Below, one piece after another: positions 1-64,000 of a stretch of DNA of 64,000 nt. Each line of letters begins with the position of its first letter. The stretch's first letter is position 1. The position numbers and the translations under genes were made by a program. Source of the DNA: Candidatus Bathyarchaeota archaeon (lineage in GTDB: Archaea > Thermoproteota > Bathyarchaeia > Bathyarchaeales > Bathycorpusculaceae); assembly GCA_963826715.1 (NCBI GenBank), contig CAWGYA010000008.1, positions 608,001-672,000 of the forward strand, read 5' to 3'. The notes beneath the pieces were generated by a model that saw only the letters and a program-made list of their open reading frames with translations, had not been told where the DNA came from and did not search any database.

Positions 1-1391
1 CAAGATGCGGGCGGAGTCCAAGTTGTGTTATAAAGCAGGTGACCTTCGTTGCTCGGTTCTAGGCTAATAGCCCATAGTGAAATTGCTGTACGACTTGCAC
101 TTGCACCGACAGCTCGATCACCAATCCATAAACGTTGGATGCTTCCCGGTAAGGTTCCTTCCGGCAGTGTTATCTCTGTATATGCCATCCGTTGAGCTGT
201 AGTAGAATTACTGCCCATGCCTCCGGCGTCTAAAGTCTGGTAATGTGTATTAGCAGCCCAGCTACCGCCTGCGCGGTATCCGCTTCCAGACCATGTTCCG
301 AAAGCAGTCATGTTCCAAATGCGCAATAGGTGCGATGACGAGGAATAAGAGTAGCGATAGATCCAACCGTTTTCATCAACAACTGTAGTACCTGAAGGAA
401 CATTCTCTACAGTGATCAATAGCTTTGCGGTCAGAGGGTCAAATGCATACCAAGTTGAGCCAGAGGTTACCCACAAGTATGAATAAACGCCATGGTGGTT
501 GTAGCCGTTCCATCGAAGTATTTGAGCCATTGAAATCGTTCGGTTATCTAGGAAGGTTGTAGTCCATAGGTGTTCTCCAGTGTGGATGTCATAAGCTTCG
601 TACTCCAGTGGGCGGTCACTAGTGCGGTGATTATAGATGACTACTCCTGATACGATGAATCTGCTTGTCCATTTGCCTTCGTATGCGTCTCCTGTACTAA
701 ATGCGTCTTCTTCAGCTTCTCCGCCAGCAATGCCTCCTAAAGCTAATGGTTGTGTCCATAGAATGTGTGCGCTTTCAGGTGCTTCCTCGTTGTATGGAAC
801 ATACTTGTTTTCTGGTGTCGATACTAGCCAGCTTCCTCCGATTGTGGTCCATTCTCTGAGTTGAGCATCGATTGGGCGGCTCCAGTATTCAGTTGGAAGT
901 GGATGTCCCGGATAGAGAGGTATTGGTTCTTGCGTCACTACAAGGTGTATTGGTGGGCTATATCCTTCTCGCATTATTGTGCCTAGTGCTAGGTATTGTG
1001 CGCGCTTGCTGCTTGATGTTTCTTGTTCGGGGAAATGAGCTTGTAATGTATAGTTGCCTGCTTCTGTTGGAATGAATATACCTCCAGTTCCGCCGGTAGA
1101 GTCGGTTTTGTAAGGTCCAAGGGTACTATTATGACCGTCAGGCCAAGTTACAGAAACAGTTATGCCTTCCCAGCCCATTTCAACTGATTGTAGTGCATGT
1201 GGACTTCCGATGTGAAGCAATAGTTCTTGGTTGACACCTATAGGGTTATTGATAACGCCAAGATAGGCATAACTTGGTACACTTGGCGGGTCGTCTTGTG
1301 CTATAGTGCTCGGCAAAGCAAAAACTGATACAGTCATGGTCAGTGTTAGAATCAAAGCAATCGAAATAGTCAAAGTTCTATTTTTTGACAT
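1..1391 (-). CDS. Secreted PQQ-like beta-propeller repeat surface protein (N-terminal part; runs off the window edge)
   Basis: Absent from the ORF track because it is open to the edge. Manual translation from ATG 1391 gives MSKNRTLTISIALILTLTMTVSVFALPSTIAQ (signal peptide), NNPIGVNQELL, GPYKTDSTGGT, PLPTEYWSRPIDAQLREW, APESAHILWTQP, GDAYEGKW. GGAG lies upstream. Confidence 0.85.
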   Translation of the reverse strand, partial: MSKNRTLTISIALILTLTMTVSVFALPSTIAQDDPPSVPSYAYLGVINNPIGVNQELLLHIGSPHALQSVEMGWEGITVSVTWPDGHNSTLGPYKTDSTGGTGGIFIPTEAGNYTLQAHFPEQETSSSKRAQYLALGTIMREGYSPPIHLVVTQEPIPLYPGHPLPTEYWSRPIDAQLREWTTIGGSWLVSTPENKYVPYNEEAPESAHILWTQPLALGGIAGGEAEEDAFSTGDAYEGKWTSRFIVSGVVIYNHRTSDRPLEYEAYDIHTGEHLWTTTFLDNRTISMAQILRWNGYNHHGVYSYLWVTSGSTWYAFDPLTAKLLITVENVPSGTTVVDENGWIYRYSYSSSSHLLRIWNMTAFGTWSGSGYRAGGSWAANTHYQTLDAGGMGSNSTTAQRMAYTEITLPEGTLPGSIQRLWIGDRAVGASASRTAISLWAISLEPSNEGHLLYNTTWTPPAS

Positions 1392-1934
1392 TTACATTCA
1401 TGTTCTCCAATTTATATTACACTTTACCTAAGTGTATGGCAAATCTTATCATACTTATATCTATTTAACACTTGCCATAACAATTAATCTATAAATAGCA
1501 AAGATGTTCCAAATTACCTTAAAAAACATCATTAATTCAATTTTTTAGTTGAACATAGCATTTAAAAAAAATAAATCAAAAACAGCGACTCTTAAGCACC
1601 AAACACCATGCATGAGCATCAAGCAATCAGGTTTACTCAGACCCGAGATATCATAAGACTGAGGAGAGAATCCAATACAACTGAAAGGAAATTGCCCCCA
1701 GAACGCACTCAATCCATAAAACTATCTTTCGGATAAGTGTACAGACTTATCAAAAAGAAAACAAAAAGACGATAGTTTGAATACCTTCAACGCTCCAAAG
1801 ACAAATATTTATTTTAGGCTGGAAAATAATAACAAAATAGTAAGTGAATTTCAACAAACAAAGATTTGACAAAGACCAGAAGGAGTGGAAGATTTCGCCC
1901 CCCCTTAACCCTAATAAAAGCCTTAAAAGAATAA

Positions 1935-2411
1935 TCAAATATTATTTCTATTGAGTTTATCATCGCAATATTTTATCTGTTTAAGCTCCGTTCTAATTTG
2001 GTTATATGAGGCTGCGCAATGACTGCAGCAGAAAGCTGTCTCAACCTTATCAATAACTTCGCGGTAGGCACCTTCGTAGACTTTACATCCACAGTGAGCA
2101 CAGACGTAGAGACTAGGCGTGATTGCGATGGAGACTAATTCTGCGAAGCGTTTGAAAAGACCCGTACAAAGTTCCCGTCCTTGGTCGGTGAGTTGGAAAA
2201 TTTTGCGTTCTTTCTCCCCCACCATCTCCGCGGCGTGACTTACCAGACTTTTCTCTTCAAGTTGTTGCAGAAAGGGATAAACAAGACTTGGGCTGATTTC
2301 CTTTTTTACACGATGTTTGAATTGGTTGATAATACTATAACCGTGGGTGGGTCCCTCGTAGAGTATTGTGAGGATATAGAAACGGGAAAAGTCGCAGATT
2401 AGGTCATCCAT
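1935..2411 (-). CDS. PadR-family wHTH regulator with C-terminal TRASH-like metal-binding domain
   Basis: ILTILYEGPTHGYSI...SLVYPFLQQLEEKSLV...RKIFQLTDQG is the PadR pattern, followed by CAHCG...FCCSHC. Start is more likely 2411 or 2423 than 2492. Confidence 0.85.
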   Translation of the reverse strand: MDDLICDFSRFYILTILYEGPTHGYSIINQFKHRVKKEISPSLVYPFLQQLEEKSLVSHAAEMVGEKERKIFQLTDQGRELCTGLFKRFAELVSIAITPSLYVCAHCGCKVYEGAYREVIDKVETAFCCSHCAASYNQIRTELKQIKYCDDKLNRNNI

Positions 2412-2506
2412 GTTTTGAATCATTTTACAATCATTTATGATTGGAGATTTGGCATTATAAATGTTTATTAGATATATCTGAAAAATACACATACAAGGTT
2501 TGAGCT

Positions 2507-2830
2507 ATGAATATAAGCCACTACAGATGTCTACCGGAAAAAGTCGAGTCATGCTGCATAAAAACAAAAACAACACCTCTAGTCTCTATCCCCCAAATCT
2601 AAAAAATCCGACATTTCCCTCTTTGAAATGCAGCCCAAAGGATGCAGCACCCTCCATTACCACAAAACCCAACACACACTTTTTATAATTGAAGGTGAAG
2701 GATCAATTTTGATGGAGAAAAGCTCATGCCTATACACCCAGATGATGTAATAACGATTCTACTCAACGAGTCGCACCAAATAAGAAATATTGGGAAAAAA
2801 CTTCTCAAGTATCTCTCCATAAGCAGTTAA
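2507..2830 (+). pseudogene. Frameshifted cupin-domain gene
   Basis: Joined frames give MNISHY...PLVS / DISLFEMQPKGCSTLHYHKTQHTLFIIEGEGSI / FDGEKLMPIHPDDVITILLNESHQIRNIGKKLLKYLSISS*. Cupin motifs 1 and 2 are present. Shifts occur near the C-run at about 2590 and the T-run at about 2708. Confidence 0.7.
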
Positions 2831-2849
2831 GGTAAAGACTTGCCTGCAA

Positions 2850-2916
2850 TTCCTCTGGACCGCTGTAGCTAAAAATATATGTTAGTTGCCACATTTAACT
2901 CTGGGTTCCAGAGGGA
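2850..2916 (+). promoter_or_regulatory. Nested hairpin / inverted repeat just upstream of the oxidoreductase start
   Basis: TTCCTCTGGA pairs with TCCAGAGGGA; an inner stem GTAGCTAA/TTAGTTGC needs G-U pairs. Confidence 0.45.
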
Positions 2917-2923
2917 AAGTTCT

Positions 2924-4309
2924 TTGAAATATGATGTAATTATTGTGGGCGCAGGCCCAGCAGGCATCTTCTCAGCGTTAGAACTAACCGAAAAAACCAA
3001 CCTCAGCGTCTTAGTAATTGACCGAGGCGCAGATATCAACAAACGCAAATGCCCCAGTAAAAGGGGTTTTGAATGCGTCCATTGTGAACCATGCTCAGTT
3101 CTCTCCGGTTGGGGAGGGGCAGGCGCCTACAGCGACGGTAAACTTACTTTATCAACCGAAGTAGGGGGTTGGTTAAACCAGTATGTCTCCACAAAAGAGC
3201 TTCAGGACCTTGTTAAATACTGTGATGACATCTATATTAAATTCGGAGCAAGCAAAGAAGTCTATGGCGGAGAAAACGCAGAGGTTGATGAAATTGAACG
3301 CCAAGCCTCACTGGCGGGGCTTAAACTAATTAAGCAAGAAGTCCGCCACATGGGCACAGACAGATGTCTCGAGACCCTCCTGCAGATGCGCAAAAATCTC
3401 GATAACAAGATCACTTTCTTACCCAATACCGAAGTTAAAGGACTAATCGCTGAAAACCAAACCATTCGAGGAGTCGAAACAGTCAACAACGAAAAAATCA
3501 TGGGCAAATACGTCATCATCGCTCCCGGTAGAGGCGGTGCAGAGTGGCTCCAAATGGAAGCTCAGATACGCGGCTTAAAAACCGTCAACAATCCTGTTGA
3601 TATCGGTGTTCGAGTGGAACTATTGGCTTCAGTCATGGAGAAACTCACCAAAGTACTTTATGAGCCCAAACTACTTTACTTCTCCCACTCTTTCGACGAC
3701 CAAGTCCGCACTTTTTGTGTCTCTCCCTACGGCGAAGTCACCACCGAATCCTATGACGGCGTCTTAACTGTTAATGGCGGCAGCCAAGCAGAAACCAAAA
3801 CTGCCAACACCAACTTCGCTATACTCGTAAGCACCCAATTCACAGAGCCCTTCAAAGAACCAATAGCCTACGGCAAATACATCGCACGGCTCTCCAACTT
3901 GCTCAGCGGTGGCGTAATGGTGCAACGCCTAGGCGACTTAAATCATGGCAGGCGCAGCACACCAGAGCGAATTTCTCACAGTGTCTTAACCCCCACCCTC
4001 AAAAACGCCACACCCGGCGACCTCAGTTTCGTTTTGCCCTACCGCTACTTAACAGACATACGCGAGATGCTTGAGGCTCTTGATAAAATCGCGCCAGGAG
4101 TTGCCTCGCCAGAAACGCTGCTTTACGGTGTCGAAGTCAAATTCTACTCATCTCACCTACAGCTCACAAATATGTTAGAGACAAAAATCGAGAACATGTT
4201 CACTATCGGCGACGGTGCAGGCGTCACCCGTGGACTCATCCAAGCATCCGCTTCAGGGGTCATTGTAGCCCGGGAAATCCTCAAACGAGAGAACCTGCTG
4301 AAGGCGTAA
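2924..4309 (+). CDS. NAD(P)/FAD-dependent oxidoreductase (uncharacterized FAD-dependent dehydrogenase, COG2509-like)
   Basis: YDVIIVGAGPAG, GWGGAGAYSDGKL, HMGTD, IGDGAGVTRGL and an N-terminal Cys cluster. The TTG start at 2924 is preferred. Confidence 0.85.
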   Translation: MKYDVIIVGAGPAGIFSALELTEKTNLSVLVIDRGADINKRKCPSKRGFECVHCEPCSVLSGWGGAGAYSDGKLTLSTEVGGWLNQYVSTKELQDLVKYCDDIYIKFGASKEVYGGENAEVDEIERQASLAGLKLIKQEVRHMGTDRCLETLLQMRKNLDNKITFLPNTEVKGLIAENQTIRGVETVNNEKIMGKYVIIAPGRGGAEWLQMEAQIRGLKTVNNPVDIGVRVELLASVMEKLTKVLYEPKLLYFSHSFDDQVRTFCVSPYGEVTTESYDGVLTVNGGSQAETKTANTNFAILVSTQFTEPFKEPIAYGKYIARLSNLLSGGVMVQRLGDLNHGRRSTPERISHSVLTPTLKNATPGDLSFVLPYRYLTDIREMLEALDKIAPGVASPETLLYGVEVKFYSSHLQLTNMLETKIENMFTIGDGAGVTRGLIQASASGVIVAREILKRENLLKA

Positions 4310-4313
4310 ACGC

Positions 4314-5057
4314 ATGGCTGTGGCAGAGAACATCCGGTGTTCGCATTGCGGTGCACCTGTGGAGTTTAAGCCTGGAGAACTAGTTGCCACATGTAAATAT
4401 TGCGGCTTCACAACCGTCATTGAGACAGGGCAAGCCTTCAACTTTGAACACGCCATTCTCCTTAACAACTACAATCCCGAGCAAATTGAGAGCCTGATTC
4501 GGGATTGGATGCACTCGGGCTTCATGAAACCGGGCGATTTAGCTAAAAAATCCAAAATCACCGAGAAAAACCTTGTTTATCTGCCGTTTTGGGTGGTGAC
4601 TGCCGAAGCCACAACCAAATACAAAGGCATCTTTGAGCGGATAGCACCACCAATTGTTAAGGAAGGACAAATCCAGAAAGAATACAATTGGCTGGTGCTG
4701 GCAAGGGCAGCCGCTGATTTTCCCACCCACGAATACGATGTGCCCTTGGCGGGCAAGGTACCTTTTGACTTCCGCAAAATCGAGGGGTTCGCAAAAGTGC
4801 TCAACAGCGAGATGCAGCGTGAGCAAGCTTTTGAGTTGGCGCGGCAGCAGATTGATGAGCATCACCGTTTTCTGCTCCAACAGGACATAGACCGCATCAT
4901 CGAATCCCAGACCAGCGTGAATCTCAAGCAGATGGTTTATTTGCACGCGCCTGCGTGGTTCATTAAGTATGAGTACAAAGGCAACAGGTACCAGATTATT
5001 GTAGAAGGCGCAAAAGGCATGGTTCTCAAGGGCGACATCCCCAACACCAAGGTATAG
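4314..5057 (+). CDS. Zinc-ribbon protein, YdjG-like
   Basis: CSHCGA...CKYCG zinc ribbon and repeated YLPFW / YLHAPAWFIKY...G.V.GDIP motifs. Confidence 0.65.
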   Translation: MAVAENIRCSHCGAPVEFKPGELVATCKYCGFTTVIETGQAFNFEHAILLNNYNPEQIESLIRDWMHSGFMKPGDLAKKSKITEKNLVYLPFWVVTAEATTKYKGIFERIAPPIVKEGQIQKEYNWLVLARAAADFPTHEYDVPLAGKVPFDFRKIEGFAKVLNSEMQREQAFELARQQIDEHHRFLLQQDIDRIIESQTSVNLKQMVYLHAPAWFIKYEYKGNRYQIIVEGAKGMVLKGDIPNTKV

Positions 5058-5127
5058 CTGCCTCAAACAAATCTTTAAAAGCAACCCCTTTTTTATTACG
5101 GAATGAAAATATGGGAGGATTTATGAA

Positions 5128-5667
5128 ATGAGTGAAAATAAAGATGTGTATGCTCAAGCGAAAAGCCAAATGAGGCTTTCTGAAAAAATCGCCGCCGCTC
5201 TGCCCGGTTTCCGCGGATACAAAGAGAAGGAACTCCGCCGAGAATCCGATAAACTCATACGTAATCATCTCGCCCTCAAACTATCAAAAGATAAGAATAA
5301 CGTCCGCAGCATCTCTCAAAAGATAGCGGATAAACGTTACCTCGACGTGTTAGCCGACATAGATAGATTAACAGCCAAGATGGACCGCATCACAGAGAAA
5401 GTCAACCACGCATCCTACGGCTACTCTGGCTTCTTTGACATCGTTAAAATCAAGGAGCAAAACCTCGACCAGATGATAGCCTATGATAACCAACTCCTCG
5501 ATAGCGTCAACGCATTAAGCGCTGAAATCGACGGCTTCAAAGCGCAACTGCTAATCGGGGACAACTTAAACCTCAAAGACAAAATCCAAAGCGTAACTAA
5601 CAAGTTTGAGATGCTCGAAGACACGTTTGATAAAAGACAAGAAGTAATAATGGGAGTGAATGCATAA
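5128..5667 (+). CDS. Conserved helical/coiled-coil hypothetical protein
   Basis: 179 aa, all-helical character, with LPGFRGYKEKELRRESD and ASYGYSGFFD motifs. GGAGG RBS upstream; the stop overlaps the next start (TAATG). Confidence 0.75.
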   Translation: MSENKDVYAQAKSQMRLSEKIAAALPGFRGYKEKELRRESDKLIRNHLALKLSKDKNNVRSISQKIADKRYLDVLADIDRLTAKMDRITEKVNHASYGYSGFFDIVKIKEQNLDQMIAYDNQLLDSVNALSAEIDGFKAQLLIGDNLNLKDKIQSVTNKFEMLEDTFDKRQEVIMGVNA

Positions 5668-6647
5668 TGCCACAAGTAATTGAATGGGCAAACATTGGAG
5701 CCGAAGACATCCTCTGGCGCTACCCCAACGAAGACATCACATGGGGCGCCCAACTAATAGTGCACGAATACGAGATGGCGGTGTTCTTCCGAGACGGCAA
5801 AGCCTACGATGTATTTGGACCTGGACGCCACACCCTAACCACCCTAAACTTGCCCATACTCACAAGCCTCCTCACAAGGCTAGCAGGCTTCGGCGGCAAC
5901 AAACCGTTTAAAGCTACGGTTCTCTTCATCAGCACCAAAGTGTTTGCTGGCAAATGGGGAACTCGAGCCCAAACCACCGAATTGGCACCTCTTCAAGTCT
6001 ATGGACAATTCTGGTTCAAAGTAGGCGATGCCACACTATTCGTTAACGAAGTTGTCGGCGGACAAAGCGCATATACAACTGACGGCGTTAACAACTTCCT
6101 CCGTGGCTTTCTCAACGAGAAAATAATCGACGAGCTCAGTCACTATGACCTTGTCACAGTCTTCACGCGTTTAGACGAAACCAGCGTCATTGTCAAAAAC
6201 ACATTAATTGACTACTTCAAACGAGTCGGCATCGAACTTACTGATCTGCGCTTTGAGGGCATTGACACCACTCCAGAATACCGTGAACGTCTCTTCTGGC
6301 TCAAAACAGGCCAAACCGCACCCGGCGACGTACTGCGCATGGAAACCGTAAAGAGCGCCGCTGCAAGTCTGGGTCAAAGCGGAGGCGGTGCAGGTGCACT
6401 CGGCGCAGGCATGGTGCTTATTCCCCAAATAATGAATCAGCAAGGTACATCCCAAGCTGCACCTGCAGCGGCGCTGGTTATATGCCCCAAATGCGGCGAA
6501 AAAGTGCCCGCCACAAGCAAATTCTGCCCCAACTGCGGAACCAACCTTACCCCTCCAAGCCAGCAAGCCATCGCCTGTCCTAAATGCGGAAAATCAATCC
6601 CCGCAAACAGCAAGTTCTGCCCTGAATGCGGACAAAAAATTGCATAG
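5667..6647 (+). CDS. SPFH (band 7) domain protein with C-terminal double zinc ribbon, YdjI-like
   Basis: AQLIVHEYEMAVFFRDGK...FGPGRHTLTTLNLP, KWGT, a Gly-rich linker and four CPxCG motifs. Confidence 0.88.
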   Translation: MPQVIEWANIGAEDILWRYPNEDITWGAQLIVHEYEMAVFFRDGKAYDVFGPGRHTLTTLNLPILTSLLTRLAGFGGNKPFKATVLFISTKVFAGKWGTRAQTTELAPLQVYGQFWFKVGDATLFVNEVVGGQSAYTTDGVNNFLRGFLNEKIIDELSHYDLVTVFTRLDETSVIVKNTLIDYFKRVGIELTDLRFEGIDTTPEYRERLFWLKTGQTAPGDVLRMETVKSAAASLGQSGGGAGALGAGMVLIPQIMNQQGTSQAAPAAALVICPKCGEKVPATSKFCPNCGTNLTPPSQQAIACPKCGKSIPANSKFCPECGQKIA

Positions 6648-6658
6648 GACCACCAATT

Positions 6659-6997
6659 ATGAGCGAGAGTAATCGGGAACTGTTAACCATCGGTGTCGTC
6701 ATCATCACCATCATTGTAGCGTCACTGCTCTATGTCGCCAATCTGATAAATTGGACATTAATTGTGCCTGTGATTCTGCTGCCTTCTGGGCTCTGGCTGA
6801 TCATACTAGGGGCAATTAGAATGGGCAACCCCGTCAAATATGAACGCACCCCCTTCAGCACCGCCGCGTTAGGTCTCTTGGCAATCGCCTTGGGAGTAGC
6901 ATGGATAGTCTTCAGCATAAACTGGCTTTACTCAATCATCGTAATACTGCTGGTTGCCGCTGGCTTAGCAATCATAACTGCACTCAAACGCAAATAA
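6659..6997 (+). CDS. Small integral membrane protein (about 4 TM)
   Basis: Four hydrophobic segments; starts 11 nt after the SPFH gene. Confidence 0.7.
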   Translation: MSESNRELLTIGVVIITIIVASLLYVANLINWTLIVPVILLPSGLWLIILGAIRMGNPVKYERTPFSTAALGLLAIALGVAWIVFSINWLYSIIVILLVAAGLAIITALKRK

Positions 6998-7073
6998 CAA
7001 CCTCTGAGCCCTTTTGCGGCTCTAAACATTTTTTTATCTCATCGCACAGTCAATTGGCTGAAGGCATGCTATT

Positions 7074-8678
7074 ATGAGTGAGGAAATTATCGGTCACGGT
7101 ACATGGTATGATTTGATGGCTAAGAAAGTCATCGAGCAAGAGCAAACCCTAAAACGCGACATGAACTGTGTCCGCACCGAAATGGGCTTAGGTGCATCAG
7201 GCTTTCCCCACATCGGCAGCCTAGGCGACGCTGCACGAAGCTACGCAGTTACGCTCGCGCTAAAAGAGCAAGGCGTCAACTCCACGCTGGTAGCCTACTG
7301 CGACGACAAAGATGGCCTACGTAAAGTACCCGCAGGACTCACTAAGCAAGGTCTAGAAAAATACCTCGGCTATCCCGTCTCAAGCATACCTGACCCGTTC
7401 GGATGCCATGAAAGTTACGGCAAACACATGAGCAGCTTGCTTTTGGAGGCGCTAGATAAAACCGGCATCGAATACAGATATTACTCCGCCAAAGAAGTCT
7501 ACGAAAAAGGCATAATATTAAACGAGGTCCGAACCATTCTCACTAACGCCCAACAAGTGGGACAAATAGTTAAAGAGGAAGTCGGGCAGGACACCTACAC
7601 TGAAGTTCTTCCCTTCTTTGCAGTCTGCGAAAAATGTGGGCGCATCTATACCACTCGCGCATATAACTTTGACCCAAAAACCGATAAAGTATACTACAAA
7701 TGTGAGGGGCTTGAAATCCGAGGCAAACTCCTCTCAGGTTGCGGGTACGAAGGCGAAGTAGACATAAAAACTGGCAACGGTAAACTTACATGGAAAGGCG
7801 AATTCGCTGCTCGATGGAAAGCGCTGGATATCCGTTTTGAAGCCTACGGTAAAGACATCGCAGATTCTGTTAAAATTAATGATCGCATCTGTCGCGAAGT
7901 ACTCCAATTTGAGCCGCCGTCGCATGCTCAATATGAGATGTTCCTCGATAAGGGTGGCAAAAAAATAAGCAAATCCGCGGGTAACGTGTTCACACCTCAG
8001 GTCTGGTTTAACTACGGTTCGTCTCAATCGCTTCTGCTGTTGATGCTTAAGCGTTTTGTGGGGACTCGTAGCCTCGACGTCTCCGACATCCCAACCTACA
8101 TGAACGAACTTGATTATATGGAGGATGTTTATTTCGGCAAGAAACAGGTGAACGAGAAAGAGAGGCAAAGAATAAGCGGACTGTTTGAGTATTGCTACTT
8201 GCTAAAGCCTCCAACCAAAGCAAGTATACATGTACCCTACAACCTTTTGGCGTTTCTCGTCAAAATGGCACCCAAGGAATGCTTGAATGACTATATTACA
8301 GAGAAACTTCAAAGCTACGGATACCTCCAGAAAAATCAGGGGTTGGATGCAGGGCTTCTACAACGTATAGACTACGCCTCAAGTTGGACACGGGATTTAG
8401 AGGAAATAACAGAAACCGAAGTTAAACTCTCCGCCGAAGAAAAGAAAGCCATAATCGAACTCAGCGGCAACCTCAAAGAAGAAGATGATGCAGACAAAAT
8501 CCAGAACGCCATTTTTAACGCCGCCAAAACCAACGGACTCAAACCCGGCGCTTTCTTTAAGGTGCTTTATCAGGTATTGATGGGCGCCCCTCAAGGCCCG
8601 CGGTTGGGACCTTATGTGTTAGCAATGGGAAAGCAGAACGTGGTGGCGGCTCTGGAGCGAGCTTCGCAGAAGAAATAA
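7074..8678 (+). CDS. lysS: Lysine--tRNA ligase, class I
   Basis: GASGFPHIGS (HIGH-like), FEAYGKDI, KISKS (KMSKS-like), GPRLG. Confidence 0.95.
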   Translation: MSEEIIGHGTWYDLMAKKVIEQEQTLKRDMNCVRTEMGLGASGFPHIGSLGDAARSYAVTLALKEQGVNSTLVAYCDDKDGLRKVPAGLTKQGLEKYLGYPVSSIPDPFGCHESYGKHMSSLLLEALDKTGIEYRYYSAKEVYEKGIILNEVRTILTNAQQVGQIVKEEVGQDTYTEVLPFFAVCEKCGRIYTTRAYNFDPKTDKVYYKCEGLEIRGKLLSGCGYEGEVDIKTGNGKLTWKGEFAARWKALDIRFEAYGKDIADSVKINDRICREVLQFEPPSHAQYEMFLDKGGKKISKSAGNVFTPQVWFNYGSSQSLLLLMLKRFVGTRSLDVSDIPTYMNELDYMEDVYFGKKQVNEKERQRISGLFEYCYLLKPPTKASIHVPYNLLAFLVKMAPKECLNDYITEKLQSYGYLQKNQGLDAGLLQRIDYASSWTRDLEEITETEVKLSAEEKKAIIELSGNLKEEDDADKIQNAIFNAAKTNGLKPGAFFKVLYQVLMGAPQGPRLGPYVLAMGKQNVVAALERASQKK

Positions 8679-8837
8679 TATACAGTTAAACAAAGTTGAC
8701 CGAAGTTTTATTTGACAGAAAATCTTACCTTTTCTTCGGCTAAAAAATCTTTTTCAATGATTTCCCTTTTCGCGGTCAAACCGCCAAATACCCGCAGGTC
8801 CCTTTAGTACTCAACAGAACAGAGGAAACCAAGAAGT

Positions 8838-8874
8838 AGAACAACAACAATTGGAAATCCTTTGTTGTTGTTCT
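8838..8874. repeat. Perfect 13-bp inverted repeat in a 570-bp AT-rich intergenic region
   Basis: AGAACAACAACAA - 11 nt spacer - TTGTTGTTGTTCT. Confidence 0.8.
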
Positions 8875-9210
8875 TTTGAATTTTAACTTGAAGTAGAAAG
8901 AAAAAAAAATTTGAGAAGTTTTTTCTTCTTTCACCAGAAAATGCTTGCCTCTTGAGAAGCAAATTGAACTGTCAGTTTAGGCAAAATCGACTATTCCTAT
9001 TTTTTGAAATAAGAATACAACAACTAATCATAACCTTTTAGAAAAATAGTCCGATAACTGATAGCTGATGAATAACCATTTTTGTCTTTTATTTGGGCTG
9101 TGTATGTCAAATAATATTCAGGACTAAACAGGTCTATATGTCCATTTAGAGTTCTCTTTTTTGGTAAGGGGTATTATCGTCTAAACATGTGCCCTTCAAT
9201 TTTTGAAGGG

Positions 9211-9218
9211 TATATATT
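9211..9218 (+). promoter_or_regulatory. TATA box candidate for tRNA-Arg
   Basis: TATATATT preceded by purines (GAAGGG), about 35-40 nt upstream of the mature tRNA 5' end. Confidence 0.5.
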
Positions 9219-9251
9219 ATAGTCTGTCTATTTTTGTATACTCTAGTGTCA

Positions 9252-9330
9252 GGGCCTGTCGTCTAGTACGGATTATGACACCGGCCTGCGGAGCCGGAGG
9301 TCCTGGGTTCAAATCCCAGCGGGCCCGCCA
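9252..9330 (+). tRNA. tRNA-Arg (anticodon GCG), intronless, CCA encoded
   Basis: Acceptor stem GGGCCTG/CGGGCCC, anticodon arm CCGGC-CTGCGGA-GCCGG, T arm CTGGG-TTCAAAT-CCCAG, 3' GCCA. Confidence 0.95.
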
Positions 9331-9383
9331 ATTTCCATCCAAAGTAATAAAAGCAGTTGGCTTCTACTTGTCTGTTAAGCACA

Positions 9384-10349
9384 ATGACAACGCCAAGCTT
9401 CTATTCCCCCCTTAAAATTGGAATCCTCATAGTCGCCGTTGCCTACTTTCTGTTCACTTTCCATGCCATGTTCACGCTTTCTTGGGTTGGTGAATGGGAA
9501 GCTTTCGGCGGCTCCCTGCGCCTAATCATTTTAGCTGAGGACGTCTCTGCAGCCATAGGAGTTGCTGCCAGACTGGTAGCCAGCGCCATCGCTTTGGGAG
9601 GGGCAATACTCTACTTTGTAAGGAAGGGGCTTCCAACTCAGCGGGTAAAGAAGCTTTTGAGACTGGTTTTGATTGGGGAAGCCTTTTATTGGCTAGGACT
9701 GCTAACTACCGCTGTTCTGACCTTAACTGGTACGCTTGACTTTACAGTCTGGCGTGTCAATGGGCACATCTCAACGCTGCCAATTTTAAATTCCATCTTA
9801 ATCTACTCATTGCCCTTGCTAATAGAATCCATTGTTATTCCCGCAGTCTTGTTCAAGCTATCCTACGAATTGGGCTCCAACAAACCAGCGAAGGGAGCTA
9901 TAAGGTGGGGGTTGATTGCGGGTACAGTTTACCTTCTGGTTTTCTGGGCTACCAGCACTTCCATCTGGATATCAACCGTGCTGCGGCAAGGAACCCAATA
10001 TTTGACTTCCTACCCCGAGAACCTGTTTAGCTTCGCCTTAACCACCATTGGGCTGCTTGCGCTGACGATCTTTACTGCTTACTTCACGAAAAAATCAGTC
10101 GGAACAGAAAACTTGGAAAAGCTTGGTATTCGAACAATCGGCGCCGTCATCACTGTGTTGGGCTTATTGTACCTTGCCAATTACCTGATCTGGCTTCTCT
10201 TTGGAAAGGACGAAACCTGGAGTTATTGGTACCTGTGGTTTCTGGGCAACATTAACTTGTGGCTGGTATCTGTTCCAATGGTGGGTTTACCGCTGCTTTT
10301 CAAGCAAAAGCGTTCTGTGCTGAAAACCCTTAAGAATAAAGAGCGTTAA
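9384..10349 (+). CDS. Polytopic membrane protein of unknown function
   Basis: About 8 hydrophobic helices and no recognisable catalytic motif. Confidence 0.75.
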   Translation: MTTPSFYSPLKIGILIVAVAYFLFTFHAMFTLSWVGEWEAFGGSLRLIILAEDVSAAIGVAARLVASAIALGGAILYFVRKGLPTQRVKKLLRLVLIGEAFYWLGLLTTAVLTLTGTLDFTVWRVNGHISTLPILNSILIYSLPLLIESIVIPAVLFKLSYELGSNKPAKGAIRWGLIAGTVYLLVFWATSTSIWISTVLRQGTQYLTSYPENLFSFALTTIGLLALTIFTAYFTKKSVGTENLEKLGIRTIGAVITVLGLLYLANYLIWLLFGKDETWSYWYLWFLGNINLWLVSVPMVGLPLLFKQKRSVLKTLKNKER

Positions 10350-10367
10350 CCGTCCTGTGATGTTGGG

Positions 10368-10633
10368 ATGCTGTGGACGGGAAAGTGGTCTTTAGTTATA
10401 CTCAGTTTGATTTTGCCTGTCTTGATAGTGCCCCTTCTCAGTGTACTCTTATTTCCCGAAGTGCCCTAACCACCTCCATTCTGGGAGGTGCCCTTGCTTC
10501 CTTGGTTGTTGCCATCGGGCTTCGGCTTATACAGAGCGCAAAAGTATTCGGAACACGCTTCATCTTAGCCGTAGTAATCGAGGCTGTTTTGGTTGGTTTA
10601 CTGGCGGGTCTTGTGCCTAAATTCTTGTCTTAG
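10368..10633 (+). pseudogene. Small membrane protein gene split by a -1 frameshift
   Basis: MLWTGKWSLVILSLILPVLIVPLLSVLLFPEVP* (stop 10467-9) continues in the -1 frame as LTTSILGGALASLVVAIG...PKFLS*. One extra C at GTG CCC TAA restores it. Confidence 0.5.
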
Positions 10634-11208
10634 CCCCTAACAATCAGCCTCTTTGTGGATACAGAAGCCACCATCAGCACATTAACCGCTATCAAATAGG
10701 TAGGAAACGCCAACGCCGAGAAACTCCAAGTAGCTACCACAAGAAAACTCGTGATTGGGGCAACTGCACCGACGAGGAAAGGCCAGACAGATTCGGTTTG
10801 GGGTCTGCGTCGTGCTTTGGTTAGGGTGGGCACGGCGGCTAGGGCGTCGCTTAAGATGGCAAAGATGATAGCGAGGTTGGCTTCCGCAGTTGCAAACCAG
10901 AGAACCAGCGCCAGCCCAGAGAGGGCACCGCAGGCATAGTCGAACTTGATGGATTTCCAGTAGGCTTTTTTAGTGAAAAATGAAGCTGCAAAAATCAGGA
11001 AGGGGGAGAACCCTGACATGAAGACGGGGACAGCTGCCCAGTCTGCGCCTTCGGAGAGGGCGGCGGCGGTTGCGATAAAGGGTGCAACTGACCACATGAA
11101 CCACGTTACCCTATTGGGCATGGTTTGCCCGCGGAACATGCTACGTATGTAAGCAAAGGCGGCAAGCAGGGAGACGGCTGCGGCGAGGAGCACAACATAC
11201 TCATACAT
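10630..11208 (-). CDS. Conserved membrane protein (PQ-loop/SWEET-like repeat character)
   Basis: AYIRSMFRGQTMPNRVTWFMW and DALAAVPTLTKARRRPQTES motifs; 6-7 TM segments. Confidence 0.7.
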   Translation of the reverse strand: MYEYVVLLAAAVSLLAAFAYIRSMFRGQTMPNRVTWFMWSVAPFIATAAALSEGADWAAVPVFMSGFSPFLIFAASFFTKKAYWKSIKFDYACGALSGLALVLWFATAEANLAIIFAILSDALAAVPTLTKARRRPQTESVWPFLVGAVAPITSFLVVATWSFSALAFPTYLIAVNVLMVASVSTKRLIVRG

Positions 11209-11263
11209 AGCTTCCTATTGTGCGGCACATGTATTTTAGCAAAGTGATAAGCATAGATCCAGC

Positions 11264-11959
11264 ATGAATCCGCGAAAATCACAAACCCCTTTAGATGCCC
11301 CGCCCAATAATCCTTCCATGTCAGCAGCCGATAGAGACGATGGCTTCATGGCGCAATTCAAGTGCCCGACCGGCGCCCAAGGAAGAGAAGTTGCTGAATT
11401 AATGAACCGCGAACACAACGCTCTGACGGATTGGGGTTTGAGCTACGTTAAGGTTGAATCTGACTTTGCGGTTTTAGATGTGGGCTGCGGCGGCGGCAGA
11501 ACCGTGGGTAAACTGGCAGAACTCGCATTTAGGGGCTGGGTTTTGGGCGTTGACTGCTCAAAGGACATGGTTGAATTCTCGAAAGAGAGAAACCGAAAGC
11601 TCACTGAAGCGGGGCAAATACAGCTCCTGCAGGGTTCTGTGCAAAAGCTGAGCTTCCCCGACGGCGTATTTGACTTTGTGTTGGCTGTTGAAACTTACTA
11701 TTTCTGGGGCAATCTCTCTAGTGCATTCGGTGAGGCATACCGCGTCCTCAAATCGGGCGGAAAGCTGCTTTTAGTAAATGAAATGATAAAGGACGGCAGA
11801 TACGAAACAGAAAACGCCCAAACCATAGCACTAGCGCATGTGCATCTTCTATCGATGGAGCAACTTGAGGCACAGCTAAAGCAAGCGGGGTTTAAGGACC
11901 TCGAAATCTACAGGAAAACCCACTCGCCGTGGAATGCGCTGCTAGCCGAAAAAGCGTAA
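11264..11959 (+). CDS. Class I SAM-dependent methyltransferase
   Basis: VLDVGCGGG, GVD, FPDGVFD, AVETYYFW, RVLKSGG. Confidence 0.9.
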   Translation: MNPRKSQTPLDAPPNNPSMSAADRDDGFMAQFKCPTGAQGREVAELMNREHNALTDWGLSYVKVESDFAVLDVGCGGGRTVGKLAELAFRGWVLGVDCSKDMVEFSKERNRKLTEAGQIQLLQGSVQKLSFPDGVFDFVLAVETYYFWGNLSSAFGEAYRVLKSGGKLLLVNEMIKDGRYETENAQTIALAHVHLLSMEQLEAQLKQAGFKDLEIYRKTHSPWNALLAEKA

Positions 11960-12247
11960 ACAAAGCAGCTTGAGAAGTGAACCTGCCATTTAGCTTATAC
12001 ATTAGCAGATCAAAGCTTGTCCCCTGCTTGTGACAACCTGCTAGGAATCCAAATCAAACCCAGAACACAAAAAGCAACCCCCCTAAAAGAGCCCCCCCGA
12101 AGCATGTAGGCACAGAAATCACTTCCCCACAACAATAAGAACAAAAAAGAAATTCGATAAGGAGCTAAAGAAAAACCTCGAGAAACTTTGACTGTGGTAA
12201 AGTTAAATACCACATCCCCAGTTACAGAATTATTCCGTGTGACCCGC

Positions 12248-13537
12248 ATGTTAGACATCAAGCTTATCCGCGAAAACCCAGACCTCGTTAAAGCAAACCT
12301 GGCAAAACGTAACGACCCCACATGCCTCCAGATGCTAGAAGACCTCATAAGCCTCGACAAAACCTGGCGGCAAAACAACACCAAACTAAACGATCTACGC
12401 CACAACCGAAAACAATGCACCATCGAAGTTGCAAAACTCAAAAAAGCAGGCAAAGAAGCCGACAGCAAAGTTGCCAAAGCGCAGGACATAGATGTAGAAA
12501 TCAAGGGCGCAGAGAAGCTGGTGTCCGAGCAGGAAACCAAAATCCGCGATTACCTCCTAAACCTGCCTAACCTTCTGGATAATTCGGTTCCAGTCGGCGT
12601 GGACTCCAACGATAACGTGACCGTTAAAACATGGGGCATACCGCCGGAATACACTTTCCCAGTCAAGAACCACATCGACCTCACATTGGCACTAGACCAA
12701 ATCGACATGGAACGTGCAGGCAAAGTCAGCGGCGCCCGTTTCTTCTACCTCAAAAACGAAGTCGCCATGCTCGATTTGGCTTTGATGAGCTTTGCCATCG
12801 AGGAACTAGACAAAAAAGGCTACACCGCCATCATTCCACCCTACCTCCTAAAGCACGACGCCTATGAAGGCGTAACGGCGCTTGCGGATTTCGTGGATGT
12901 GCTCTACAAGGTGGAAGGCGAAGACCTCTACCTAATCGCCACATCAGAGCATCCGATGGCAGCCATGTACATGAACGAAACCCTCAAACAAGACGAGTTA
13001 CCCATAAAACTCGCCGGCGCCAGCACATGTTTTCGCAAAGAAGCAGGCGCACACGGCAAAGACACACGCGGCATATTCCGCACACACCAATTCAACAAAA
13101 TCGAACAATTCATCTTCTGCAAGCCCGAAGACTCCGCCAAACTGCATGAGGAACTGCTGGAAAACGCCGAGTTGCTGCTCCAGAAACTGGGCTTAGCTTA
13201 CCGAGTAGTTAACGTCTGCACAGGTGACATAGGCACTGTGGCCGCCAAAAAATACGACATCGAAGCTTGGATGCCAGCGCAGAATGGTTACCGCGAAGTA
13301 GTATCCTGCAGCAACTGCACTGACTACCAAGCACGGCGTCTTGGTGTGCGGTATCGTGAAAAAGTAGGCGCACCACCCAAAGGCTTTGTGCATACACTTA
13401 ATTCAACTGCAATAGCCACAGGAAGAACCATCGTGGCGCTGCTGGAGAACAACCAAAACGAAGACGGCACAATAAATATACCCGAAGTGCTGCGCAAATA
13501 CATTGGCAATAGAGAAAAAATATGTAAAAAACGGTAA
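12248..13537 (+). CDS. serS: Serine--tRNA ligase
   Basis: MLDIKLIRENP, LIATSEHP, FRKEAG...GIFRTHQFNKIEQF, EVVSCSNC, HTLNST. Confidence 0.97.
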   Translation: MLDIKLIRENPDLVKANLAKRNDPTCLQMLEDLISLDKTWRQNNTKLNDLRHNRKQCTIEVAKLKKAGKEADSKVAKAQDIDVEIKGAEKLVSEQETKIRDYLLNLPNLLDNSVPVGVDSNDNVTVKTWGIPPEYTFPVKNHIDLTLALDQIDMERAGKVSGARFFYLKNEVAMLDLALMSFAIEELDKKGYTAIIPPYLLKHDAYEGVTALADFVDVLYKVEGEDLYLIATSEHPMAAMYMNETLKQDELPIKLAGASTCFRKEAGAHGKDTRGIFRTHQFNKIEQFIFCKPEDSAKLHEELLENAELLLQKLGLAYRVVNVCTGDIGTVAAKKYDIEAWMPAQNGYREVVSCSNCTDYQARRLGVRYREKVGAPPKGFVHTLNSTAIATGRTIVALLENNQNEDGTINIPEVLRKYIGNREKICKKR

Positions 13538-13588
13538 AAGTTTTAATACCGCTTTGAGAATGTTGTGGGTCGTCTTGGAGAAATTAGT

Positions 13589-14245
13589 TTGTCTTCAAAA
13601 TCAGCAAAGCACGTACGCGATAAATGGCGCGGTAAATCATGGTATATGGTGATCGCACCATCGTTCTTCGGTAACATAGAGTTAGGTTCCATTCCAGCCC
13701 AAGAAGAACAAATGCTAATAGGCAGAGTCGTCGAAGCCACACTATATGATATAACAGGCGACTTCTCTCATCATTACCTAAAAATGTTCTTCCAAATTAA
13801 CAGCATAGACGGAAAAACAGCAAAAACCCTCTTTAAAGGACACGAATATTCAAGAGACTACCTGAGAAGCTTAGTCCGTAGAAGAACTACAAAAGTTGAC
13901 GGATTATTTAACCTTGTCACCAAGGACGGCTTTAAACTCCGTATCTCAGTCTCAGCCCTTACACTTTCACGTATAAAAACTTCACAAGAAAAAATCATCC
14001 GGGAAATGATGGAGAAAACCATCAGAGCCAAAGCTGCAGCGTTAACTCTTGATCAATTCGTGCAAGAGATGGTTTTGGGCAAAATCGCCTCTGACATCTA
14101 CAACCAAGCTAAACTCGTCGCACCCCTCCGCCACGTAGGCATACGCAAATCGAAACTTGTTGCTGCCCCCGCAATTCTGCCGAAAGAAACACCGGTTCCT
14201 ACCCCAGCGCCTCAAGACGAAGAAGTCTTGACTCCAGTCGAATAA
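13589..14245 (+). CDS. rps3ae: 30S ribosomal protein S3Ae (eS1)
   Basis: RDKWRGKSWY.VIAP..FG, GRVVEATLYDITGD, DYLRSLVRRRTTKVD. TTG start after GGAG. Confidence 0.95.
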   Translation: MSSKSAKHVRDKWRGKSWYMVIAPSFFGNIELGSIPAQEEQMLIGRVVEATLYDITGDFSHHYLKMFFQINSIDGKTAKTLFKGHEYSRDYLRSLVRRRTTKVDGLFNLVTKDGFKLRISVSALTLSRIKTSQEKIIREMMEKTIRAKAAALTLDQFVQEMVLGKIASDIYNQAKLVAPLRHVGIRKSKLVAAPAILPKETPVPTPAPQDEEVLTPVE

Positions 14246-14353
14246 ACAAATTTTTCTTTCTTTTTAGCGTAAACCGTTTTAGGTACATCCTATAAGTTAC
14301 CATTGGTTTGTTATGCACCCTTTCACAGAAGTAACTTTTTTGGTGGTCCCAAC

Positions 14354-15283
14354 TTGATCGCGGCTTTAGCTGGTGGTGTCGGCGCAGCAAGGTTTCTGAC
14401 TGGGCTTGCGCGTTGCATCCCTGAAGAAGATTTACGAGTTATCGTTAACACTGGCGATGACATTGAACTCTTTGGCTTACACATTTCGCCAGATATAGAT
14501 ATTATAACATACACTTTAGCCGGCATCGTGGATGAAACAAAAGGCTGGGGGATCCGAAATGACAGCTTCCACTTTATGGAGATGATTCGACATTTTGGTG
14601 GAGAAACATGGTTTAACATAGGTGACAGGGACTTATCAACCCACATCTATCGGACACAACAATTATCAAAGGGGAAACTACTCTCGCAAGTCACAGACGA
14701 AATTCGACGTGTATTGGAGGTGAAAACCAAGATTTTGCCCATGACAAACGACCACTTCGAAACCCATATAACCACGCCAAAGGGCAAAATACATTTTGAG
14801 GAGTACTTTGTTCGGCGTCAATGCAGAGACGAAGTTCTGGGAGTAGAATTTATGGGTGAAGCCACCGCCAAACCTGCCGAGGGGGTAATAGAAGCGATTT
14901 CAGATGCTTCGTTGGTTGTTGTTTGCCCAAGTAACCCCATAGTAAGCATCGGTACAATCCTCGCGGTTAAAGGTGTAAGGAATGCCCTTCAGCGAACAGA
15001 TGGAAAGGTGGTGGCGGTTAGTCCCATCGTTGCTGGCATGCCTCTTAAAGGTCCTGCAGATAAGATGTTACGTTGTTTGGGTGTAGAAGTTTCTGCGTTT
15101 GGTGTGGCACAATTCTACTCGGAGTTCCTGGATACGATCGTAATTGACAAGCAGGATACTGCCGAAAAAGAGAGGATTGAAGAGCTTGGGGTGCGTGTTT
15201 CTGTGGCCAACACTGTAATGAAAAGTTTAGAGGATAAGATTTTGTTAGCACAGGCTGTTTTGGCAGCTAAGACTACATTATAG
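14354..15283 (+). CDS. cofD: 2-phospho-L-lactate transferase CofD
   Basis: ALAGGVGAARF, VNTGDD, ISPDID, WFNIGDRD, PMT, CPSNPIVSIG, KGPADKML. Confidence 0.92.
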   Translation: MIAALAGGVGAARFLTGLARCIPEEDLRVIVNTGDDIELFGLHISPDIDIITYTLAGIVDETKGWGIRNDSFHFMEMIRHFGGETWFNIGDRDLSTHIYRTQQLSKGKLLSQVTDEIRRVLEVKTKILPMTNDHFETHITTPKGKIHFEEYFVRRQCRDEVLGVEFMGEATAKPAEGVIEAISDASLVVVCPSNPIVSIGTILAVKGVRNALQRTDGKVVAVSPIVAGMPLKGPADKMLRCLGVEVSAFGVAQFYSEFLDTIVIDKQDTAEKERIEELGVRVSVANTVMKSLEDKILLAQAVLAAKTTL

Positions 15284-15641
15284 AATAGTTTGATCTCCAT
15301 AGATTACGTTGATAGCCTAAATAGGGAAACCATGTATACGTGATTTTGTGGTGTACCATTGAAGCTAAAAAAAAATACAAAACGCAAAAGTTGAAGCAAC
15401 ATGGTATTTGGTCTACACTTAGAGAGCATTTGAGGGAGAGATATTGAAGCATAAACTATTGAAGTAAATAAGCAAAAGGTATAGATGCTGATCTACTGGA
15501 TTGGTTTTTGCAATAGATGCCTGTTTAGTCTAAAAAAAAACTTTTGAAGCATAATGTAATATGGGGTTATCATTGACTTTAAATGCCATAAATGGAGAAG
15601 GGTTATATCTACAATTAGGAATAATTGTCTATTAATCGGAG

Positions 15642-16319
15642 ATGGTGTTGGTGGAAAAAAAGAGTTACGATTGGTTTGAACAACGCCGAAAAACTCGCGG
15701 GTTAGAACTTGCCCATGAGCAGATAACCAAAGCGTTTGATACGGTAACGTGGCTGCAAAAAGCAACAAAAAGCTTTTCAGAGAAAAACTTTAAGGATGCT
15801 AAAAAATATATTGAAAACCTCTACAAGGCTGAGGAAGAAGTGGATACTCTTCGCACTGACGTGTTTATGGAGCTCTCAAGAGGTGCAGCGTTGGTAGCCG
15901 ATTACCGAGAGGACTTATTACATCTAGTTAAACGGTTAGATACTCTGGCGGATCATACCAAGGATGCAGCACGTTGTCTGGAGATGTTGCTCAACTCTGA
16001 AATTCCTCAGGAACTTTTGGAGAAAACTGTGTTCATGACTTCCAAACTGGTGGAGACTGCACAGACGTTGCGAGGTAGTATCGAGAAAATTTCCTCAGCG
16101 CCCAATGAAGCCATCCGTGAAGCTAAGAAAGTCGGTGAAATCGAACATGCCATCGACGAAGAGTACCTCAAATCTAAAAGCCTTTTCGTGAAGTATGGTG
16201 TAGAAATGAATTGCGGCGCCATGGTCATTTTTGATGATTTAATCGAGTTCATTGAGCAAGCCGCTGACATGTGTGCTGACACAGCCGACTATATCTTGGT
16301 GCTTTCAAGTAGAGAGTAA
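15642..16319 (+). CDS. DUF47 family (PhoU-like phosphate transport regulator)
   Basis: EEEVDTLR, REDLLHLVKRLDTLAD, EHAIDE, IEQAADMCADTAD. Confidence 0.85.
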   Translation: MVLVEKKSYDWFEQRRKTRGLELAHEQITKAFDTVTWLQKATKSFSEKNFKDAKKYIENLYKAEEEVDTLRTDVFMELSRGAALVADYREDLLHLVKRLDTLADHTKDAARCLEMLLNSEIPQELLEKTVFMTSKLVETAQTLRGSIEKISSAPNEAIREAKKVGEIEHAIDEEYLKSKSLFVKYGVEMNCGAMVIFDDLIEFIEQAADMCADTADYILVLSSRE

Positions 16320-16544
16320 CCGGAACCTTTTTTCTTTCAATTTGGAAAACCAATTCATCCTTTGTATTAGTTTTTTTAATCTTTTCCAATTTTTAAGTTT
16401 TGGTACTGGAATCTCCTTTTATTCAACTTAATGCGAGATTATCGAGCCGTACAGTCCAACTTTAATTTAACCACTAAAGGCTCGGATGAAGAACCCCCAA
16501 CTTTGACATAGTTATTTATCTACATATAGAATATAGGAACATGT

Positions 16545-18929
16545 ATGCAGAAAAAGAAGTGCCTGCTGCTCTTTCTCATACTTAGTTTTCTAATTCAACC
16601 CTGCACCATAGCACTCACCTCAAAAGCGTCTGTAGCGTCTACTGATAATTGGTCGATGTTTCACCACGACCCCTCCCGCATAGGCGCCACATCCAGCAAC
16701 GGTTCAGGAATTAATCCCCAACTACTTTGGAATTTCACCGCCAACGCCGCAATCGCTTCCTCCCCCGCAGTCGCTAACGGCTATATATGCTTTGGATCCA
16801 AAGATTACAACCTCTACTGCCTAAATGCCACTACTGGACAGCGGATTTGGAACTTTACCACCTGCGCGGAAGTTGATTCTTCCCCTGCCATCTACAACGG
16901 CTACGTATATGTGGGGTCAGGAGATGGATGGCTATATTGCGTAGACCTCGTGACTGGGGTTCCCCTTTGGGCATCGGCAGTTGAAGGAAAAGTGCAGTCT
17001 TCTCCCGCAATTGTTGACGAAAGAGTATTTGTAGGTTCGGGCAAACATGACTTTTTCTGCCTAAACGCCACAGATGGCGCACTAATCTGGATTTACCAAC
17101 TTTCAGGAAGTATTTACTCCTCTCCCGCAGTCGCCAACGGCGTCGTGTATATTGCCGCTGATAACTATTTTGTGTATGCTCTCAATACAACTTCAGGACG
17201 GGAACTCTGGCGCACTCACACCGGTAGCAAATCTGACTCACCCTGCGTCTCAGGCGGCGTTATCTATACTGGCTCCTACGACGGTTACATCTGCGCTCTC
17301 AACGCTTCGTCTGGCGAAAAAATCTGGCAGTACCTAACAGGTGGCTGCGTGTATTCTTCGCCTGCAGTCTCGTTTGGCCATGTGTTTGCGGGGTCAGATG
17401 ATAACTACATTTATTGTCTAGATGCTGTAACTGGGGCTCTGGTTTGGCGTTTAGCAACGGGTTTCTGGGTCAGGTCATCGCCAGCCATAGTGGATAGAAA
17501 CATGTATGTTGGCTCTCGTGATTATTTCCTCTATGGACTAGATGCCCACAACGGCAAAGAGATGTGGCGTTTTGAAACAGGCAGCTACGTGGATTCCTCT
17601 CCCGCTTATTCCGAAGGTGTCCTCTATATTGGCTCAGATGATGGACAGCTGTATGCTTTGTGCCTCAGCAGTTCTGCGGAAACTCTGCCTGAACAAACGG
17701 CGTCTATAAGTTGGTCAACGGTCCTTTTTGATTCTCTAGCCCTTGCCGTGGCGGCATTGGTTGTTTACGTCGCAGTGGACGCCTACAGAAAACCGAAACA
17801 CAATCACCAACCCAGAGCACCTGTCCAAAAAAGAAGCTGGGTCACCACCCACATCAACACCCTATATGTACTGGCTATTTTGGGGGTTTCAAGTATTTTC
17901 TTTGTCAACCTCTCCAGCGGGCACTTGTGGGCTGCAGATGAGCAAACATATGTACAGTGGGCGTTCCACATGTACCGGAGCGGCGACTACATTACGCCCT
18001 GGGCATCTGGCACCGTAGCGCTCTGGATCGGCAAGCCGCCGCTTTTCATGTGGCTGCTCTCTTTGTCGTTCCAGATGTTTGGTGCAATCAACTTCGCAGC
18101 TCGTTTCTGGAGTCCAATATTTGGGGCGATGACAATGGTTGTGGCTTATTTTTTGGGGAAAACCCTCTATAACCGCACCGTCGGGTTTACCTCTGCCTTG
18201 ATATTGGGAACTTTTAACACCTTCTACACCTTTGCGCGACTAGCTATGACAGATATGGCACTCCTATTTTTTGTGGTGGCAAGCCTCTACTTCGCAGTCA
18301 AACATCAAAAAACCCCCAACAATCGCTATGCCATCTTCTCAGGTATATTCTTTGGCTTGGCGCTGATGACCAAACAGATAGTGGCGGTCGTTGCCCCGCT
18401 ACTAATCATCCTCTACTTGCTCATTATCCAAAAAAGCATCAAGCCCTTCTTCAGCAAGCAATTTGCCCTACGGTTTTGGGCTGTGGCAATGCTGATTTTT
18501 CTGCCCTGGACCATCTACATGTCGGCAAGCTTTGGCGCGGAGTTTTTTGATTGGTTCCTTGTCTTCTCGGATATATCGCGGGTAACTGGGGTGCTCGAGG
18601 GGCACTCTGGCGGCTTTTTCTACTACTTTAGCTATTTGTGGAACACTGAGTGTTGGTGGATTCTTCTGCTGCCGTTTGCTACAGGTTTATCCATCTTCAA
18701 AGTGATTTTTCGGCGTTCACGGAGTGACTTGTTTGTTTTGTGCTGGATGATATTAGCTCTGGCTACATTCAGTTTCATACAGACCAAGCTTGAATGGTAT
18801 ATCCTACCTGTTTTCCCCGCCTTTGCACTGTCAATAGGCAGCTTAATTTATCATTTGGAAAGATTTGGGGCTGTGAAATTGAAAAAACGCCGCCCAGCTA
18901 CGATTTTGTCCGCTCAAACAACTCGCTGA
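16545..18929 (+). CDS. Fusion of a secreted PQQ/BamB-like beta-propeller and an ArnT/PMT-type (GT-C) glycosyltransferase
   Basis: Signal peptide, WSMFHHD, about 8 repeats of SSPAV...GS.D..LYCL.A.TG..IW; then DEQTY, KPPLFMW, ARFWS, ARLAMTD, GLALMTK, KLEWYILPVFPA with many TM helices. Confidence 0.88.
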   Translation: MQKKKCLLLFLILSFLIQPCTIALTSKASVASTDNWSMFHHDPSRIGATSSNGSGINPQLLWNFTANAAIASSPAVANGYICFGSKDYNLYCLNATTGQRIWNFTTCAEVDSSPAIYNGYVYVGSGDGWLYCVDLVTGVPLWASAVEGKVQSSPAIVDERVFVGSGKHDFFCLNATDGALIWIYQLSGSIYSSPAVANGVVYIAADNYFVYALNTTSGRELWRTHTGSKSDSPCVSGGVIYTGSYDGYICALNASSGEKIWQYLTGGCVYSSPAVSFGHVFAGSDDNYIYCLDAVTGALVWRLATGFWVRSSPAIVDRNMYVGSRDYFLYGLDAHNGKEMWRFETGSYVDSSPAYSEGVLYIGSDDGQLYALCLSSSAETLPEQTASISWSTVLFDSLALAVAALVVYVAVDAYRKPKHNHQPRAPVQKRSWVTTHINTLYVLAILGVSSIFFVNLSSGHLWAADEQTYVQWAFHMYRSGDYITPWASGTVALWIGKPPLFMWLLSLSFQMFGAINFAARFWSPIFGAMTMVVAYFLGKTLYNRTVGFTSALILGTFNTFYTFARLAMTDMALLFFVVASLYFAVKHQKTPNNRYAIFSGIFFGLALMTKQIVAVVAPLLIILYLLIIQKSIKPFFSKQFALRFWAVAMLIFLPWTIYMSASFGAEFFDWFLVFSDISRVTGVLEGHSGGFFYYFSYLWNTECWWILLLPFATGLSIFKVIFRRSRSDLFVLCWMILALATFSFIQTKLEWYILPVFPAFALSIGSLIYHLERFGAVKLKKRRPATILSAQTTR

Positions 18930-20343
18930 TGTATTCTTTAACGGTTTTGCCCTGTCCTTTGGCGATGCACTTTATAGCGTTGTTTATTCCTGTAGAGTAT
19001 TGAACCGCTTTTTTGGGCTTAAACACTATGGTGTTTGGAACTCCTGCATTTTGGGCGGCTTTACGCAGCACCAATTTGCGAAGTGTATCTACTTTGGGCT
19101 CGATTTTGCATTCCACAGGTAACCCCATCGCGAACTCTGCTAAATCATAGTTGGCAAAGGGCAGCAGCAGCTCCACATCAAACGAGCCCGTAATTTTAAG
19201 GTCCCGCTCAAGGTTACTCTGGTGAATGTTCACGACATCGCTAAACATAGTTCGGGAGACTTTTTCTGCGCCAGTAGTGCAATTTTCGGTGACGTAACGT
19301 TGGTAGCCGCCGAAGAGTTCGTCTGCGCCCTGCCCAGCCAGCACCCGTCGGTATTTTGATTCAAAGGCTTTCTGTGCCGTCCAGTAGAAGGGCACACCTA
19401 TTGCTGCTTTTACGGGGTCAGCCTCCTCAATGAGCTCAACCACATGGGGCAACGCGGCTTCTACGTCGGATTCTTTGAAGAGATGCACCGCCATGGGCAA
19501 GTCCAGCGCCTCCGCGGCTTGGATGGCTTCTTCGGTTTCAGGCTGATTCTCAAGGCTCACGTGCATCAGTTGCACTTTAACGCCCAGCTTCTTTGCGAGA
19601 AACGCGAGGAGACTGCTATCTAAGCCGCCTGAAAACGCCACCGCCGCCTTCTCCAGCCCTGCCACACGCCGACGCAGCGACTCCGTGAGTAGCACCAGCA
19701 ACTGGTCAGCGGCTTCATCGAGACTTACCTGTCGGGGCGGGTTGAAGCTGAGGGTTCGCACGGGCTTGAATTTGAATCCATCTTTGTCAGCAAACCCCAA
19801 TGTGCCCGGCGGAAAACTTTGCGGTTCCTCGATGTCCAGTCGCCAGAGCACAGTGCAGTTGGTGGCGTAGGCGGCTATGTCGCGGTTTTCGCCGTAGTAG
19901 AGGGGTTGCATACCAATGGGGTCGCGTCCCGCTGCCATCCAACCTTCACGGAGCAGCCAAAACGCGTAGTCGCCGTCGGCTTGCTCAAGGAGAGTTTGCA
20001 GGGTGGTTTCGCAGTGTGTGGGTTCTTTGGTGAGTTTCTGGGTTAGGGCGGTTTTGGAGGCGGGCTGGTAGATTCTGCCTTCAAACGCCGCTGCAGTGTT
20101 GGTGAGTTGGAGAAATTCGTAGTTGCTGGTGACGGCGGGTCGGCTGCTGATGTACCCCAGCATCGAGGTTGTCTCTATTCCTTGTCGGTTGATGATGCCG
20201 AGGGGCTTCTCAAGCACCGCTCGCTTAGGCGATACCACGCCGAAATGCGACACCTGTCCAACATCAAAACTCTGAAGTACATCCAAAACGCGGGAAACCA
20301 CACTACCCCCGTTCTTATCCACTACGCCAACAGTAACCTTCAC
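18898..20343 (-). CDS. Asparagine synthase-like ATP pyrophosphatase (N-terminal Cys absent)
   Basis: RDPIGMQPLYYG, AFSGGLDSS, GQGADELFGGY, RKLVLRK, KKAVQYSTG. The N-terminus is MKVTV rather than MCG. Confidence 0.8.
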   Translation of the reverse strand: MKVTVGVVDKNGGSVVSRVLDVLQSFDVGQVSHFGVVSPKRAVLEKPLGIINRQGIETTSMLGYISSRPAVTSNYEFLQLTNTAAAFEGRIYQPASKTALTQKLTKEPTHCETTLQTLLEQADGDYAFWLLREGWMAAGRDPIGMQPLYYGENRDIAAYATNCTVLWRLDIEEPQSFPPGTLGFADKDGFKFKPVRTLSFNPPRQVSLDEAADQLLVLLTESLRRRVAGLEKAAVAFSGGLDSSLLAFLAKKLGVKVQLMHVSLENQPETEEAIQAAEALDLPMAVHLFKESDVEAALPHVVELIEEADPVKAAIGVPFYWTAQKAFESKYRRVLAGQGADELFGGYQRYVTENCTTGAEKVSRTMFSDVVNIHQSNLERDLKITGSFDVELLLPFANYDLAEFAMGLPVECKIEPKVDTLRKLVLRKAAQNAGVPNTIVFKPKKAVQYSTGINNAIKCIAKGQGKTVKEYISELFERTKS

Positions 20344-20424
20344 TGCATAACACGCTTACACAGACATATGCAGCGGTAAAACATTAATCTTTAATCGCTA
20401 TAACTTTCCTTGAGGAATCACAGC

Positions 20425-21762
20425 TTGCCTATCTTACCTATTGACACTGGGCGTTACGGTACGCCTGAAATGCTTAAAATCTTCGACGAGGAAACCCGCG
20501 TCCAAAAACTGCTCGATGTCGAAGCGGCACTTGCTTTGGCACACGCAAAAGTCGGCAATATTCCGCAGGAAGATGCGGAGAAAATCGCGGAGATGGCATC
20601 CACCAAGTACGTCAAAGTGGAGCGCGTGAAAGCCATTGAGAAGAAAATCAAGCACGACATCGCCTCGCTGGTGCGTACGCTTTCCGAACAGTGCGGCTCA
20701 AGCGGTGCGTATGTGCATCTTGGGGCGACAAGCTATGACATTGTGGATACCGCTAACGCGTTACAACTTAAAGACGCCATGTCAGTACTCGAAAAGCGCC
20801 TAGCCGCATTCAAAGTTATCCTCAAACGGCAAGCAGTTGAGCACAGTGCCACAGTCATGATTGGAAGAACACACGGTCAACACGCATTGCCCATCACGTT
20901 GGGCTTCAAGTTTGCGGTGTGGGGCTACGAAGTCAACCGCCACCTCCAGCGGCTCGACGAATGCAAAAAGCGGGTTGTCGCGGGCAAAGTCAGCGGCGCA
21001 GTGGGCACACAGGCGGGTTTGGGTGAGCACGCAGAGGAAATCCAAGTGCTCGTGATGAAGCGTTTGGGTATCCATGCCACGGAAATCAGCACTCAAATCG
21101 TGCAGCGGGACCGCTACGCCGAACTCATCAGCATCTACGCGATAGTGGCTTCTTCACTGGAGAATTTCGCCACCGAAATCCGCGAACTTCAGCGCCCCGA
21201 AATCGCCGAAGTCTTCGAGTCCTTCGAAGCCAAAAAGCAAGTCGGCAGCAGTACAATGCCGCATAAGCAGAATCCGGAGACCTGCGAGCGAGTCTGCGGG
21301 TTAGCGCGGATTGTGCGAAGCCTCTTGGTGCCTGCGTTGGAGGATATGGTGACTTGGCATGAACGCGACCTCACGCAGTCCTCGGCGGAACGCTTTATCC
21401 TCCCCGAATCCTCGATACTGCTTGACTATATATTGAGTCTTATGTGCAACATCGTCGCGAACCTGCGAATTGATAAGGAACGGATGTTGACTAATATGTT
21501 AGCGACACAAGGACGCGCAATGTCGGAATCAGTGATGATGACACTGGTTCACAAGGGCGTAAACCGGCAGGACGCCCACGAAATGTTGCGGCAACTGACC
21601 ATCAAAAGCGCCATCGAGGAAAAACCCTTCCGACAAGTGCTTATCGAAGACAAAACGGTCAGCAACACACTGTCAGAAAAAGAAATCGACGCCGCCCTAG
21701 AACCTAAAAACTACCTCGGAACCGCCGTCATGCAAGCTCAACGATTCGCATCATCCGCCTAA
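20425..21762 (+). CDS. purB: Adenylosuccinate lyase
   Basis: HLGATSYD, GRTHGQHA, GSSTMPHKQNP signature, HERDL. Confidence 0.95.
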   Translation: MPILPIDTGRYGTPEMLKIFDEETRVQKLLDVEAALALAHAKVGNIPQEDAEKIAEMASTKYVKVERVKAIEKKIKHDIASLVRTLSEQCGSSGAYVHLGATSYDIVDTANALQLKDAMSVLEKRLAAFKVILKRQAVEHSATVMIGRTHGQHALPITLGFKFAVWGYEVNRHLQRLDECKKRVVAGKVSGAVGTQAGLGEHAEEIQVLVMKRLGIHATEISTQIVQRDRYAELISIYAIVASSLENFATEIRELQRPEIAEVFESFEAKKQVGSSTMPHKQNPETCERVCGLARIVRSLLVPALEDMVTWHERDLTQSSAERFILPESSILLDYILSLMCNIVANLRIDKERMLTNMLATQGRAMSESVMMTLVHKGVNRQDAHEMLRQLTIKSAIEEKPFRQVLIEDKTVSNTLSEKEIDAALEPKNYLGTAVMQAQRFASSA

Positions 21763-24044
21763 AAATCAAACAACCCTTTCTGTTTGGTTTCTTGGGGCGC
21801 TTTAATAGCTGTTTTGAGGGCTTCCCACTCGTCTTTTTTGACGTAGCCGCCGACCTGCTCCTTGATTTTTTTGGCAAGCCGTGGACCAACGGAAGGCAAG
21901 TTGGTGAGTTCCTCTATGCTGGCACGTTTAAGATCTTCGATGTTTTCGAAGCCCGAGTTGAAAATAATTCTGCCGCGGACTCTGCCCACACCCTCCAATG
22001 TCACAATAGGCATGAGTTCGCGTTTGATGCCTTTACCTACACGTTCCAGAAGTTCCATGCTCAGGGCAGTTACCTCTTTGTTTTTGGCAACCAAAGGCGA
22101 CAATTCCTCGGTGGCGTGCAGCAGCCATTTGGCGTTTTCGATGATTCGATAGAGGTCGCCTGGTTGTACACTAAAGCGTTCCAAGAGTTTGTCTTCAGGC
22201 AGCTCTTCTATCCAGTTGTTTAGGACCACAGCAGTTTTGACTTCCCCTAGGAACTCTGCATAGCCTATGTAGTCGGCTTGGTCGGGAGCTTCTACGAAAA
22301 GCTCGTCTCGGTAACTTTCCAGTTCGATGGAGAGTTTTTCGACTTCCCGCTGATAAGGCCTCATGATCGGTCCCATGTCGGGAGTATGGGCAATGAGGTG
22401 GAGTAGGCTGAATTCGCTGAGCATCGACGGTTTAGTCTGGAGCGCGTCGCGGATGATTACGCCGCTGAGGGGGTCGATATAGAGTTCACTAATGCGTTTC
22501 CCAAAGCTGGTTGCGCGAATGTCATCGCTGCCCAAAACATAAATCATTTTTTCGTCGTGAAGGAAACGGAGAATTTTTTTGATGACAGACTCAATGGCTT
22601 TAACATCGTATTGGTATGCGTAAAACGTTTTGCCGAAGAACTCATAGATTCCCCGCTCTGTATGCGCATAATCCGAGGCGATTGTTGAGAGGACATGTGT
22701 ACGGATGATTTTTTCCACGGCAAGACGCGACCAGATGCGCTCTGGTTTGGCGAGGACGTAGTTTTCCATGAGGTAGTCGGCTTCGTCTGCGGTTTTGGCT
22801 ATGAGGACGGATTCACCGAATTTGTCATATTTGGGTCGCCCCGCCCGCCCTGCCATCTGCTTGTAGTCGAGTACGCCGATGGGGTAGTTACCCAACCCCG
22901 CCTCGAAACGACGGTAATCCTGTATGATGACCGTGCGCGCGGGCAAGTTGACCCCCCAAGCCAGCGTCGGCGTCGCGGTTAACACCTTGATTTTGCGGTC
23001 TTTGAACGCGTCTTCGATGATTTTGCGGTGCGCCCCCGACAGCCCCGCGTGATGATACGCCACTGCGTTTCGGACCAAATCGGCGAGTTCATCACTCATC
23101 TGCGTATGCTCGCCGGCATCAAGAATTTTATGCGCCTCTTTCTCCAATCCGGCTTTGGTTTGCTCTTCGAAACTCTTTTTAACCAGTTTTGAGCCTGACT
23201 TTGGTATAAGCACCTTGTCCATGTGGGAGGCAACCAACTTCGCCGCTGATACTGCATTCTTGCGTGTCGAAGCAAAAATTAGCGCTTGACCCCCACTGTT
23301 TAGAGTGTTGAGGACGAGGTTGATGATGGTTAAGCGGGTTTCCTGCTCGATTCTGCAGGATTCGCCGTCACGGTACTGGATTTCATTCTGCAAAATTACG
23401 CCCTCTTTGAGGTTTATGGGGCGCCATGTGGTGACGATGTGTTTGGCGGAGAGCCACCCAGCGATTTCTTCCACGTTGCTAATGGTTGCGGATAGGGCGA
23501 GGATTTGGATGCGGGGGTTGCACTGCATCAACCGCGCCAGCACAATTTCCAAGGTGGGTCCGCGGTTAGCTTCGTTTAGCAGGTGAACTTCGTCGGCTAT
23601 CACGGCACTGATACTTTCCATCCATTTCGCCCGGTGCCGGAGCAAAGAGTCTGCCTTCTCGTTAGTGGTGACAATTATATCATAGCGTTGCAACCAGTTG
23701 TCGGCGTTGTCGAAGTCACCCGTGCTGATTCCGACAGAAACCCGGCTTCCATCGGGTTTGGTGATACCCGCGTATTTTTGAAATTCCTCATACTTTTCTG
23801 ATGCGAGAGCGCGTAGCGGAGAGAGATAGATGACTTTACCGCCAGCATCCAAAACATGCTTGAGAGCACATAACTCAGCAATAAGCGTCTTACCTGACGC
23901 CGTGGGGCTGGCGAGCACGATGTTTTGTCCGTCAAGCACTCCTGCCCGTATGCAATCCTCCTGAGGCGGAAATAATTCACAAAGTCCGTGCATACCAAGG
24001 ACATCTTTAACCGATTGGGGCACAGATAACTCGGCAATCTTCAA
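21759..24044 (-). CDS. hel308: Ski2-like SF2 DNA helicase Hel308/Hjm
   Basis: PTASGKT, DEVH, LSAT, HHAGL, TLAWGVNLPA, QMAGRAGRP and a C-terminal HhH (GVGRVRGR). Confidence 0.93.
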   Translation of the reverse strand: MKIAELSVPQSVKDVLGMHGLCELFPPQEDCIRAGVLDGQNIVLASPTASGKTLIAELCALKHVLDAGGKVIYLSPLRALASEKYEEFQKYAGITKPDGSRVSVGISTGDFDNADNWLQRYDIIVTTNEKADSLLRHRAKWMESISAVIADEVHLLNEANRGPTLEIVLARLMQCNPRIQILALSATISNVEEIAGWLSAKHIVTTWRPINLKEGVILQNEIQYRDGESCRIEQETRLTIINLVLNTLNSGGQALIFASTRKNAVSAAKLVASHMDKVLIPKSGSKLVKKSFEEQTKAGLEKEAHKILDAGEHTQMSDELADLVRNAVAYHHAGLSGAHRKIIEDAFKDRKIKVLTATPTLAWGVNLPARTVIIQDYRRFEAGLGNYPIGVLDYKQMAGRAGRPKYDKFGESVLIAKTADEADYLMENYVLAKPERIWSRLAVEKIIRTHVLSTIASDYAHTERGIYEFFGKTFYAYQYDVKAIESVIKKILRFLHDEKMIYVLGSDDIRATSFGKRISELYIDPLSGVIIRDALQTKPSMLSEFSLLHLIAHTPDMGPIMRPYQREVEKLSIELESYRDELFVEAPDQADYIGYAEFLGEVKTAVVLNNWIEELPEDKLLERFSVQPGDLYRIIENAKWLLHATEELSPLVAKNKEVTALSMELLERVGKGIKRELMPIVTLEGVGRVRGRIIFNSGFENIEDLKRASIEELTNLPSVGPRLAKKIKEQVGGYVKKDEWEALKTAIKAPQETKQKGLFDF

Positions 24045-24200
24045 TACAGTTCACTTGTAGATAAGTTGGTTAACCTATTTAACAATCTGATTAATAGTGT
24101 TAGCTTTGCGGAGACCGATTTTTCAGCTACATTTTTCTATGAGAATCACATTACCAAAGGCGACGAGTTATCTATCCCAAAAGTTATGGTAGGATACTGC

Positions 24201-25424
24201 ATGGTTGAAAACATCAAAGAACTTCTTAAACTTCATGAAGGCATCACTCATGAAGTGTACTTAGATAACGAAAACAGCACCATCGTCCCCCAAGAAGTCG
24301 TTGACTCCATGGCGCCTTACTGGAGCAAAAAAGCCTACGGCAACCCCACGCTAACCCATAAGCCCGGCTGGGAAGCGTTTGAAACCATCATGGGCTGCTT
24401 CGCCAAAATCAGCAAGTATATCGGCGCCAAGAACCTCGAAGAAATCACCTTTACACCGGGCGAAACCGAATCCAACAACTTAGCAATCATGGGTGCATGC
24501 TTCGCACAGAAAACCAAAGGTAAAAAAATCATCATCAGCGAAATCGAACCCATCAACGTCTTGCAGGTCGCCGAGATGATGACTAAATTTGGGTTTCTAA
24601 CCACCAAAATCCCCGTGGATCACGAAGGATTCATCAACCTGGAAAAGCTAAATGAAGCAGTCGATAACGACACCATCCTCGTAAGTATATCAGCGGTTAA
24701 CAATGAACTGGGCACAATCCAGCCTATCAAGGAAGCTGTTGACATCGTGAAAGCCAAAAACCCCCAAGCGCTCTTCCATACCGACACCTCCGACGCATAC
24801 GCCAGAATCCCCCTAAACGTGCAGGACCTCAATGTGGACATGGCAACTGCGAGCAGCTTTAAAATTCAGGGACCACGAGGAATCGGCGCATTTTACCTCA
24901 AAGATGGCGTAAACCTCGAACGCATCATAGAAGGTCCAATCGGAACACAGAAGCTCTGGCCAGGCATAGAGAACACCCCGCTAATTGTGGGTTTCACTAA
25001 AGCATCTGAGCTTGCCTTCACCAACTTCGACGTTAATGTTACCAAGATGAGTATGCTCCGTGACAAGCTGGTCGATGGCATATTCTCTGAACTTACCGAT
25101 TTACGCTTCAATGGACCCAAAGATGAAAAGCGCAGCCCCGACAACGCTAACATAAGCATCCTCCGAGCCGAAGGTGAAGCCTTAACAATCGAACTGAGCC
25201 TCAAAGGAGTCTATGTGTCCAGCGGAAGTGCCTGCAGCCGCCGCCTGCTCCAGCCCAGCCATGTACTTATTGCCATCGGACGCATCTTCGAGGAAGCCCA
25301 CGGCAGCATCCTTATGAAGGTCACGCGTAACCAAACAGAAGAGGATATAGCTTACGTATTGGAAGTTTTACCTACAGCTGTGAACCGTATCCGAAGGATA
25401 GTTGGCTCAACAGGAGTGCATTAA
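24201..25424 (+). CDS. IscS/NifS-fold protein with degenerate PLP site (group I desulfurase-like)
   Basis: YLDN, YGNP, TESNN, NNELGTIQP, KIQGPRGIG, SSGSACS and PSHVL are present, but many PLP/substrate residues are substituted (see findings). Confidence 0.85.
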   Translation: MVENIKELLKLHEGITHEVYLDNENSTIVPQEVVDSMAPYWSKKAYGNPTLTHKPGWEAFETIMGCFAKISKYIGAKNLEEITFTPGETESNNLAIMGACFAQKTKGKKIIISEIEPINVLQVAEMMTKFGFLTTKIPVDHEGFINLEKLNEAVDNDTILVSISAVNNELGTIQPIKEAVDIVKAKNPQALFHTDTSDAYARIPLNVQDLNVDMATASSFKIQGPRGIGAFYLKDGVNLERIIEGPIGTQKLWPGIENTPLIVGFTKASELAFTNFDVNVTKMSMLRDKLVDGIFSELTDLRFNGPKDEKRSPDNANISILRAEGEALTIELSLKGVYVSSGSACSRRLLQPSHVLIAIGRIFEEAHGSILMKVTRNQTEEDIAYVLEVLPTAVNRIRRIVGSTGVH

Positions 25425-25428
25425 AAAG

Positions 25429-25938
25429 ATGTCACGTATACCCTTACCCTATAACCCTAAGGTTATGGATTTGTTCCGTAACCCCAAAAACCTAGGCAAA
25501 ATGGAGGACGCAACCGTTGTCGCTATAGCAGGCAACCCTGCATGTGGAGACATGATAACCTTCTACCTTAAAATCAACCAGGAAACGCAAGTTATCGAGA
25601 AAGCTCAGTTTGAAAGCTACGGATGCGCCGCCAACATCGCCACTAGCAGCATAGTTACCGAAATGATAAGAGGCTTAACGCTGGAAATAGCATGGAAAGA
25701 CATAACATGGAAAAAAGTTACCGAGGAAATCGGTGGCTTACCCAGCGTCAAGTTCCACTGTGGAGTCCTTGCAGTCGGCGCCCTCAAACGTGCAATACGC
25801 CAATACTTCACCGAGAAAGGCATTGCCGTACCCAGCTGGTTGCCAGCAGAACACACCTTTGAAGAGAAGCAGGCATTAGAAGAAGAGGAACTGGCAAAGA
25901 CCCTTTCGAAGAGGCTAAAACCTGAGGCAGAAAAGTAA
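25429..25938 (+). CDS. iscU: Fe-S cluster scaffold IscU/NifU-N
   Basis: YNPKVMDLFRNPKNLG, GNPACGD, YGCAA, LPSVKFHC. Confidence 0.93.
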   Translation: MSRIPLPYNPKVMDLFRNPKNLGKMEDATVVAIAGNPACGDMITFYLKINQETQVIEKAQFESYGCAANIATSSIVTEMIRGLTLEIAWKDITWKKVTEEIGGLPSVKFHCGVLAVGALKRAIRQYFTEKGIAVPSWLPAEHTFEEKQALEEEELAKTLSKRLKPEAEK

Positions 25939-25940
25939 CC

Positions 25941-27167
25941 TTGGATATTGAAGCAATTCGCCGAGATTTCCCGATTCTACAGCGCAAAGTTAACGGCAAA
26001 CCCCTAATTTATTTTGACAACGCTGCCACTACCCAGAAGCCACGCCAAGTCATAGATGCCATAAGCGACTACTACCAAAATCACAATGGCAATGTCCACC
26101 GTGCCGTCCACACACTGAGCATGGAGGCAACAGATCTCTATGAGAAAGCACGGGAGCGAATCGCAGAATTCATAAACGCTCATTCAGCAAGCGAAATCGT
26201 ATTTGTCCGAGGCACAACCGAAGCCATCAACCTAGCCGCGTATTCTTGGGGGTTGAGCACCCTCGGTGCCGGTGACGAAGTTTTGGTATCACGTATGGAG
26301 CACCACAGCAACATCGTGCCATGGGAACTCACTGCAAAAATTCGAGGCTTCACCGTAAAATACGCTAATGTCAATAGTGACGGTACTCTTGACTACGAAG
26401 ACTTCGAGAACAAAATTACAAATAAAGTCAAAATCTGCTGCCTTAGCCACGTCTCAAACGTCACAGGTGTCATCAATGACGTTAAACGCGTAACCAAAGT
26501 CGCCCACGACCACGGCGCTTTGATGCTGGTTGACGGAGCCCAATCGGTACCTCACATGCCTGTGGATGTACAGGATATCGAAATGGATTTCCTCGCGTTC
26601 TCCGGGCATAAAATGCTCGGGCCCACAGGCATCGGCGTACTCTATGGTAAAAAAGAGGTTCTCGAGAGCATGCCACCTTTTGAGGGGGGTGGCGAAATGA
26701 TAAAAGAAGTCTCTGTCACCCAAAACAAATGCAGCATCTCTTGGAATGAGTTACCATGGAAGTTTGAAGCAGGAACGCCCAACATTTCAGGCGCTGTGGG
26801 CTTAGGTGCCGCGGTGGAGTACCTGCAGGATTTACGCATCGAGGATGTATTTAGTCATGAGCGGGAACTCATCGAATACGCGTATCGACGTATGGCGGAA
26901 TGCAAAAAAGCAACCGCTTACGGCCCTATCGACTTGTCGCAGAAATGCGGAATAATCGCCTTCAGCGTCAGCGGATTCTCCTCTCATGATGTTGCACTTT
27001 TTTTTGACACTTACGGCGTAGCTATGCGCAGCGGTTACCACTGTGCCCAGCCCCTGCATGAGTTCTTTAAGCTGCAATCCTCCACAAGAGCCAGTTTTTA
27101 CCTATATAATACCAAAGAGGAAATTGATCGCTTCGTAGAAATTCTCAAGGAGTTCGATAAATTCTAA
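25941..27167 (+). CDS. sufS: Cysteine desulfurase, SufS/CsdA (group II)
   Basis: IRRDFPIL, FDNAATTQKP, EHHSN, DGAQ, SGHKM, EAGTPN, RSGYHCAQP, RASFY. Confidence 0.93.
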   Translation: MDIEAIRRDFPILQRKVNGKPLIYFDNAATTQKPRQVIDAISDYYQNHNGNVHRAVHTLSMEATDLYEKARERIAEFINAHSASEIVFVRGTTEAINLAAYSWGLSTLGAGDEVLVSRMEHHSNIVPWELTAKIRGFTVKYANVNSDGTLDYEDFENKITNKVKICCLSHVSNVTGVINDVKRVTKVAHDHGALMLVDGAQSVPHMPVDVQDIEMDFLAFSGHKMLGPTGIGVLYGKKEVLESMPPFEGGGEMIKEVSVTQNKCSISWNELPWKFEAGTPNISGAVGLGAAVEYLQDLRIEDVFSHERELIEYAYRRMAECKKATAYGPIDLSQKCGIIAFSVSGFSSHDVALFFDTYGVAMRSGYHCAQPLHEFFKLQSSTRASFYLYNTKEEIDRFVEILKEFDKF

Positions 27168-27436
27168 TGTCTACCGTAGCCGACTACGTTTCACGCCTTG
27201 AAGGTACCTGCGGCGCCGAAAGCGATGTTATCGTCAACTTCAAGTACGAAAAAAAAGATGAAGTCATAGCCCACATCCTTAAAAAAGCCACCTTGAAGAA
27301 TACACTAGCGGGAATAATTTTTGAGTTAACTTTTGAGAATGTGTCTTTTCGGCTCTATACCAGCGGCAAAGCCATATTCCGTGGCTTCCGAAGCAAAACA
27401 GAGCTTATGGATTTCTTAGCAAAGCTTTTGCTTTAA
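27167..27436 (+). CDS. Small hypothetical protein (TCG motif; resembles the C-terminal domain of long MoeB/ThiF proteins)
   Basis: Translationally coupled to sufS (TAATG). Contains GTCG and FRLYTSGKAIFRG followed by a helix. Confidence 0.65.
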   Translation: MSTVADYVSRLEGTCGAESDVIVNFKYEKKDEVIAHILKKATLKNTLAGIIFELTFENVSFRLYTSGKAIFRGFRSKTELMDFLAKLLL

Positions 27437-27769
27437 TTCAGTTAGATGGTTATTTTTGTTAAGTCTTACTTTAACATTCAATTTGTTGCAAAAAATGAGT
27501 CCTCCAAAAAAAGATTTTCTTGAGTATGTTATATCAGCTGATAAACTTCAGCAAAAACTATTCTATTACCATCCAGGCTTAACTTAAGCGGCATTAATAC
27601 TTAATCAAATTTAGAATCATCCTTTTGAGTGAATAAAAAATTCATTAGCAATTATTAGGTTATCCAAAACTAAATACCAAGAATAAAGGTGAACATATCC
27701 ATAATACGATTTACTTATGGTTATTTTTTTAATCCATCAAGATCCTTTCATGTAGAGTATGCGCTGGTT

Positions 27770-29254
27770 TTAATTTTTCAAGGCGAATTTTACGCGGACT
27801 TTAGTTCTGCTAACCCAGTTTGCTAATGGGAGAAGCTGGTACTTGATAAAATCTGGCATCGAGTCTTTGAGTTCCCGATGCAGCCCCAGTTTAATAGCAA
27901 ACCTCCCCTTTGGAGTAAGGGGAATAAAGTAGCGGGCTACTGGATATTTGACAAAGCCGTTGTTCACTTTGAATTTATCAAGAGAGGGATGATTCCCCAT
28001 TCGTCCATACATTAACCAACGTTCTCTTTTGAATGCACAAACCTCGACCGCTTTGGCTAGGAGCGCATTATTAACAGATTGATCTCGGTACTTCTGCATT
28101 GAAAGGATATTTGAGAGGATGGCGACGTTGTCGCCATGCAGTATCTGGATAAAACCTGCCATTTCCTCACCAATATAGGCACCGATAAAGGTAGATTCTT
28201 TTTCTGCATAAATATTCGCTGACACAGTTTCCATTGTTTCACCGTAATGTGGGAAAGCACGTCCCTGCCTAATCGGCGTTTCATTATAGACCCGATAGAT
28301 ACCTTCAGCTAACTTTTCATTCTGCGGCAAAACTTCTAACTTCACGCCGTCCCGCTCAGCTTTCCGTATTAAGTTGCGGGTTTTTTTTCCAACCAATTTC
28401 ATCCAAGAAAGGTAATCGTTGATTTCGAGCAACGCGATGTTATCTTGCGATTTTACCCATGCCAGTGAGGGCTTAGAAATAGGGCAACACCATCTGCGTT
28501 CGATGAAGGTGAAGACGTCGATTCCTCTTTCACTCAGCTTAGATAGAAAGTATGGAGAAGGATTGATTTTTTTGTGATATTCCCTGAAATCCCGCGCTAT
28601 TTTAACTGAAACCGCCTTACGAATTCTAACCGCCTCTATGTCATTATCGACGTCTAGCATAGTCTTCAATACATCGTAGTAGGCACCTCGTTGAGTTCGT
28701 ACCGTTTGATTAAATAACCAATCAGGATGAATTGACATCACTATATCTTCGTGCACAAAAGTCTCAGTTTCCTTGAGTGCCCCCTCATAACCATATAGAT
28801 AACGTTCTCTATCTAAACTCATGGTTTTAAAGTCATGAAAGGAAATCAACGGAAACTCTTTGGGAATTACTGGCTGGGCTTCGCTGAGTTTGCGTCCCCA
28901 AAGAAGTTGGTTAAGAAATCCTGCGGTTCCATGCATAGTGTAGTACTTAATTTTTCGGTTGGTTTTTTCTTCAAGCATCCGCCACTCACGAAAGGGTTGG
29001 GTTGCCACATGGAGCGCCACTTCATGTCGCACTTCGCCCAACAAATTGAGCAACCTTTGATCAGGAATTGTATAATGAGTAAAAAACCAGTAGGCTTTAA
29101 CTTCTTTTTGGGACTCGTTAATCATTTGTGCAATGATACGTGCATTCTTAAGGTAATCAGTACCTCTTGTACTTTTAACCCGTAGGGCTATGCTCAAGAA
29201 ACTTTTTGGTCTTGAAGTGTAGGGGTAGTCAACGTCAATTCTTAGCGTTATCAT
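27770..29254 (-). CDS. Polysaccharide-deacetylase-like domain fused to a GNAT/FemAB-like domain
   Basis: N-terminal LRIDVD, EVALH, TMHG, SIHPDW; C-terminal KKTRNLIRKAERDGV, NNALLAKAVE, LDKFKVNNGF. Start is more likely ATG 29254. Confidence 0.65.
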   Translation of the reverse strand: MITLRIDVDYPYTSRPKSFLSIALRVKSTRGTDYLKNARIIAQMINESQKEVKAYWFFTHYTIPDQRLLNLLGEVRHEVALHVATQPFREWRMLEEKTNRKIKYYTMHGTAGFLNQLLWGRKLSEAQPVIPKEFPLISFHDFKTMSLDRERYLYGYEGALKETETFVHEDIVMSIHPDWLFNQTVRTQRGAYYDVLKTMLDVDNDIEAVRIRKAVSVKIARDFREYHKKINPSPYFLSKLSERGIDVFTFIERRWCCPISKPSLAWVKSQDNIALLEINDYLSWMKLVGKKTRNLIRKAERDGVKLEVLPQNEKLAEGIYRVYNETPIRQGRAFPHYGETMETVSANIYAEKESTFIGAYIGEEMAGFIQILHGDNVAILSNILSMQKYRDQSVNNALLAKAVEVCAFKRERWLMYGRMGNHPSLDKFKVNNGFVKYPVARYFIPLTPKGRFAIKLGLHRELKDSMPDFIKYQLLPLANWVSRTKVRVKFALKN

Positions 29255-29336
29255 TGCATCGTCAATTGTCAACCTATGAGGGCTAATTTTGGTTATAAAC
29301 CCTCCTAATGAGTAAAACTTTTTCCCTCTCTCTATT

Positions 29337-30827
29337 TTAGGGTCGAACATCTATGGCATAGCGTGATGCCCCTAAAATTAATCCATTGGAATGGATACCC
29401 AACATGCAAACTTGCCGACCAATTTCATCAACGCCTTCGCCGTACCCGTTAGAATAGCTATAATACATACCATAGAACATCTTCTCGACGTAACTGGACA
29501 TGTTCTTAGCAAAAACTGTATTATAAACGGCGAGGAAACCAAAAGCTACCTTCGTGTAAATAACAGATGAACTGTTGACTACGTTATTCGCGCCGTCCAG
29601 AATTGTCCATGTTCGCCCATCAGACAAAACAACCCATTCCCACTGCCAACTCGAGTCAACCGAGGACCCTTCACCGAAGGCATGATATTTTCCAGTTTGT
29701 TGATAATAGTTTTCGTGCGCTTGATATATTTTATTGACTAAATCTGTTAATCTGTCATTTTGAGGTGTTTCAAAAAAAACACTTAGCAGCACATCACTTG
29801 TAAGGGACGCCTGAGGCAAATTGAGGCCATTGACCGTTACTGTACCTGAAGAATAAATGTTGTCAAGGATATTTGACGTGGCACCCGAAAGCTGCTCTGG
29901 CCAGAAACTTGCAAACCCACTTGCTACATAATACGCATAGATGCTCTTTGACGTCAGGCTTTCAGCTTGTATACTTGGAACCAATCCTTCGTAGTTCGAT
30001 CTGTTATCGTAGACATTGTAAATTAGGTTATTGATACGAGTTGCGTTGATTGGAGAATAATTTCTTAGGTTGTTGTATGCAACAAGTAGTCTACCAGTAT
30101 CAGCGACGTCAACAACAAAATTTGGAACATCAGAGTTATCATGGAAGACCCCTCCGTCATCAGACTGATAAAACCAGTATGGGTAACTTGCATTGTCCAG
30201 TTCACGGGTTTCACAGAAGGTCAAAACTTTATCTATCCTATCATTGAATCCCCATGCACCATCTTTCGTAATTATTCCAATTTTTGAAGCATCTATAGTT
30301 GCTTGAATATAAACTCCCAAATCCCAATCTGTAAAATACGGATAAGCGTTGCCTGATAGTGGAAGTCCAGTTTTGCTGTTGACACCGTATCCTGGTCTTA
30401 AATAGTTCCATGCATTAGCTGCGACCTCCCGCCAAACAGAACTATTCATTGCTTGGGCGCCTTCAATTGGGCCAAGTTTTCTACTGATTATGGCAGAGTT
30501 TATGGTTTTGCCAGCATCTTGGATCAGTTTCCCCAAATCGCCAAGCGGATTGCTTTGGGGAGGTGGAGTAGTGTTTGTTGTTTGCTGAGTTGTTGTGGGT
30601 GTAGGTGTAACAGTTGGCTGTGGCTCTGCTCTGTCCCCCTTAGGAAGAAATGCCACTGTTGGAAGCAAAATCACCGCTATCAAAATAATTGCGATAAGAA
30701 TTTTTTCTTTTCGGTTTAGCTTCCACGTTTTAGGATTGAAAGCACTTCCTTTGTTTTCAGGGATAGGTGGCGTTTGTACTGTTTCTATAATTTTTCTGTG
30801 AAAATATCGAAATTTCCTAAAACGCAC
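29337..30827 (-). CDS. Membrane-anchored DUF3131 family (alpha/alpha-barrel glycoside hydrolase-like) protein
   Basis: N-terminal TM helix and Thr/Pro linker; AANAWNY, NSKTGLP, TDWDLG, DTGRLLV, TKVAFG, N.LIL.A. Confidence 0.75.
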   Translation of the reverse strand: MRFRKFRYFHRKIIETVQTPPIPENKGSAFNPKTWKLNRKEKILIAIILIAVILLPTVAFLPKGDRAEPQPTVTPTPTTTQQTTNTTPPPQSNPLGDLGKLIQDAGKTINSAIISRKLGPIEGAQAMNSSVWREVAANAWNYLRPGYGVNSKTGLPLSGNAYPYFTDWDLGVYIQATIDASKIGIITKDGAWGFNDRIDKVLTFCETRELDNASYPYWFYQSDDGGVFHDNSDVPNFVVDVADTGRLLVAYNNLRNYSPINATRINNLIYNVYDNRSNYEGLVPSIQAESLTSKSIYAYYVASGFASFWPEQLSGATSNILDNIYSSGTVTVNGLNLPQASLTSDVLLSVFFETPQNDRLTDLVNKIYQAHENYYQQTGKYHAFGEGSSVDSSWQWEWVVLSDGRTWTILDGANNVVNSSSVIYTKVAFGFLAVYNTVFAKNMSSYVEKMFYGMYYSYSNGYGEGVDEIGRQVCMLGIHSNGLILGASRYAIDVRP

Positions 30828-30974
30828 CCATTTTTTCCCTCAATTTATTTAACGATAACTCTTCTATTGATTTGTAAACTAAAGACAGATCAATAAATCA
30901 CCAATTTCGATTTAAAGCTATTGCTAATTTCTCTTTAATGCCATTTAACCATAAAGTACAGTGCACCAGGACAA

Positions 30975-32105
30975 TCAAGTTTCCATTACTATTTTTAGGT
31001 GTTGCCAAATACCATTTTCGAAATTATCAGGAGTCAACGCCTCAATTCTGTGCCACAGTTCCCTTCTCATAACATCCCAGCTTGGATTATTCATATTAGT
31101 AACTATTTTCTGTTTTAAATCATCATAAGTGTTCCAGCGGAATGCCTCAGGGATAAACTCTCTCATACCGCCGCTGTCATGAACCAAAGTAACGCATCCG
31201 CTTGCCAACCCCTCAACTGGTGCAATACCGAAGTGTTCGGCCTCCATAAGATGTACATATATACGACTGTCATGGAGGATCTTGAGGAGTTCTGGTCCTG
31301 GCAGGTTGGGTTTGACGACATAGTTTCGGGGAAGGTTCTGGGAGAAATTTTCAAACCATTTTTTCTCTGCGTCTATCAAACCACCAACGCTAATGAAGTC
31401 GTATGCCGGCAAATCCAAAGCCAGTTTTTTGAGTATTTCGTGTCTTTTTATGGGGATAAAGCGCGCGGTATAAACAACTCTCTTCCGACGGGTTTCCAAA
31501 GATGTTTCACACCAGAATAAATGTAAATTAATCGGCGGATAAACTACAATAGGTTCTTTCACTCCATAGCTTTTCCAATAACGTATTATTGCTTCCTTCG
31601 TGTATTCGCTGTTGCAAAACACAAGGTCCAGCTTGCCAATACCCTGCTCAACCCAATGTTTAAACAGCCACAAGTACAGTTTTCTTTTAAATGCTCCTTT
31701 GGCGTAGTCAAAATGGATTTCTGGAAAATGAACATACGCAAAGTTCTTTCTGGCCTGGTTTAAGAAAATTGGTTCAAAGGGTGAAGATGATTGTGTAGAG
31801 AAAAGATAATCATATTTTAAAACATCACGATATCTTTTGAGAAGTCTAACTAAGTTGCGGTGTCGCTTATAAATGGTGAAGGGTGGTTCAACTTCTATAC
31901 GTTTCCCCAACGAGTGGATATGAACTTCTTTAGGAAATTCATCACCTACTATTTCCTTGTACCTTTCAGAGTCAAAATCAAAAGTTAACAATTCAACATC
32001 TTGCCCTTTACTAATTAGGGTTTTTATTACGTTGTGGCAAACGCGTTCACCGCCACCATAGATATCCAAGTATGGGTGGACAACAAGGAAAGTTGCCATA
32101 GTCAT
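30975..32105 (-). CDS. Glycosyltransferase family 4 (Alg11-like)
   Basis: GGGERV, YVHFP, CNSEYT, VVYPP, ARF...KRH, EHFGIAPVEGLASG, HDSGG. Confidence 0.9.
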   Translation of the reverse strand: MTMATFLVVHPYLDIYGGGERVCHNVIKTLISKGQDVELLTFDFDSERYKEIVGDEFPKEVHIHSLGKRIEVEPPFTIYKRHRNLVRLLKRYRDVLKYDYLFSTQSSSPFEPIFLNQARKNFAYVHFPEIHFDYAKGAFKRKLYLWLFKHWVEQGIGKLDLVFCNSEYTKEAIIRYWKSYGVKEPIVVYPPINLHLFWCETSLETRRKRVVYTARFIPIKRHEILKKLALDLPAYDFISVGGLIDAEKKWFENFSQNLPRNYVVKPNLPGPELLKILHDSRIYVHLMEAEHFGIAPVEGLASGCVTLVHDSGGMREFIPEAFRWNTYDDLKQKIVTNMNNPSWDVMRRELWHRIEALTPDNFENGIWQHLKIVMET

Positions 32106-32238
32106 AACCTCTAGTTTATTATATAATGCATGTTATCAATTTTTAGAAATAAAAGCGTGTTGTGTGTGAATAAATATCAAATTAAATACAGAAGGCTTAC
32201 ATATAGAACCCTTTGGAGAATAACTTAAAGGTGCCGTC

Positions 32239-33207
32239 TTGCAAGACCAAAAAAGTGTAACAATAATCATTGTTAACTGGAATCAAAAAAAGTGTTTAGA
32301 CACCTGTCTGACCTCAATAAAGAGCAAAACAAACTACAAAAAATTTCATACAGTTGTAATTGATAATGGTAGCACTGACGGTTCTCCTCAGATGGTTAGA
32401 GAAAAATTTGCTCGGGATCATTTGGTTGTTTTCGATAAAAACTATGGTTTCTCTATCGGCAACAACAATGGCATAATTTATGCGCTTAAAAAGTTCAATC
32501 CCGACTATTTGTTGCTTCTAAATAATGATACGGAGATAATTCAGTCAGATTGGCTAAACAAACTGGTTCTTGCTGTGGAGTCCACTCCAAATGTGGGAAT
32601 TGTAGGCTGTAAACTCGTTTACCCTAATGGAAAAACACAATACATAGGCACGGAAATGACCGTTCAAGGCTTGTCATGGATTAACCCAGAAACCGAATGT
32701 AAATACCCCCGGGCTTTTGACGTTACTGCGGTTCTTGGCGCTTGTTTCTTAATCAAAAGAGAAGTTATCGAAAAAATAGGTTTTTTAGATATCGGGTTTT
32801 CTCCTTTTGTACATGAAGAATCAGACTATTGTATCAGAGCTAGGAAGGCAGGTTACCGTATTCGTATAATACTCGATGCTGTTGTGATTCATCAGTGGAA
32901 AACGTCAATCGCAACAGTAAACTCAGCACGGTTACAATACATTGTCAGGCGGAATTTTCTCAGGTTTATGCTGCTAAACTTCCCTCTCACTTGGCTTGTT
33001 CGGCGAACAAAGACTGAGGCTAGAATTCTAATTGGATGTTTTATAACGAGAAATAAAGGAGGAGTTGCTCCTGTCAAACTACGAAGTGGCAAAGATTTTC
33101 TTGAAAGGTTAAAAATTAATTCTTACAGTTGGTTGTACAATCTGAAGCGGTTACGTGAGATAATATCAAAACGTCGAAATAGAACAAAAAAACTGCCTCC
33201 GGTATAA
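32239..33207 (+). CDS. Glycosyltransferase family 2
   Basis: IIIVNWN, VIDNGSTDGS, NYGFSIGNN, LLNND, GACFLI, EESDYC. Confidence 0.92.
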   Translation: MQDQKSVTIIIVNWNQKKCLDTCLTSIKSKTNYKKFHTVVIDNGSTDGSPQMVREKFARDHLVVFDKNYGFSIGNNNGIIYALKKFNPDYLLLLNNDTEIIQSDWLNKLVLAVESTPNVGIVGCKLVYPNGKTQYIGTEMTVQGLSWINPETECKYPRAFDVTAVLGACFLIKREVIEKIGFLDIGFSPFVHEESDYCIRARKAGYRIRIILDAVVIHQWKTSIATVNSARLQYIVRRNFLRFMLLNFPLTWLVRRTKTEARILIGCFITRNKGGVAPVKLRSGKDFLERLKINSYSWLYNLKRLREIISKRRNRTKKLPPV

Positions 33208-33313
33208 CATCAAAAATTTAGACAAGTTCTCCTGTAATCTTTTTGCGGGTAGCAAGATATATACGGCTGCAAGAAAAGTGGTACTATAATTGGTTTCAGG
33301 AACGCAGAAAAAC

Positions 33314-34705
33314 ATGGTGCCCAAAGAAAGAAAGCTTAAAGTGGTTTTTGCTGACCCGCCGTTTGACAGGACATCTAAAGGGGAAGCGGTGACAGAATCA
33401 CCGAATTTGGGCATCCTCTACCTCATCAGCTACGTCAAACCTCGACTTCAAAATATAGAGTACGTTTACTTGGAGCCGTTCCTCTCGATGGAAGAGCATA
33501 TCGCGAAGATTCGAGAAATTCAGCCTGATGTGTATGCTATTTCATTTACTACTCCGCGGCGCAACCTTGCATTTGAGACAATAGCGAAGGTTAAAGCCTT
33601 AGGTTTACCAATGCTTTTGGTTGCGGGCGGAGCTCATCCGACAATCGATCCCCAAGATGTTCTTAAAAACACACCTATTGAAGTTTGTATTTTAGGTGAG
33701 GGGGAAGATACCTTAAATGAACTTCTCGAGGCGGTCCAAGCTGGGGAATCCATACTTGACATAAATGGAACAGTCAACAAGCGCAAAAACAATGGTATCC
33801 GACCGCTTCTAAAAGATATCGACTTTTTTCCAGCATGGGAAATGATTGACTTCAAAAACTATGACATTGCAGTCAGCAAAAAGCGACGCATGGCATATCT
33901 ACTTCCAATACGTGGCTGTCCCAATTATTGCACCTACTGCAGCAATCCCGTATGGAAACTCGAAAAACCTTGGATGCGGAAACGATCACCGAAAAACATC
34001 GCTGAAGAAGTCGCTTATTTATACGATCGGGGAATTCGCGAAATTTACTTGCGTTCTGACACCTTTAACGTGGATATCAAATGGTGTCTACAGGTATGTG
34101 ACGAAATCGAGAAACTTCAACTTAAAGAAATGGTATTCCAATGTAACCTCCGAGCTGACAAACTCAACGACGAGCTTGCCCATAGGCTTAATGACATTCA
34201 TGTGTGGCTTGTTCACATAGGTCTAGAATCCGCAAATGATCGCGTCCTCAAAGGTATCGGCAAGAATGCCACACAAGCTGACAACCTTTGCACACTCCAA
34301 CTGCTGAAAAAGCACAAAATCAAAGTCTACGGTTTTTTGATGCTCTACAACGCATGGGAAGTCAATGGCAAACTCGAACACGAAACCCCAGAGGAAGTCA
34401 ACAACACTTTAGAGTTCGCGCGCACTTGCCTACGCGATAACTTGATAGAGTTCATTTCCTGGTCCATCACTAATCCCATTATTGGCTCTAAACTCCATGA
34501 TATTGCCAAACGCCACAACATCGCGACTCACAACGTAAAAATCGGCAACTGCATGCGCTTTCCAGATGTAAATGAGGAGCAGATGGTTGAGCACGTCAAG
34601 CAAGGCATGGTATTACAGCTACTCAACGGCATACAAAAAGGCATGATAACCAAGAAAAACTACAAACGCGCCGCTCAGAAAGCCACCAAAATCCTCAACT
34701 TGTAG
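33314..34705 (+). CDS. B12-binding radical SAM protein (class B methyltransferase-like)
   Basis: PNLGILYL, AGGAHPT, GEGE, RGCPNYCTYC (CxxxCxxC), GLESAN. Confidence 0.9.
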   Translation: MVPKERKLKVVFADPPFDRTSKGEAVTESPNLGILYLISYVKPRLQNIEYVYLEPFLSMEEHIAKIREIQPDVYAISFTTPRRNLAFETIAKVKALGLPMLLVAGGAHPTIDPQDVLKNTPIEVCILGEGEDTLNELLEAVQAGESILDINGTVNKRKNNGIRPLLKDIDFFPAWEMIDFKNYDIAVSKKRRMAYLLPIRGCPNYCTYCSNPVWKLEKPWMRKRSPKNIAEEVAYLYDRGIREIYLRSDTFNVDIKWCLQVCDEIEKLQLKEMVFQCNLRADKLNDELAHRLNDIHVWLVHIGLESANDRVLKGIGKNATQADNLCTLQLLKKHKIKVYGFLMLYNAWEVNGKLEHETPEEVNNTLEFARTCLRDNLIEFISWSITNPIIGSKLHDIAKRHNIATHNVKIGNCMRFPDVNEEQMVEHVKQGMVLQLLNGIQKGMITKKNYKRAAQKATKILNL

Positions 34706-34749
34706 TTGTCGTGGCAAACTTTTTAACTTTAGAGGAAAACATAACCACT

Positions 34750-35478
34750 ATGCCATCCTGCCCTGACTCTGATTTCAAAGTTGATTTTGTGATTCCTTCC
34801 CGGAATATTGCAAACCAGACCTTGCTTAACCAAATCAAGCAAATGCCATGCGCAGGAGATATCATAAACATCCATGAGAAGCCGCTGTCCGTGGCCCGCA
34901 AACACGGAGTTCTGGCAGCACAAACGGAGTGGGTTGCGATGGTAGACGACGATATGCTTCTGCCCAGTGACTGGCTTTTGAAAGTTACCAAAGCGATCGA
35001 GCCCAAGGTAGGCGCAATCGGTACCGTGGCAGTACACAAAAATCCACACGCTGCAGCATATGAACGGGTAGTTGGCACCATCTATAACCTAAGCAAACTC
35101 GACACTAATCCCCACATAAATAACATCATCATCCGCCGCAAACTCATGGAAAACTACAATCCACCCCCATTGTTCTTCGGTGAAGACCAAGTCTTCAAAC
35201 GATACGTCCAAAAAACAGGCTATCATTGGAAAGTTCTGCCATTTCTGGGCGCAACACATCTGGGCACATCTAAAAACTACGTAACCATTGGCATATCGTA
35301 TCGTCGCTATGGGCACTTCAGTCTCTTAAAATTATTTAGGCGGATTGTTGCCAGATTCATTTTTACTCCGTATGCCGCGATTTCTAATATGAGCCTCAAA
35401 ACTTTTATCTACCTGACGAAACTCAACATCGAATTCATCGCAGGCTGGACAAAAGAACTTACGATAGAAAAACAGTAG
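34750..35478 (+). CDS. Glycosyltransferase family 2-like (GT-A fold)
   Basis: VDFVIPS, ARKHG, WVAMVDDD (DxD), GED. Confidence 0.75.
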   Translation: MPSCPDSDFKVDFVIPSRNIANQTLLNQIKQMPCAGDIINIHEKPLSVARKHGVLAAQTEWVAMVDDDMLLPSDWLLKVTKAIEPKVGAIGTVAVHKNPHAAAYERVVGTIYNLSKLDTNPHINNIIIRRKLMENYNPPPLFFGEDQVFKRYVQKTGYHWKVLPFLGATHLGTSKNYVTIGISYRRYGHFSLLKLFRRIVARFIFTPYAAISNMSLKTFIYLTKLNIEFIAGWTKELTIEKQ

Positions 35479-35558
35479 CGAAAACAAATCGCCACTTTGT
35501 TTTCGGTGGTTTAATGTTCCTCGCTAAATAAGGAAGTTCGTTTTTTTTAAGCGACAGG

Positions 35559-36905
35559 TTACCGCATTTTCATTAGAACCATTTCAGCCGCCAAAACCAT
35601 GGGTTCCCATGTTTCGCAGAGTGGCGGAGCGTATGCGGTGTCGGCTTTAGCGAGTTCGCGCACGGTCATACCTTTTTGGATGGCAAAGCTAAGGCAATTG
35701 ATGCGTTGGGTAACTTCTTCGCCTCCAACAACTTGCGCACCAATGATGCGTTGGCTTTCTTTTTCGACGATAAGTTTGATTTTGATGGGTTTGGCGCCTG
35801 GGAAGTAATCAGCTTTGGTTTTGCTGCTGATAGCGCCTGTCAACACTTCAAGTTGGTTGCGATTCGCAGCGTTTTCTGTTAAGCCCGTGTTGCCTGCTTC
35901 AATTTCAAAGAGCCTTGTGACTGCCGAGGCTAAAACGCCGCTGAAAAGAGAGTAGCCGCCTGCCGCATTTGCGCCTGCCACCTTTCCTTCGCGAACCGCG
36001 ACAGTGCCAAGTTGGGCACAGGTGGTACGGTGGGTGATAATACTTGGGGCTTCAGCGCAGTCACCCACAGCATAGATATCTTTGACTTCGGTTTCCATGC
36101 GGCTGTTAGTCTTAATTGATCGGGTTTCACCAAGGGGGATACCGGCATCCGCTGCGAGTTTTGTTGATGCGCGCACACCAAATGCGCTGATGAAAAGATC
36201 TGCATTAATAACTTCGCCACCTGCAACTACTGCAGTGACTCTATCAGTTCCCAAGAACTCTTCAACTCCTTTTCCGAGCATTATCTTCATTCCTTTCTCT
36301 TCGAGGTGCTGCTGCACAAGCTTAGCCATATCCGGGTCAAGTAATTGTGGTAGAATCTGGGGCATAAGTTCCACCATGGTAACATTTAAACCCCGCTCCA
36401 TTAAGCCAACGCCAACTTCAAGCCCAATTAAGCCTGCTCCCATGATTATAGCAGATTTGGCGCCCGCTTTTATGGCAGCATCAATTTTTTCTCCGTCATC
36501 GATTCCTCGCAGGCTTAGTATACCCGGTTTCTCTCTACCCTTAATGGGAGGCATGAATGAATCGGCGCCTGTTGCAATTATGAGACTGTCGTAGGACAGA
36601 GTTTCGGTTGCACCCCGACAGGATTGGATAGTGACGGTTTTCTCTTTGATATTTATGGCAGTGGCAAGGGTTTGGGTACACAAATTTAATTTGAGCATCT
36701 GGAAGTAAGCGGGTGGATAAACGATCAGGTTAGAAAAGTTAGCGATGTGCCCACCAATAACAAAGGGCAAGCCGCATCGACTGTATCCCGCGTTTTTCTC
36801 TTGTGTAATGAGGGTGATTTCAGCGACTCGGTCTTTTTTACGTGCAGCAGAAGCTGCCTCTACGCCAGAAGCATTTGCGCCGATGATAAGTATACGCCTA
36901 GCCAT
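35559..36905 (-). CDS. FAD-dependent pyridine nucleotide-disulfide oxidoreductase (CoA-disulfide reductase/NADH oxidase family)
   Basis: YSRCGLP (single redox Cys), IATG, GAGLIGLE, YAVGDC, YAPP. Confidence 0.88.
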   Translation of the reverse strand: MARRILIIGANASGVEAASAARKKDRVAEITLITQEKNAGYSRCGLPFVIGGHIANFSNLIVYPPAYFQMLKLNLCTQTLATAINIKEKTVTIQSCRGATETLSYDSLIIATGADSFMPPIKGREKPGILSLRGIDDGEKIDAAIKAGAKSAIIMGAGLIGLEVGVGLMERGLNVTMVELMPQILPQLLDPDMAKLVQQHLEEKGMKIMLGKGVEEFLGTDRVTAVVAGGEVINADLFISAFGVRASTKLAADAGIPLGETRSIKTNSRMETEVKDIYAVGDCAEAPSIITHRTTCAQLGTVAVREGKVAGANAAGGYSLFSGVLASAVTRLFEIEAGNTGLTENAANRNQLEVLTGAISSKTKADYFPGAKPIKIKLIVEKESQRIIGAQVVGGEEVTQRINCLSFAIQKGMTVRELAKADTAYAPPLCETWEPMVLAAEMVLMKMR

Positions 36906-36920
36906 CCCACTTCGCCTAAT

Positions 36921-37340
36921 TCAGCACTTGTCTGTCGATTGGGATTTATGCCACTCAACAGCAGTTTCAAAATTCATCAGGTTAGCGAGGTCGGCTTGTA
37001 GATTAGGAGATTTAATTACGAGGAGCCAACCTTTGCCGTAGGGGTCTTCGTTTAAGGTTTCAGGTTTAGATTGAACTTCTTCGTTGACTTCCTCTATGGT
37101 ACCCGTAACGGCAGAGATGAGGTCAGATACGGCTTTAACTGATTCGAGTGTCCCATAAGGCTCGTTTTGTTTGACTTGTGATCCAATAGAAGGCAATTCA
37201 GCATAGACAATTTCCCGTAGTGATTTCTGCGCATAATCAGTTATGCCTACGCGGACTTTGTCCCCTTCAATTTTTACCCATTCAAAATCCTTGGAGAAGT
37301 AGAGCCCTTCAGGCACTTCATATTGTTCAACTTTAACCAT
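36921..37340 (-). CDS. gcvH: Glycine cleavage system H protein (lipoyl carrier)
   Basis: EW, VGITDYAQ, ESVKAV (lipoyl Lys), NEDPYGKGWL. Confidence 0.93.
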   Translation of the reverse strand: MVKVEQYEVPEGLYFSKDFEWVKIEGDKVRVGITDYAQKSLREIVYAELPSIGSQVKQNEPYGTLESVKAVSDLISAVTGTIEEVNEEVQSKPETLNEDPYGKGWLLVIKSPNLQADLANLMNFETAVEWHKSQSTDKC

Positions 37341-37420
37341 GCACCGTACCTTCTGTATATTCTTGAAAAAGAAGTAGTAGAAATAACCTATAAAAGGTTA
37401 TATTAGGAGAAGATTGGCTG

Positions 37421-38506
37421 TTAACGTTCCCGTTTGCCTGTAATCCATTCTTCTGTCCACTGCTTTGCCTGCGAGTCAGGAATTTGCATTGGCGGATGCT
37501 TAAAAGCGTATGAGGGCATGCTGATTAGTGCTCCACTAATTTTGCGATCTAATGCAATTTTGGCCGCTCGGATGAGATCAATGACCACTCCTCCACTGTT
37601 GGGTGAGTCTTCGACTTCGAGTTTAACACTAATATTAATGGGGCGGTCACCGAATTTTCGTCCCTTAAGCGATATGTAACATATTTTCTTGTTCTTTAGA
37701 AATGGCACGTAATCGCTAGGTCCAATACGCGTGGGTAAGGCATAGGGGACTAGGCTTGTTACAGCTTCAGTTTTACTTATCCGCTTGGATTTAAGTCGTC
37801 CTTCTACAGTCATGTTTTGGAAGTCTGTGTCTCCGCCGAGGTTCAGCTGATAAGTTTCGTCTACGATAACGCCACGATCAAGGCAGAGCCGAACAAGATT
37901 ACGATGTAGAATTGTGGCTCCGACTTGGCTTTTGATGTCGTCACCTAAGACAGGCAATCCCACTTCTTCGAATTTTTTAGGCCACTCTTTTGAGGAGTCT
38001 GAGGCGATGAATTCGGGCATGCAGTTCACAAAAGCACATCCTGCATCTAAGGCGCATTGAGCGTAGTAGCGAACTGCATCGTGGCTGCCCACTGGAAGGT
38101 AGTTAACTAGGACTTGGGCTTTTGATTCTTCTAGGATTTTCACGACACTATCTTTGCTTGTATTGCTATCGTCGTATACGTTGAAGGTTTCCCGCATGTG
38201 AGGTGCCACACCGTCAAGGATGGGGGCTGGGGAGACTTTAACGTCTAGGTTTGGAACATCCGCGAATTTTTCACAGCAGTTTGGCTTGGTGAAAATTGCC
38301 TCTGAAAGGTCTTGGCCGATTTTAGCTTTATTAACTTCGAAAGCGGCAACGAATTTAATATCGGATATATGATAGCCGCCGTAGTTCACGTGCATAAGGC
38401 CGGGCACAGTTTCGTTTTCTTTTGCGTCCTTATAGTACTGAGTTCCCTGAACGAGGGCACATGCGCTATTGCCAACACCGACGATTGCTACACGAATTTC
38501 CGGCAT
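37421..38506 (-). CDS. ino1: myo-Inositol-1-phosphate synthase
   Basis: VAIVGVGNSA, YLPVGS, GDDIKSQVGAT, QLNLGGDTDF, SKRISKT, DSPNSGG, FKHPP. Confidence 0.95.
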   Translation of the reverse strand: MPEIRVAIVGVGNSACALVQGTQYYKDAKENETVPGLMHVNYGGYHISDIKFVAAFEVNKAKIGQDLSEAIFTKPNCCEKFADVPNLDVKVSPAPILDGVAPHMRETFNVYDDSNTSKDSVVKILEESKAQVLVNYLPVGSHDAVRYYAQCALDAGCAFVNCMPEFIASDSSKEWPKKFEEVGLPVLGDDIKSQVGATILHRNLVRLCLDRGVIVDETYQLNLGGDTDFQNMTVEGRLKSKRISKTEAVTSLVPYALPTRIGPSDYVPFLKNKKICYISLKGRKFGDRPINISVKLEVEDSPNSGGVVIDLIRAAKIALDRKISGALISMPSYAFKHPPMQIPDSQAKQWTEEWITGKRER

Positions 38507-38773
38507 AGATAATCATTCCAATTTAGAGTTGATTGTAGGCTTAATGTCCACGTGCGCTATAACTTTTTCCTATCAAAGGAGACTTGTTTCGTTTCAGATC
38601 AGTGAATCTGAGAGCTGGCTTCCCGAAGTATATCCTCTTCCGACAATAGCAGCCTAAAGGTCAAATATCATTTAACCCCAAAACCCAACCCAAAAACTAA
38701 ACATTTTATAGAACCAAACTCATGCTAAGATGCGCCCTTCTGCTTATATACGATTCAGTTCAATTCCATAATC

Positions 38774-40018
38774 ATGAATACCCAGCACCCAAAATCCGAA
38801 AATACAGATGTTGCCATAATCGGTGCTGGACCAGTTGGCTCTTACGCTGCACTAAATTTAGCAAAGTTAGGCGTGGACACTACTGTCTTTGAGGAACACT
38901 CACAAATCGGTCTACCATCTCATTGCGCAGGGCACATCAGTATCCGGAGCCTCAAAAACTTCAATCTCTACCCTTTGCCCACCGGCATTATTGAGAACAC
39001 CTTCTGTGCCGCCAACTTTAACTCACCCCAAGGCACCAAATTCACACTTCATCTCTCCTGTCCCGTAACCTTGAGCCTTGATAGGACACGTTTTGATCAG
39101 TATCTCGCTGGTAAGGCGCAGGCAGCTGGCACACGATTAGTTTTGGGCTCCCGTGTGTTATCGCTTCTGAAACAAGGAGGTTGCGTAGAGGGTCTAACAA
39201 TCATGCGAGAAAACGGCGCCCAACAAAAGATGAAGTCTAAGATCGTTTTGGATGCCGAAGGAATTTCATCCCGACTATTACGGCAAGCTGGGTTATCCAC
39301 AATTAAAAACAGAAATTTAGTCTATGCAGTGGAAACGGAAATCGAAAATGCACAAGACATCGAAGAAAATACGGTGGAGGTATATTTTGGCAAATCTTAC
39401 GCACCCGGATTTTATGGTTGGCTCATCCCAAAATCCGACGGCAGAGCCAAATTGGGTTTAGCCACCAACCAAGGCAATCCCAAAACTTTCCTAAACCGCC
39501 TAATAACAAAACACCCAATAGCATCGAAACAACTCGCCAATGCAAAATTCGTCAAAACAAGTTACCACGCAATCAGCTTAGGTGGACCCATCGAGAAAGT
39601 CTACACTGATGGTTTCTTGGCAATGGGCGATTGTGCCTCTCAGGTGAAGCCGACGACTGGAGGCGGAGTCATCTTCGGGATAACCTGCGCAAGAGAGGCA
39701 GCAGAAGTAGCAAATATTGCACTTAGGGAAAATGATTTTTCAGCCAGGGTCTTGCAGACTTACCAGAAACGCTGCGAGAGAAAGCTAAACTTTGACTTTT
39801 ATGTAATGTTGCGGATGAGACACTTCCTTGATTCCCTTTCGGATGAGCGTATTGATGAGATGCTACGTGTCTGTGGCAAACTCGGCCTAGATAAAGTTAT
39901 GCGAGATGTTGATGAAATCGATTATCAAGGCAGGTTACTTCTTACTGCACTTGGCAAACCTCAGATGCTAGCGGCATTCGCTTATTTTGGATTGCTTTAT
40001 CTATCTGCAAACCCTTAA
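38774..40018 (+). CDS. Geranylgeranyl reductase family flavoprotein
   Basis: DVAIIGAGPVGS, CAG, PGFYGWLIP, GDCASQVKPTTGGGV. Confidence 0.85.
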   Translation: MNTQHPKSENTDVAIIGAGPVGSYAALNLAKLGVDTTVFEEHSQIGLPSHCAGHISIRSLKNFNLYPLPTGIIENTFCAANFNSPQGTKFTLHLSCPVTLSLDRTRFDQYLAGKAQAAGTRLVLGSRVLSLLKQGGCVEGLTIMRENGAQQKMKSKIVLDAEGISSRLLRQAGLSTIKNRNLVYAVETEIENAQDIEENTVEVYFGKSYAPGFYGWLIPKSDGRAKLGLATNQGNPKTFLNRLITKHPIASKQLANAKFVKTSYHAISLGGPIEKVYTDGFLAMGDCASQVKPTTGGGVIFGITCAREAAEVANIALRENDFSARVLQTYQKRCERKLNFDFYVMLRMRHFLDSLSDERIDEMLRVCGKLGLDKVMRDVDEIDYQGRLLLTALGKPQMLAAFAYFGLLYLSANP

Positions 40019-40054
40019 AATCTCTGACACTAACATAGATGCTGGAAAGTAGCT

Positions 40055-40417
40055 ATGAACGAATTTGAATATAAGCAGGTTCTAGTCTTCAGAACGGATT
40101 TGCAGATGGGTAAAGGCAAAATCGCGGCACAAGCAGGGCACGCCGCCATTTCTGCAGCACAAGACGCCTTCATTCATCACAAGAAGTGGTGGGATTCATG
40201 GATATATGAAGGACAAAAGAAAGTTGCTTTAAAGGTTCAAACAGAAAAGGAACTTTGCGAACTTGAGGAAGCAGCGGAAGATTTGGGATTACCGCATGCT
40301 TTGATTGTTGACCGAGGATTAACACAGATTCCAGAAGGTTCCATCACATGCCTCGGCATCGGACCAGCACCAGCGGAGAGAATAGACCGCTTAACGAACA
40401 AACTCAAGTTGTTGTAG
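40055..40417 (+). CDS. pth2: Peptidyl-tRNA hydrolase Pth2
   Basis: KQVLVFRTDLQMGKGKIAAQAGHA, GQKKVAL, DRGLTQ, GIGP. Confidence 0.96.
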   Translation: MNEFEYKQVLVFRTDLQMGKGKIAAQAGHAAISAAQDAFIHHKKWWDSWIYEGQKKVALKVQTEKELCELEEAAEDLGLPHALIVDRGLTQIPEGSITCLGIGPAPAERIDRLTNKLKLL

Positions 40418-40426
40418 GCGTTTTTT

Positions 40427-41770
40427 TTGCAGGTCCCCAACATTGACAAATTACTCGGTATGGAAGTCTACGCCACTAATACTGCAGGGATAGGCGGAGT
40501 AATCAAGGCGGAAACGGATGATTTTGTGGTTGAAGAAATACTTGTTGATGGTTCTAAAGCATCCGTAAAGGGTACGGTTCCAAGTAGTGTTTTAAGCTCA
40601 ACATCAAGATGGCAACGGTACTTGCTATGTGTGGTTGTAAAACGCAACTGGGACACTTTTATCGCTACCAAAAACGTCACAAAAGCATTAGGCATCGAAC
40701 AACGCCGGCTCCAGTTTGCGGGAATAAAAGACGCCAAAGCCCTAACTGCACAATTCATCACATTAGAAAGGGTTTCCGTTGAAGAAGCCATGAAAGTTGA
40801 GGTAACCGGCGTACAGGTTTATCCAGTAGGTTATGTGCGGGAAATGCTCTCGCTATTTTATCTTCTAGGCAACCACTTCAATATTACCATCAAAAACATA
40901 GGTGTAACAACAGATCAGATAACTCACACTATCCAAGAAATCAGAGAAATTGGATTTATCCCAAACTTCTTTGGGCACCAACGCTTCGGCTCCACTCGCC
41001 CCATTACCCACCACGTCGGAAAAGCCCTCATCAACAATTGCTTTGAGGAGGCAGCTATGTTGTTTCTAGCTAACCCCAGCCAATATGAGCATCCAGAGTC
41101 ACAGCAAGCACGACAAGAACTACAAGATTCCCACGACTTTAAGAAAGCTTTAGAAAACTTTCCAAGGCAACTCCGTTTTGAACGCTTAATGCTTGGTCAC
41201 CTAGCCCAAAACCCAACAGATTACATTGGTGCCTTTCAACGACTCCCCCCTAAGTTACAGGCACTCTTCGTCCAAGCACACCAATCCTATCTATTTAACC
41301 GCTTTCTAAGCAAGCGAATTAAGTGCGGGTTACCATTAAACTTGGCAGTTGAGGGTGATTTTTTGGTTGGAGTTGAGCGGACAGGGTTGCCTTTGATGAG
41401 TACAGTCAAAATTGTCTCACCCCAAAATATCACTGAAGTGAATAACTCCCTTAAATTAGGTAAAATGCGAGTTGCGCTACCTATATTTGGTGTCAAACAG
41501 AAACTCTCAACCGGTGTAATGGGCAAGATCGAATTAGAAGTCTTAGCTGAGGAAGGAGTAGAGATTGAGGGGCTGCGATTTAATGTGCTCTCTCGAGTTG
41601 GAGGCAAGGGGGGCTTACGCACAGCGACTACGCCAGTAAAGGATTTTACCTTCCAGGAAATTTCTGGAGCCTCAATACGAGTAAGTTTTATGCTTCTACG
41701 AGGCTGCTATGCCACCGTGCTTCTACGCGAATTAATCAAGCCGTCTAATCCTGTAGTTTCAGGGTTCTGA
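40427..41770 (+). CDS. truD: tRNA pseudouridine(13) synthase TruD
   Basis: DFVVEE, AGIKDAKALT.Q, GNHFNI, PNFFGHQRFG, QSYLFN, GCYATVLLRE. Confidence 0.95.
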   Translation: MQVPNIDKLLGMEVYATNTAGIGGVIKAETDDFVVEEILVDGSKASVKGTVPSSVLSSTSRWQRYLLCVVVKRNWDTFIATKNVTKALGIEQRRLQFAGIKDAKALTAQFITLERVSVEEAMKVEVTGVQVYPVGYVREMLSLFYLLGNHFNITIKNIGVTTDQITHTIQEIREIGFIPNFFGHQRFGSTRPITHHVGKALINNCFEEAAMLFLANPSQYEHPESQQARQELQDSHDFKKALENFPRQLRFERLMLGHLAQNPTDYIGAFQRLPPKLQALFVQAHQSYLFNRFLSKRIKCGLPLNLAVEGDFLVGVERTGLPLMSTVKIVSPQNITEVNNSLKLGKMRVALPIFGVKQKLSTGVMGKIELEVLAEEGVEIEGLRFNVLSRVGGKGGLRTATTPVKDFTFQEISGASIRVSFMLLRGCYATVLLRELIKPSNPVVSGF

Positions 41771-41831
41771 GGTCAGAGCATAAACGCTGATAAATGAGAA
41801 GATACTTCAGTGATTTTAGGAGAAGCTTTTA

Positions 41832-42392
41832 ATGGAGAGCAATCATCAGAAATCTCAGTGCATCATTCCAATACATAAACCAAGCCTAAGAGAATATGCC
41901 TTCTTTTTTGTGTCAGGTATAATCGTCAGTATTCCATTTGCTGCTTTCTTTGAAAGTCTTTACCCCTTTACTGCTGCAATCTTGATTGTTATTGTGGCAC
42001 CCTTCATCGAGGAACTCGCAAAGGTGTTCCCACTCTTTTACCGTCATGGAGAAACCGAACGTTCCCTACTTACTCTTGGATTACTGATCGGATTGGGCTT
42101 TGGCATCGCAGAACTCGTCGAGTACACAGTCATCGGCGGAGTACCTTTCTTCATACGCATACCTGGAGTTATTTTCCACGCCTCAAGTGCAACCATAACC
42201 GCCTATGGAATCTCAAAAAAGAATCCGCTCCCTTACTATCTAATAGCAGTCTCGCTTCATGTCATCAACAATTTTTTCGCCTTAACTACTAACATTTTCA
42301 CCGTGCCTGTACAGCTATTGGTTTTAATAACTGTTTATTGGCTGGCTTGGCGCTACTGGCACAAAGCCCATGCTAATGTAACAGTTGTCTAG
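41832..42392 (+). CDS. PrsW-family intramembrane metalloprotease
   Basis: APFIEELAK, GLGFGIAE, FHA, LHVINN. Confidence 0.85.
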   Translation: MESNHQKSQCIIPIHKPSLREYAFFFVSGIIVSIPFAAFFESLYPFTAAILIVIVAPFIEELAKVFPLFYRHGETERSLLTLGLLIGLGFGIAELVEYTVIGGVPFFIRIPGVIFHASSATITAYGISKKNPLPYYLIAVSLHVINNFFALTTNIFTVPVQLLVLITVYWLAWRYWHKAHANVTVV

Positions 42393-42919
42393 ACGATTCG
42401 GTCGGTGCGCGCTAAATCCTTAACCCGATTTACTCCGTCTATCTCCAAAATAAAGTCAGCGACACTTCGGGGAACAAGGTCTATCCATCCTGCATCGCCT
42501 TGAACCATTTTTTCCCGTACAAGCGTGGACATGTAAACTTTCCTGTCAAATAGGGGAATATCCCACACTGAATAGCCTGCCTCCTTAAACAACCTGCGCG
42601 TCATTGGTTCATTGGAGAAAACTTCGCTGAATTTGGGAGTGTATCCTTCCACTGCGCTGACCCACAGCATATGAAGATGCACATCGGGCACAGGAATAAT
42701 CCACAGCCGCCCAATGTCCACACCTGCTTCCTGCAACGCTTGCCTTACCATAACCAATCGTTCTCCCGCTGTGAACGGATTATAACTGGTGTGACTATAT
42801 TGGGCACTGCCTACGACAACAATTAACTCATCCATATTTCCAAGAGCATATTTGATGGCGTCTTTGTGTCCATTATGAAAAGGCTGGAACCTACCAACGT
42901 AGAGACCACGAGTAAACAA
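42389..42919 (-). CDS. nadM: Nicotinamide-nucleotide adenylyltransferase
   Basis: GRFQPFHNGH, GSAQ, NPFTAGER, STLVR. Confidence 0.93.
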   Translation of the reverse strand: MFTRGLYVGRFQPFHNGHKDAIKYALGNMDELIVVVGSAQYSHTSYNPFTAGERLVMVRQALQEAGVDIGRLWIIPVPDVHLHMLWVSAVEGYTPKFSEVFSNEPMTRRLFKEAGYSVWDIPLFDRKVYMSTLVREKMVQGDAGWIDLVPRSVADFILEIDGVNRVKDLARTDRIV

Positions 42920-42975
42920 GTGTATTCCCTGGAGTCAGGTTGCGTTTGGCTGCTTTTATGATTTGCGTAGGACTT

Positions 42976-43563
42976 TCAAGTGAACTTTTTTAGAACATTC
43001 TCAACTGGAAAAACTCTTAGGATAGAGCCGTCAACTTCGATCTCTTTTGGCTCACTGAAACCTCTCTTTTCTCGCGCCAAAAAATCCAATTTTACCCTCA
43101 ACCCACCAGGTCCATAACCAGCCAAACCAAAATCGGACTTTACCACCCGATGGCAAGGAACAAATGGCGGAAATTTGTTGCATGCCATAGCGTTTCCCAC
43201 GGCTCTGGCTCCTCCGCCAACGACCTCTGCGATTGCACCATACGAGGTAACGTAGCCTAAAGGGATAGCAATTGTTGCTTTAATCACTTTTTTTGTGTAA
43301 ACTGATAGACCGACAGTTGCCAAATAAAATTTTGAGCCAACATCTTCTCCGTCGTAGATAGATTTAAATTTTAATAGGAGTTTTTTTGCTCCTGGTGTGG
43401 GTTCATGAAAAACTTGAAAAGATTCATTAAAAGGTAAATAAAAAAGGATACTTTTAAGCGCCTTTTTCTGACTTCGACTAAATGTGGAAACAACTATTTT
43501 ATTCTGGTTTAGAGCAAATGCAAAATGAGTGCCACCTATGTTTTGGCAATAAATCTCGATCAA
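42976..43563 (-). CDS. ogt: Methylated-DNA--protein-cysteine methyltransferase
   Basis: IPLGYVTSYG, ARAVGNA, VPCHRVV. Confidence 0.92.
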   Translation of the reverse strand: MIEIYCQNIGGTHFAFALNQNKIVVSTFSRSQKKALKSILFYLPFNESFQVFHEPTPGAKKLLLKFKSIYDGEDVGSKFYLATVGLSVYTKKVIKATIAIPLGYVTSYGAIAEVVGGGARAVGNAMACNKFPPFVPCHRVVKSDFGLAGYGPGGLRVKLDFLAREKRGFSEPKEIEVDGSILRVFPVENVLKKFT

Positions 43564-43851
43564 ATTTTAATCCCAAAATAATGTTTCTGACCGGTTCATG
43601 TTAAAAGTTTCCGTGGCAAGAAAGGCTCCCCAACAATCCATGTATATCACAACCAACAAAACATTTTGTGACCTATCTCTCTCCTTGAGCTCACTTTTTA
43701 TCGTTAGATTTATGCAGAATATATTTTCTCTACGGCATTCGTATCTAAACCATCTTTTTTCAAACACAAAAGCTTAATGTGTCCTTGTATAATGGTTATA
43801 AGTAACCTTAATAGATTGTTTTGTATATATCAAACCGAAAAGGTGAAAATT

Positions 43852-44562
43852 ATGGAAGGTTATGGACCACAACTCCCTCAGTTACCTCAAATTCCACAAA
43901 TTCCACTTATGCCGCAAGCACAGATGCCAGAGCAACAGCAAACACAAAGTCAACAAGCCCAAGGCGGTATGGGTTGGATGCCTGGCGCCACAACCGTCGG
44001 GGTCGTCTTCCAAGACGGAGTGCTCCTAGCTGCTGAGAAAAGAGTTACTTACGGCTACTTCATTATGAGCAGAGGCGGCAAAAAAGTCTTCAAAGTTACA
44101 GATCGCATAGGGGTCGCCTGCGCGGGTCTGGTTGGTGACATGCAAATTCTTGCAAGGGAAATGGAAGCACAAGCTAACCTCTACAGTATGGACGTAGGCA
44201 GATCCATAAGTGTGCATTCAGCCGCGAAACTCATGGCAAATGTTCTTTTCAATCGCCGCTATGCACCTCTAATCACCCAAACCATAGTCGGCGGCTTAGA
44301 TGAGGATGGACCCTCACTCTATGTACTCGATGTTCTCGGCTCACTCATCCCAGATAAGTACGCTGCAGTCGGCTCAGGAACTGAACTAGCTATCGGAGTC
44401 ATCGAAGAAGGCTACAAAGAAAATCTAACCCTTGCGGAAACCAAAGAACTGGTTAAACGAGCTATCAAAGCCGCCATCTCACGCGACGCCACAAGCGGCG
44501 ACGGTGTAGATTTCCTCATTATAACCAAAGACGGCATCACCGAAGATTCTACAAAATTCTAA
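43852..44562 (+). CDS. psmB: Proteasome beta subunit (Ala at the Thr1 position; Pro/Gln-rich N-terminal extension)
   Basis: GATTVG, AAEKR, AGLVGD, AVGSG, AISRDATSG. Confidence 0.93.
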   Translation: MEGYGPQLPQLPQIPQIPLMPQAQMPEQQQTQSQQAQGGMGWMPGATTVGVVFQDGVLLAAEKRVTYGYFIMSRGGKKVFKVTDRIGVACAGLVGDMQILAREMEAQANLYSMDVGRSISVHSAAKLMANVLFNRRYAPLITQTIVGGLDEDGPSLYVLDVLGSLIPDKYAAVGSGTELAIGVIEEGYKENLTLAETKELVKRAIKAAISRDATSGDGVDFLIITKDGITEDSTKF

Positions 44563-44627
44563 ACCCATTTTCTCTTCCATATTTTAGTAAGCATTAAGTG
44601 AAAAAGTAAATGCTTAAGGTGTAAAAT

Positions 44628-45251
44628 ATGTTCTTTGAGTTAACTCACCAAGAAGGAGAGTTTCTAATCAAACTTGCACGAGATACAGTGAAGGTTTATC
44701 TCGAAAAAGGCACAAAAATCCAGCCGCCAAAAGGTACCGCTAAAAAGCTCTTTGAGAAATGTGGTGTATTTGTAACCATAAATACGATAGTAAAGGATAA
44801 AAAAGAGCTACGCGGGTGTATCGGTTACCCTTACCCAACCAGCCCATTGATTGAAGCTGTAATTGACTCTGCCCTAAACGCGGCCACACAAGACCCCCGG
44901 TTTGAACCCGTCTCATGTGAAGAACTCGAAAGAGTAGTTTTTGAAATAAGCATATTAACCCCACCTGAAAAAATCGAAGTCGACAATCCTTACACTTACG
45001 TGAAAAAAATCAAAGTCGGTGAAGATGGATTAATCATCGAACACGGCTACTCCAAAGGTCTGCTGTTGCCTCAAGTTCCCATAGATTGGGGCTGGTGTGA
45101 AGAAGAGTTCCTTTGCCAATGCTGCATTAAAGCTGGGTTGTCGCCTGACACCTGGTTAACACCGGACGCAAAAATCTACAAGTTCCACGCTATCATATTC
45201 GAAGAACAAAAACCAAATGGCATTGTAAAACGCTTAAGCCTTAAAAATTAG
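44628..45251 (+). CDS. AMMECR1-domain protein
   Basis: GVFVTI, LRGCIG, DPRF, GLLLPQV, KAGL. Confidence 0.93.
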   Translation: MFFELTHQEGEFLIKLARDTVKVYLEKGTKIQPPKGTAKKLFEKCGVFVTINTIVKDKKELRGCIGYPYPTSPLIEAVIDSALNAATQDPRFEPVSCEELERVVFEISILTPPEKIEVDNPYTYVKKIKVGEDGLIIEHGYSKGLLLPQVPIDWGWCEEEFLCQCCIKAGLSPDTWLTPDAKIYKFHAIIFEEQKPNGIVKRLSLKN

Positions 45252-45252
45252 T

Positions 45253-46392
45253 TCAGTTCTGTAGTGACTCGATGATTTCAACTGTCCGCGGCAGACCCTG
45301 ATATTTGCCTGAGACCAGAGAAAGAGCAGTCACATTTCGACTGTAGTTGTCAAAGTTTGCTTCCATCTTTTTCACGGCTTTTTCAAGTTGCTTTCCATTT
45401 TTTGCAACTATTGAACAATTAAGGGCTTCAAGTTTCGCAGCGTTGCCAAGCTGCTCGGGTTGAGTTGGAAGGCATATACTAGGTTTGCTGTATTTGATAG
45501 TTTCAAAGCAAGTAGCATGTCCGCCGCTGAAAATAACAAACTTCGCATTCTTCATGGCTTCTTGGCGCTCCTCTACAGTAAGCCATGTGTGTATCTGGTA
45601 ATTGGCGGTTGAAACCGACGACTTTTTGCCTGGCACACCTAAGCTTACGATCCATTTATCCCTAGTTTTCTCAAGCACGGGCAAAATCGTTTTGAGCAAA
45701 TGCGCTTGGGAACCGACGGGACCGCTGATAGCTGCAAAAATATGGTCTCCTGACCCGCTTTCTGGTTTGGTATCTATGAAGCTACCCACATATTCAGATC
45801 GGTCAGCTATTCCTATGTGATTTATGTTACCGATGCTATATTCTGAAATAGTGAAGGGTGGCGGATTGTCAGGTATCACTATTTTTGTAGATGATTTATA
45901 GTAGCGTTCTATGAACCGTTCACCAGGGCTAAGCAACAATGAGAAGCCGTAGCTTGGTCGAATCATATTTTCAACATAAACCGAGGGAATTTTCCACCTG
46001 CCAGCTAACCGAAGAGCGTTTATGTCGCCATCTGCTATAAGGACATCGGGTGCAATGTCACGGATGTTCTGACGGAGGTCGTAGTAGCGATGTATGGTTT
46101 CATATGCGTTAGAGTTTTTAATTTCAATGCGGTTCTTCTGTACGTTAAAGAGCGGTAGCGGAAAAAAAAGGTTCAGAAGTGAAACCGAGGTAAGGATACC
46201 ATGTGAATTCTCATACCATGAAATCGGAGTGCAAGGGTAAACCTGCTTGAATTCTTTTTTTAGGAGCTCATATGCTTTTCCGCCGGAGAAAAAGAACAGT
46301 TCGTGCCCATGTTTCGCGAGACTTTTCCCTAGCGGAATGAGCCTTGAAACGTGTCCTAAGCCTAGTTCAGAGCAACTAAGTAGTAGTCGCAT
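45253..46392 (-). CDS. GT-B glycosyltransferase (MJ1255/GT28-like)
   Basis: GLGHVSR, PDVLIAD, GGHATCFE, QPEQLGNA. Confidence 0.85.
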   Translation of the reverse strand: MRLLLSCSELGLGHVSRLIPLGKSLAKHGHELFFFSGGKAYELLKKEFKQVYPCTPISWYENSHGILTSVSLLNLFFPLPLFNVQKNRIEIKNSNAYETIHRYYDLRQNIRDIAPDVLIADGDINALRLAGRWKIPSVYVENMIRPSYGFSLLLSPGERFIERYYKSSTKIVIPDNPPPFTISEYSIGNINHIGIADRSEYVGSFIDTKPESGSGDHIFAAISGPVGSQAHLLKTILPVLEKTRDKWIVSLGVPGKKSSVSTANYQIHTWLTVEERQEAMKNAKFVIFSGGHATCFETIKYSKPSICLPTQPEQLGNAAKLEALNCSIVAKNGKQLEKAVKKMEANFDNYSRNVTALSLVSGKYQGLPRTVEIIESLQN

Positions 46393-46488
46393 ACATTGTA
46401 TTGATGAGTGAACAAGGTTATTTGAACTATAGCTATCTTTAGCTGAGGAAGGGAAGTGTTTTAAGTGTTATTTGCAAGATTAGAAAGT

Positions 46489-47343
46489 ATGTTTATTCCA
46501 AGACGAATTGTAGAGGAAAAACTCAAAAGCCTCCTTACCGATGACCTCGGACAAGGTGATGTAACGTCAGCAGTGATAATTCCTGCAGGCAAGGGGGTAG
46601 AGGCCGAGATTGTTGCTAAAGAAGACGGCGTCGTAGCAGGGATAGAAGAGTCTATCATACTCGCAGAGTATTTGGGGCTCAGTGCGCAAGCTATGGTTAT
46701 AGACGGAGAAAAAATCACTAACAAACAAGTCCTCATCCAACTCTCGGGTGACGCTCAAAGTTTGTTTTCTGGGGAACGAACTCTTTTAAACCTGCTCTCA
46801 CGCATGAGCGGCATCGCAACTCAAACGCGTCATCTAAGTCAAAAAATAGCAAATGCCCAAATAAAAACAAAAATAGCAGCCACTCGCAAGTCCGCGCCAG
46901 GACTGCTCTATTTTGATAAAAAAGCCGTAGTTCTTGGAGGCGGTGACCCACATAGGTTACACCTCGATGATATGGTGCTAATCAAAGACAATCATATAGC
47001 TATCATTGGAACCGTAGAGGAGGCTGTTAAACTCGCTAAATCCAGAGTTTCTTTCTCTAAAAAAATCGAGGTTGAAGTCACCAGCTCATCAGATGCACTT
47101 TTAGCGGCTAAGGCAGGTGCGGATATCGTTATGCTGGATAATTTCTTGCCCGACGAAGTTGAGGAAGCCAGCAAAAAGCTACGTGCCTCGGGGTTCGGTG
47201 ATGTGTTGCTTGAAGTCAGCGGCAACATAACCCCCGAGAACTTGCTTGACTATGCGACGGCACAGGTTGACATAATTAGCATTGGAGCATTAACGCACAG
47301 CGTCAAAGCTTTGGATATAAGTTTGGAAATTTTAAAAAAATAG
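46489..47343 (+). CDS. nadC: Nicotinate-nucleotide pyrophosphorylase
   Basis: DDLGQGDVT, ERTLLN...SGIAT, TRK, HRLHLDD..LIKDNH, IEVEV, MLDN, GALTHS. Confidence 0.96.
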   Translation: MFIPRRIVEEKLKSLLTDDLGQGDVTSAVIIPAGKGVEAEIVAKEDGVVAGIEESIILAEYLGLSAQAMVIDGEKITNKQVLIQLSGDAQSLFSGERTLLNLLSRMSGIATQTRHLSQKIANAQIKTKIAATRKSAPGLLYFDKKAVVLGGGDPHRLHLDDMVLIKDNHIAIIGTVEEAVKLAKSRVSFSKKIEVEVTSSSDALLAAKAGADIVMLDNFLPDEVEEASKKLRASGFGDVLLEVSGNITPENLLDYATAQVDIISIGALTHSVKALDISLEILKK

Positions 47344-47350
47344 TTCGATC

Positions 47351-47935
47351 TTATATCCCGATAGATAGCGTATAAGTTTCTACCACAGCGCCAATTATAA
47401 GTAAAAGCGCGACGAGTCCAATGAACATGGCAAGATACTTGAGTTCGCTTTTCCAGCGATTCTGCAGTATTCTGCGAAATAACCAAATGCTCTCCGTCAT
47501 TCCAATTGAATAAGAAACATATTCCAGTAGAAACACCACTCCAATCAGCCCCAAAGCTAAAAAAGCCGTTGCTCCAGATACTTCGGGATTGGTTGTTGCT
47601 ACTCCGCTGGCAGCTTGGATTTCAAAAACAGCCCGAAACGCTTGACCTGTGCTAAACAGAATGAACAATCCTATTCCTGCTCCTGCAAGAGGAATAAACA
47701 TGAGCAAGGAAAGCAAAAAGTTGTTTGTGAATATATCGGGAATCAATGTGCCATTGGCGGTGCCATGGGTAACAGTTTGGTTAAGCTGGTCGCTTATCAA
47801 CTGTGCATCGGTTGGGCTCACGGGCACTAACATACCGATCAGGGTAGCTAACACGGCAAGAATAAAAAGGAAGATAGCTGAGTAAATGCGCTTGCGACTA
47901 GGAGAGGTATTAACCCAGAACAATGGATAATTCAT
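47351..47935 (-). CDS. SpoIIM-family membrane protein
   Basis: IFTNN, FIP..G, LEY, LLIIGAVVE. Confidence 0.75.
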   Translation of the reverse strand: MNYPLFWVNTSPSRKRIYSAIFLFILAVLATLIGMLVPVSPTDAQLISDQLNQTVTHGTANGTLIPDIFTNNFLLSLLMFIPLAGAGIGLFILFSTGQAFRAVFEIQAASGVATTNPEVSGATAFLALGLIGVVFLLEYVSYSIGMTESIWLFRRILQNRWKSELKYLAMFIGLVALLLIIGAVVETYTLSIGI

Positions 47936-48062
47936 TTTTTTGACCTTCCAAGATTATTAAGGAGTAAAATTTTTGTTCAAATCCTCGATATAGGGTTTAA
48001 CATTTCTGACAATTTAACCTTTCTTAACGGTTATAGATATTCAGGTTGAGTGCATGCTAAAA

Positions 48063-48695
48063 TTAGATGTCTGTTTGACAACCGCAGACTGGTTTGAGCC
48101 CCAGCGCTAAAATATACATTTCTGAACTTTTCATCCGACTTGCTTTCGGCTTTACAAGCTGAACCGACTCAAAGTTGTTTTTTACTTGCTGGATGAAATC
48201 GTTGATAAGATCACCTTCAAATACTTTGACGAAAAAGTTCCCGTTTGGTTTAAGCAGGCACCTTGCGATTTCCATGGCTTTTGTAGCTAAATCAATCTGC
48301 CGTGCATGGTCCAATTCCCAGACGCCTGTGACATTGGGCGCCGCGTCGGATATAACTACGTCGGGTCTATGGGGAAGAAAAGATAGAATCTGTTCATTGA
48401 TGTCAGGTTCAGTTAAATCAGCAACTATTGTTCGGATGTATTCTTGGGTAAAGGGCTCAATGGGTTTCAAATCCACCCCTAAAACGTAGCCATGCTTACC
48501 CGTCATTTTCCGAGCTGCTTGAATCCATCCGCCTGGCGCTGCACCTAAATCCACAACTATATCACGAAATTTGATGAAGCTGTATTTAGTGTTAGCTTGA
48601 ACCAATTTGTATGTTGAACGGCTACGATAATTTTCCTCTTTAGCTTTCTTATAATAAAACTCGTTTTTCCTTTCACGTATCCAAGCTTTCGGCAT
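48063..48695 (-). CDS. rlmE: 23S rRNA 2'-O-methyltransferase RlmE/FtsJ
   Basis: YRSRSTYKL, DLGAAPGGW, ISDAAP, VKVF, KPKASRMKSSEMY. Confidence 0.95.
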   Translation of the reverse strand: MPKAWIRERKNEFYYKKAKEENYRSRSTYKLVQANTKYSFIKFRDIVVDLGAAPGGWIQAARKMTGKHGYVLGVDLKPIEPFTQEYIRTIVADLTEPDINEQILSFLPHRPDVVISDAAPNVTGVWELDHARQIDLATKAMEIARCLLKPNGNFFVKVFEGDLINDFIQQVKNNFESVQLVKPKASRMKSSEMYILALGLKPVCGCQTDI

Positions 48696-49104
48696 CTATA
48701 TCATCCCCAACCATAATGGATTCCACTGGTGAGCTTGGACCATCAGGTTTGTTTTCGTTTCCAAGGTTAAGTATCCAGTCCGTAAGACGTTGGCAACTTT
48801 TAGGAGAAATTGCGGTTGTGGGATCGCATCTTGCATTGTCTGGACATAGCAGGCATGGACAATCAATTATAGTTTCAATAGATGCAGGAAGTCTTTTGGG
48901 GTAAAGGCGATAAGTCCACCGACCCTCTTGGAGCTCTTTTTCTCGACGGATAAGCCCTTTCTCTTCAAGTTTAATTGATACGCGGCTGCCTTCGCGACTA
49001 CTTGCGCCCAGCTCCCGCCATAAATCTGATTGAAGCACTCCTTGATAGCCTGTACCGACAACATAGTGAAGTGCTTTCTGCTCGAGGTCATTACGCTTTG
49101 GCAT
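48673..49104 (-). CDS. Transcription factor E beta subunit (RPC34/RPC39-like wHTH plus Fe-S domain)
   Basis: GVLQSDLWRELG.SSREGSR...LEEKGLIRREK..GRWTYRL followed by PCLLCPDNARC...SPKSC..L.DW. Confidence 0.8.
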   Translation of the reverse strand: MPKRNDLEQKALHYVVGTGYQGVLQSDLWRELGASSREGSRVSIKLEEKGLIRREKELQEGRWTYRLYPKRLPASIETIIDCPCLLCPDNARCDPTTAISPKSCQRLTDWILNLGNENKPDGPSSPVESIMVGDDIDAESLDT

Positions 49105-49187
49105 GTTATGGTCAATTCCAAATAATACAGTAATATAAGCGTTGGATTCACATAAAAATATGTATCCCTGAATAAACGTGGAACCAC

Positions 49188-50213
49188 ATGAATAACATTG
49201 AACATGATTTAGACAAAATATGCTTGGGAATAGAATCTTCAGCAGACGACTTCGGCGTTGGCATCACCCGATTCAATGGCGAAATCTTAGCTAACCAATC
49301 CGATAGCTACATCCCAGCCGAAGGCGGCATTCACCCAAGGGAAGCTGCACGACACCATGCAGATGTCGCAGATAAAGTATTAAGTGAGGCTCTAAAAAAA
49401 GCAGGCATCAAATCCTCGGATTTAACCTGCATCGCCTTCTCTCAGGGACCTGGCTTAGGACCATGCCTCAGAACGGGAGCTACTGCCGCCCGTGCTTTAT
49501 CATCTTACCTGGAGTTGCCGCTGGTAGGTGTCAACCATTCGGTCGCCCATATCGAAATCGGGAAATTAAAAACAGGCGCCAAAGACCCCGTCACGCTTTA
49601 TGTTTCTGGCGGTAACACCATGGTAACTGCCTACGAGTCAGGGCACTACCGTGTCTTTGGTGAAACTCTCGACATTGCATTGGGCAACTGTCTCGATGTT
49701 TTCGCACGAGCAGCGGGGCTACATCACAAAAAAGGTTTGCCGCTGGGCGCCGCCATTGAACAAATAGCACTAAAAAGCACAAGACTAGTTCCCTTGCCTT
49801 ATGTGGTGAAAGGGATGGATATTTCACTTAGCGGCTTGTTGACAGCAGCTACGACTGCTCTGAAAAAAGGTAACTGGAATCTGGAAGATGTGTGTTACAG
49901 TTTACAGGAACACTCGTTTTCGATGGTAACTGAGGTAACTGAACGAGCGTTAGCTCACACTGAGAAAAAAGAGATCCTGCTCACGGGCGGTGTGGCAGCA
50001 AATAAGCGGCTGCAATTGATGTTAGATGTAATAGCGCAGGAACACAACGCTAAATTCAACGTGGTTCCACTCCAGTACGCCACAGACAACGGCGCGATGA
50101 TAGCCTGGGCAGGGACACTGGCATATAAGCATGGATTAACTATCCCAATTGAAGAGAGCAGGGTGCGGCTGCGTTGGCGAATCGACAAAGTGGATGTGCC
50201 ATGGATACAATAG
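49188..50213 (+). CDS. kae1: KEOPS Kae1 t6A threonylcarbamoyltransferase
   Basis: LGIESS, GGIHPRE, GPGLGPCL, VNHSVAH, VSGGNT, GGVAAN, DNGAMIA. Confidence 0.96.
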   Translation: MNNIEHDLDKICLGIESSADDFGVGITRFNGEILANQSDSYIPAEGGIHPREAARHHADVADKVLSEALKKAGIKSSDLTCIAFSQGPGLGPCLRTGATAARALSSYLELPLVGVNHSVAHIEIGKLKTGAKDPVTLYVSGGNTMVTAYESGHYRVFGETLDIALGNCLDVFARAAGLHHKKGLPLGAAIEQIALKSTRLVPLPYVVKGMDISLSGLLTAATTALKKGNWNLEDVCYSLQEHSFSMVTEVTERALAHTEKKEILLTGGVAANKRLQLMLDVIAQEHNAKFNVVPLQYATDNGAMIAWAGTLAYKHGLTIPIEESRVRLRWRIDKVDVPWIQ

Positions 50214-50869
50214 ACAAAACGTCGGAAGCGCGACTGATCAAAAAGGGCGCGGAAGCCAATCTATTCCTAACCAACTGGAAGGGTAGAAAAACTATCATTA
50301 AAGTACGAAGCCCTAAACGTTACCGCCCCGCCGAACTGGATAGACAAATCCGAAGCTACCGTACCATTCACGAACCACAGCTTATGCATGAAGCCAAAGC
50401 CGCCGGTGTTCATACGCCGCTAATTTACATGGTAAACGTCCCCCAATCAACAATAGTTATGGAATACATTGAGGGGCAGCAGGTCAAACAAATCTTAAAC
50501 CAAGCTACCAATTCTGAGCGTAAAAAGATCAGCGTCCAAATTGGTAAAAATACGGCGTCTCTCCATATATCCGGCTTAGTCCATGGCGACCTCACAACCT
50601 CCAACATGATCAGGGCAGATGACGGCATACTTTATTTTTTGGATTTTGGGCTTGGTGAAAAAAACTTTGAAAAAGAAGCGCGAGGCGTGGATTTACATCT
50701 GCTCAAGAGGGCATTACAGAGCACTCACTATCAGCATTGGGAAGACTGCTTCCAAGATGTAATGGTTGGCTACAACTCCGTTTGCGGAGTCGAGTTTGCG
50801 GAAAAGATTTATGAGAAAATCCATGAGATAGAGAGGCGTGGACGATATATCGATGAACGCAGGCAGTAA
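50201..50869 (+). CDS. bud32: KEOPS kinase Bud32
   Basis: KGAEA, K.YR, HGDLTTSN, DFGL, VDLHLL. Confidence 0.94.
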   Translation: MDTIDKTSEARLIKKGAEANLFLTNWKGRKTIIKVRSPKRYRPAELDRQIRSYRTIHEPQLMHEAKAAGVHTPLIYMVNVPQSTIVMEYIEGQQVKQILNQATNSERKKISVQIGKNTASLHISGLVHGDLTTSNMIRADDGILYFLDFGLGEKNFEKEARGVDLHLLKRALQSTHYQHWEDCFQDVMVGYNSVCGVEFAEKIYEKIHEIERRGRYIDERRQ

Positions 50870-51458
50870 GTCCCCAGTAAAAGGCAAGGTTGTTTTTTTT
50901 GCAACAGCTAACATAAATAAATTCAATGAAGCTAGAGCAATCTTGGGTAAATACGGCGTTTCAGTTGGCATGCTAAGGATTAAAGGAGATGAAATCCAAA
51001 GCGAGAGCTTAAAAGAAATCGCCGAGAAAAGCGTACTCTATGCCAGTAGGCAGTGCAGTTTACCTATTTTTGTGGAGGACGCAGGTCTATTCATTAACGC
51101 CCTTTTAGGGTTTCCTGGTCCTTACGCTGCTTACGTCTACAAAACTATCCACAATAAAGGCATTCTAAAACTCATGAAGAACATAGATGACCGAAGCGCC
51201 ACTTTTAAGTCAGTTATCTCTTATTGCGATAGCCAAAATCCCTATCAACCAATAAGCTTCTTAGGAGAATCGTTTGGCGAAATCACCCAGACCGAGCGTA
51301 ATGAGTGTGGTAAATCAGGTTTCGGTTTTGACCCCATCTTCCAGCCAGCAGACAATAGAAAAACCTTCGCTGAGATGACAATAGAGGAGAAGAATTGTAA
51401 CTCACATCGGGCAATTGCTATTCACAGGTTTGCCGAGTGGTATGTTAAGCATCAATAA
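50853..51458 (+). CDS. rdgB: Non-canonical purine NTP pyrophosphatase (RdgB/HAM1)
   Basis: FATAN..K, EDAGL, GFPGPY, GFGFDPIF, SHR. Confidence 0.94.
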   Translation: MNAGSKSPVKGKVVFFATANINKFNEARAILGKYGVSVGMLRIKGDEIQSESLKEIAEKSVLYASRQCSLPIFVEDAGLFINALLGFPGPYAAYVYKTIHNKGILKLMKNIDDRSATFKSVISYCDSQNPYQPISFLGESFGEITQTERNECGKSGFGFDPIFQPADNRKTFAEMTIEEKNCNSHRAIAIHRFAEWYVKHQ

Positions 51459-51505
51459 AAAATGTCATATTGATAGGGCTGAATAATCAAAAGTTGGGTA
51501 AAGTA

Positions 51506-52000
51506 ATGAGTGATTATGCACGTAAAGGCAATCCATTGCAAGAAGGCTTAATTACAGCATTAACTATAGGCGGCTTTCTCATAATCTTAGGGGCTACCTT
51601 TGGCTTAACACCGGAAATTCCGGGAAAAACCATTGTGTTCTTCAGCGATATTACCACCTACCCCATGAGGCAGCAGCATCATTTTACCTGCACCTAGCTC
51701 GCCTGCAGCGCACCTCGATTTCTTCGCCGCCATATTTAACTTTATGTTAGGCATAGACATTCTACAAATTACCCTCCTGGCTCTACAGTTTTGGATACAT
51801 TCTTCATTAGGCGCATTTCAGAAGCCATCGGAAACGTGGTTTTCTGGCTCGGCGGGGCAATAGTAGCAAATGTTTACTTATTGTCAGGCACAATTACCGG
51901 CTGGTTTGCATTTTGGACAAACATGGTCATAATCCTCGGCTTATCCTTGATAGTGAGAGGAATTATTCAATTCGGAAAAGATGACAATCGCAACTACTAA
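51506..52000 (+). pseudogene. Membrane protein gene broken by two frameshifts
   Basis: Three frames join: MSDY...LTIGGFLIILG...SDITTYP / GSSIILPAPSSPAAHLDFFAAIFNFMLGIDILQITLLALQFWIHS / IRRISEAIGNVVFWLG...GLSLIVRG. Confidence 0.65.
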
Positions 52001-52109
52001 ACCCTCCAAAAAGATTTGAATAATATCAGATTTTATTTTTTTTCTGAATTAGCCTAGCTACTTTTAAATATCGGTGCGGTGTGATTTAGGTGCACAATAA
52101 GGTGTAACG

Positions 52110-52550
52110 ATGCCAAAGCAAGAAAAAGGAAAATCCCATTCAACTCGCCCAGTCAGTAGACGTCCACCCAGTTGGTGCAAATACCAACCTGAAGAAGTAG
52201 AAGCTTTCATAATAAAACTTGCCAAAGAAGGTCACAACATGAGCAGTATAGGCACCATCCTACGCGATCAATATGCCATCCCCTTGGTTAAACCAATCAC
52301 GGGCAAAAGCATAAGCGATACTCTCAAATCTTCAAACTTAGCGTCACCTATGCCTGAAGACTTATCGAACTTAATGAAGAAAGCTCAAGGCTTAGCGGTC
52401 CATATGGATAAAAACAAGAAGGACCTACATAACAAACGTAACATGCAAATCATCGAAGCTCGCATTCATAAACTATCTCGGTACTACAAGCGCGAAGGCG
52501 TCATAGATAAGAGCTTCAAGTATAAGGCAAAAATTGCCTCCGTAACCTAA
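52110..52550 (+). CDS. rps15: 30S ribosomal protein S15 (uS15)
   Basis: GKSHSTRP, IG.ILRDQY.IP, PEDL, IEARIHKLSRYYK. Confidence 0.96.
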   Translation: MPKQEKGKSHSTRPVSRRPPSWCKYQPEEVEAFIIKLAKEGHNMSSIGTILRDQYAIPLVKPITGKSISDTLKSSNLASPMPEDLSNLMKKAQGLAVHMDKNKKDLHNKRNMQIIEARIHKLSRYYKREGVIDKSFKYKAKIASVT

Positions 52551-52649
52551 AATATTTATTCCCCCAAAATTTAGGGGCACATAGGTTCTTTTCACTTCAT
52601 ACACCAGGCTTTAAATCCTTTTAAAACATCAACTAAAGAAGTGAACATC

Positions 52650-54113
52650 ATGGCACAGCAGGAAAGTATCGAAAAATTCTTAGCACAAGCCAAAGAAGCA
52701 GCCAAAGTAATCAAAGAAACTGTAGATAAAGACGGTTTTATCAGCTGTTTTTCTCACCTCGACGCTGATGGAGTAGCCGCAGCAGGGATCATAGGCAAAA
52801 TGCTTAGCAGATTAGAGGCTCGGTTTCGTATCCGTGTAATGCAATGGGTAGACGAAAAAATCATAACAGAAGTCACCGGCGATAAACCCCAACTCGTAAT
52901 AATGACGGATTTCGGTAGTGGCTACCTTGACTTACTAAACGAGAAAATCCCCAAAAACAAAATCCTCATCCTTGACCACCATCAAATCACGGGTAACCCA
53001 ACCAACCCTAACTTCACTATGCTCAACCCCCACGTCTACGACATTGACGGGGCAAATCAAGTCAGCGGTTCAGGAGTGGCTTATTTCGCAGCTAAGGCAG
53101 TGAACATCGCAAACATAGACACTGCACCAATAGCAATCGTCGGCGCTCTAGGCGACATGCAAGACAAATATGAACAGCGCAGCCTTCGCGGCCTAAACGA
53201 ATTGATCGTCAACGATGCCGTCGAAGCTGGGCTAATGAAAGTTGAAAAGGACCTCACCTTCTTCGGCAGAGAGACCCGTCCCATCTACAAAATGCTGGCA
53301 ATTACAACTAACCCCTTTATCCCCGGCTTGAGTGGGCAGGAGACGACAGCACTAAATTTCGTAGCAAACCTGGGTATTCCACTCAAAGAAGGAGATAGGT
53401 TGCGTTCGCTTTGCGACTTGACAACTGAAGAACGCAAAACGCTTTGTTCTGCTTTAGCGGATTATCTGCTTTCCAAGGGCTTGCATTTGGAAGTTGAAAA
53501 CCTCATCGGCTACATCTACATCTTAACCAAAGAGTTACCCAACACTTCATTGCGTGATGGAAGAGAGTTTTCGGTATTACTTAATTCGACGGGACGAATG
53601 GATCGCCCCAGCCTTGGCATCGCCATTTGTATGGGGGATCGAAAAGCGGGCCTTGAAGAATCCAACAAAATTCTAGAGGACTACCGAAAAGACATTAACA
53701 AATACCTCGGCTGGGTCAATGATAAACCTGAGCGCATGCAAGAGCTTCAAAATGTGTACGTGATATACGGTGAGAACTTTATCAACGAAAAAATCATTGG
53801 CACCGTCTCCAGCATCGTTGTCTCGAACCTTACCAACAATGAAAAACCTCTGTTAGCCTTCGCTAACATCGAAGCAGAAAACGCAGCCAAATTTTCAGGA
53901 CGCACAACCGAAGCGGCCTTGAGAAAAGGCATCAACTTAGGCGATGTGATGCGGATTGCCTCAGAACAGAACTGCGGCAGAGGCGGTGGACACAATATTG
54001 CGGCGGGTGCGCAGGTACCCCTTGAAAAAGTGGAGGCATTCATTAAAACTGCAGATGAATTGGTGGGACGGCAACTTAAGGGTGAAAAGCTTGGAAGCTA
54101 CAGTCACACTTGA
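52650..54113 (+). CDS. DHH-family phosphoesterase (RecJ-like)
   Basis: HLDADG, DFG, DHH, VGALGDMQ, GGGH..AAG (DHHA1). Confidence 0.92.
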   Translation: MAQQESIEKFLAQAKEAAKVIKETVDKDGFISCFSHLDADGVAAAGIIGKMLSRLEARFRIRVMQWVDEKIITEVTGDKPQLVIMTDFGSGYLDLLNEKIPKNKILILDHHQITGNPTNPNFTMLNPHVYDIDGANQVSGSGVAYFAAKAVNIANIDTAPIAIVGALGDMQDKYEQRSLRGLNELIVNDAVEAGLMKVEKDLTFFGRETRPIYKMLAITTNPFIPGLSGQETTALNFVANLGIPLKEGDRLRSLCDLTTEERKTLCSALADYLLSKGLHLEVENLIGYIYILTKELPNTSLRDGREFSVLLNSTGRMDRPSLGIAICMGDRKAGLEESNKILEDYRKDINKYLGWVNDKPERMQELQNVYVIYGENFINEKIIGTVSSIVVSNLTNNEKPLLAFANIEAENAAKFSGRTTEAALRKGINLGDVMRIASEQNCGRGGGHNIAAGAQVPLEKVEAFIKTADELVGRQLKGEKLGSYSHT

Positions 54114-54339
54114 ATACTGCGATTTCAAGACGGCGCAAGCAATTGCCAAGGCGGTTTTTCCCGACAACCTCAAAGCCCCCCCTGGATTACAGATAGAAAC
54201 ATTCTATAAAGAAAACAAAGTTATAACCCAAATTAGTTTCAACGGCAAACTCACCACCTTCGCCTCAACCATCGACGATTTACTCTTTAGTACCTCAACT
54301 GCAGAAAAAGCTCTTAATGCAATATCAAGAAAAGCTTAA
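54082..54339 (+). CDS. pcc1: KEOPS subunit Pcc1
   Basis: AQAIAKAVFPDN...TFASTIDDLL, in the conserved position after S15-DHH. Start GTG 54082 or TTG 54091. Confidence 0.8.
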   Translation: MKSLEATVTLEYCDFKTAQAIAKAVFPDNLKAPPGLQIETFYKENKVITQISFNGKLTTFASTIDDLLFSTSTAEKALNAISRKA

Positions 54340-54447
54340 GGCCATATCCTATTTGTATGATAACCTATTAAAGTCGATACAGGAAAACTAAGAAGAATAA
54401 AAATGGGAATTGATTCAAAAATAAGCAGGCATATTCCTAAACAGAAG

Positions 54448-54777
54448 TTACTTTACGAATGGAATCACAATCCATTTGACATTATCAAATCCAAACTTTT
54501 CGATAAGTGGATCCAGAAAGTTAGGGGCCAACTCGTCTTCGATTTCCGCGAAGACCACTGCATCACCAATACGATAAACGAGACCTATTTCAGTGAGGTC
54601 TTTGAGCGCCGAATATTTACCACGGATTTCCCAGTATCCCGGCTCATCTCTTCCCTCCTGTAAAATCCATGAGTACTTGTCTTCGGGATGCTTGCCTTCA
54701 GTGTAGTTGAAAACACACACTACTTCCCCAACGGCTTTAGCGTCGTTTTCTGTTTTAACGTAAAACCAAATCGTCAT
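54448..54777 (-). CDS. Hypothetical protein
   Basis: 109-aa ORF with an ATG start and GGTG upstream; Trp/Tyr/Glu-rich; no recognisable family. Confidence 0.6.
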   Translation of the reverse strand: MTIWFYVKTENDAKAVGEVVCVFNYTEGKHPEDKYSWILQEGRDEPGYWEIRGKYSALKDLTEIGLVYRIGDAVVFAEIEDELAPNFLDPLIEKFGFDNVKWIVIPFVK

Positions 54778-54832
54778 ACTATAACACCAAAGTTAAAGTA
54801 TCGGATTCTAGCTTAAAGCGTTTATTACAAAG

Positions 54833-55447
54833 TTAGTGCCTGGCCTCTATAAGCGTAAGGGTTTCAAAAAAAGGCAGCTTGAGATCGGCTATAATTTTAG
54901 CGTTAAGGTTCTGCATTACAAAACTGTGGATTGTTTCATCAATGCCCGTTAGTGTAGATTGCATCAATAAAACCGTCCCTTTTGGCTTGAGATATGCTGA
55001 CACATTGGAAATGAATCTGTCAATTACTGCACGCCCACCAACACCTCCTGCCCAAGACCGCCCTATCCAAGTTTCCTGCTCACTTGACTCGGAAGGCAAA
55101 TATGGTGCATTAAACAAAATCAAATCAAACATCACCCCATGTTTGAATGCAGAGAGGAGGTCGCCTTGAATAAAACAGATTCTTCCGGAGACATCATTTA
55201 ATTTTGCGTTTGCTTTAGCACAATGAAGGGCAAATGGATTAAGGTCTATTGCGGTAACTGCTGCACCTTTTTTTGCACCCAACACTGCTAGTATACCACA
55301 ACCTGTGCCTACATCCAAGACGGCCTCGGCCGCTGCGGGATTAAAGTTTTCGGCTAACAAAAAGGAGTCCTCGGCTGGCTCATACACTTCACTTTCTACA
55401 TCAAAAATACATTCACCAAAATAGATGCGTCTAACTCGGCAGGGCAT
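54833..55447 (-). CDS. HemK-related (release factor Gln) methyltransferase
   Basis: VYEPAEDSFLL, LDVGTGCG, FNAPYLP, AGG..GR. Confidence 0.9.
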   Translation of the reverse strand: MPCRVRRIYFGECIFDVESEVYEPAEDSFLLAENFNPAAAEAVLDVGTGCGILAVLGAKKGAAVTAIDLNPFALHCAKANAKLNDVSGRICFIQGDLLSAFKHGVMFDLILFNAPYLPSESSEQETWIGRSWAGGVGGRAVIDRFISNVSAYLKPKGTVLLMQSTLTGIDETIHSFVMQNLNAKIIADLKLPFFETLTLIEARH

Positions 55448-56249
55448 CTGCGATTGCTCCGAAATCTTTAGGTGCAAGTTCTCTTACACGGCGCTCCCGC
55501 TGTGTTAGGTTATTGGTAAGTTTTTCTGCGCATTCTTTACTCAGTCGGTAGTTGATTCTGAGGTAGGGCGCAAGCGCCTTTGCAAGTTTTTTATTGCGCT
55601 GTGTAAAGAGCCATTTGGTTAACCGCAAAAAGGAGTCATGATCACTAACTTGGAAGGCCTGAGAGCGGCAAGGCTTAAGGCGCAAAATAGTTGAATCAAC
55701 TTCAGGCGAAGGGTAGAACATAGTTTTGGGCACGGAATCCAACACGTCTACCTTAGCCTGTAGCTTCGTCACTACAGTCAACCATCCATATTCCTCGCTA
55801 CCCACAGATGCTATTATTCGCTTAACAAATTCTTTCTGCAAAATCAACACCGCACAATCCACATTACGCTCAAGCAACCAAACTACAAGATGTGACGACA
55901 AATAATAGGGCGGAATTGCGATGGCTTTGTTGAAAAGCGGTAACTTCGATTTGAGCACATCACCCTCCATTACATTAACATTCGTCATACTGCGAAAGCG
56001 TTCACGCAAAAAAGAGGCTAGCCGCGGATCCTTCTCGATTGCAAATACGTATTTACATCGCTGAGAGAGAAAAGTCGTAAGAAAACCAAAACCAGCGCCA
56101 GCATCTAACACAACATCTGAAAGGCATAGAGCTGCATATTCCGCGAGTTTGGAGTATAAGCTGGTTTCAACCATAAAGTTTTGTCCCAGCAACTTGTTTG
56201 GTTTAACGTTTTGAGTTAATAGCAGATGTTCTATTTGCTCTTGGCTCAT
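55431..56249 (-). CDS. rsmA: 16S rRNA dimethyladenosine transferase RsmA/KsgA
   Basis: LGQNF, GAGFG.LT, IEKD, PYYLSS, QKEF, FYPSPEVDS, FTQRNK. Confidence 0.92.
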   Translation of the reverse strand: MSQEQIEHLLLTQNVKPNKLLGQNFMVETSLYSKLAEYAALCLSDVVLDAGAGFGFLTTFLSQRCKYVFAIEKDPRLASFLRERFRSMTNVNVMEGDVLKSKLPLFNKAIAIPPYYLSSHLVVWLLERNVDCAVLILQKEFVKRIIASVGSEEYGWLTVVTKLQAKVDVLDSVPKTMFYPSPEVDSTILRLKPCRSQAFQVSDHDSFLRLTKWLFTQRNKKLAKALAPYLRINYRLSKECAEKLTNNLTQRERRVRELAPKDFGAIADALPS

Positions 56250-56260
56250 TATCTATTGCC

Positions 56261-56836
56261 TTACTGTGCTCGGGTGAAGAGTTGATATTTGCTGTCACCT
56301 TCAAGCTCCTCCATAACACGCTTAGTTATTAGTTTAATCGGATTAGGTAATTCAGTGCGTTTTTGAAGGTCCTCAAAGCTCTCAAACGGTTTACGTTGAC
56401 GTTCGTTGATGACTTGCCACATGTACTTTTTGCCAATACCTGGCACAAGCTCCAGCGCATGCATGCGGGGGGTTACGGCACGGGCGTTATTGAAGAAGGT
56501 AACAAACCATTTCTCCCGGTTCGCAATAATCTTATTTATTACGCTTGGAAGCTCGGCTTTTGCAGAAGCAGTTAATTCATCATATCCGATACGACCAATG
56601 ATATAGGTGACCTCTTCCCGACTGTCTTTGCCCACGTAAACACGGTCACCGGGTTTAAGCATCAGACCCTCTCTTACGAGAGCTTCGAGAACAGTAAAGA
56701 AGTCTTCGCCGACGCATTGAATAAGAGCGCCTGCACGGTAGCCTGCCCGTCCAGTGGGGCGAACCCCAGGTTTTCCGTGTGGAAGGAAGTCTAACACGTA
56801 AGCGTTTTCTTCATACCGTTTTTCCATAACAGTCAC
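56261..56836 (-). CDS. DUF655 family predicted nucleic-acid-binding protein
   Basis: EENAYVLDFLP, GEDFFTVLE, RMHALELVPGIGKK, PFESFED; conserved context next to rpo4 and rsmA. Confidence 0.88.
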   Translation of the reverse strand: MTVMEKRYEENAYVLDFLPHGKPGVRPTGRAGYRAGALIQCVGEDFFTVLEALVREGLMLKPGDRVYVGKDSREEVTYIIGRIGYDELTASAKAELPSVINKIIANREKWFVTFFNNARAVTPRMHALELVPGIGKKYMWQVINERQRKPFESFEDLQKRTELPNPIKLITKRVMEELEGDSKYQLFTRAQ

Positions 56837-56889
56837 TGTGCCTCTAGTGTATTCTCGCTAACTACTTAAAAACACTTTAGCCAAATAAG

Positions 56890-57228
56890 TTATTTGAGCA
56901 GACGGCTCTCGTTCAAAAGTTCAACTATTTGATTGAGTTTCTGGGTTTCGATAATTTTGCGCCCACCTGCTAAGAAAACACGAAGTTCATCCACTGTTTC
57001 AGGCATACAATTTATAATTTGAACAGCTTCTGCTTCATCAAGTTCGTATTCTTTAACAAGAGTTTGCAAGAGCTCTTCAGCTTTTTCGGGTTCAACTTTG
57101 CTAAATTTACTTACGTAGTCAAGTGTACGACGCTGGAACTGATCAAGGTTTTCCCCACCTATATCTTCCAGAAGTTTTTTTACTTGAGGCAGACTTAGCC
57201 GATTTTCGCTTACTTCCCTTTTGCTCAT
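56890..57228 (-). CDS. rpo4: RNA polymerase subunit Rpo4 (F)
   Basis: QRRTLDYVSKFSK, AVQIINCMPETVDELR; sits between eL21 and DUF655. Confidence 0.88.
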   Translation of the reverse strand: MSKREVSENRLSLPQVKKLLEDIGGENLDQFQRRTLDYVSKFSKVEPEKAEELLQTLVKEYELDEAEAVQIINCMPETVDELRVFLAGGRKIIETQKLNQIVELLNESRLLK

Positions 57229-57235
57229 TTTACTC

Positions 57236-57532
57236 TCACGTACCTGTATAGGGCTCAAGATGTTCCGTGCGAACAATAATTTGTTTCACAGCTTCACCCT
57301 GTGGAACACTAACCACATAACCTCTGCCCCGTTTCTCAACTATAAAACCGATTTTTCCGTGGAAACGTTTGTGAGGCATACTTTTCTGTACGCTAGAATC
57401 CATCTTAATGATAACTTGGTTACCTGCCTCATATTGATGCAGTATCTTGCTTATTTGGGGTTTACCTTTAGCACGGGTTGGTTTTCGTAACAAACTACGA
57501 GTGCCAGAGTAGTAGCCTTTTGAACCTTTCAT
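57236..57532 (-). CDS. rpl21e: 50S ribosomal protein L21e
   Basis: SKGY..GTR, MPHKRFHGK.G, RGRGY, EHL. Confidence 0.95.
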   Translation of the reverse strand: MKGSKGYYSGTRSLLRKPTRAKGKPQISKILHQYEAGNQVIIKMDSSVQKSMPHKRFHGKIGFIVEKRGRGYVVSVPQGEAVKQIIVRTEHLEPYTGT

Positions 57533-57545
57533 CCTGTTTCACCAA

Positions 57546-58880
57546 TTAATCCATTATTACATTGAGAACATCGAGCTTAAGCGTCTTCGCTGAGTTATCA
57601 AGCAAAGCCGACACGTTAGGTACTGTACGTCCTTCATCTCCAGACACCAATTCTTTCACATAAAGCCCACCCTGACATTTGATATAGAGGAGAGCTTTCT
57701 TAAGCGTCACCTTCTTAACTTCAAGCTTATATATGTACCTTTCTCGGACAATATCGGCGCGGCGATGCACAACACGTAATGGAGTTTGCTGCTTAATCAT
57801 TGTACCGGAGAGCTTTTCTTCTAAAATACTCAAGTCTTCGTCGGTTAAATCTTTCACGAATTCAGCGAGCAACTGATACTCCTTCTGGGCACTTTCGCCT
57901 TTCTTGAGGTGACGTACATCATCTTTGGATGCAAAATACAAATCTGAAACTTCAACTTTATCGATGCCTCCTGCATTTATAGTTTCTTTTATCAGTTTTA
58001 AGTTAACAGATCGTTTCTTGGGTTTAGAGACTTCTACTATAAAAGGCCGTCCAGTTCCCAGCATTCGAGCATCGATGTCTTCTCTTCCTGAGGCATGAAA
58101 AAACGATTCCGTGCCACCAGTAGCATCAATAAGCGGTTTTGAAGTGTGCGCTTCAACGGAGTCAGGGTACAATTTGCCTGTACCACTACATCGCTCACAG
58201 CCTCGACCTCTACAAATAGAGCAGAACCACTCAGACTGAGGGATATCTCTGACCAATTTGCGGTATCGTCCACCAACGAATAATGGGTTAACTTGAAGGT
58301 GAACTTTCGATAGGAAAGGGTTGAACACAACAACTAGGTCAGGTTTTAGGTACTCGGCATCTTTGCCTGTTGCCTTAGCCAAAGCTTTGCCCAGCAATCT
58401 GCCGAATTCATGGCGGATACTCTCGGCATAGGCAATGTTGAAAGAGGCTTTAAATTCATCTTCTCGTTCCTCCACCGTAGTGGGCAACTCGATACCGACG
58501 AGAAAAGTGTTAAATTCTAATCCTTCTAGGTTACTTTGAGCAGTTTGTATCAAATCATTAATGAGTTTAAACTTGTTCTCACATAAAAAGCATTTAACTT
58601 CTGGATCCTGTTTAGGTATGCGTTTCTTTAGGTGCCTCAGAGTTTCCTGCGCAGTTGCTGAGAAACCTGAGGTTGCTAAAACTCTTAGCTGTTTTATACC
58701 TTGTGATTCTTTTTCTGTCGCTATCAAATCGTTAGCCTGTAGTGTTAAGCTAACTTTCAAGGCTGCACCGCGGACGTTGTTTTCCATACAATAACCCAAT
58801 TGCGCAAATTGCCTGCCGAGACAATTGTCGCAAAGGGGATATTTGTTAAGCAATTCATAGGCTTTCTCTAAAACATCCAT
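57546..58880 (-). CDS. pus10: tRNA pseudouridine(54/55) synthase Pus10
   Basis: LCDNCLGRQF, GRYRKLVR.IPQ, FHASGREDIDARMLG.GRPF, QQTPLRV.HRRAD, GGLYVKELVSGD.GRT. Confidence 0.95.
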   Translation of the reverse strand: MDVLEKAYELLNKYPLCDNCLGRQFAQLGYCMENNVRGAALKVSLTLQANDLIATEKESQGIKQLRVLATSGFSATAQETLRHLKKRIPKQDPEVKCFLCENKFKLINDLIQTAQSNLEGLEFNTFLVGIELPTTVEEREDEFKASFNIAYAESIRHEFGRLLGKALAKATGKDAEYLKPDLVVVFNPFLSKVHLQVNPLFVGGRYRKLVRDIPQSEWFCSICRGRGCERCSGTGKLYPDSVEAHTSKPLIDATGGTESFFHASGREDIDARMLGTGRPFIVEVSKPKKRSVNLKLIKETINAGGIDKVEVSDLYFASKDDVRHLKKGESAQKEYQLLAEFVKDLTDEDLSILEEKLSGTMIKQQTPLRVVHRRADIVRERYIYKLEVKKVTLKKALLYIKCQGGLYVKELVSGDEGRTVPNVSALLDNSAKTLKLDVLNVIMD

Positions 58881-58890
58881 CTGTTTTGAC

Positions 58891-60234
58891 CTACTTAAAA
58901 CCCATCTGTGGCATACCTTTACCACCCAACCCAAACGGTAGTTTCTTTTTGCGTTTAAACATCTTAAGCATCTTTTTCATCATAAGATACTGTTTGAGAA
59001 GCTCTTTGACTTCTTTCTCGCTTGTTCCGCTACCCCGAGCGATGCGTCGTGCACGCGAAGAATTCAGGAGTTTAGGGTTCTCTTTCTCTTGGGGCGTCAT
59101 AGATTGGATGATTACTCGCCAAGTATCAAGCCGACCCTCCGCCGAGTTAAGCATCTCGTCAGGAACATTAGCTGACATTCCAGGCAACATCTTCATAACT
59201 TTGCTGAATGGACCCATGTTTTTGACTGCTGAAAACTGCTCATACATGTCAGTTAAGGTAAAGTTTCCGCTGAGAATTTCCTTAGCTTTTTTCTGGGGCA
59301 CTCTAATTTCGGCGTCATGAACCTTCTCAAGCAGCGTCTCTAAGTCTCCCATACCCAGGAGTCGCCCGACAAACCGACTGGGAATGAAGGGTTCGATGTC
59401 TTCGATTTTTTCGCCTGTACCGATAAATTTGATTGGTGCACCTGTGGCCGCAACTGCTGAAAGGGCACCACCTCCGCGTGAGGATCCATCAAGTTTGGTG
59501 ACGATGATAGCGCCAATGGGTGTGGCTTCATGGAAAGTTTTAGCTTGGATAAGCGCCTGTTGCCCAATAGTACCGTCAATAACCATAATGACCTCGTCGG
59601 GGTGAATATGCTTCTCAAGGTCTTTCATTTCTTTTATTAGATCCTTCTCTTCTTTGTGGCGCCCGGCGGTGTCGACAATGATTAGATCACGGTCGCTGAA
59701 ATGTTTTAGACCCTCCTTGACGATTTTAATAGGGTCTTTAGCTTTAGCCTCGCCATAAATTGGAGCGTTAATTCTTGTTGCGAGTTGTTGAAGTTGCGCG
59801 TAGGCGCCTGGGCGGTAAGTGTCACCAGCGATTAAGCCGATTTTTAAGCCCCGTTTCTGGAAGTAGCGCGCGAGCTTGGCGGCGTGAGTAGTTTTACCTG
59901 AGCCCTGAATCCCCACAAGCATTATGATTTTCTTCTTGCCTGGCTCTACTTTTAGAGCTACAGGTTTGTCTCCGATGAAACGTGTGAGTTCTTCGTAAAC
60001 AACTTTAATAACATGTTCACGTCTCGAAACCCCCGGTGGAACTTTCTCTTTGAGGGCGCGTTCCTCAATATTTTTGCTGATTTGCAAAACTAGTTGTACA
60101 TTTACGTCTGATTGGAGTAGCGCTCGCTGGATGTCGCGAACTAGTTCCTTCACTGTTGCTTCGTCTACGACACCTGCTTTGAAGAGTTTTTTTATGGCGT
60201 CAGTTAGCGAGGAACTTAACTTATCTAGTGCCAT
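58891..60234 (-). CDS. srp54: Signal recognition particle protein SRP54
   Basis: GIQGSGKTT, DTAGRH, TKLDG..RGGGALS and an M-domain with IIQSMT..E and SRARRIARGSG. Confidence 0.97.
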   Translation of the reverse strand: MALDKLSSSLTDAIKKLFKAGVVDEATVKELVRDIQRALLQSDVNVQLVLQISKNIEERALKEKVPPGVSRREHVIKVVYEELTRFIGDKPVALKVEPGKKKIIMLVGIQGSGKTTHAAKLARYFQKRGLKIGLIAGDTYRPGAYAQLQQLATRINAPIYGEAKAKDPIKIVKEGLKHFSDRDLIIVDTAGRHKEEKDLIKEMKDLEKHIHPDEVIMVIDGTIGQQALIQAKTFHEATPIGAIIVTKLDGSSRGGGALSAVAATGAPIKFIGTGEKIEDIEPFIPSRFVGRLLGMGDLETLLEKVHDAEIRVPQKKAKEILSGNFTLTDMYEQFSAVKNMGPFSKVMKMLPGMSANVPDEMLNSAEGRLDTWRVIIQSMTPQEKENPKLLNSSRARRIARGSGTSEKEVKELLKQYLMMKKMLKMFKRKKKLPFGLGGKGMPQMGFK

Positions 60235-60319
60235 GTAAGTCTCCGCCTATCATTCTCTTGTTCTTTTAAATAAAGATTACATAAAAAAAACACGATAAGC
60301 CTGGAGTTTGTTGAGTTCT

Positions 60320-60394
60320 TGAAGCCTCAGTTTTTAGTTTCCCCATTAAGTATTCTTCACAATTCAGACGGCTCTTCATGCATCATTGGCTTCA
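60320..60394 (-). ncRNA. Box C/D guide sRNA candidate
   Basis: Minus strand reads TGAAGCC-A-ATGATGC (C)-12 nt guide-CTGA (D')-ATT-GTGAAGA (C')-23 nt-CTGA (D)-GGCTTCA, closed by a 7-bp terminal stem. Confidence 0.7.
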
Positions 60395-60478
60395 CAAGGA
60401 AACTGCCAAGCTAGAACATAAACTTTAACGGAAAATCTTAAAACAAAACCAAAACAATCTCATCTTAATGTGAACGAC

Positions 60479-60681
60479 ATGTCTGTTGAACGGGTAATCC
60501 TCACAGCAATATTTGTACTTTTACTAGTGGGGCTATCAACATTGAGCCTGTGGGCTATTTGGACTTATGTAACACTTAATAACTTCATCTTGATGATCGC
60601 CAGTATTCCTCTTAGCTGGGGATAATTCTCTTAGCGCTTTATCTTATTTTTCGCAAAGTCAAGTGGGAATGGTGGAGCTAA
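60479..60681 (+). pseudogene. Small two-TM membrane protein gene with a probable -1 frameshift
   Basis: MSVERVILTAIFVLLLVGLSTLSLWAIWTYVTLNNFILMIASIPLSWG* continues in the -1 frame as LGIILLALYLIFRKVKWEWWS*. Confidence 0.45.
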
Positions 60682-60737
60682 AAAATAAAGGGTAAACAGA
60701 CAAATATCAAAAAAGGAAACATAGAAAAACGCGCAGC

Positions 60738-61130
60738 TTACTTTGCTCGCACAATTTTTACTTTACCGAGAATCTTCCAATACTCTATTTCAGTACCCGG
60801 AATAAGTTTTGCTTTTAGCTCTTCCTCTTCGGGGAAAGGGCCATCAAGATATTCATATGTTTCTAAGTCCATGATCTGGACGCCGGTTGGGTTAACTGCG
60901 AAGACTTGACCGGGGCGTTTATCAATAATTGGAATTTCTGCGCTTGCATCAACGGGTTTAACAAATTGTCTTTTTTGGTTATCAAATACGCCTATAGCTA
61001 CGATACGGGCTTTAGCCGCCCCGTGTTTGCCAGGTTTAGATTTGGCGATGTCGACAATGCGGCAAGGTTCGCCTTCAATCATCATATAACCACCAACACG
61101 TAATTCTCCAACATCTACTGGTTTGCTCAT
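60738..61130 (-). CDS. eif5a: Translation factor aIF-5A
   Basis: SKPGKHGAAK hypusine-site motif. Confidence 0.96.
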   Translation of the reverse strand: MSKPVDVGELRVGGYMMIEGEPCRIVDIAKSKPGKHGAAKARIVAIGVFDNQKRQFVKPVDASAEIPIIDKRPGQVFAVNPTGVQIMDLETYEYLDGPFPEEEELKAKLIPGTEIEYWKILGKVKIVRAK

Positions 61131-61223
61131 ACACTCACCACAGTAAGGGTTCTATTCAATGCAATTCCCTACAACACCAATATATAGATTAAGGTTTACG
61201 ATAGATAACACAAAGGTGGAATC

Positions 61224-62063
61224 TTGTTTAAAACAGTGGGATTAGTTGCCCGCTATGACAAAAAAGCTGCCCTAAACCTAGCCGAAGAGCTAGCTGAGTA
61301 CCTCTCCAAACAAGGATTGGAGGTTTATATAGAGGAATCGCTTAAAGGAAAAATCAACTTTCAAAAAAAGTTTGTACCCCTTGAAGCAATGAAAACTGAT
61401 TTTATAATTACTTTAGGCGGCGACGGCACCATCTTGCGGACAGCCATAACCGCACCCAAACCCGAACCTCCCCTCTTAGCAATAAACATGGGGGTTCGCG
61501 GTTTTTTGACCGAGGTAGAGCCAAAAGGAGCCTGTGAAGCAGTAGAGCGAATCTTGAACGGTGATTTTCATGTTGAAAAATCCACCAAAATGTCGGTCTG
61601 TGCTGGGAAAGAGCAGCTGCCCGATGCCTTAAATGATGTAGTTATATCTACAGGGGAGCCCTCGAAAATTTTATATGCGGAAATCTGTAAAGACGGCAAA
61701 TCGATTTTGAGGTGTCAAGCCGACGGGTTAATCATCGGCACCCAAACAGGATCCACGGGGTATTCCCTGTCGGCTGGGGGACCTGTTTTAGATCCACAGG
61801 TAGATGCTTTTGTGTTAACTCCAATTTGCTCGCTAACTGTATTTCATTCTCTGGTGTTCCCCGCTAATTCCATGTTGACGTTTAATGTTCTACGCCCCGA
61901 GAGAATGTTGGTTATGATTGACGGTAGCTTTCGAAAAACTGTGAGTACTGAAGAGCTAATAGTTAAAGTTACACGCTCAGAAAACGTGACCTCGTTTATT
62001 CGGTTTGAAGCTAACTTTTATGATAGACTCCGCAATAGACTTCTCTTTAAGGGAACCGAATGA
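61224..62063 (+). CDS. nadK: NAD kinase
   Basis: LGGDGT, GFL, ALND, ADG...TQTGSTGYSLSAGGP. Confidence 0.94.
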   Translation: MFKTVGLVARYDKKAALNLAEELAEYLSKQGLEVYIEESLKGKINFQKKFVPLEAMKTDFIITLGGDGTILRTAITAPKPEPPLLAINMGVRGFLTEVEPKGACEAVERILNGDFHVEKSTKMSVCAGKEQLPDALNDVVISTGEPSKILYAEICKDGKSILRCQADGLIIGTQTGSTGYSLSAGGPVLDPQVDAFVLTPICSLTVFHSLVFPANSMLTFNVLRPERMLVMIDGSFRKTVSTEELIVKVTRSENVTSFIRFEANFYDRLRNRLLFKGTE

Positions 62064-62596
62064 CGAGTCAAAGCCCTAACCATCGCCGCGTAGTTGTATT
62101 GGATACCTCTGCCTTCGTCGCAGGTTTTGACCCCTTCAGCTCTAGTGACGAACAGGTTACAGCACCAGCGGTGGAAACGGAAATCAGACGTAACTCGATG
62201 ATAAAGATGCGCTTTGAAATCGCTCTTGAAAGCGGAAAAGTCAAAATTAAGACACCCAACCCCCAATCTATGGATAAAGCTCAAAGTTCGGCTATCAAAG
62301 TCGGTGACGCCCACAACCTATCAGAGGCGGATATTCAGCTGTTGGCATTGGCAGTTCAGCTTAAATCAGAAGGTTACAAGCCGCAAATCATAACTGATGA
62401 TTACTCAATCCAAAACGTCGCCAAGCAACTTGGAATAGAGTTTGTCGCACTTACCACCTTTGGTATAAAACGCCTACTAGAGTGGATACGTTATTGTCCT
62501 GCTTGCCACAAACACTACTCCACAGATAGCAAATTTATGAATTGCCAAATCTGCGGCACAGAACTCAAACGTAAACCGCAGCGGCAGCCCAAATAG
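62060..62596 (+). CDS. nob1: Nob1 PIN-domain endonuclease
   Basis: VLDTSAF, LSEADIQLLALA, TDDYSIQNVA and a CPAC...CQICG zinc ribbon. Confidence 0.92.
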   Translation: MTSQSPNHRRVVVLDTSAFVAGFDPFSSSDEQVTAPAVETEIRRNSMIKMRFEIALESGKVKIKTPNPQSMDKAQSSAIKVGDAHNLSEADIQLLALAVQLKSEGYKPQIITDDYSIQNVAKQLGIEFVALTTFGIKRLLEWIRYCPACHKHYSTDSKFMNCQICGTELKRKPQRQPK

Positions 62597-64000
62597 TTAA
62601 ATGAGCAGCAAAAGCGAAATCAAGATAATCCCCTCCATGCCGAAGATTGGCACAATGATGTGTTTTGCTTTTTGGATGGCTTTGTCGATGAGGAGGGTTA
62701 TTGATTTTAGGCGTTCTTCGCCTATGACTATTACAGATGGCACAGTGAACTGTATGCATCCGGCTTTGGCAGCTTCAAGATTAGAGGCTGCTTTTTTTGC
62801 TGCTTTTTCAATGTACACCATGAGGGCGTCATGGCTGATTGCTTCACCGATTGGGCAGTAACCACGGGTGCTCGTAACTAATGCGCTAACGGCGTGGGTA
62901 TCGGTTGTGAAAACTTCACAGTCATCAAATCCCAAAAGAGATATGAATTCTAGAATTTTTTCTCGTAGAAACGGAACCATGTTGTTACCATCTATAACTA
63001 TGTAAACAGTTTTCTGCCCCTCGACCTCAACGACGATAGCTGTTATTCCGCCCGTCCCCATACCTTGTTTAAGCGTGAAATCTGATGGAAACACTGAGGC
63101 TGATCCCACTGAGAAGGCTTTTTTGGGTTTTCCAATGGCTTTCAACATACATTTGAAGGCCGCCCGTTTTAGTTCGTCCACATGTTCATTGGTGTCGTCC
63201 ACGGCACCTAGGCAATTGTGGGCGTTAACAACAATTACATGTTCGAAACCATATCGTTTGGCTTCTTCGCTGACCATGCGTCTCAGTTCTTGCGGGAGAT
63301 CTTCGGTAGTTTTGGGTGCGAGAGAGAACGCCAAAAAGAGTGTGTCTCCGAAGATTTGGCAGGATGCTGTCGCTGTCCCTTCGATTATTTTAACGAATGG
63401 CGACGCTATATCTGAGTTGGCGTCAAATATTGCTGAAGAAATCACTTTGGCTACAATTTTTTGATTTTGGGCTTGGGAGGCTAAGTCGAGTTCATGCCCT
63501 AAAATGCCCAGTGGTGTGCAGGCACTACACCCATAATGGCTTTCGTAGGCGTGTTTTAGGAGGGAGGGCAGAAGGCTGCTGCCGATGTTTTTGAAAGGTC
63601 CTGGATGTACAAGGGGAACAATCACTGCGGCTTTGGGTTTTGAGGCATCGAATTTTAGTAGGCTTACTTCTATATCGGCGTTTTCACCCATTTCTTCAAG
63701 ATAAGTCTCCAGAGGAGCGTTTGCATCTGTAACCCAGTTGAGGAGAAAAGCTTTGAAAAGCGGCATCGAAGGTAAACCATATGTATCTTGTCCCAAGCGG
63801 TCAATTGTGTGAAGCAGAAGGTAAACTGCGGCGTAGCCAATTATTGGGACAAAAACAATGAAGATTAAAACTTGCTGGTTGATGGTGGCTGAGTGGTTTA
63901 ACCAGAAAAGCGAAAACATGACAATACAAAGGATAGGCTGTAGCAGAGCAGACGTGATTTGTCGCCAGTTTGATCCATTAGAGGTTGCGGATAAAACAAG
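62597..64000 (-). CDS. DUF2070 family membrane protein (N-terminus beyond the window)
   Basis: VHPGPFKNIGSS.LP, HELD, NAHN, IDGNNM, TTDTH. The frame stays open from 63919 to 64000. Confidence 0.82.
   Translation of the reverse strand, partial: LVLSATSNGSNWRQITSALLQPILCIVMFSLFWLNHSATINQQVLIFIVFVPIIGYAAVYLLLHTIDRLGQDTYGLPSMPLFKAFLLNWVTDANAPLETYLEEMGENADIEVSLLKFDASKPKAAVIVPLVHPGPFKNIGSSLLPSLLKHAYESHYGCSACTPLGILGHELDLASQAQNQKIVAKVISSAIFDANSDIASPFVKIIEGTATASCQIFGDTLFLAFSLAPKTTEDLPQELRRMVSEEAKRYGFEHVIVVNAHNCLGAVDDTNEHVDELKRAAFKCMLKAIGKPKKAFSVGSASVFPSDFTLKQGMGTGGITAIVVEVEGQKTVYIVIDGNNMVPFLREKILEFISLLGFDDCEVFTTDTHAVSALVTSTRGYCPIGEAISHDALMVYIEKAAKKAASNLEAAKAGCIQFTVPSVIVIGEERLKSITLLIDKAIQKAKHIIVPIFGMEGIILISLLLLI

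Follow-up and report, generated by a model that had tools for sequence, protein, structure and literature searches.

A predicted-inactive IscS-type protein linked to IscU, SufS and a one-cysteine protein in Bathyarchaeia: an apparent route for iron-sulfur cluster assembly

Bathyarchaeia are abundant uncultured archaea of sediment and soil, and their metabolism depends heavily on iron-sulfur (Fe-S) enzymes. Within the window (the whole stretch of DNA analysed here, 64,000 nucleotides), four genes that read in one direction from position 24201 to 27436 form an operon that looks like an undescribed and widespread route for building Fe-S clusters. The operon is a natural case of a predicted-inactive IscS (pIscS), here accompanied by an IscU-type scaffold (IscU2), that is hard-wired to a predicted-active SufS and a one-cysteine protein (p89), and it shows that ISC-type and SUF-type parts occur mixed in nature. 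The layout recurs across hundreds of species, its genes arranged in several orders, and the route taken by sulfur is directly testable with four small soluble proteins. If the broader and doubtful reading given below is true, the many Bathyarchaeia without SufB/SmsB would make their Fe-S proteins mainly in this way.

Table 1. Genes of the operon, with positions in the window and the basis of each assignment
Gene	Product	Position	Strand	Basis
pIscS	IscS/NifS-type paralogue (class V aminotransferase fold), 407 aa	24201..25424	+	Pfam, PDB alignments, motif tables
IscU2	IscU-type scaffold, 169 aa	25429..25938	+	Pfam NifU_N, invariant ligand columns
SufS	Type II cysteine desulfurase, 408 aa, TTG start	25941..27167	+	TIGR01979, PDB alignment
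p89	89 aa, single Cys15	27167..27436	+	no curated family

The genes are tightly coupled, as the initial annotation had described, and both the reading frames and the three junctions agree with that description: the TAA of pIscS is separated by 4 nt (AAAG) from the ATG of IscU2 at 25429, the TAA of IscU2 (25936-25938) by 2 nt from the TTG of SufS at 25941, and the TAA of SufS (27165-27167) shares bases with the ATG of p89 at 27167 in a TAATG overlap. Longer versions of pIscS could start at TTG 24066 or ATG 24186; its start is placed at 24201 because orthologues start at MVEN.

pIscS belongs to the Pfam family Aminotran_5 (E 2.9e-53) and aligns with 9wer_A (E 6e-83), A. fulgidus IscS (4eb5_A, E 5.9e-77) and E. 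coli IscS (1p3w_B, E 2.2e-58), but it scores far under the NCBIfam equivalog cut-offs for NifS (357.9 vs 530.75 bits) and IscS (286.9 vs 643.2). The altered motifs reported from the sequence in the initial annotation are all present in the translation and lie opposite the canonical ones in solved desulfurases (9wer_A and 4eb5_A): DNENST against DHAATT (ENST for AATT), EIEP against EIEH, HTDTSDA against HTDAAQS, SSFK against SAHK/TAHK, LWPGIEN against VRAGTEN and GSILMK against GSVRFS. By residue, the H, Q, H, R, T and R of solved enzymes correspond to Pro117, Asp198, Phe220, Trp253, Ile256 and Leu371. With roles carried over from E. coli IscS, we take these to be the sites of the PLP-stacking His (Pro117), the Gln at O3' (Asp198), the phosphate His (Phe220), the Arg and Thr of the RSGT motif (Trp253 and Ile256) and the substrate-carboxylate Arg (Leu371). 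Lys221, Asp195, Ser219, Thr89, Asn167 and the loop SSGSAC with Cys345 are retained, among them what are presumably the Schiff-base Lys (Lys221), the pyridine-N Asp (Asp195) and the mobile-loop Cys (Cys345). Because Lys221, Asp195, Ser219 and Thr89 are kept, pIscS may still bind PLP.

These replacements are fixed across the clade. Each of the nearest 120 clusters at 90% identity has EIEP, LWPG, SGSAC, GSILMK and an Asp in place of the Gln; SS[FY]K is present in 117 or more of them, a lower bound since only the eight commonest forms were tallied. They are kept in all 12 orthologues from other Bathyarchaeia families (58-65% identity), and the pattern holds across families down to about 50% identity. 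Throughout the Bathyarchaeia clade the stacking His has become Pro, the phosphate His Tyr, Phe or Asn, and the Thr and both Arg hydrophobic residues. Among 22 diverse orthologues, Lys221, Asp195 and Cys345 are invariant, as are the new pocket residues Glu24, Asn25, Ser26, Asp198 and Trp253. In the motif tables, orthologues carry Phe or Tyr at position 220 and Ile or Val at position 256. Of the 11 pocket positions, 8 do not vary among the 22 orthologues, whereas over the full length 106 of the 407 columns are invariant (hypergeometric P 0.0014, with relatives counted as independent). The substitution pattern is far above chance. The 407-aa frame is intact at all 80 species loci examined, where identity is higher for pIscS (75-87%) than for SufS (66-83%). 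Random decay of the orthologues, including loss of the loop Cys, which the initial annotation had named as evidence against its reading, was looked for and is absent. These comparisons show that pIscS, a protein of IscS type, is held by strong purifying selection and that its replacements are fixed and not decay. A new ligand site would account for the invariant pocket residues as well as, or better than, a dead pocket that has been filled in. A quick FastTree phylogeny of IscS-type proteins (147 rows, SH-like support; sequences shorter than 340 aa or longer than 460 aa left out) places pIscS in a clade with support of 99 and shows at least three independent losses of IscS-type catalysis, as predicted from the motifs.

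IscU2 matches Pfam NifU_N (E 5.8e-39) and has the full ligand set of a cluster scaffold of the IscU type (three Cys, Asp and His): Cys39, Asp41, Cys66, His110 and Cys111, none of which varies among 24 orthologues. It lies below the NCBIfam equivalog cut-offs (SufU: 60.5 vs 92.5 bits) and ends in a conserved tail of about 40 aa, P.W[LM]P..T.EEKQALEEEEL, which the other IscU of the genome (128 aa) lacks. SufS reaches 586.7 bits with TIGR01979 (cut-off 475.1), and its best PDB matches are structures of B. subtilis SufS, 5j8q_A (E 8.6e-141) and 5xt5_A (E ~9e-141), aligned over residues 1-404. Its motifs MEHH, VDGAQS, SGHK, EAGTP, RSGYHCAQP and TRAS are in place and identical to those of the B. subtilis enzyme; the family assignment and this end-to-end alignment bear out the earlier statement that the downstream SufS keeps all of its motifs.

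The fourth protein, p89, matches no Pfam or NCBIfam family at the curated thresholds; a hit to DUF3378 (E 0.0043) lies below cut-off. Its sole cysteine, Cys15, forms a Cys-Gly motif in the loop joining the first two strands, and only Cys15, Gly16 and Leu88 are invariant among 26 diverse orthologues. There are 866 homologues at E <= 0.001, and among the best 120 of these, the ones named by organism are all of Bathyarchaeia type. The AF2 model has a mean pLDDT of 89.7. Foldseek found nothing in the PDB at E <= 0.001, and the best hit of a wide VIA search was 1mp9_B (Z 5.9, rmsd 3.2 over 79 residues), within a Z range that the tool rates as common. In the ESM Atlas, p89 matches only unnamed Bathyarchaeota clusters and one 82-aa Thermoplasmatota cluster (score 0.91), 20% of whose members carry TBP. 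For a TBP-like or RNase HIII N-terminal fold of p89 these hits amount to leads, none of them convincing. JGI labels p89 homologues 'ribonuclease HIII' or 'TATA-box binding protein', but neither function is supported. No relation to TusA, or to the TusA-like proteins of the same operon slot, was detected (no Pfam PF01206 match; hhalign probability 0.13%). In one genome (G157) a second p89 copy adjoins a weakly molybdopterin-oxidoreductase-like gene, which offers no functional clue.

The initial annotation had proposed surveying Bathyarchaeia for the same four-gene synteny. Of 80 species genomes, 75 keep the four genes in this order and five have the locus cut by a contig end, yet the wider comparison places the conserved core elsewhere: it is the trio of pIscS, IscU and the small Cys protein, around which SufS shifts position. 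The IscS-like and IscU-like genes are adjacent at all 80 close loci and at the 12 distant Bathyarchaeia loci where pIscS is uncut. Among 16 loci from distant families, pIscS, IscU2 and p89 are contiguous wherever the contig permits, and SufS lies between IscU2 and p89 in five, upstream in four and convergently downstream in two; in four it is farther than about 6 kb or absent nearby, and one locus is a p89 paralogue alone. The genetic link of an intact SufS to these three genes is thereby shown for three or more different gene orders. SufS-type genes are present in 68 of 70 genomes with p89 versus 129 of 231 without it, a co-occurrence that is weak evidence because the class as a whole is rich in such genes (197/301 genomes) and the relatives are non-independent. 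Of the p89 genomes, two (G006, 94% complete; G232, 92% complete) yielded no SufS, and two others (G077 and G268) encode it away from the trio. SUFBD_core (SufB/SmsB) was found in 23/70 genomes with p89 versus 83/231 without, and the idea that the operon replaces SMS/SUF was rejected on these counts; the remaining 47 p89 genomes of the Bathyarchaeia sample show no recognisable SufB/SmsB.

The system reaches beyond Bathyarchaeia. A less degenerate form of pIscS, which retains both His residues, occurs across Thermoproteota (99 of 401 sampled genomes). At all 12 non-Bathyarchaeia loci inspected, a pIscS of the P0122 type is paired with an adjacent IscU2 bearing the same C-terminal tail; a single-Cys protein of 78-92 aa directly follows IscU2 at nine, and SufS lies inside the 1.5-kb flank at six. 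Seven of these small proteins were scanned for TusA, with one clear match (E 5.9e-15), three weak ones and three without a match; judging from these profiles, a TusA-like protein is in the p89 slot in other Thermoproteota.

In the host genome, which is 96% complete, neither SUFBD_core nor SufE was found by searches that, as controls, matched 14/14 and 5/14 named genomes, respectively. The genome has only two IscU genes. Apart from pIscS, its IscS-type genes are DndA and a true orthologue of A. fulgidus IscS with Lys replaced by Asp (SSNDMYGPKG; 4eb5_A, E 9.5e-141), the latter in a separate TusA-IscS-IscU-DsrE operon. The full desulfurase motif set is found only in the operon SufS and in DndA, which lies in a dndBCDE cluster.

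From these data we lean, by a little, towards a four-component variant of the MIS type, in which SufS would mobilise sulfur, the small Cys protein would relay it and pIscS would be a non-catalytic partner of IscU2. pIscS would have lost cysteine desulfuration and would serve as a dimeric platform that holds IscU2, with Cys345 acting as a persulfide acceptor and/or as the fourth cluster ligand, a role already proposed for A. fulgidus IscS. SufS would be the desulfurase that draws sulfur from cysteine, and p89, or the TusA-like protein in other Thermoproteota, could carry the persulfide from SufS to pIscS-IscU2; at loci without SufS, the trio would probably run on environmental sulfide. In solved complexes, IscU and SufU turn the same Cys face to their desulfurase, so IscU2 could not sit on pIscS and SufS simultaneously. 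The division of labour put forward in the initial annotation is supported in part (a conserved pIscS with an invariant loop Cys, an IscU neighbour, a linked SufS, p89 in a TusA-like slot), but not in taking the four-gene block as the unit.

A broader reading, possible but doubtful, is that pIscS, IscU2 and the small Cys protein, with SufS added, represent a distinct and ancient Fe-S machinery found throughout Thermoproteota, in which pIscS would be a persulfide or metal platform whose pocket and Lys221 bind, for example, iron or persulfide, and p89 a new carrier family that replaced TusA without homology to it. It is unlikely that the trio uses free sulfide directly, a mode proposed for A. fulgidus IscS-IscU and shown for SMS, and that SufS is merely co-located, serving tRNA or cofactor thiolation or SufBC/SMS. 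Minimal archaeal systems are documented to use sulfide (excerpts of PMC12192291, PMC13066941), the position of SufS varies up to its placement elsewhere or its apparent lack in the four genomes named above, and SufS-type genes are frequent in genomes without p89; moreover, since 23/70 p89 genomes also carry SufB/SmsB, SufS may serve that scaffold there. On the other hand, SufS adjoins the three genes in no fewer than three arrangements of independent origin, also in Thermoproteota outside Bathyarchaeia, its stop codon overlaps the p89 start in the host operon, no SufE was found in the host genome, and 47/70 p89 genomes, the host included, have no SufB/SmsB for it to serve.

We consider it quite improbable that pIscS is still an enzyme, binding PLP or PMP through its Lys, Asp, Ser and Thr and using its remodelled acidic/aromatic pocket on a substrate without an alpha-carboxylate or in other sulfur chemistry. 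The retained Lys221, Asp195, Ser219 and Thr89 and the invariant new pocket residues would suit such an activity, the sister group keeps both His residues and may plausibly bind a cofactor, and inactive A. fulgidus IscS nonetheless binds PMP (excerpts of PMC8918507). Nevertheless, most of the contacts to the PLP phosphate and substrate, as assigned from E. coli IscS, are gone in the Bathyarchaeia clade, every curated desulfurase cut-off is far out of reach and an intact desulfurase is encoded next door. The reading of pIscS as a pseudogene in decay, or as a functionless duplicate under relaxed constraint, has a vanishingly small probability: several catalytic motifs are lost, but the conservation data refute this reading, with an unbroken frame at every locus, identity above that of SufS and substitutions that form a fixed new pattern in a well-supported clade.

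Several known systems come close to this operon. A. fulgidus IscS2-IscU (4eb5, 4hvk) likewise has a predicted-inactive IscS with its mobile-loop Cys retained beside IscU, and the available excerpts describe this IscS as inactive and as donating a Cys ligand to the IscU cluster, with a proposed role as scaffold partner (PMC8918507, PMC7585200), and with Asp in place of Lys and PMP bound (PMC8918507). The precedent invoked in the initial annotation is sound in these respects, but it is a different case: the A. fulgidus protein has lost its Lys (Asp199) and kept its other motifs, whereas pIscS has kept Lys and lost the others. Assignment of pIscS to the A. fulgidus type was ruled out by SSFK and by the separate FastTree clades of AfIscS and pIscS (SH-like support 97 and 99). 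For the A. fulgidus pair, the excerpts of PMC8918507 and PMC7585200 mention neither SufS nor a p89-type gene, whereas both are present here, and the sulfur source of archaeal pairs with an inactive IscS is presented as an open question (excerpt of PMC8918507).

A literature search on cysteine desulfurase and IscU in Bathyarchaeia returned nothing, and the layout is undescribed in the titles and abstracts listed for MisS/MisU/SufS, TusA/IscU/SufS/Crenarchaeota and MIS/SMS, although the supplements of Garcia et al. 2022, who reportedly defined MIS and SMS, may list such genes as MIS. In the excerpts of PMC13066941 and PMC12442378, MIS is an adjacent IscS-like/IscU-like pair of an anaerobic archaeon that comes with neither chaperones nor A-type carriers, and the present adjacency resembles MisS-MisU in these respects; however, MIS is defined as having MisS for its cysteine desulfurase and nothing beyond the pair, whereas the IscS-like protein of this operon is predicted-inactive and is joined by a type II SufS and a small Cys protein. 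With SufS-SufU and SufS-SufE the operon shares a full-motif type II SufS, its nearest solved relative being the SufU-dependent B. subtilis SufS, and an IscU-family gene alongside; SUF, however, builds on a SufB/C/D scaffold, for which the host genome has no SUFBD_core, just as it has no SufE, and IscU2 scores as IscU/NifU-type rather than SufU and keeps the His-Cys of scaffold IscU. Finally, the operon recalls the IscS-TusA relay, in that sister operons encode a TusA-like single-Cys protein with an IscS-like protein and, in the host, TusA and a DsrE-like gene flank the second IscS-IscU pair. That relay flows away from IscS, whereas the flow proposed here would run towards the IscS-like protein, by way of a p89 that has no detectable relation to TusA.

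The four genes of the operon follow one another with junctions of 4 nt and 2 nt and then a TAATG overlap, all borne out in the sequence as the initial annotation had described them (see table). A more upstream start is possible for the IscS-type protein with replaced pocket residues (pIscS), but its orthologues begin at MVEN. The window spans G000:C8:608001-672000, and the host archaeal genome (2.64 Mb, 96% complete) has Bathyarchaeia MAGs as its close relatives in named records. A divergent Hel308-type helicase gene lies 5' of the operon and opposite-strand genes lie 3' of it. Downstream are also found a protein with a faint GNAT match, whose gene is retained close to the operon in many of the related loci, a DUF3131 protein, and a B12-binding radical SAM gene amid glycosyltransferase genes.

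Coordinates of the operon and of other features discussed (window positions unless a contig or locus is named; G000, the organism's own genome; other G numbers, sampled genomes; C, contigs; L, fetched loci)
Feature	Position	Strand	Description
pIscS	24201-25424	+	407 aa
IscU2 (scaffold beside pIscS)	25429-25938	+	169 aa
IscU2 C-terminal tail	25830-25938		~40 aa
SufS	25941-27167	+	408 aa
p89 (single-Cys protein)	27167-27436	+	89 aa
Protein with faint GNAT match	27770-29350		526 aa
DUF3131 protein	29337-30827		
Glycosyltransferase genes	30975-35478		
B12-binding radical SAM gene	33290-34705		
Second IscS-IscU operon	G000:C8:1053900-1056400 (L010:8915-11380)	-	TusA, IscS, 128-aa IscU, DsrE-like
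DNA phosphorothioation cluster	G000:C7:115546-121700 (L009:9543-15692)	-	dndB, dndC-like, dndD-like, dndE, dndA
Interrupted p89 genes	L031:9004-9243; L047:8968-9240		
Second p89 copy	L101:6058-6327 (G157:C9)		

pIscS has a class V aminotransferase domain (E 2.9e-53) and scores far under the curated cut-offs for NifS (357.9 vs 530.75 bits) and IscS (286.9 vs 643.2). It aligns with solved desulfurases such as 9wer_A (E 6e-83) and A. fulgidus IscS2 (4eb5_A, E 5.9e-77), and the motif replacements listed in the initial annotation indeed stand opposite the canonical motifs of these structures: DNENST for DHAATT, EIEP for EIEH, HTDTSDA for HTDAAQS, SSFK for SAHK, LWPGIEN for VRAGTEN and GSILMK for GSVRFS. 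We take the functional labels of these positions to be those of E. coli IscS. Lys221, Asp195, Ser219, Thr89, Asn167 and the SSGSAC loop are retained in the same alignment. The closest solved relatives of pIscS are 406-aa chains named 'cysteine desulfurase' (PDB 9wep, 9wer, 9wew, 9wf8, 9wfb, 9wfe and 9wfy), which vary from one another in active-site residues and are apparently a series of mutants.

The conservation of these substitutions shows that they are not decay and that pIscS is a selected, non-canonical IscS paralogue. EIEP, Asp in place of the Gln, LWPG, SGSAC and GSILMK are carried by all 120 nearest clusters (90%-identity clusters, 85-100% identical) and SS[FY]K by at least 117 of them; random decay with loss of the loop Cys, against which the initial annotation had set its reading, was not seen. 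The same pattern, ENPDD[Y/F/N]KW[V/I/L]CL at eleven key positions, recurs in 12 orthologues, 58-65% identical, that belong to further families of Bathyarchaeia. Eight of the 11 key positions are invariant in a 22-sequence alignment, compared with 106 of 407 columns overall, a difference with a hypergeometric P of 0.0014, which makes it look stronger than it is, since the sequences are related. Over 80 species loci, identity is 75-87% for pIscS and 66-83% for SufS.

The partners of pIscS show distinct profiles. IscU2 matches NifU_N (E 5.8e-39), scores under the SufU cut-off and ends in a conserved tail (P.W[LM]P..T.EEKQALEEEEL..., also in loci L013-L120), which is common to the copies of Bathyarchaeia and other Thermoproteota, is missing from the genome's other IscU and may be a docking element. 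SufS passes the TIGR01979 cut-off (586.7 vs 475.1 bits), and its full-length alignment to B. subtilis SufS shows all motifs present. p89 has no family match above cut-off, and only Cys15, Gly16 and Leu88 are invariant among 26 diverse sequences. Its AF2 model, a confident one (mean pLDDT 89.7), is ordered strand-strand-helix-four strands-helix, and the loop of its first hairpin bears the Cys; fold searches gave no conclusive match.

When one genome per species was scanned, 433 genomes had a relative, and among the best 80 of these the order of all four genes is the same in 75 loci, the other five reaching a contig end before p89; within these 80, the four-gene synteny that the initial annotation proposed to survey is borne out. 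Two of the 80 carry an interrupted or frame-shifted p89 gene, which could be assembly error or real loss. p89 was found in 70 of 301 sampled genomes of the class and in 47/48 of the window's own family. In sixteen loci fetched around distant p89 genes, pIscS, IscU2 and p89 are adjacent wherever the contig permits. SufS stands between IscU2 and p89 in five loci (in one of them only SufS-p89 is visible, where the contig begins), precedes pIscS in four, is convergent and downstream of p89 in two, and is missing from the fetched stretch in four, of which two are on short contigs. The remaining locus has a p89 paralogue alone. In G077 and G268, SufS-type genes occur elsewhere in the genome, and none was found in G006 (94% complete). 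Across the class sample, a SufS-type gene is present in 68/70 genomes with p89 vs 129/231 without it. Collectively, these data tie pIscS to IscU and a small Cys protein; its link to SufS is loose but recurrent. G157, a genome of the same genus, has an additional p89 copy away from the operon, which has diverged (40% identical) and retains Cys-Gly; it lies 3' of a gene whose 531-aa product weakly matches molybdopterin oxidoreductases.

Matches at E <= 1e-100 occur in 99 of 401 sampled Thermoproteota genomes. Among 50%-identity representatives, the cluster of pIscS itself is followed by P0122 at 51% identity, one member of which is labelled as originating in a Desulfurococcaceae MAG, and then by relatives at 46% or less. 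In the twelve best loci outside Bathyarchaeia, the IscS-like protein retains both His (xxEH, SSHK) and already has ENSG, Gln->Asp, Arg->Trp, Thr->Val and Arg->Leu. IscU2 with the same tail adjoins it in 12/12, a 78-92-aa single-Cys protein directly follows IscU2 in nine, and SufS is inside the flank in six. Among the seven of these small proteins that were scanned, one is clearly a TusA (E 5.9e-15), three match TusA weakly and the remaining three have no match. Profile comparison found no relation between them and p89 (probability 0.13%), and the slot after IscU2 is thus filled by two unrelated one-cysteine proteins. In a quick FastTree of 147 IscS-type rows (SH-like support only, arbitrary root), the pIscS clade has support 99, with P0122 and P0124, another cluster of IscS-like relatives, as successive sisters. 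The clade with Lys replaced by Asp (support 97) is separate from this whole group, and so is a third degenerate group placed close to the midpoint root.

SUFBD_core (SufB/SufD/SmsB-type) and SufE had no match in the 96%-complete genome; the same searches matched 14/14 and 5/14 control genomes, respectively. SUFBD_core is patchy in the class (106/301 sampled genomes, 7/14 congeners, 23/70 genomes with p89). The genome has two IscU genes. The IscS of the second IscS-IscU operon is an orthologue of A. fulgidus IscS2 (4eb5_A, E 9.5e-141), with Asp for the Schiff-base Lys (SSNDMYGPKG); from the composition of this operon, both IscS-IscU pairs of the organism have a predicted-inactive IscS, of two kinds, and neighbours of sulfur-relay type. 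The only IscS-type protein with the full catalytic motif set is DndA of the phosphorothioation cluster, in which the dndC-like gene encodes a PAPS reductase domain and the dndD-like gene an SMC/AAA protein; helicase and Schlafen/AlbA_2 genes adjoin this cluster.

We propose that pIscS would have no desulfurase activity and would serve IscU2 as a platform and as a Cys donor or acceptor. SufS would mobilise the sulfur, the small Cys protein would carry persulfide between SufS and pIscS-IscU2, and sulfide could replace this supply where SufS is absent. There are two main rivals to this division of labour. One holds that pIscS, IscU2 and the small Cys protein run on sulfide alone, SufS being unrelated, and is to be weighed against the loose but recurrent linkage of SufS. 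The other holds that pIscS still binds a B6 cofactor and does other chemistry; it stays alive, as does a reading of the pocket as a site for a new ligand, because the new polar and aromatic pocket residues are invariant.

The available text of the literature found, which did not include the founding paper on the minimal MIS/SMS iron-sulfur assembly systems, where priority may lie, held no description of the pIscS-IscU2-SufS-p89 layout. Background on MIS and SMS is from PMC13066941, PMC12442378 and PMC12192291, and that on the IscS of A. fulgidus from PMC8918507 and PMC7585200.
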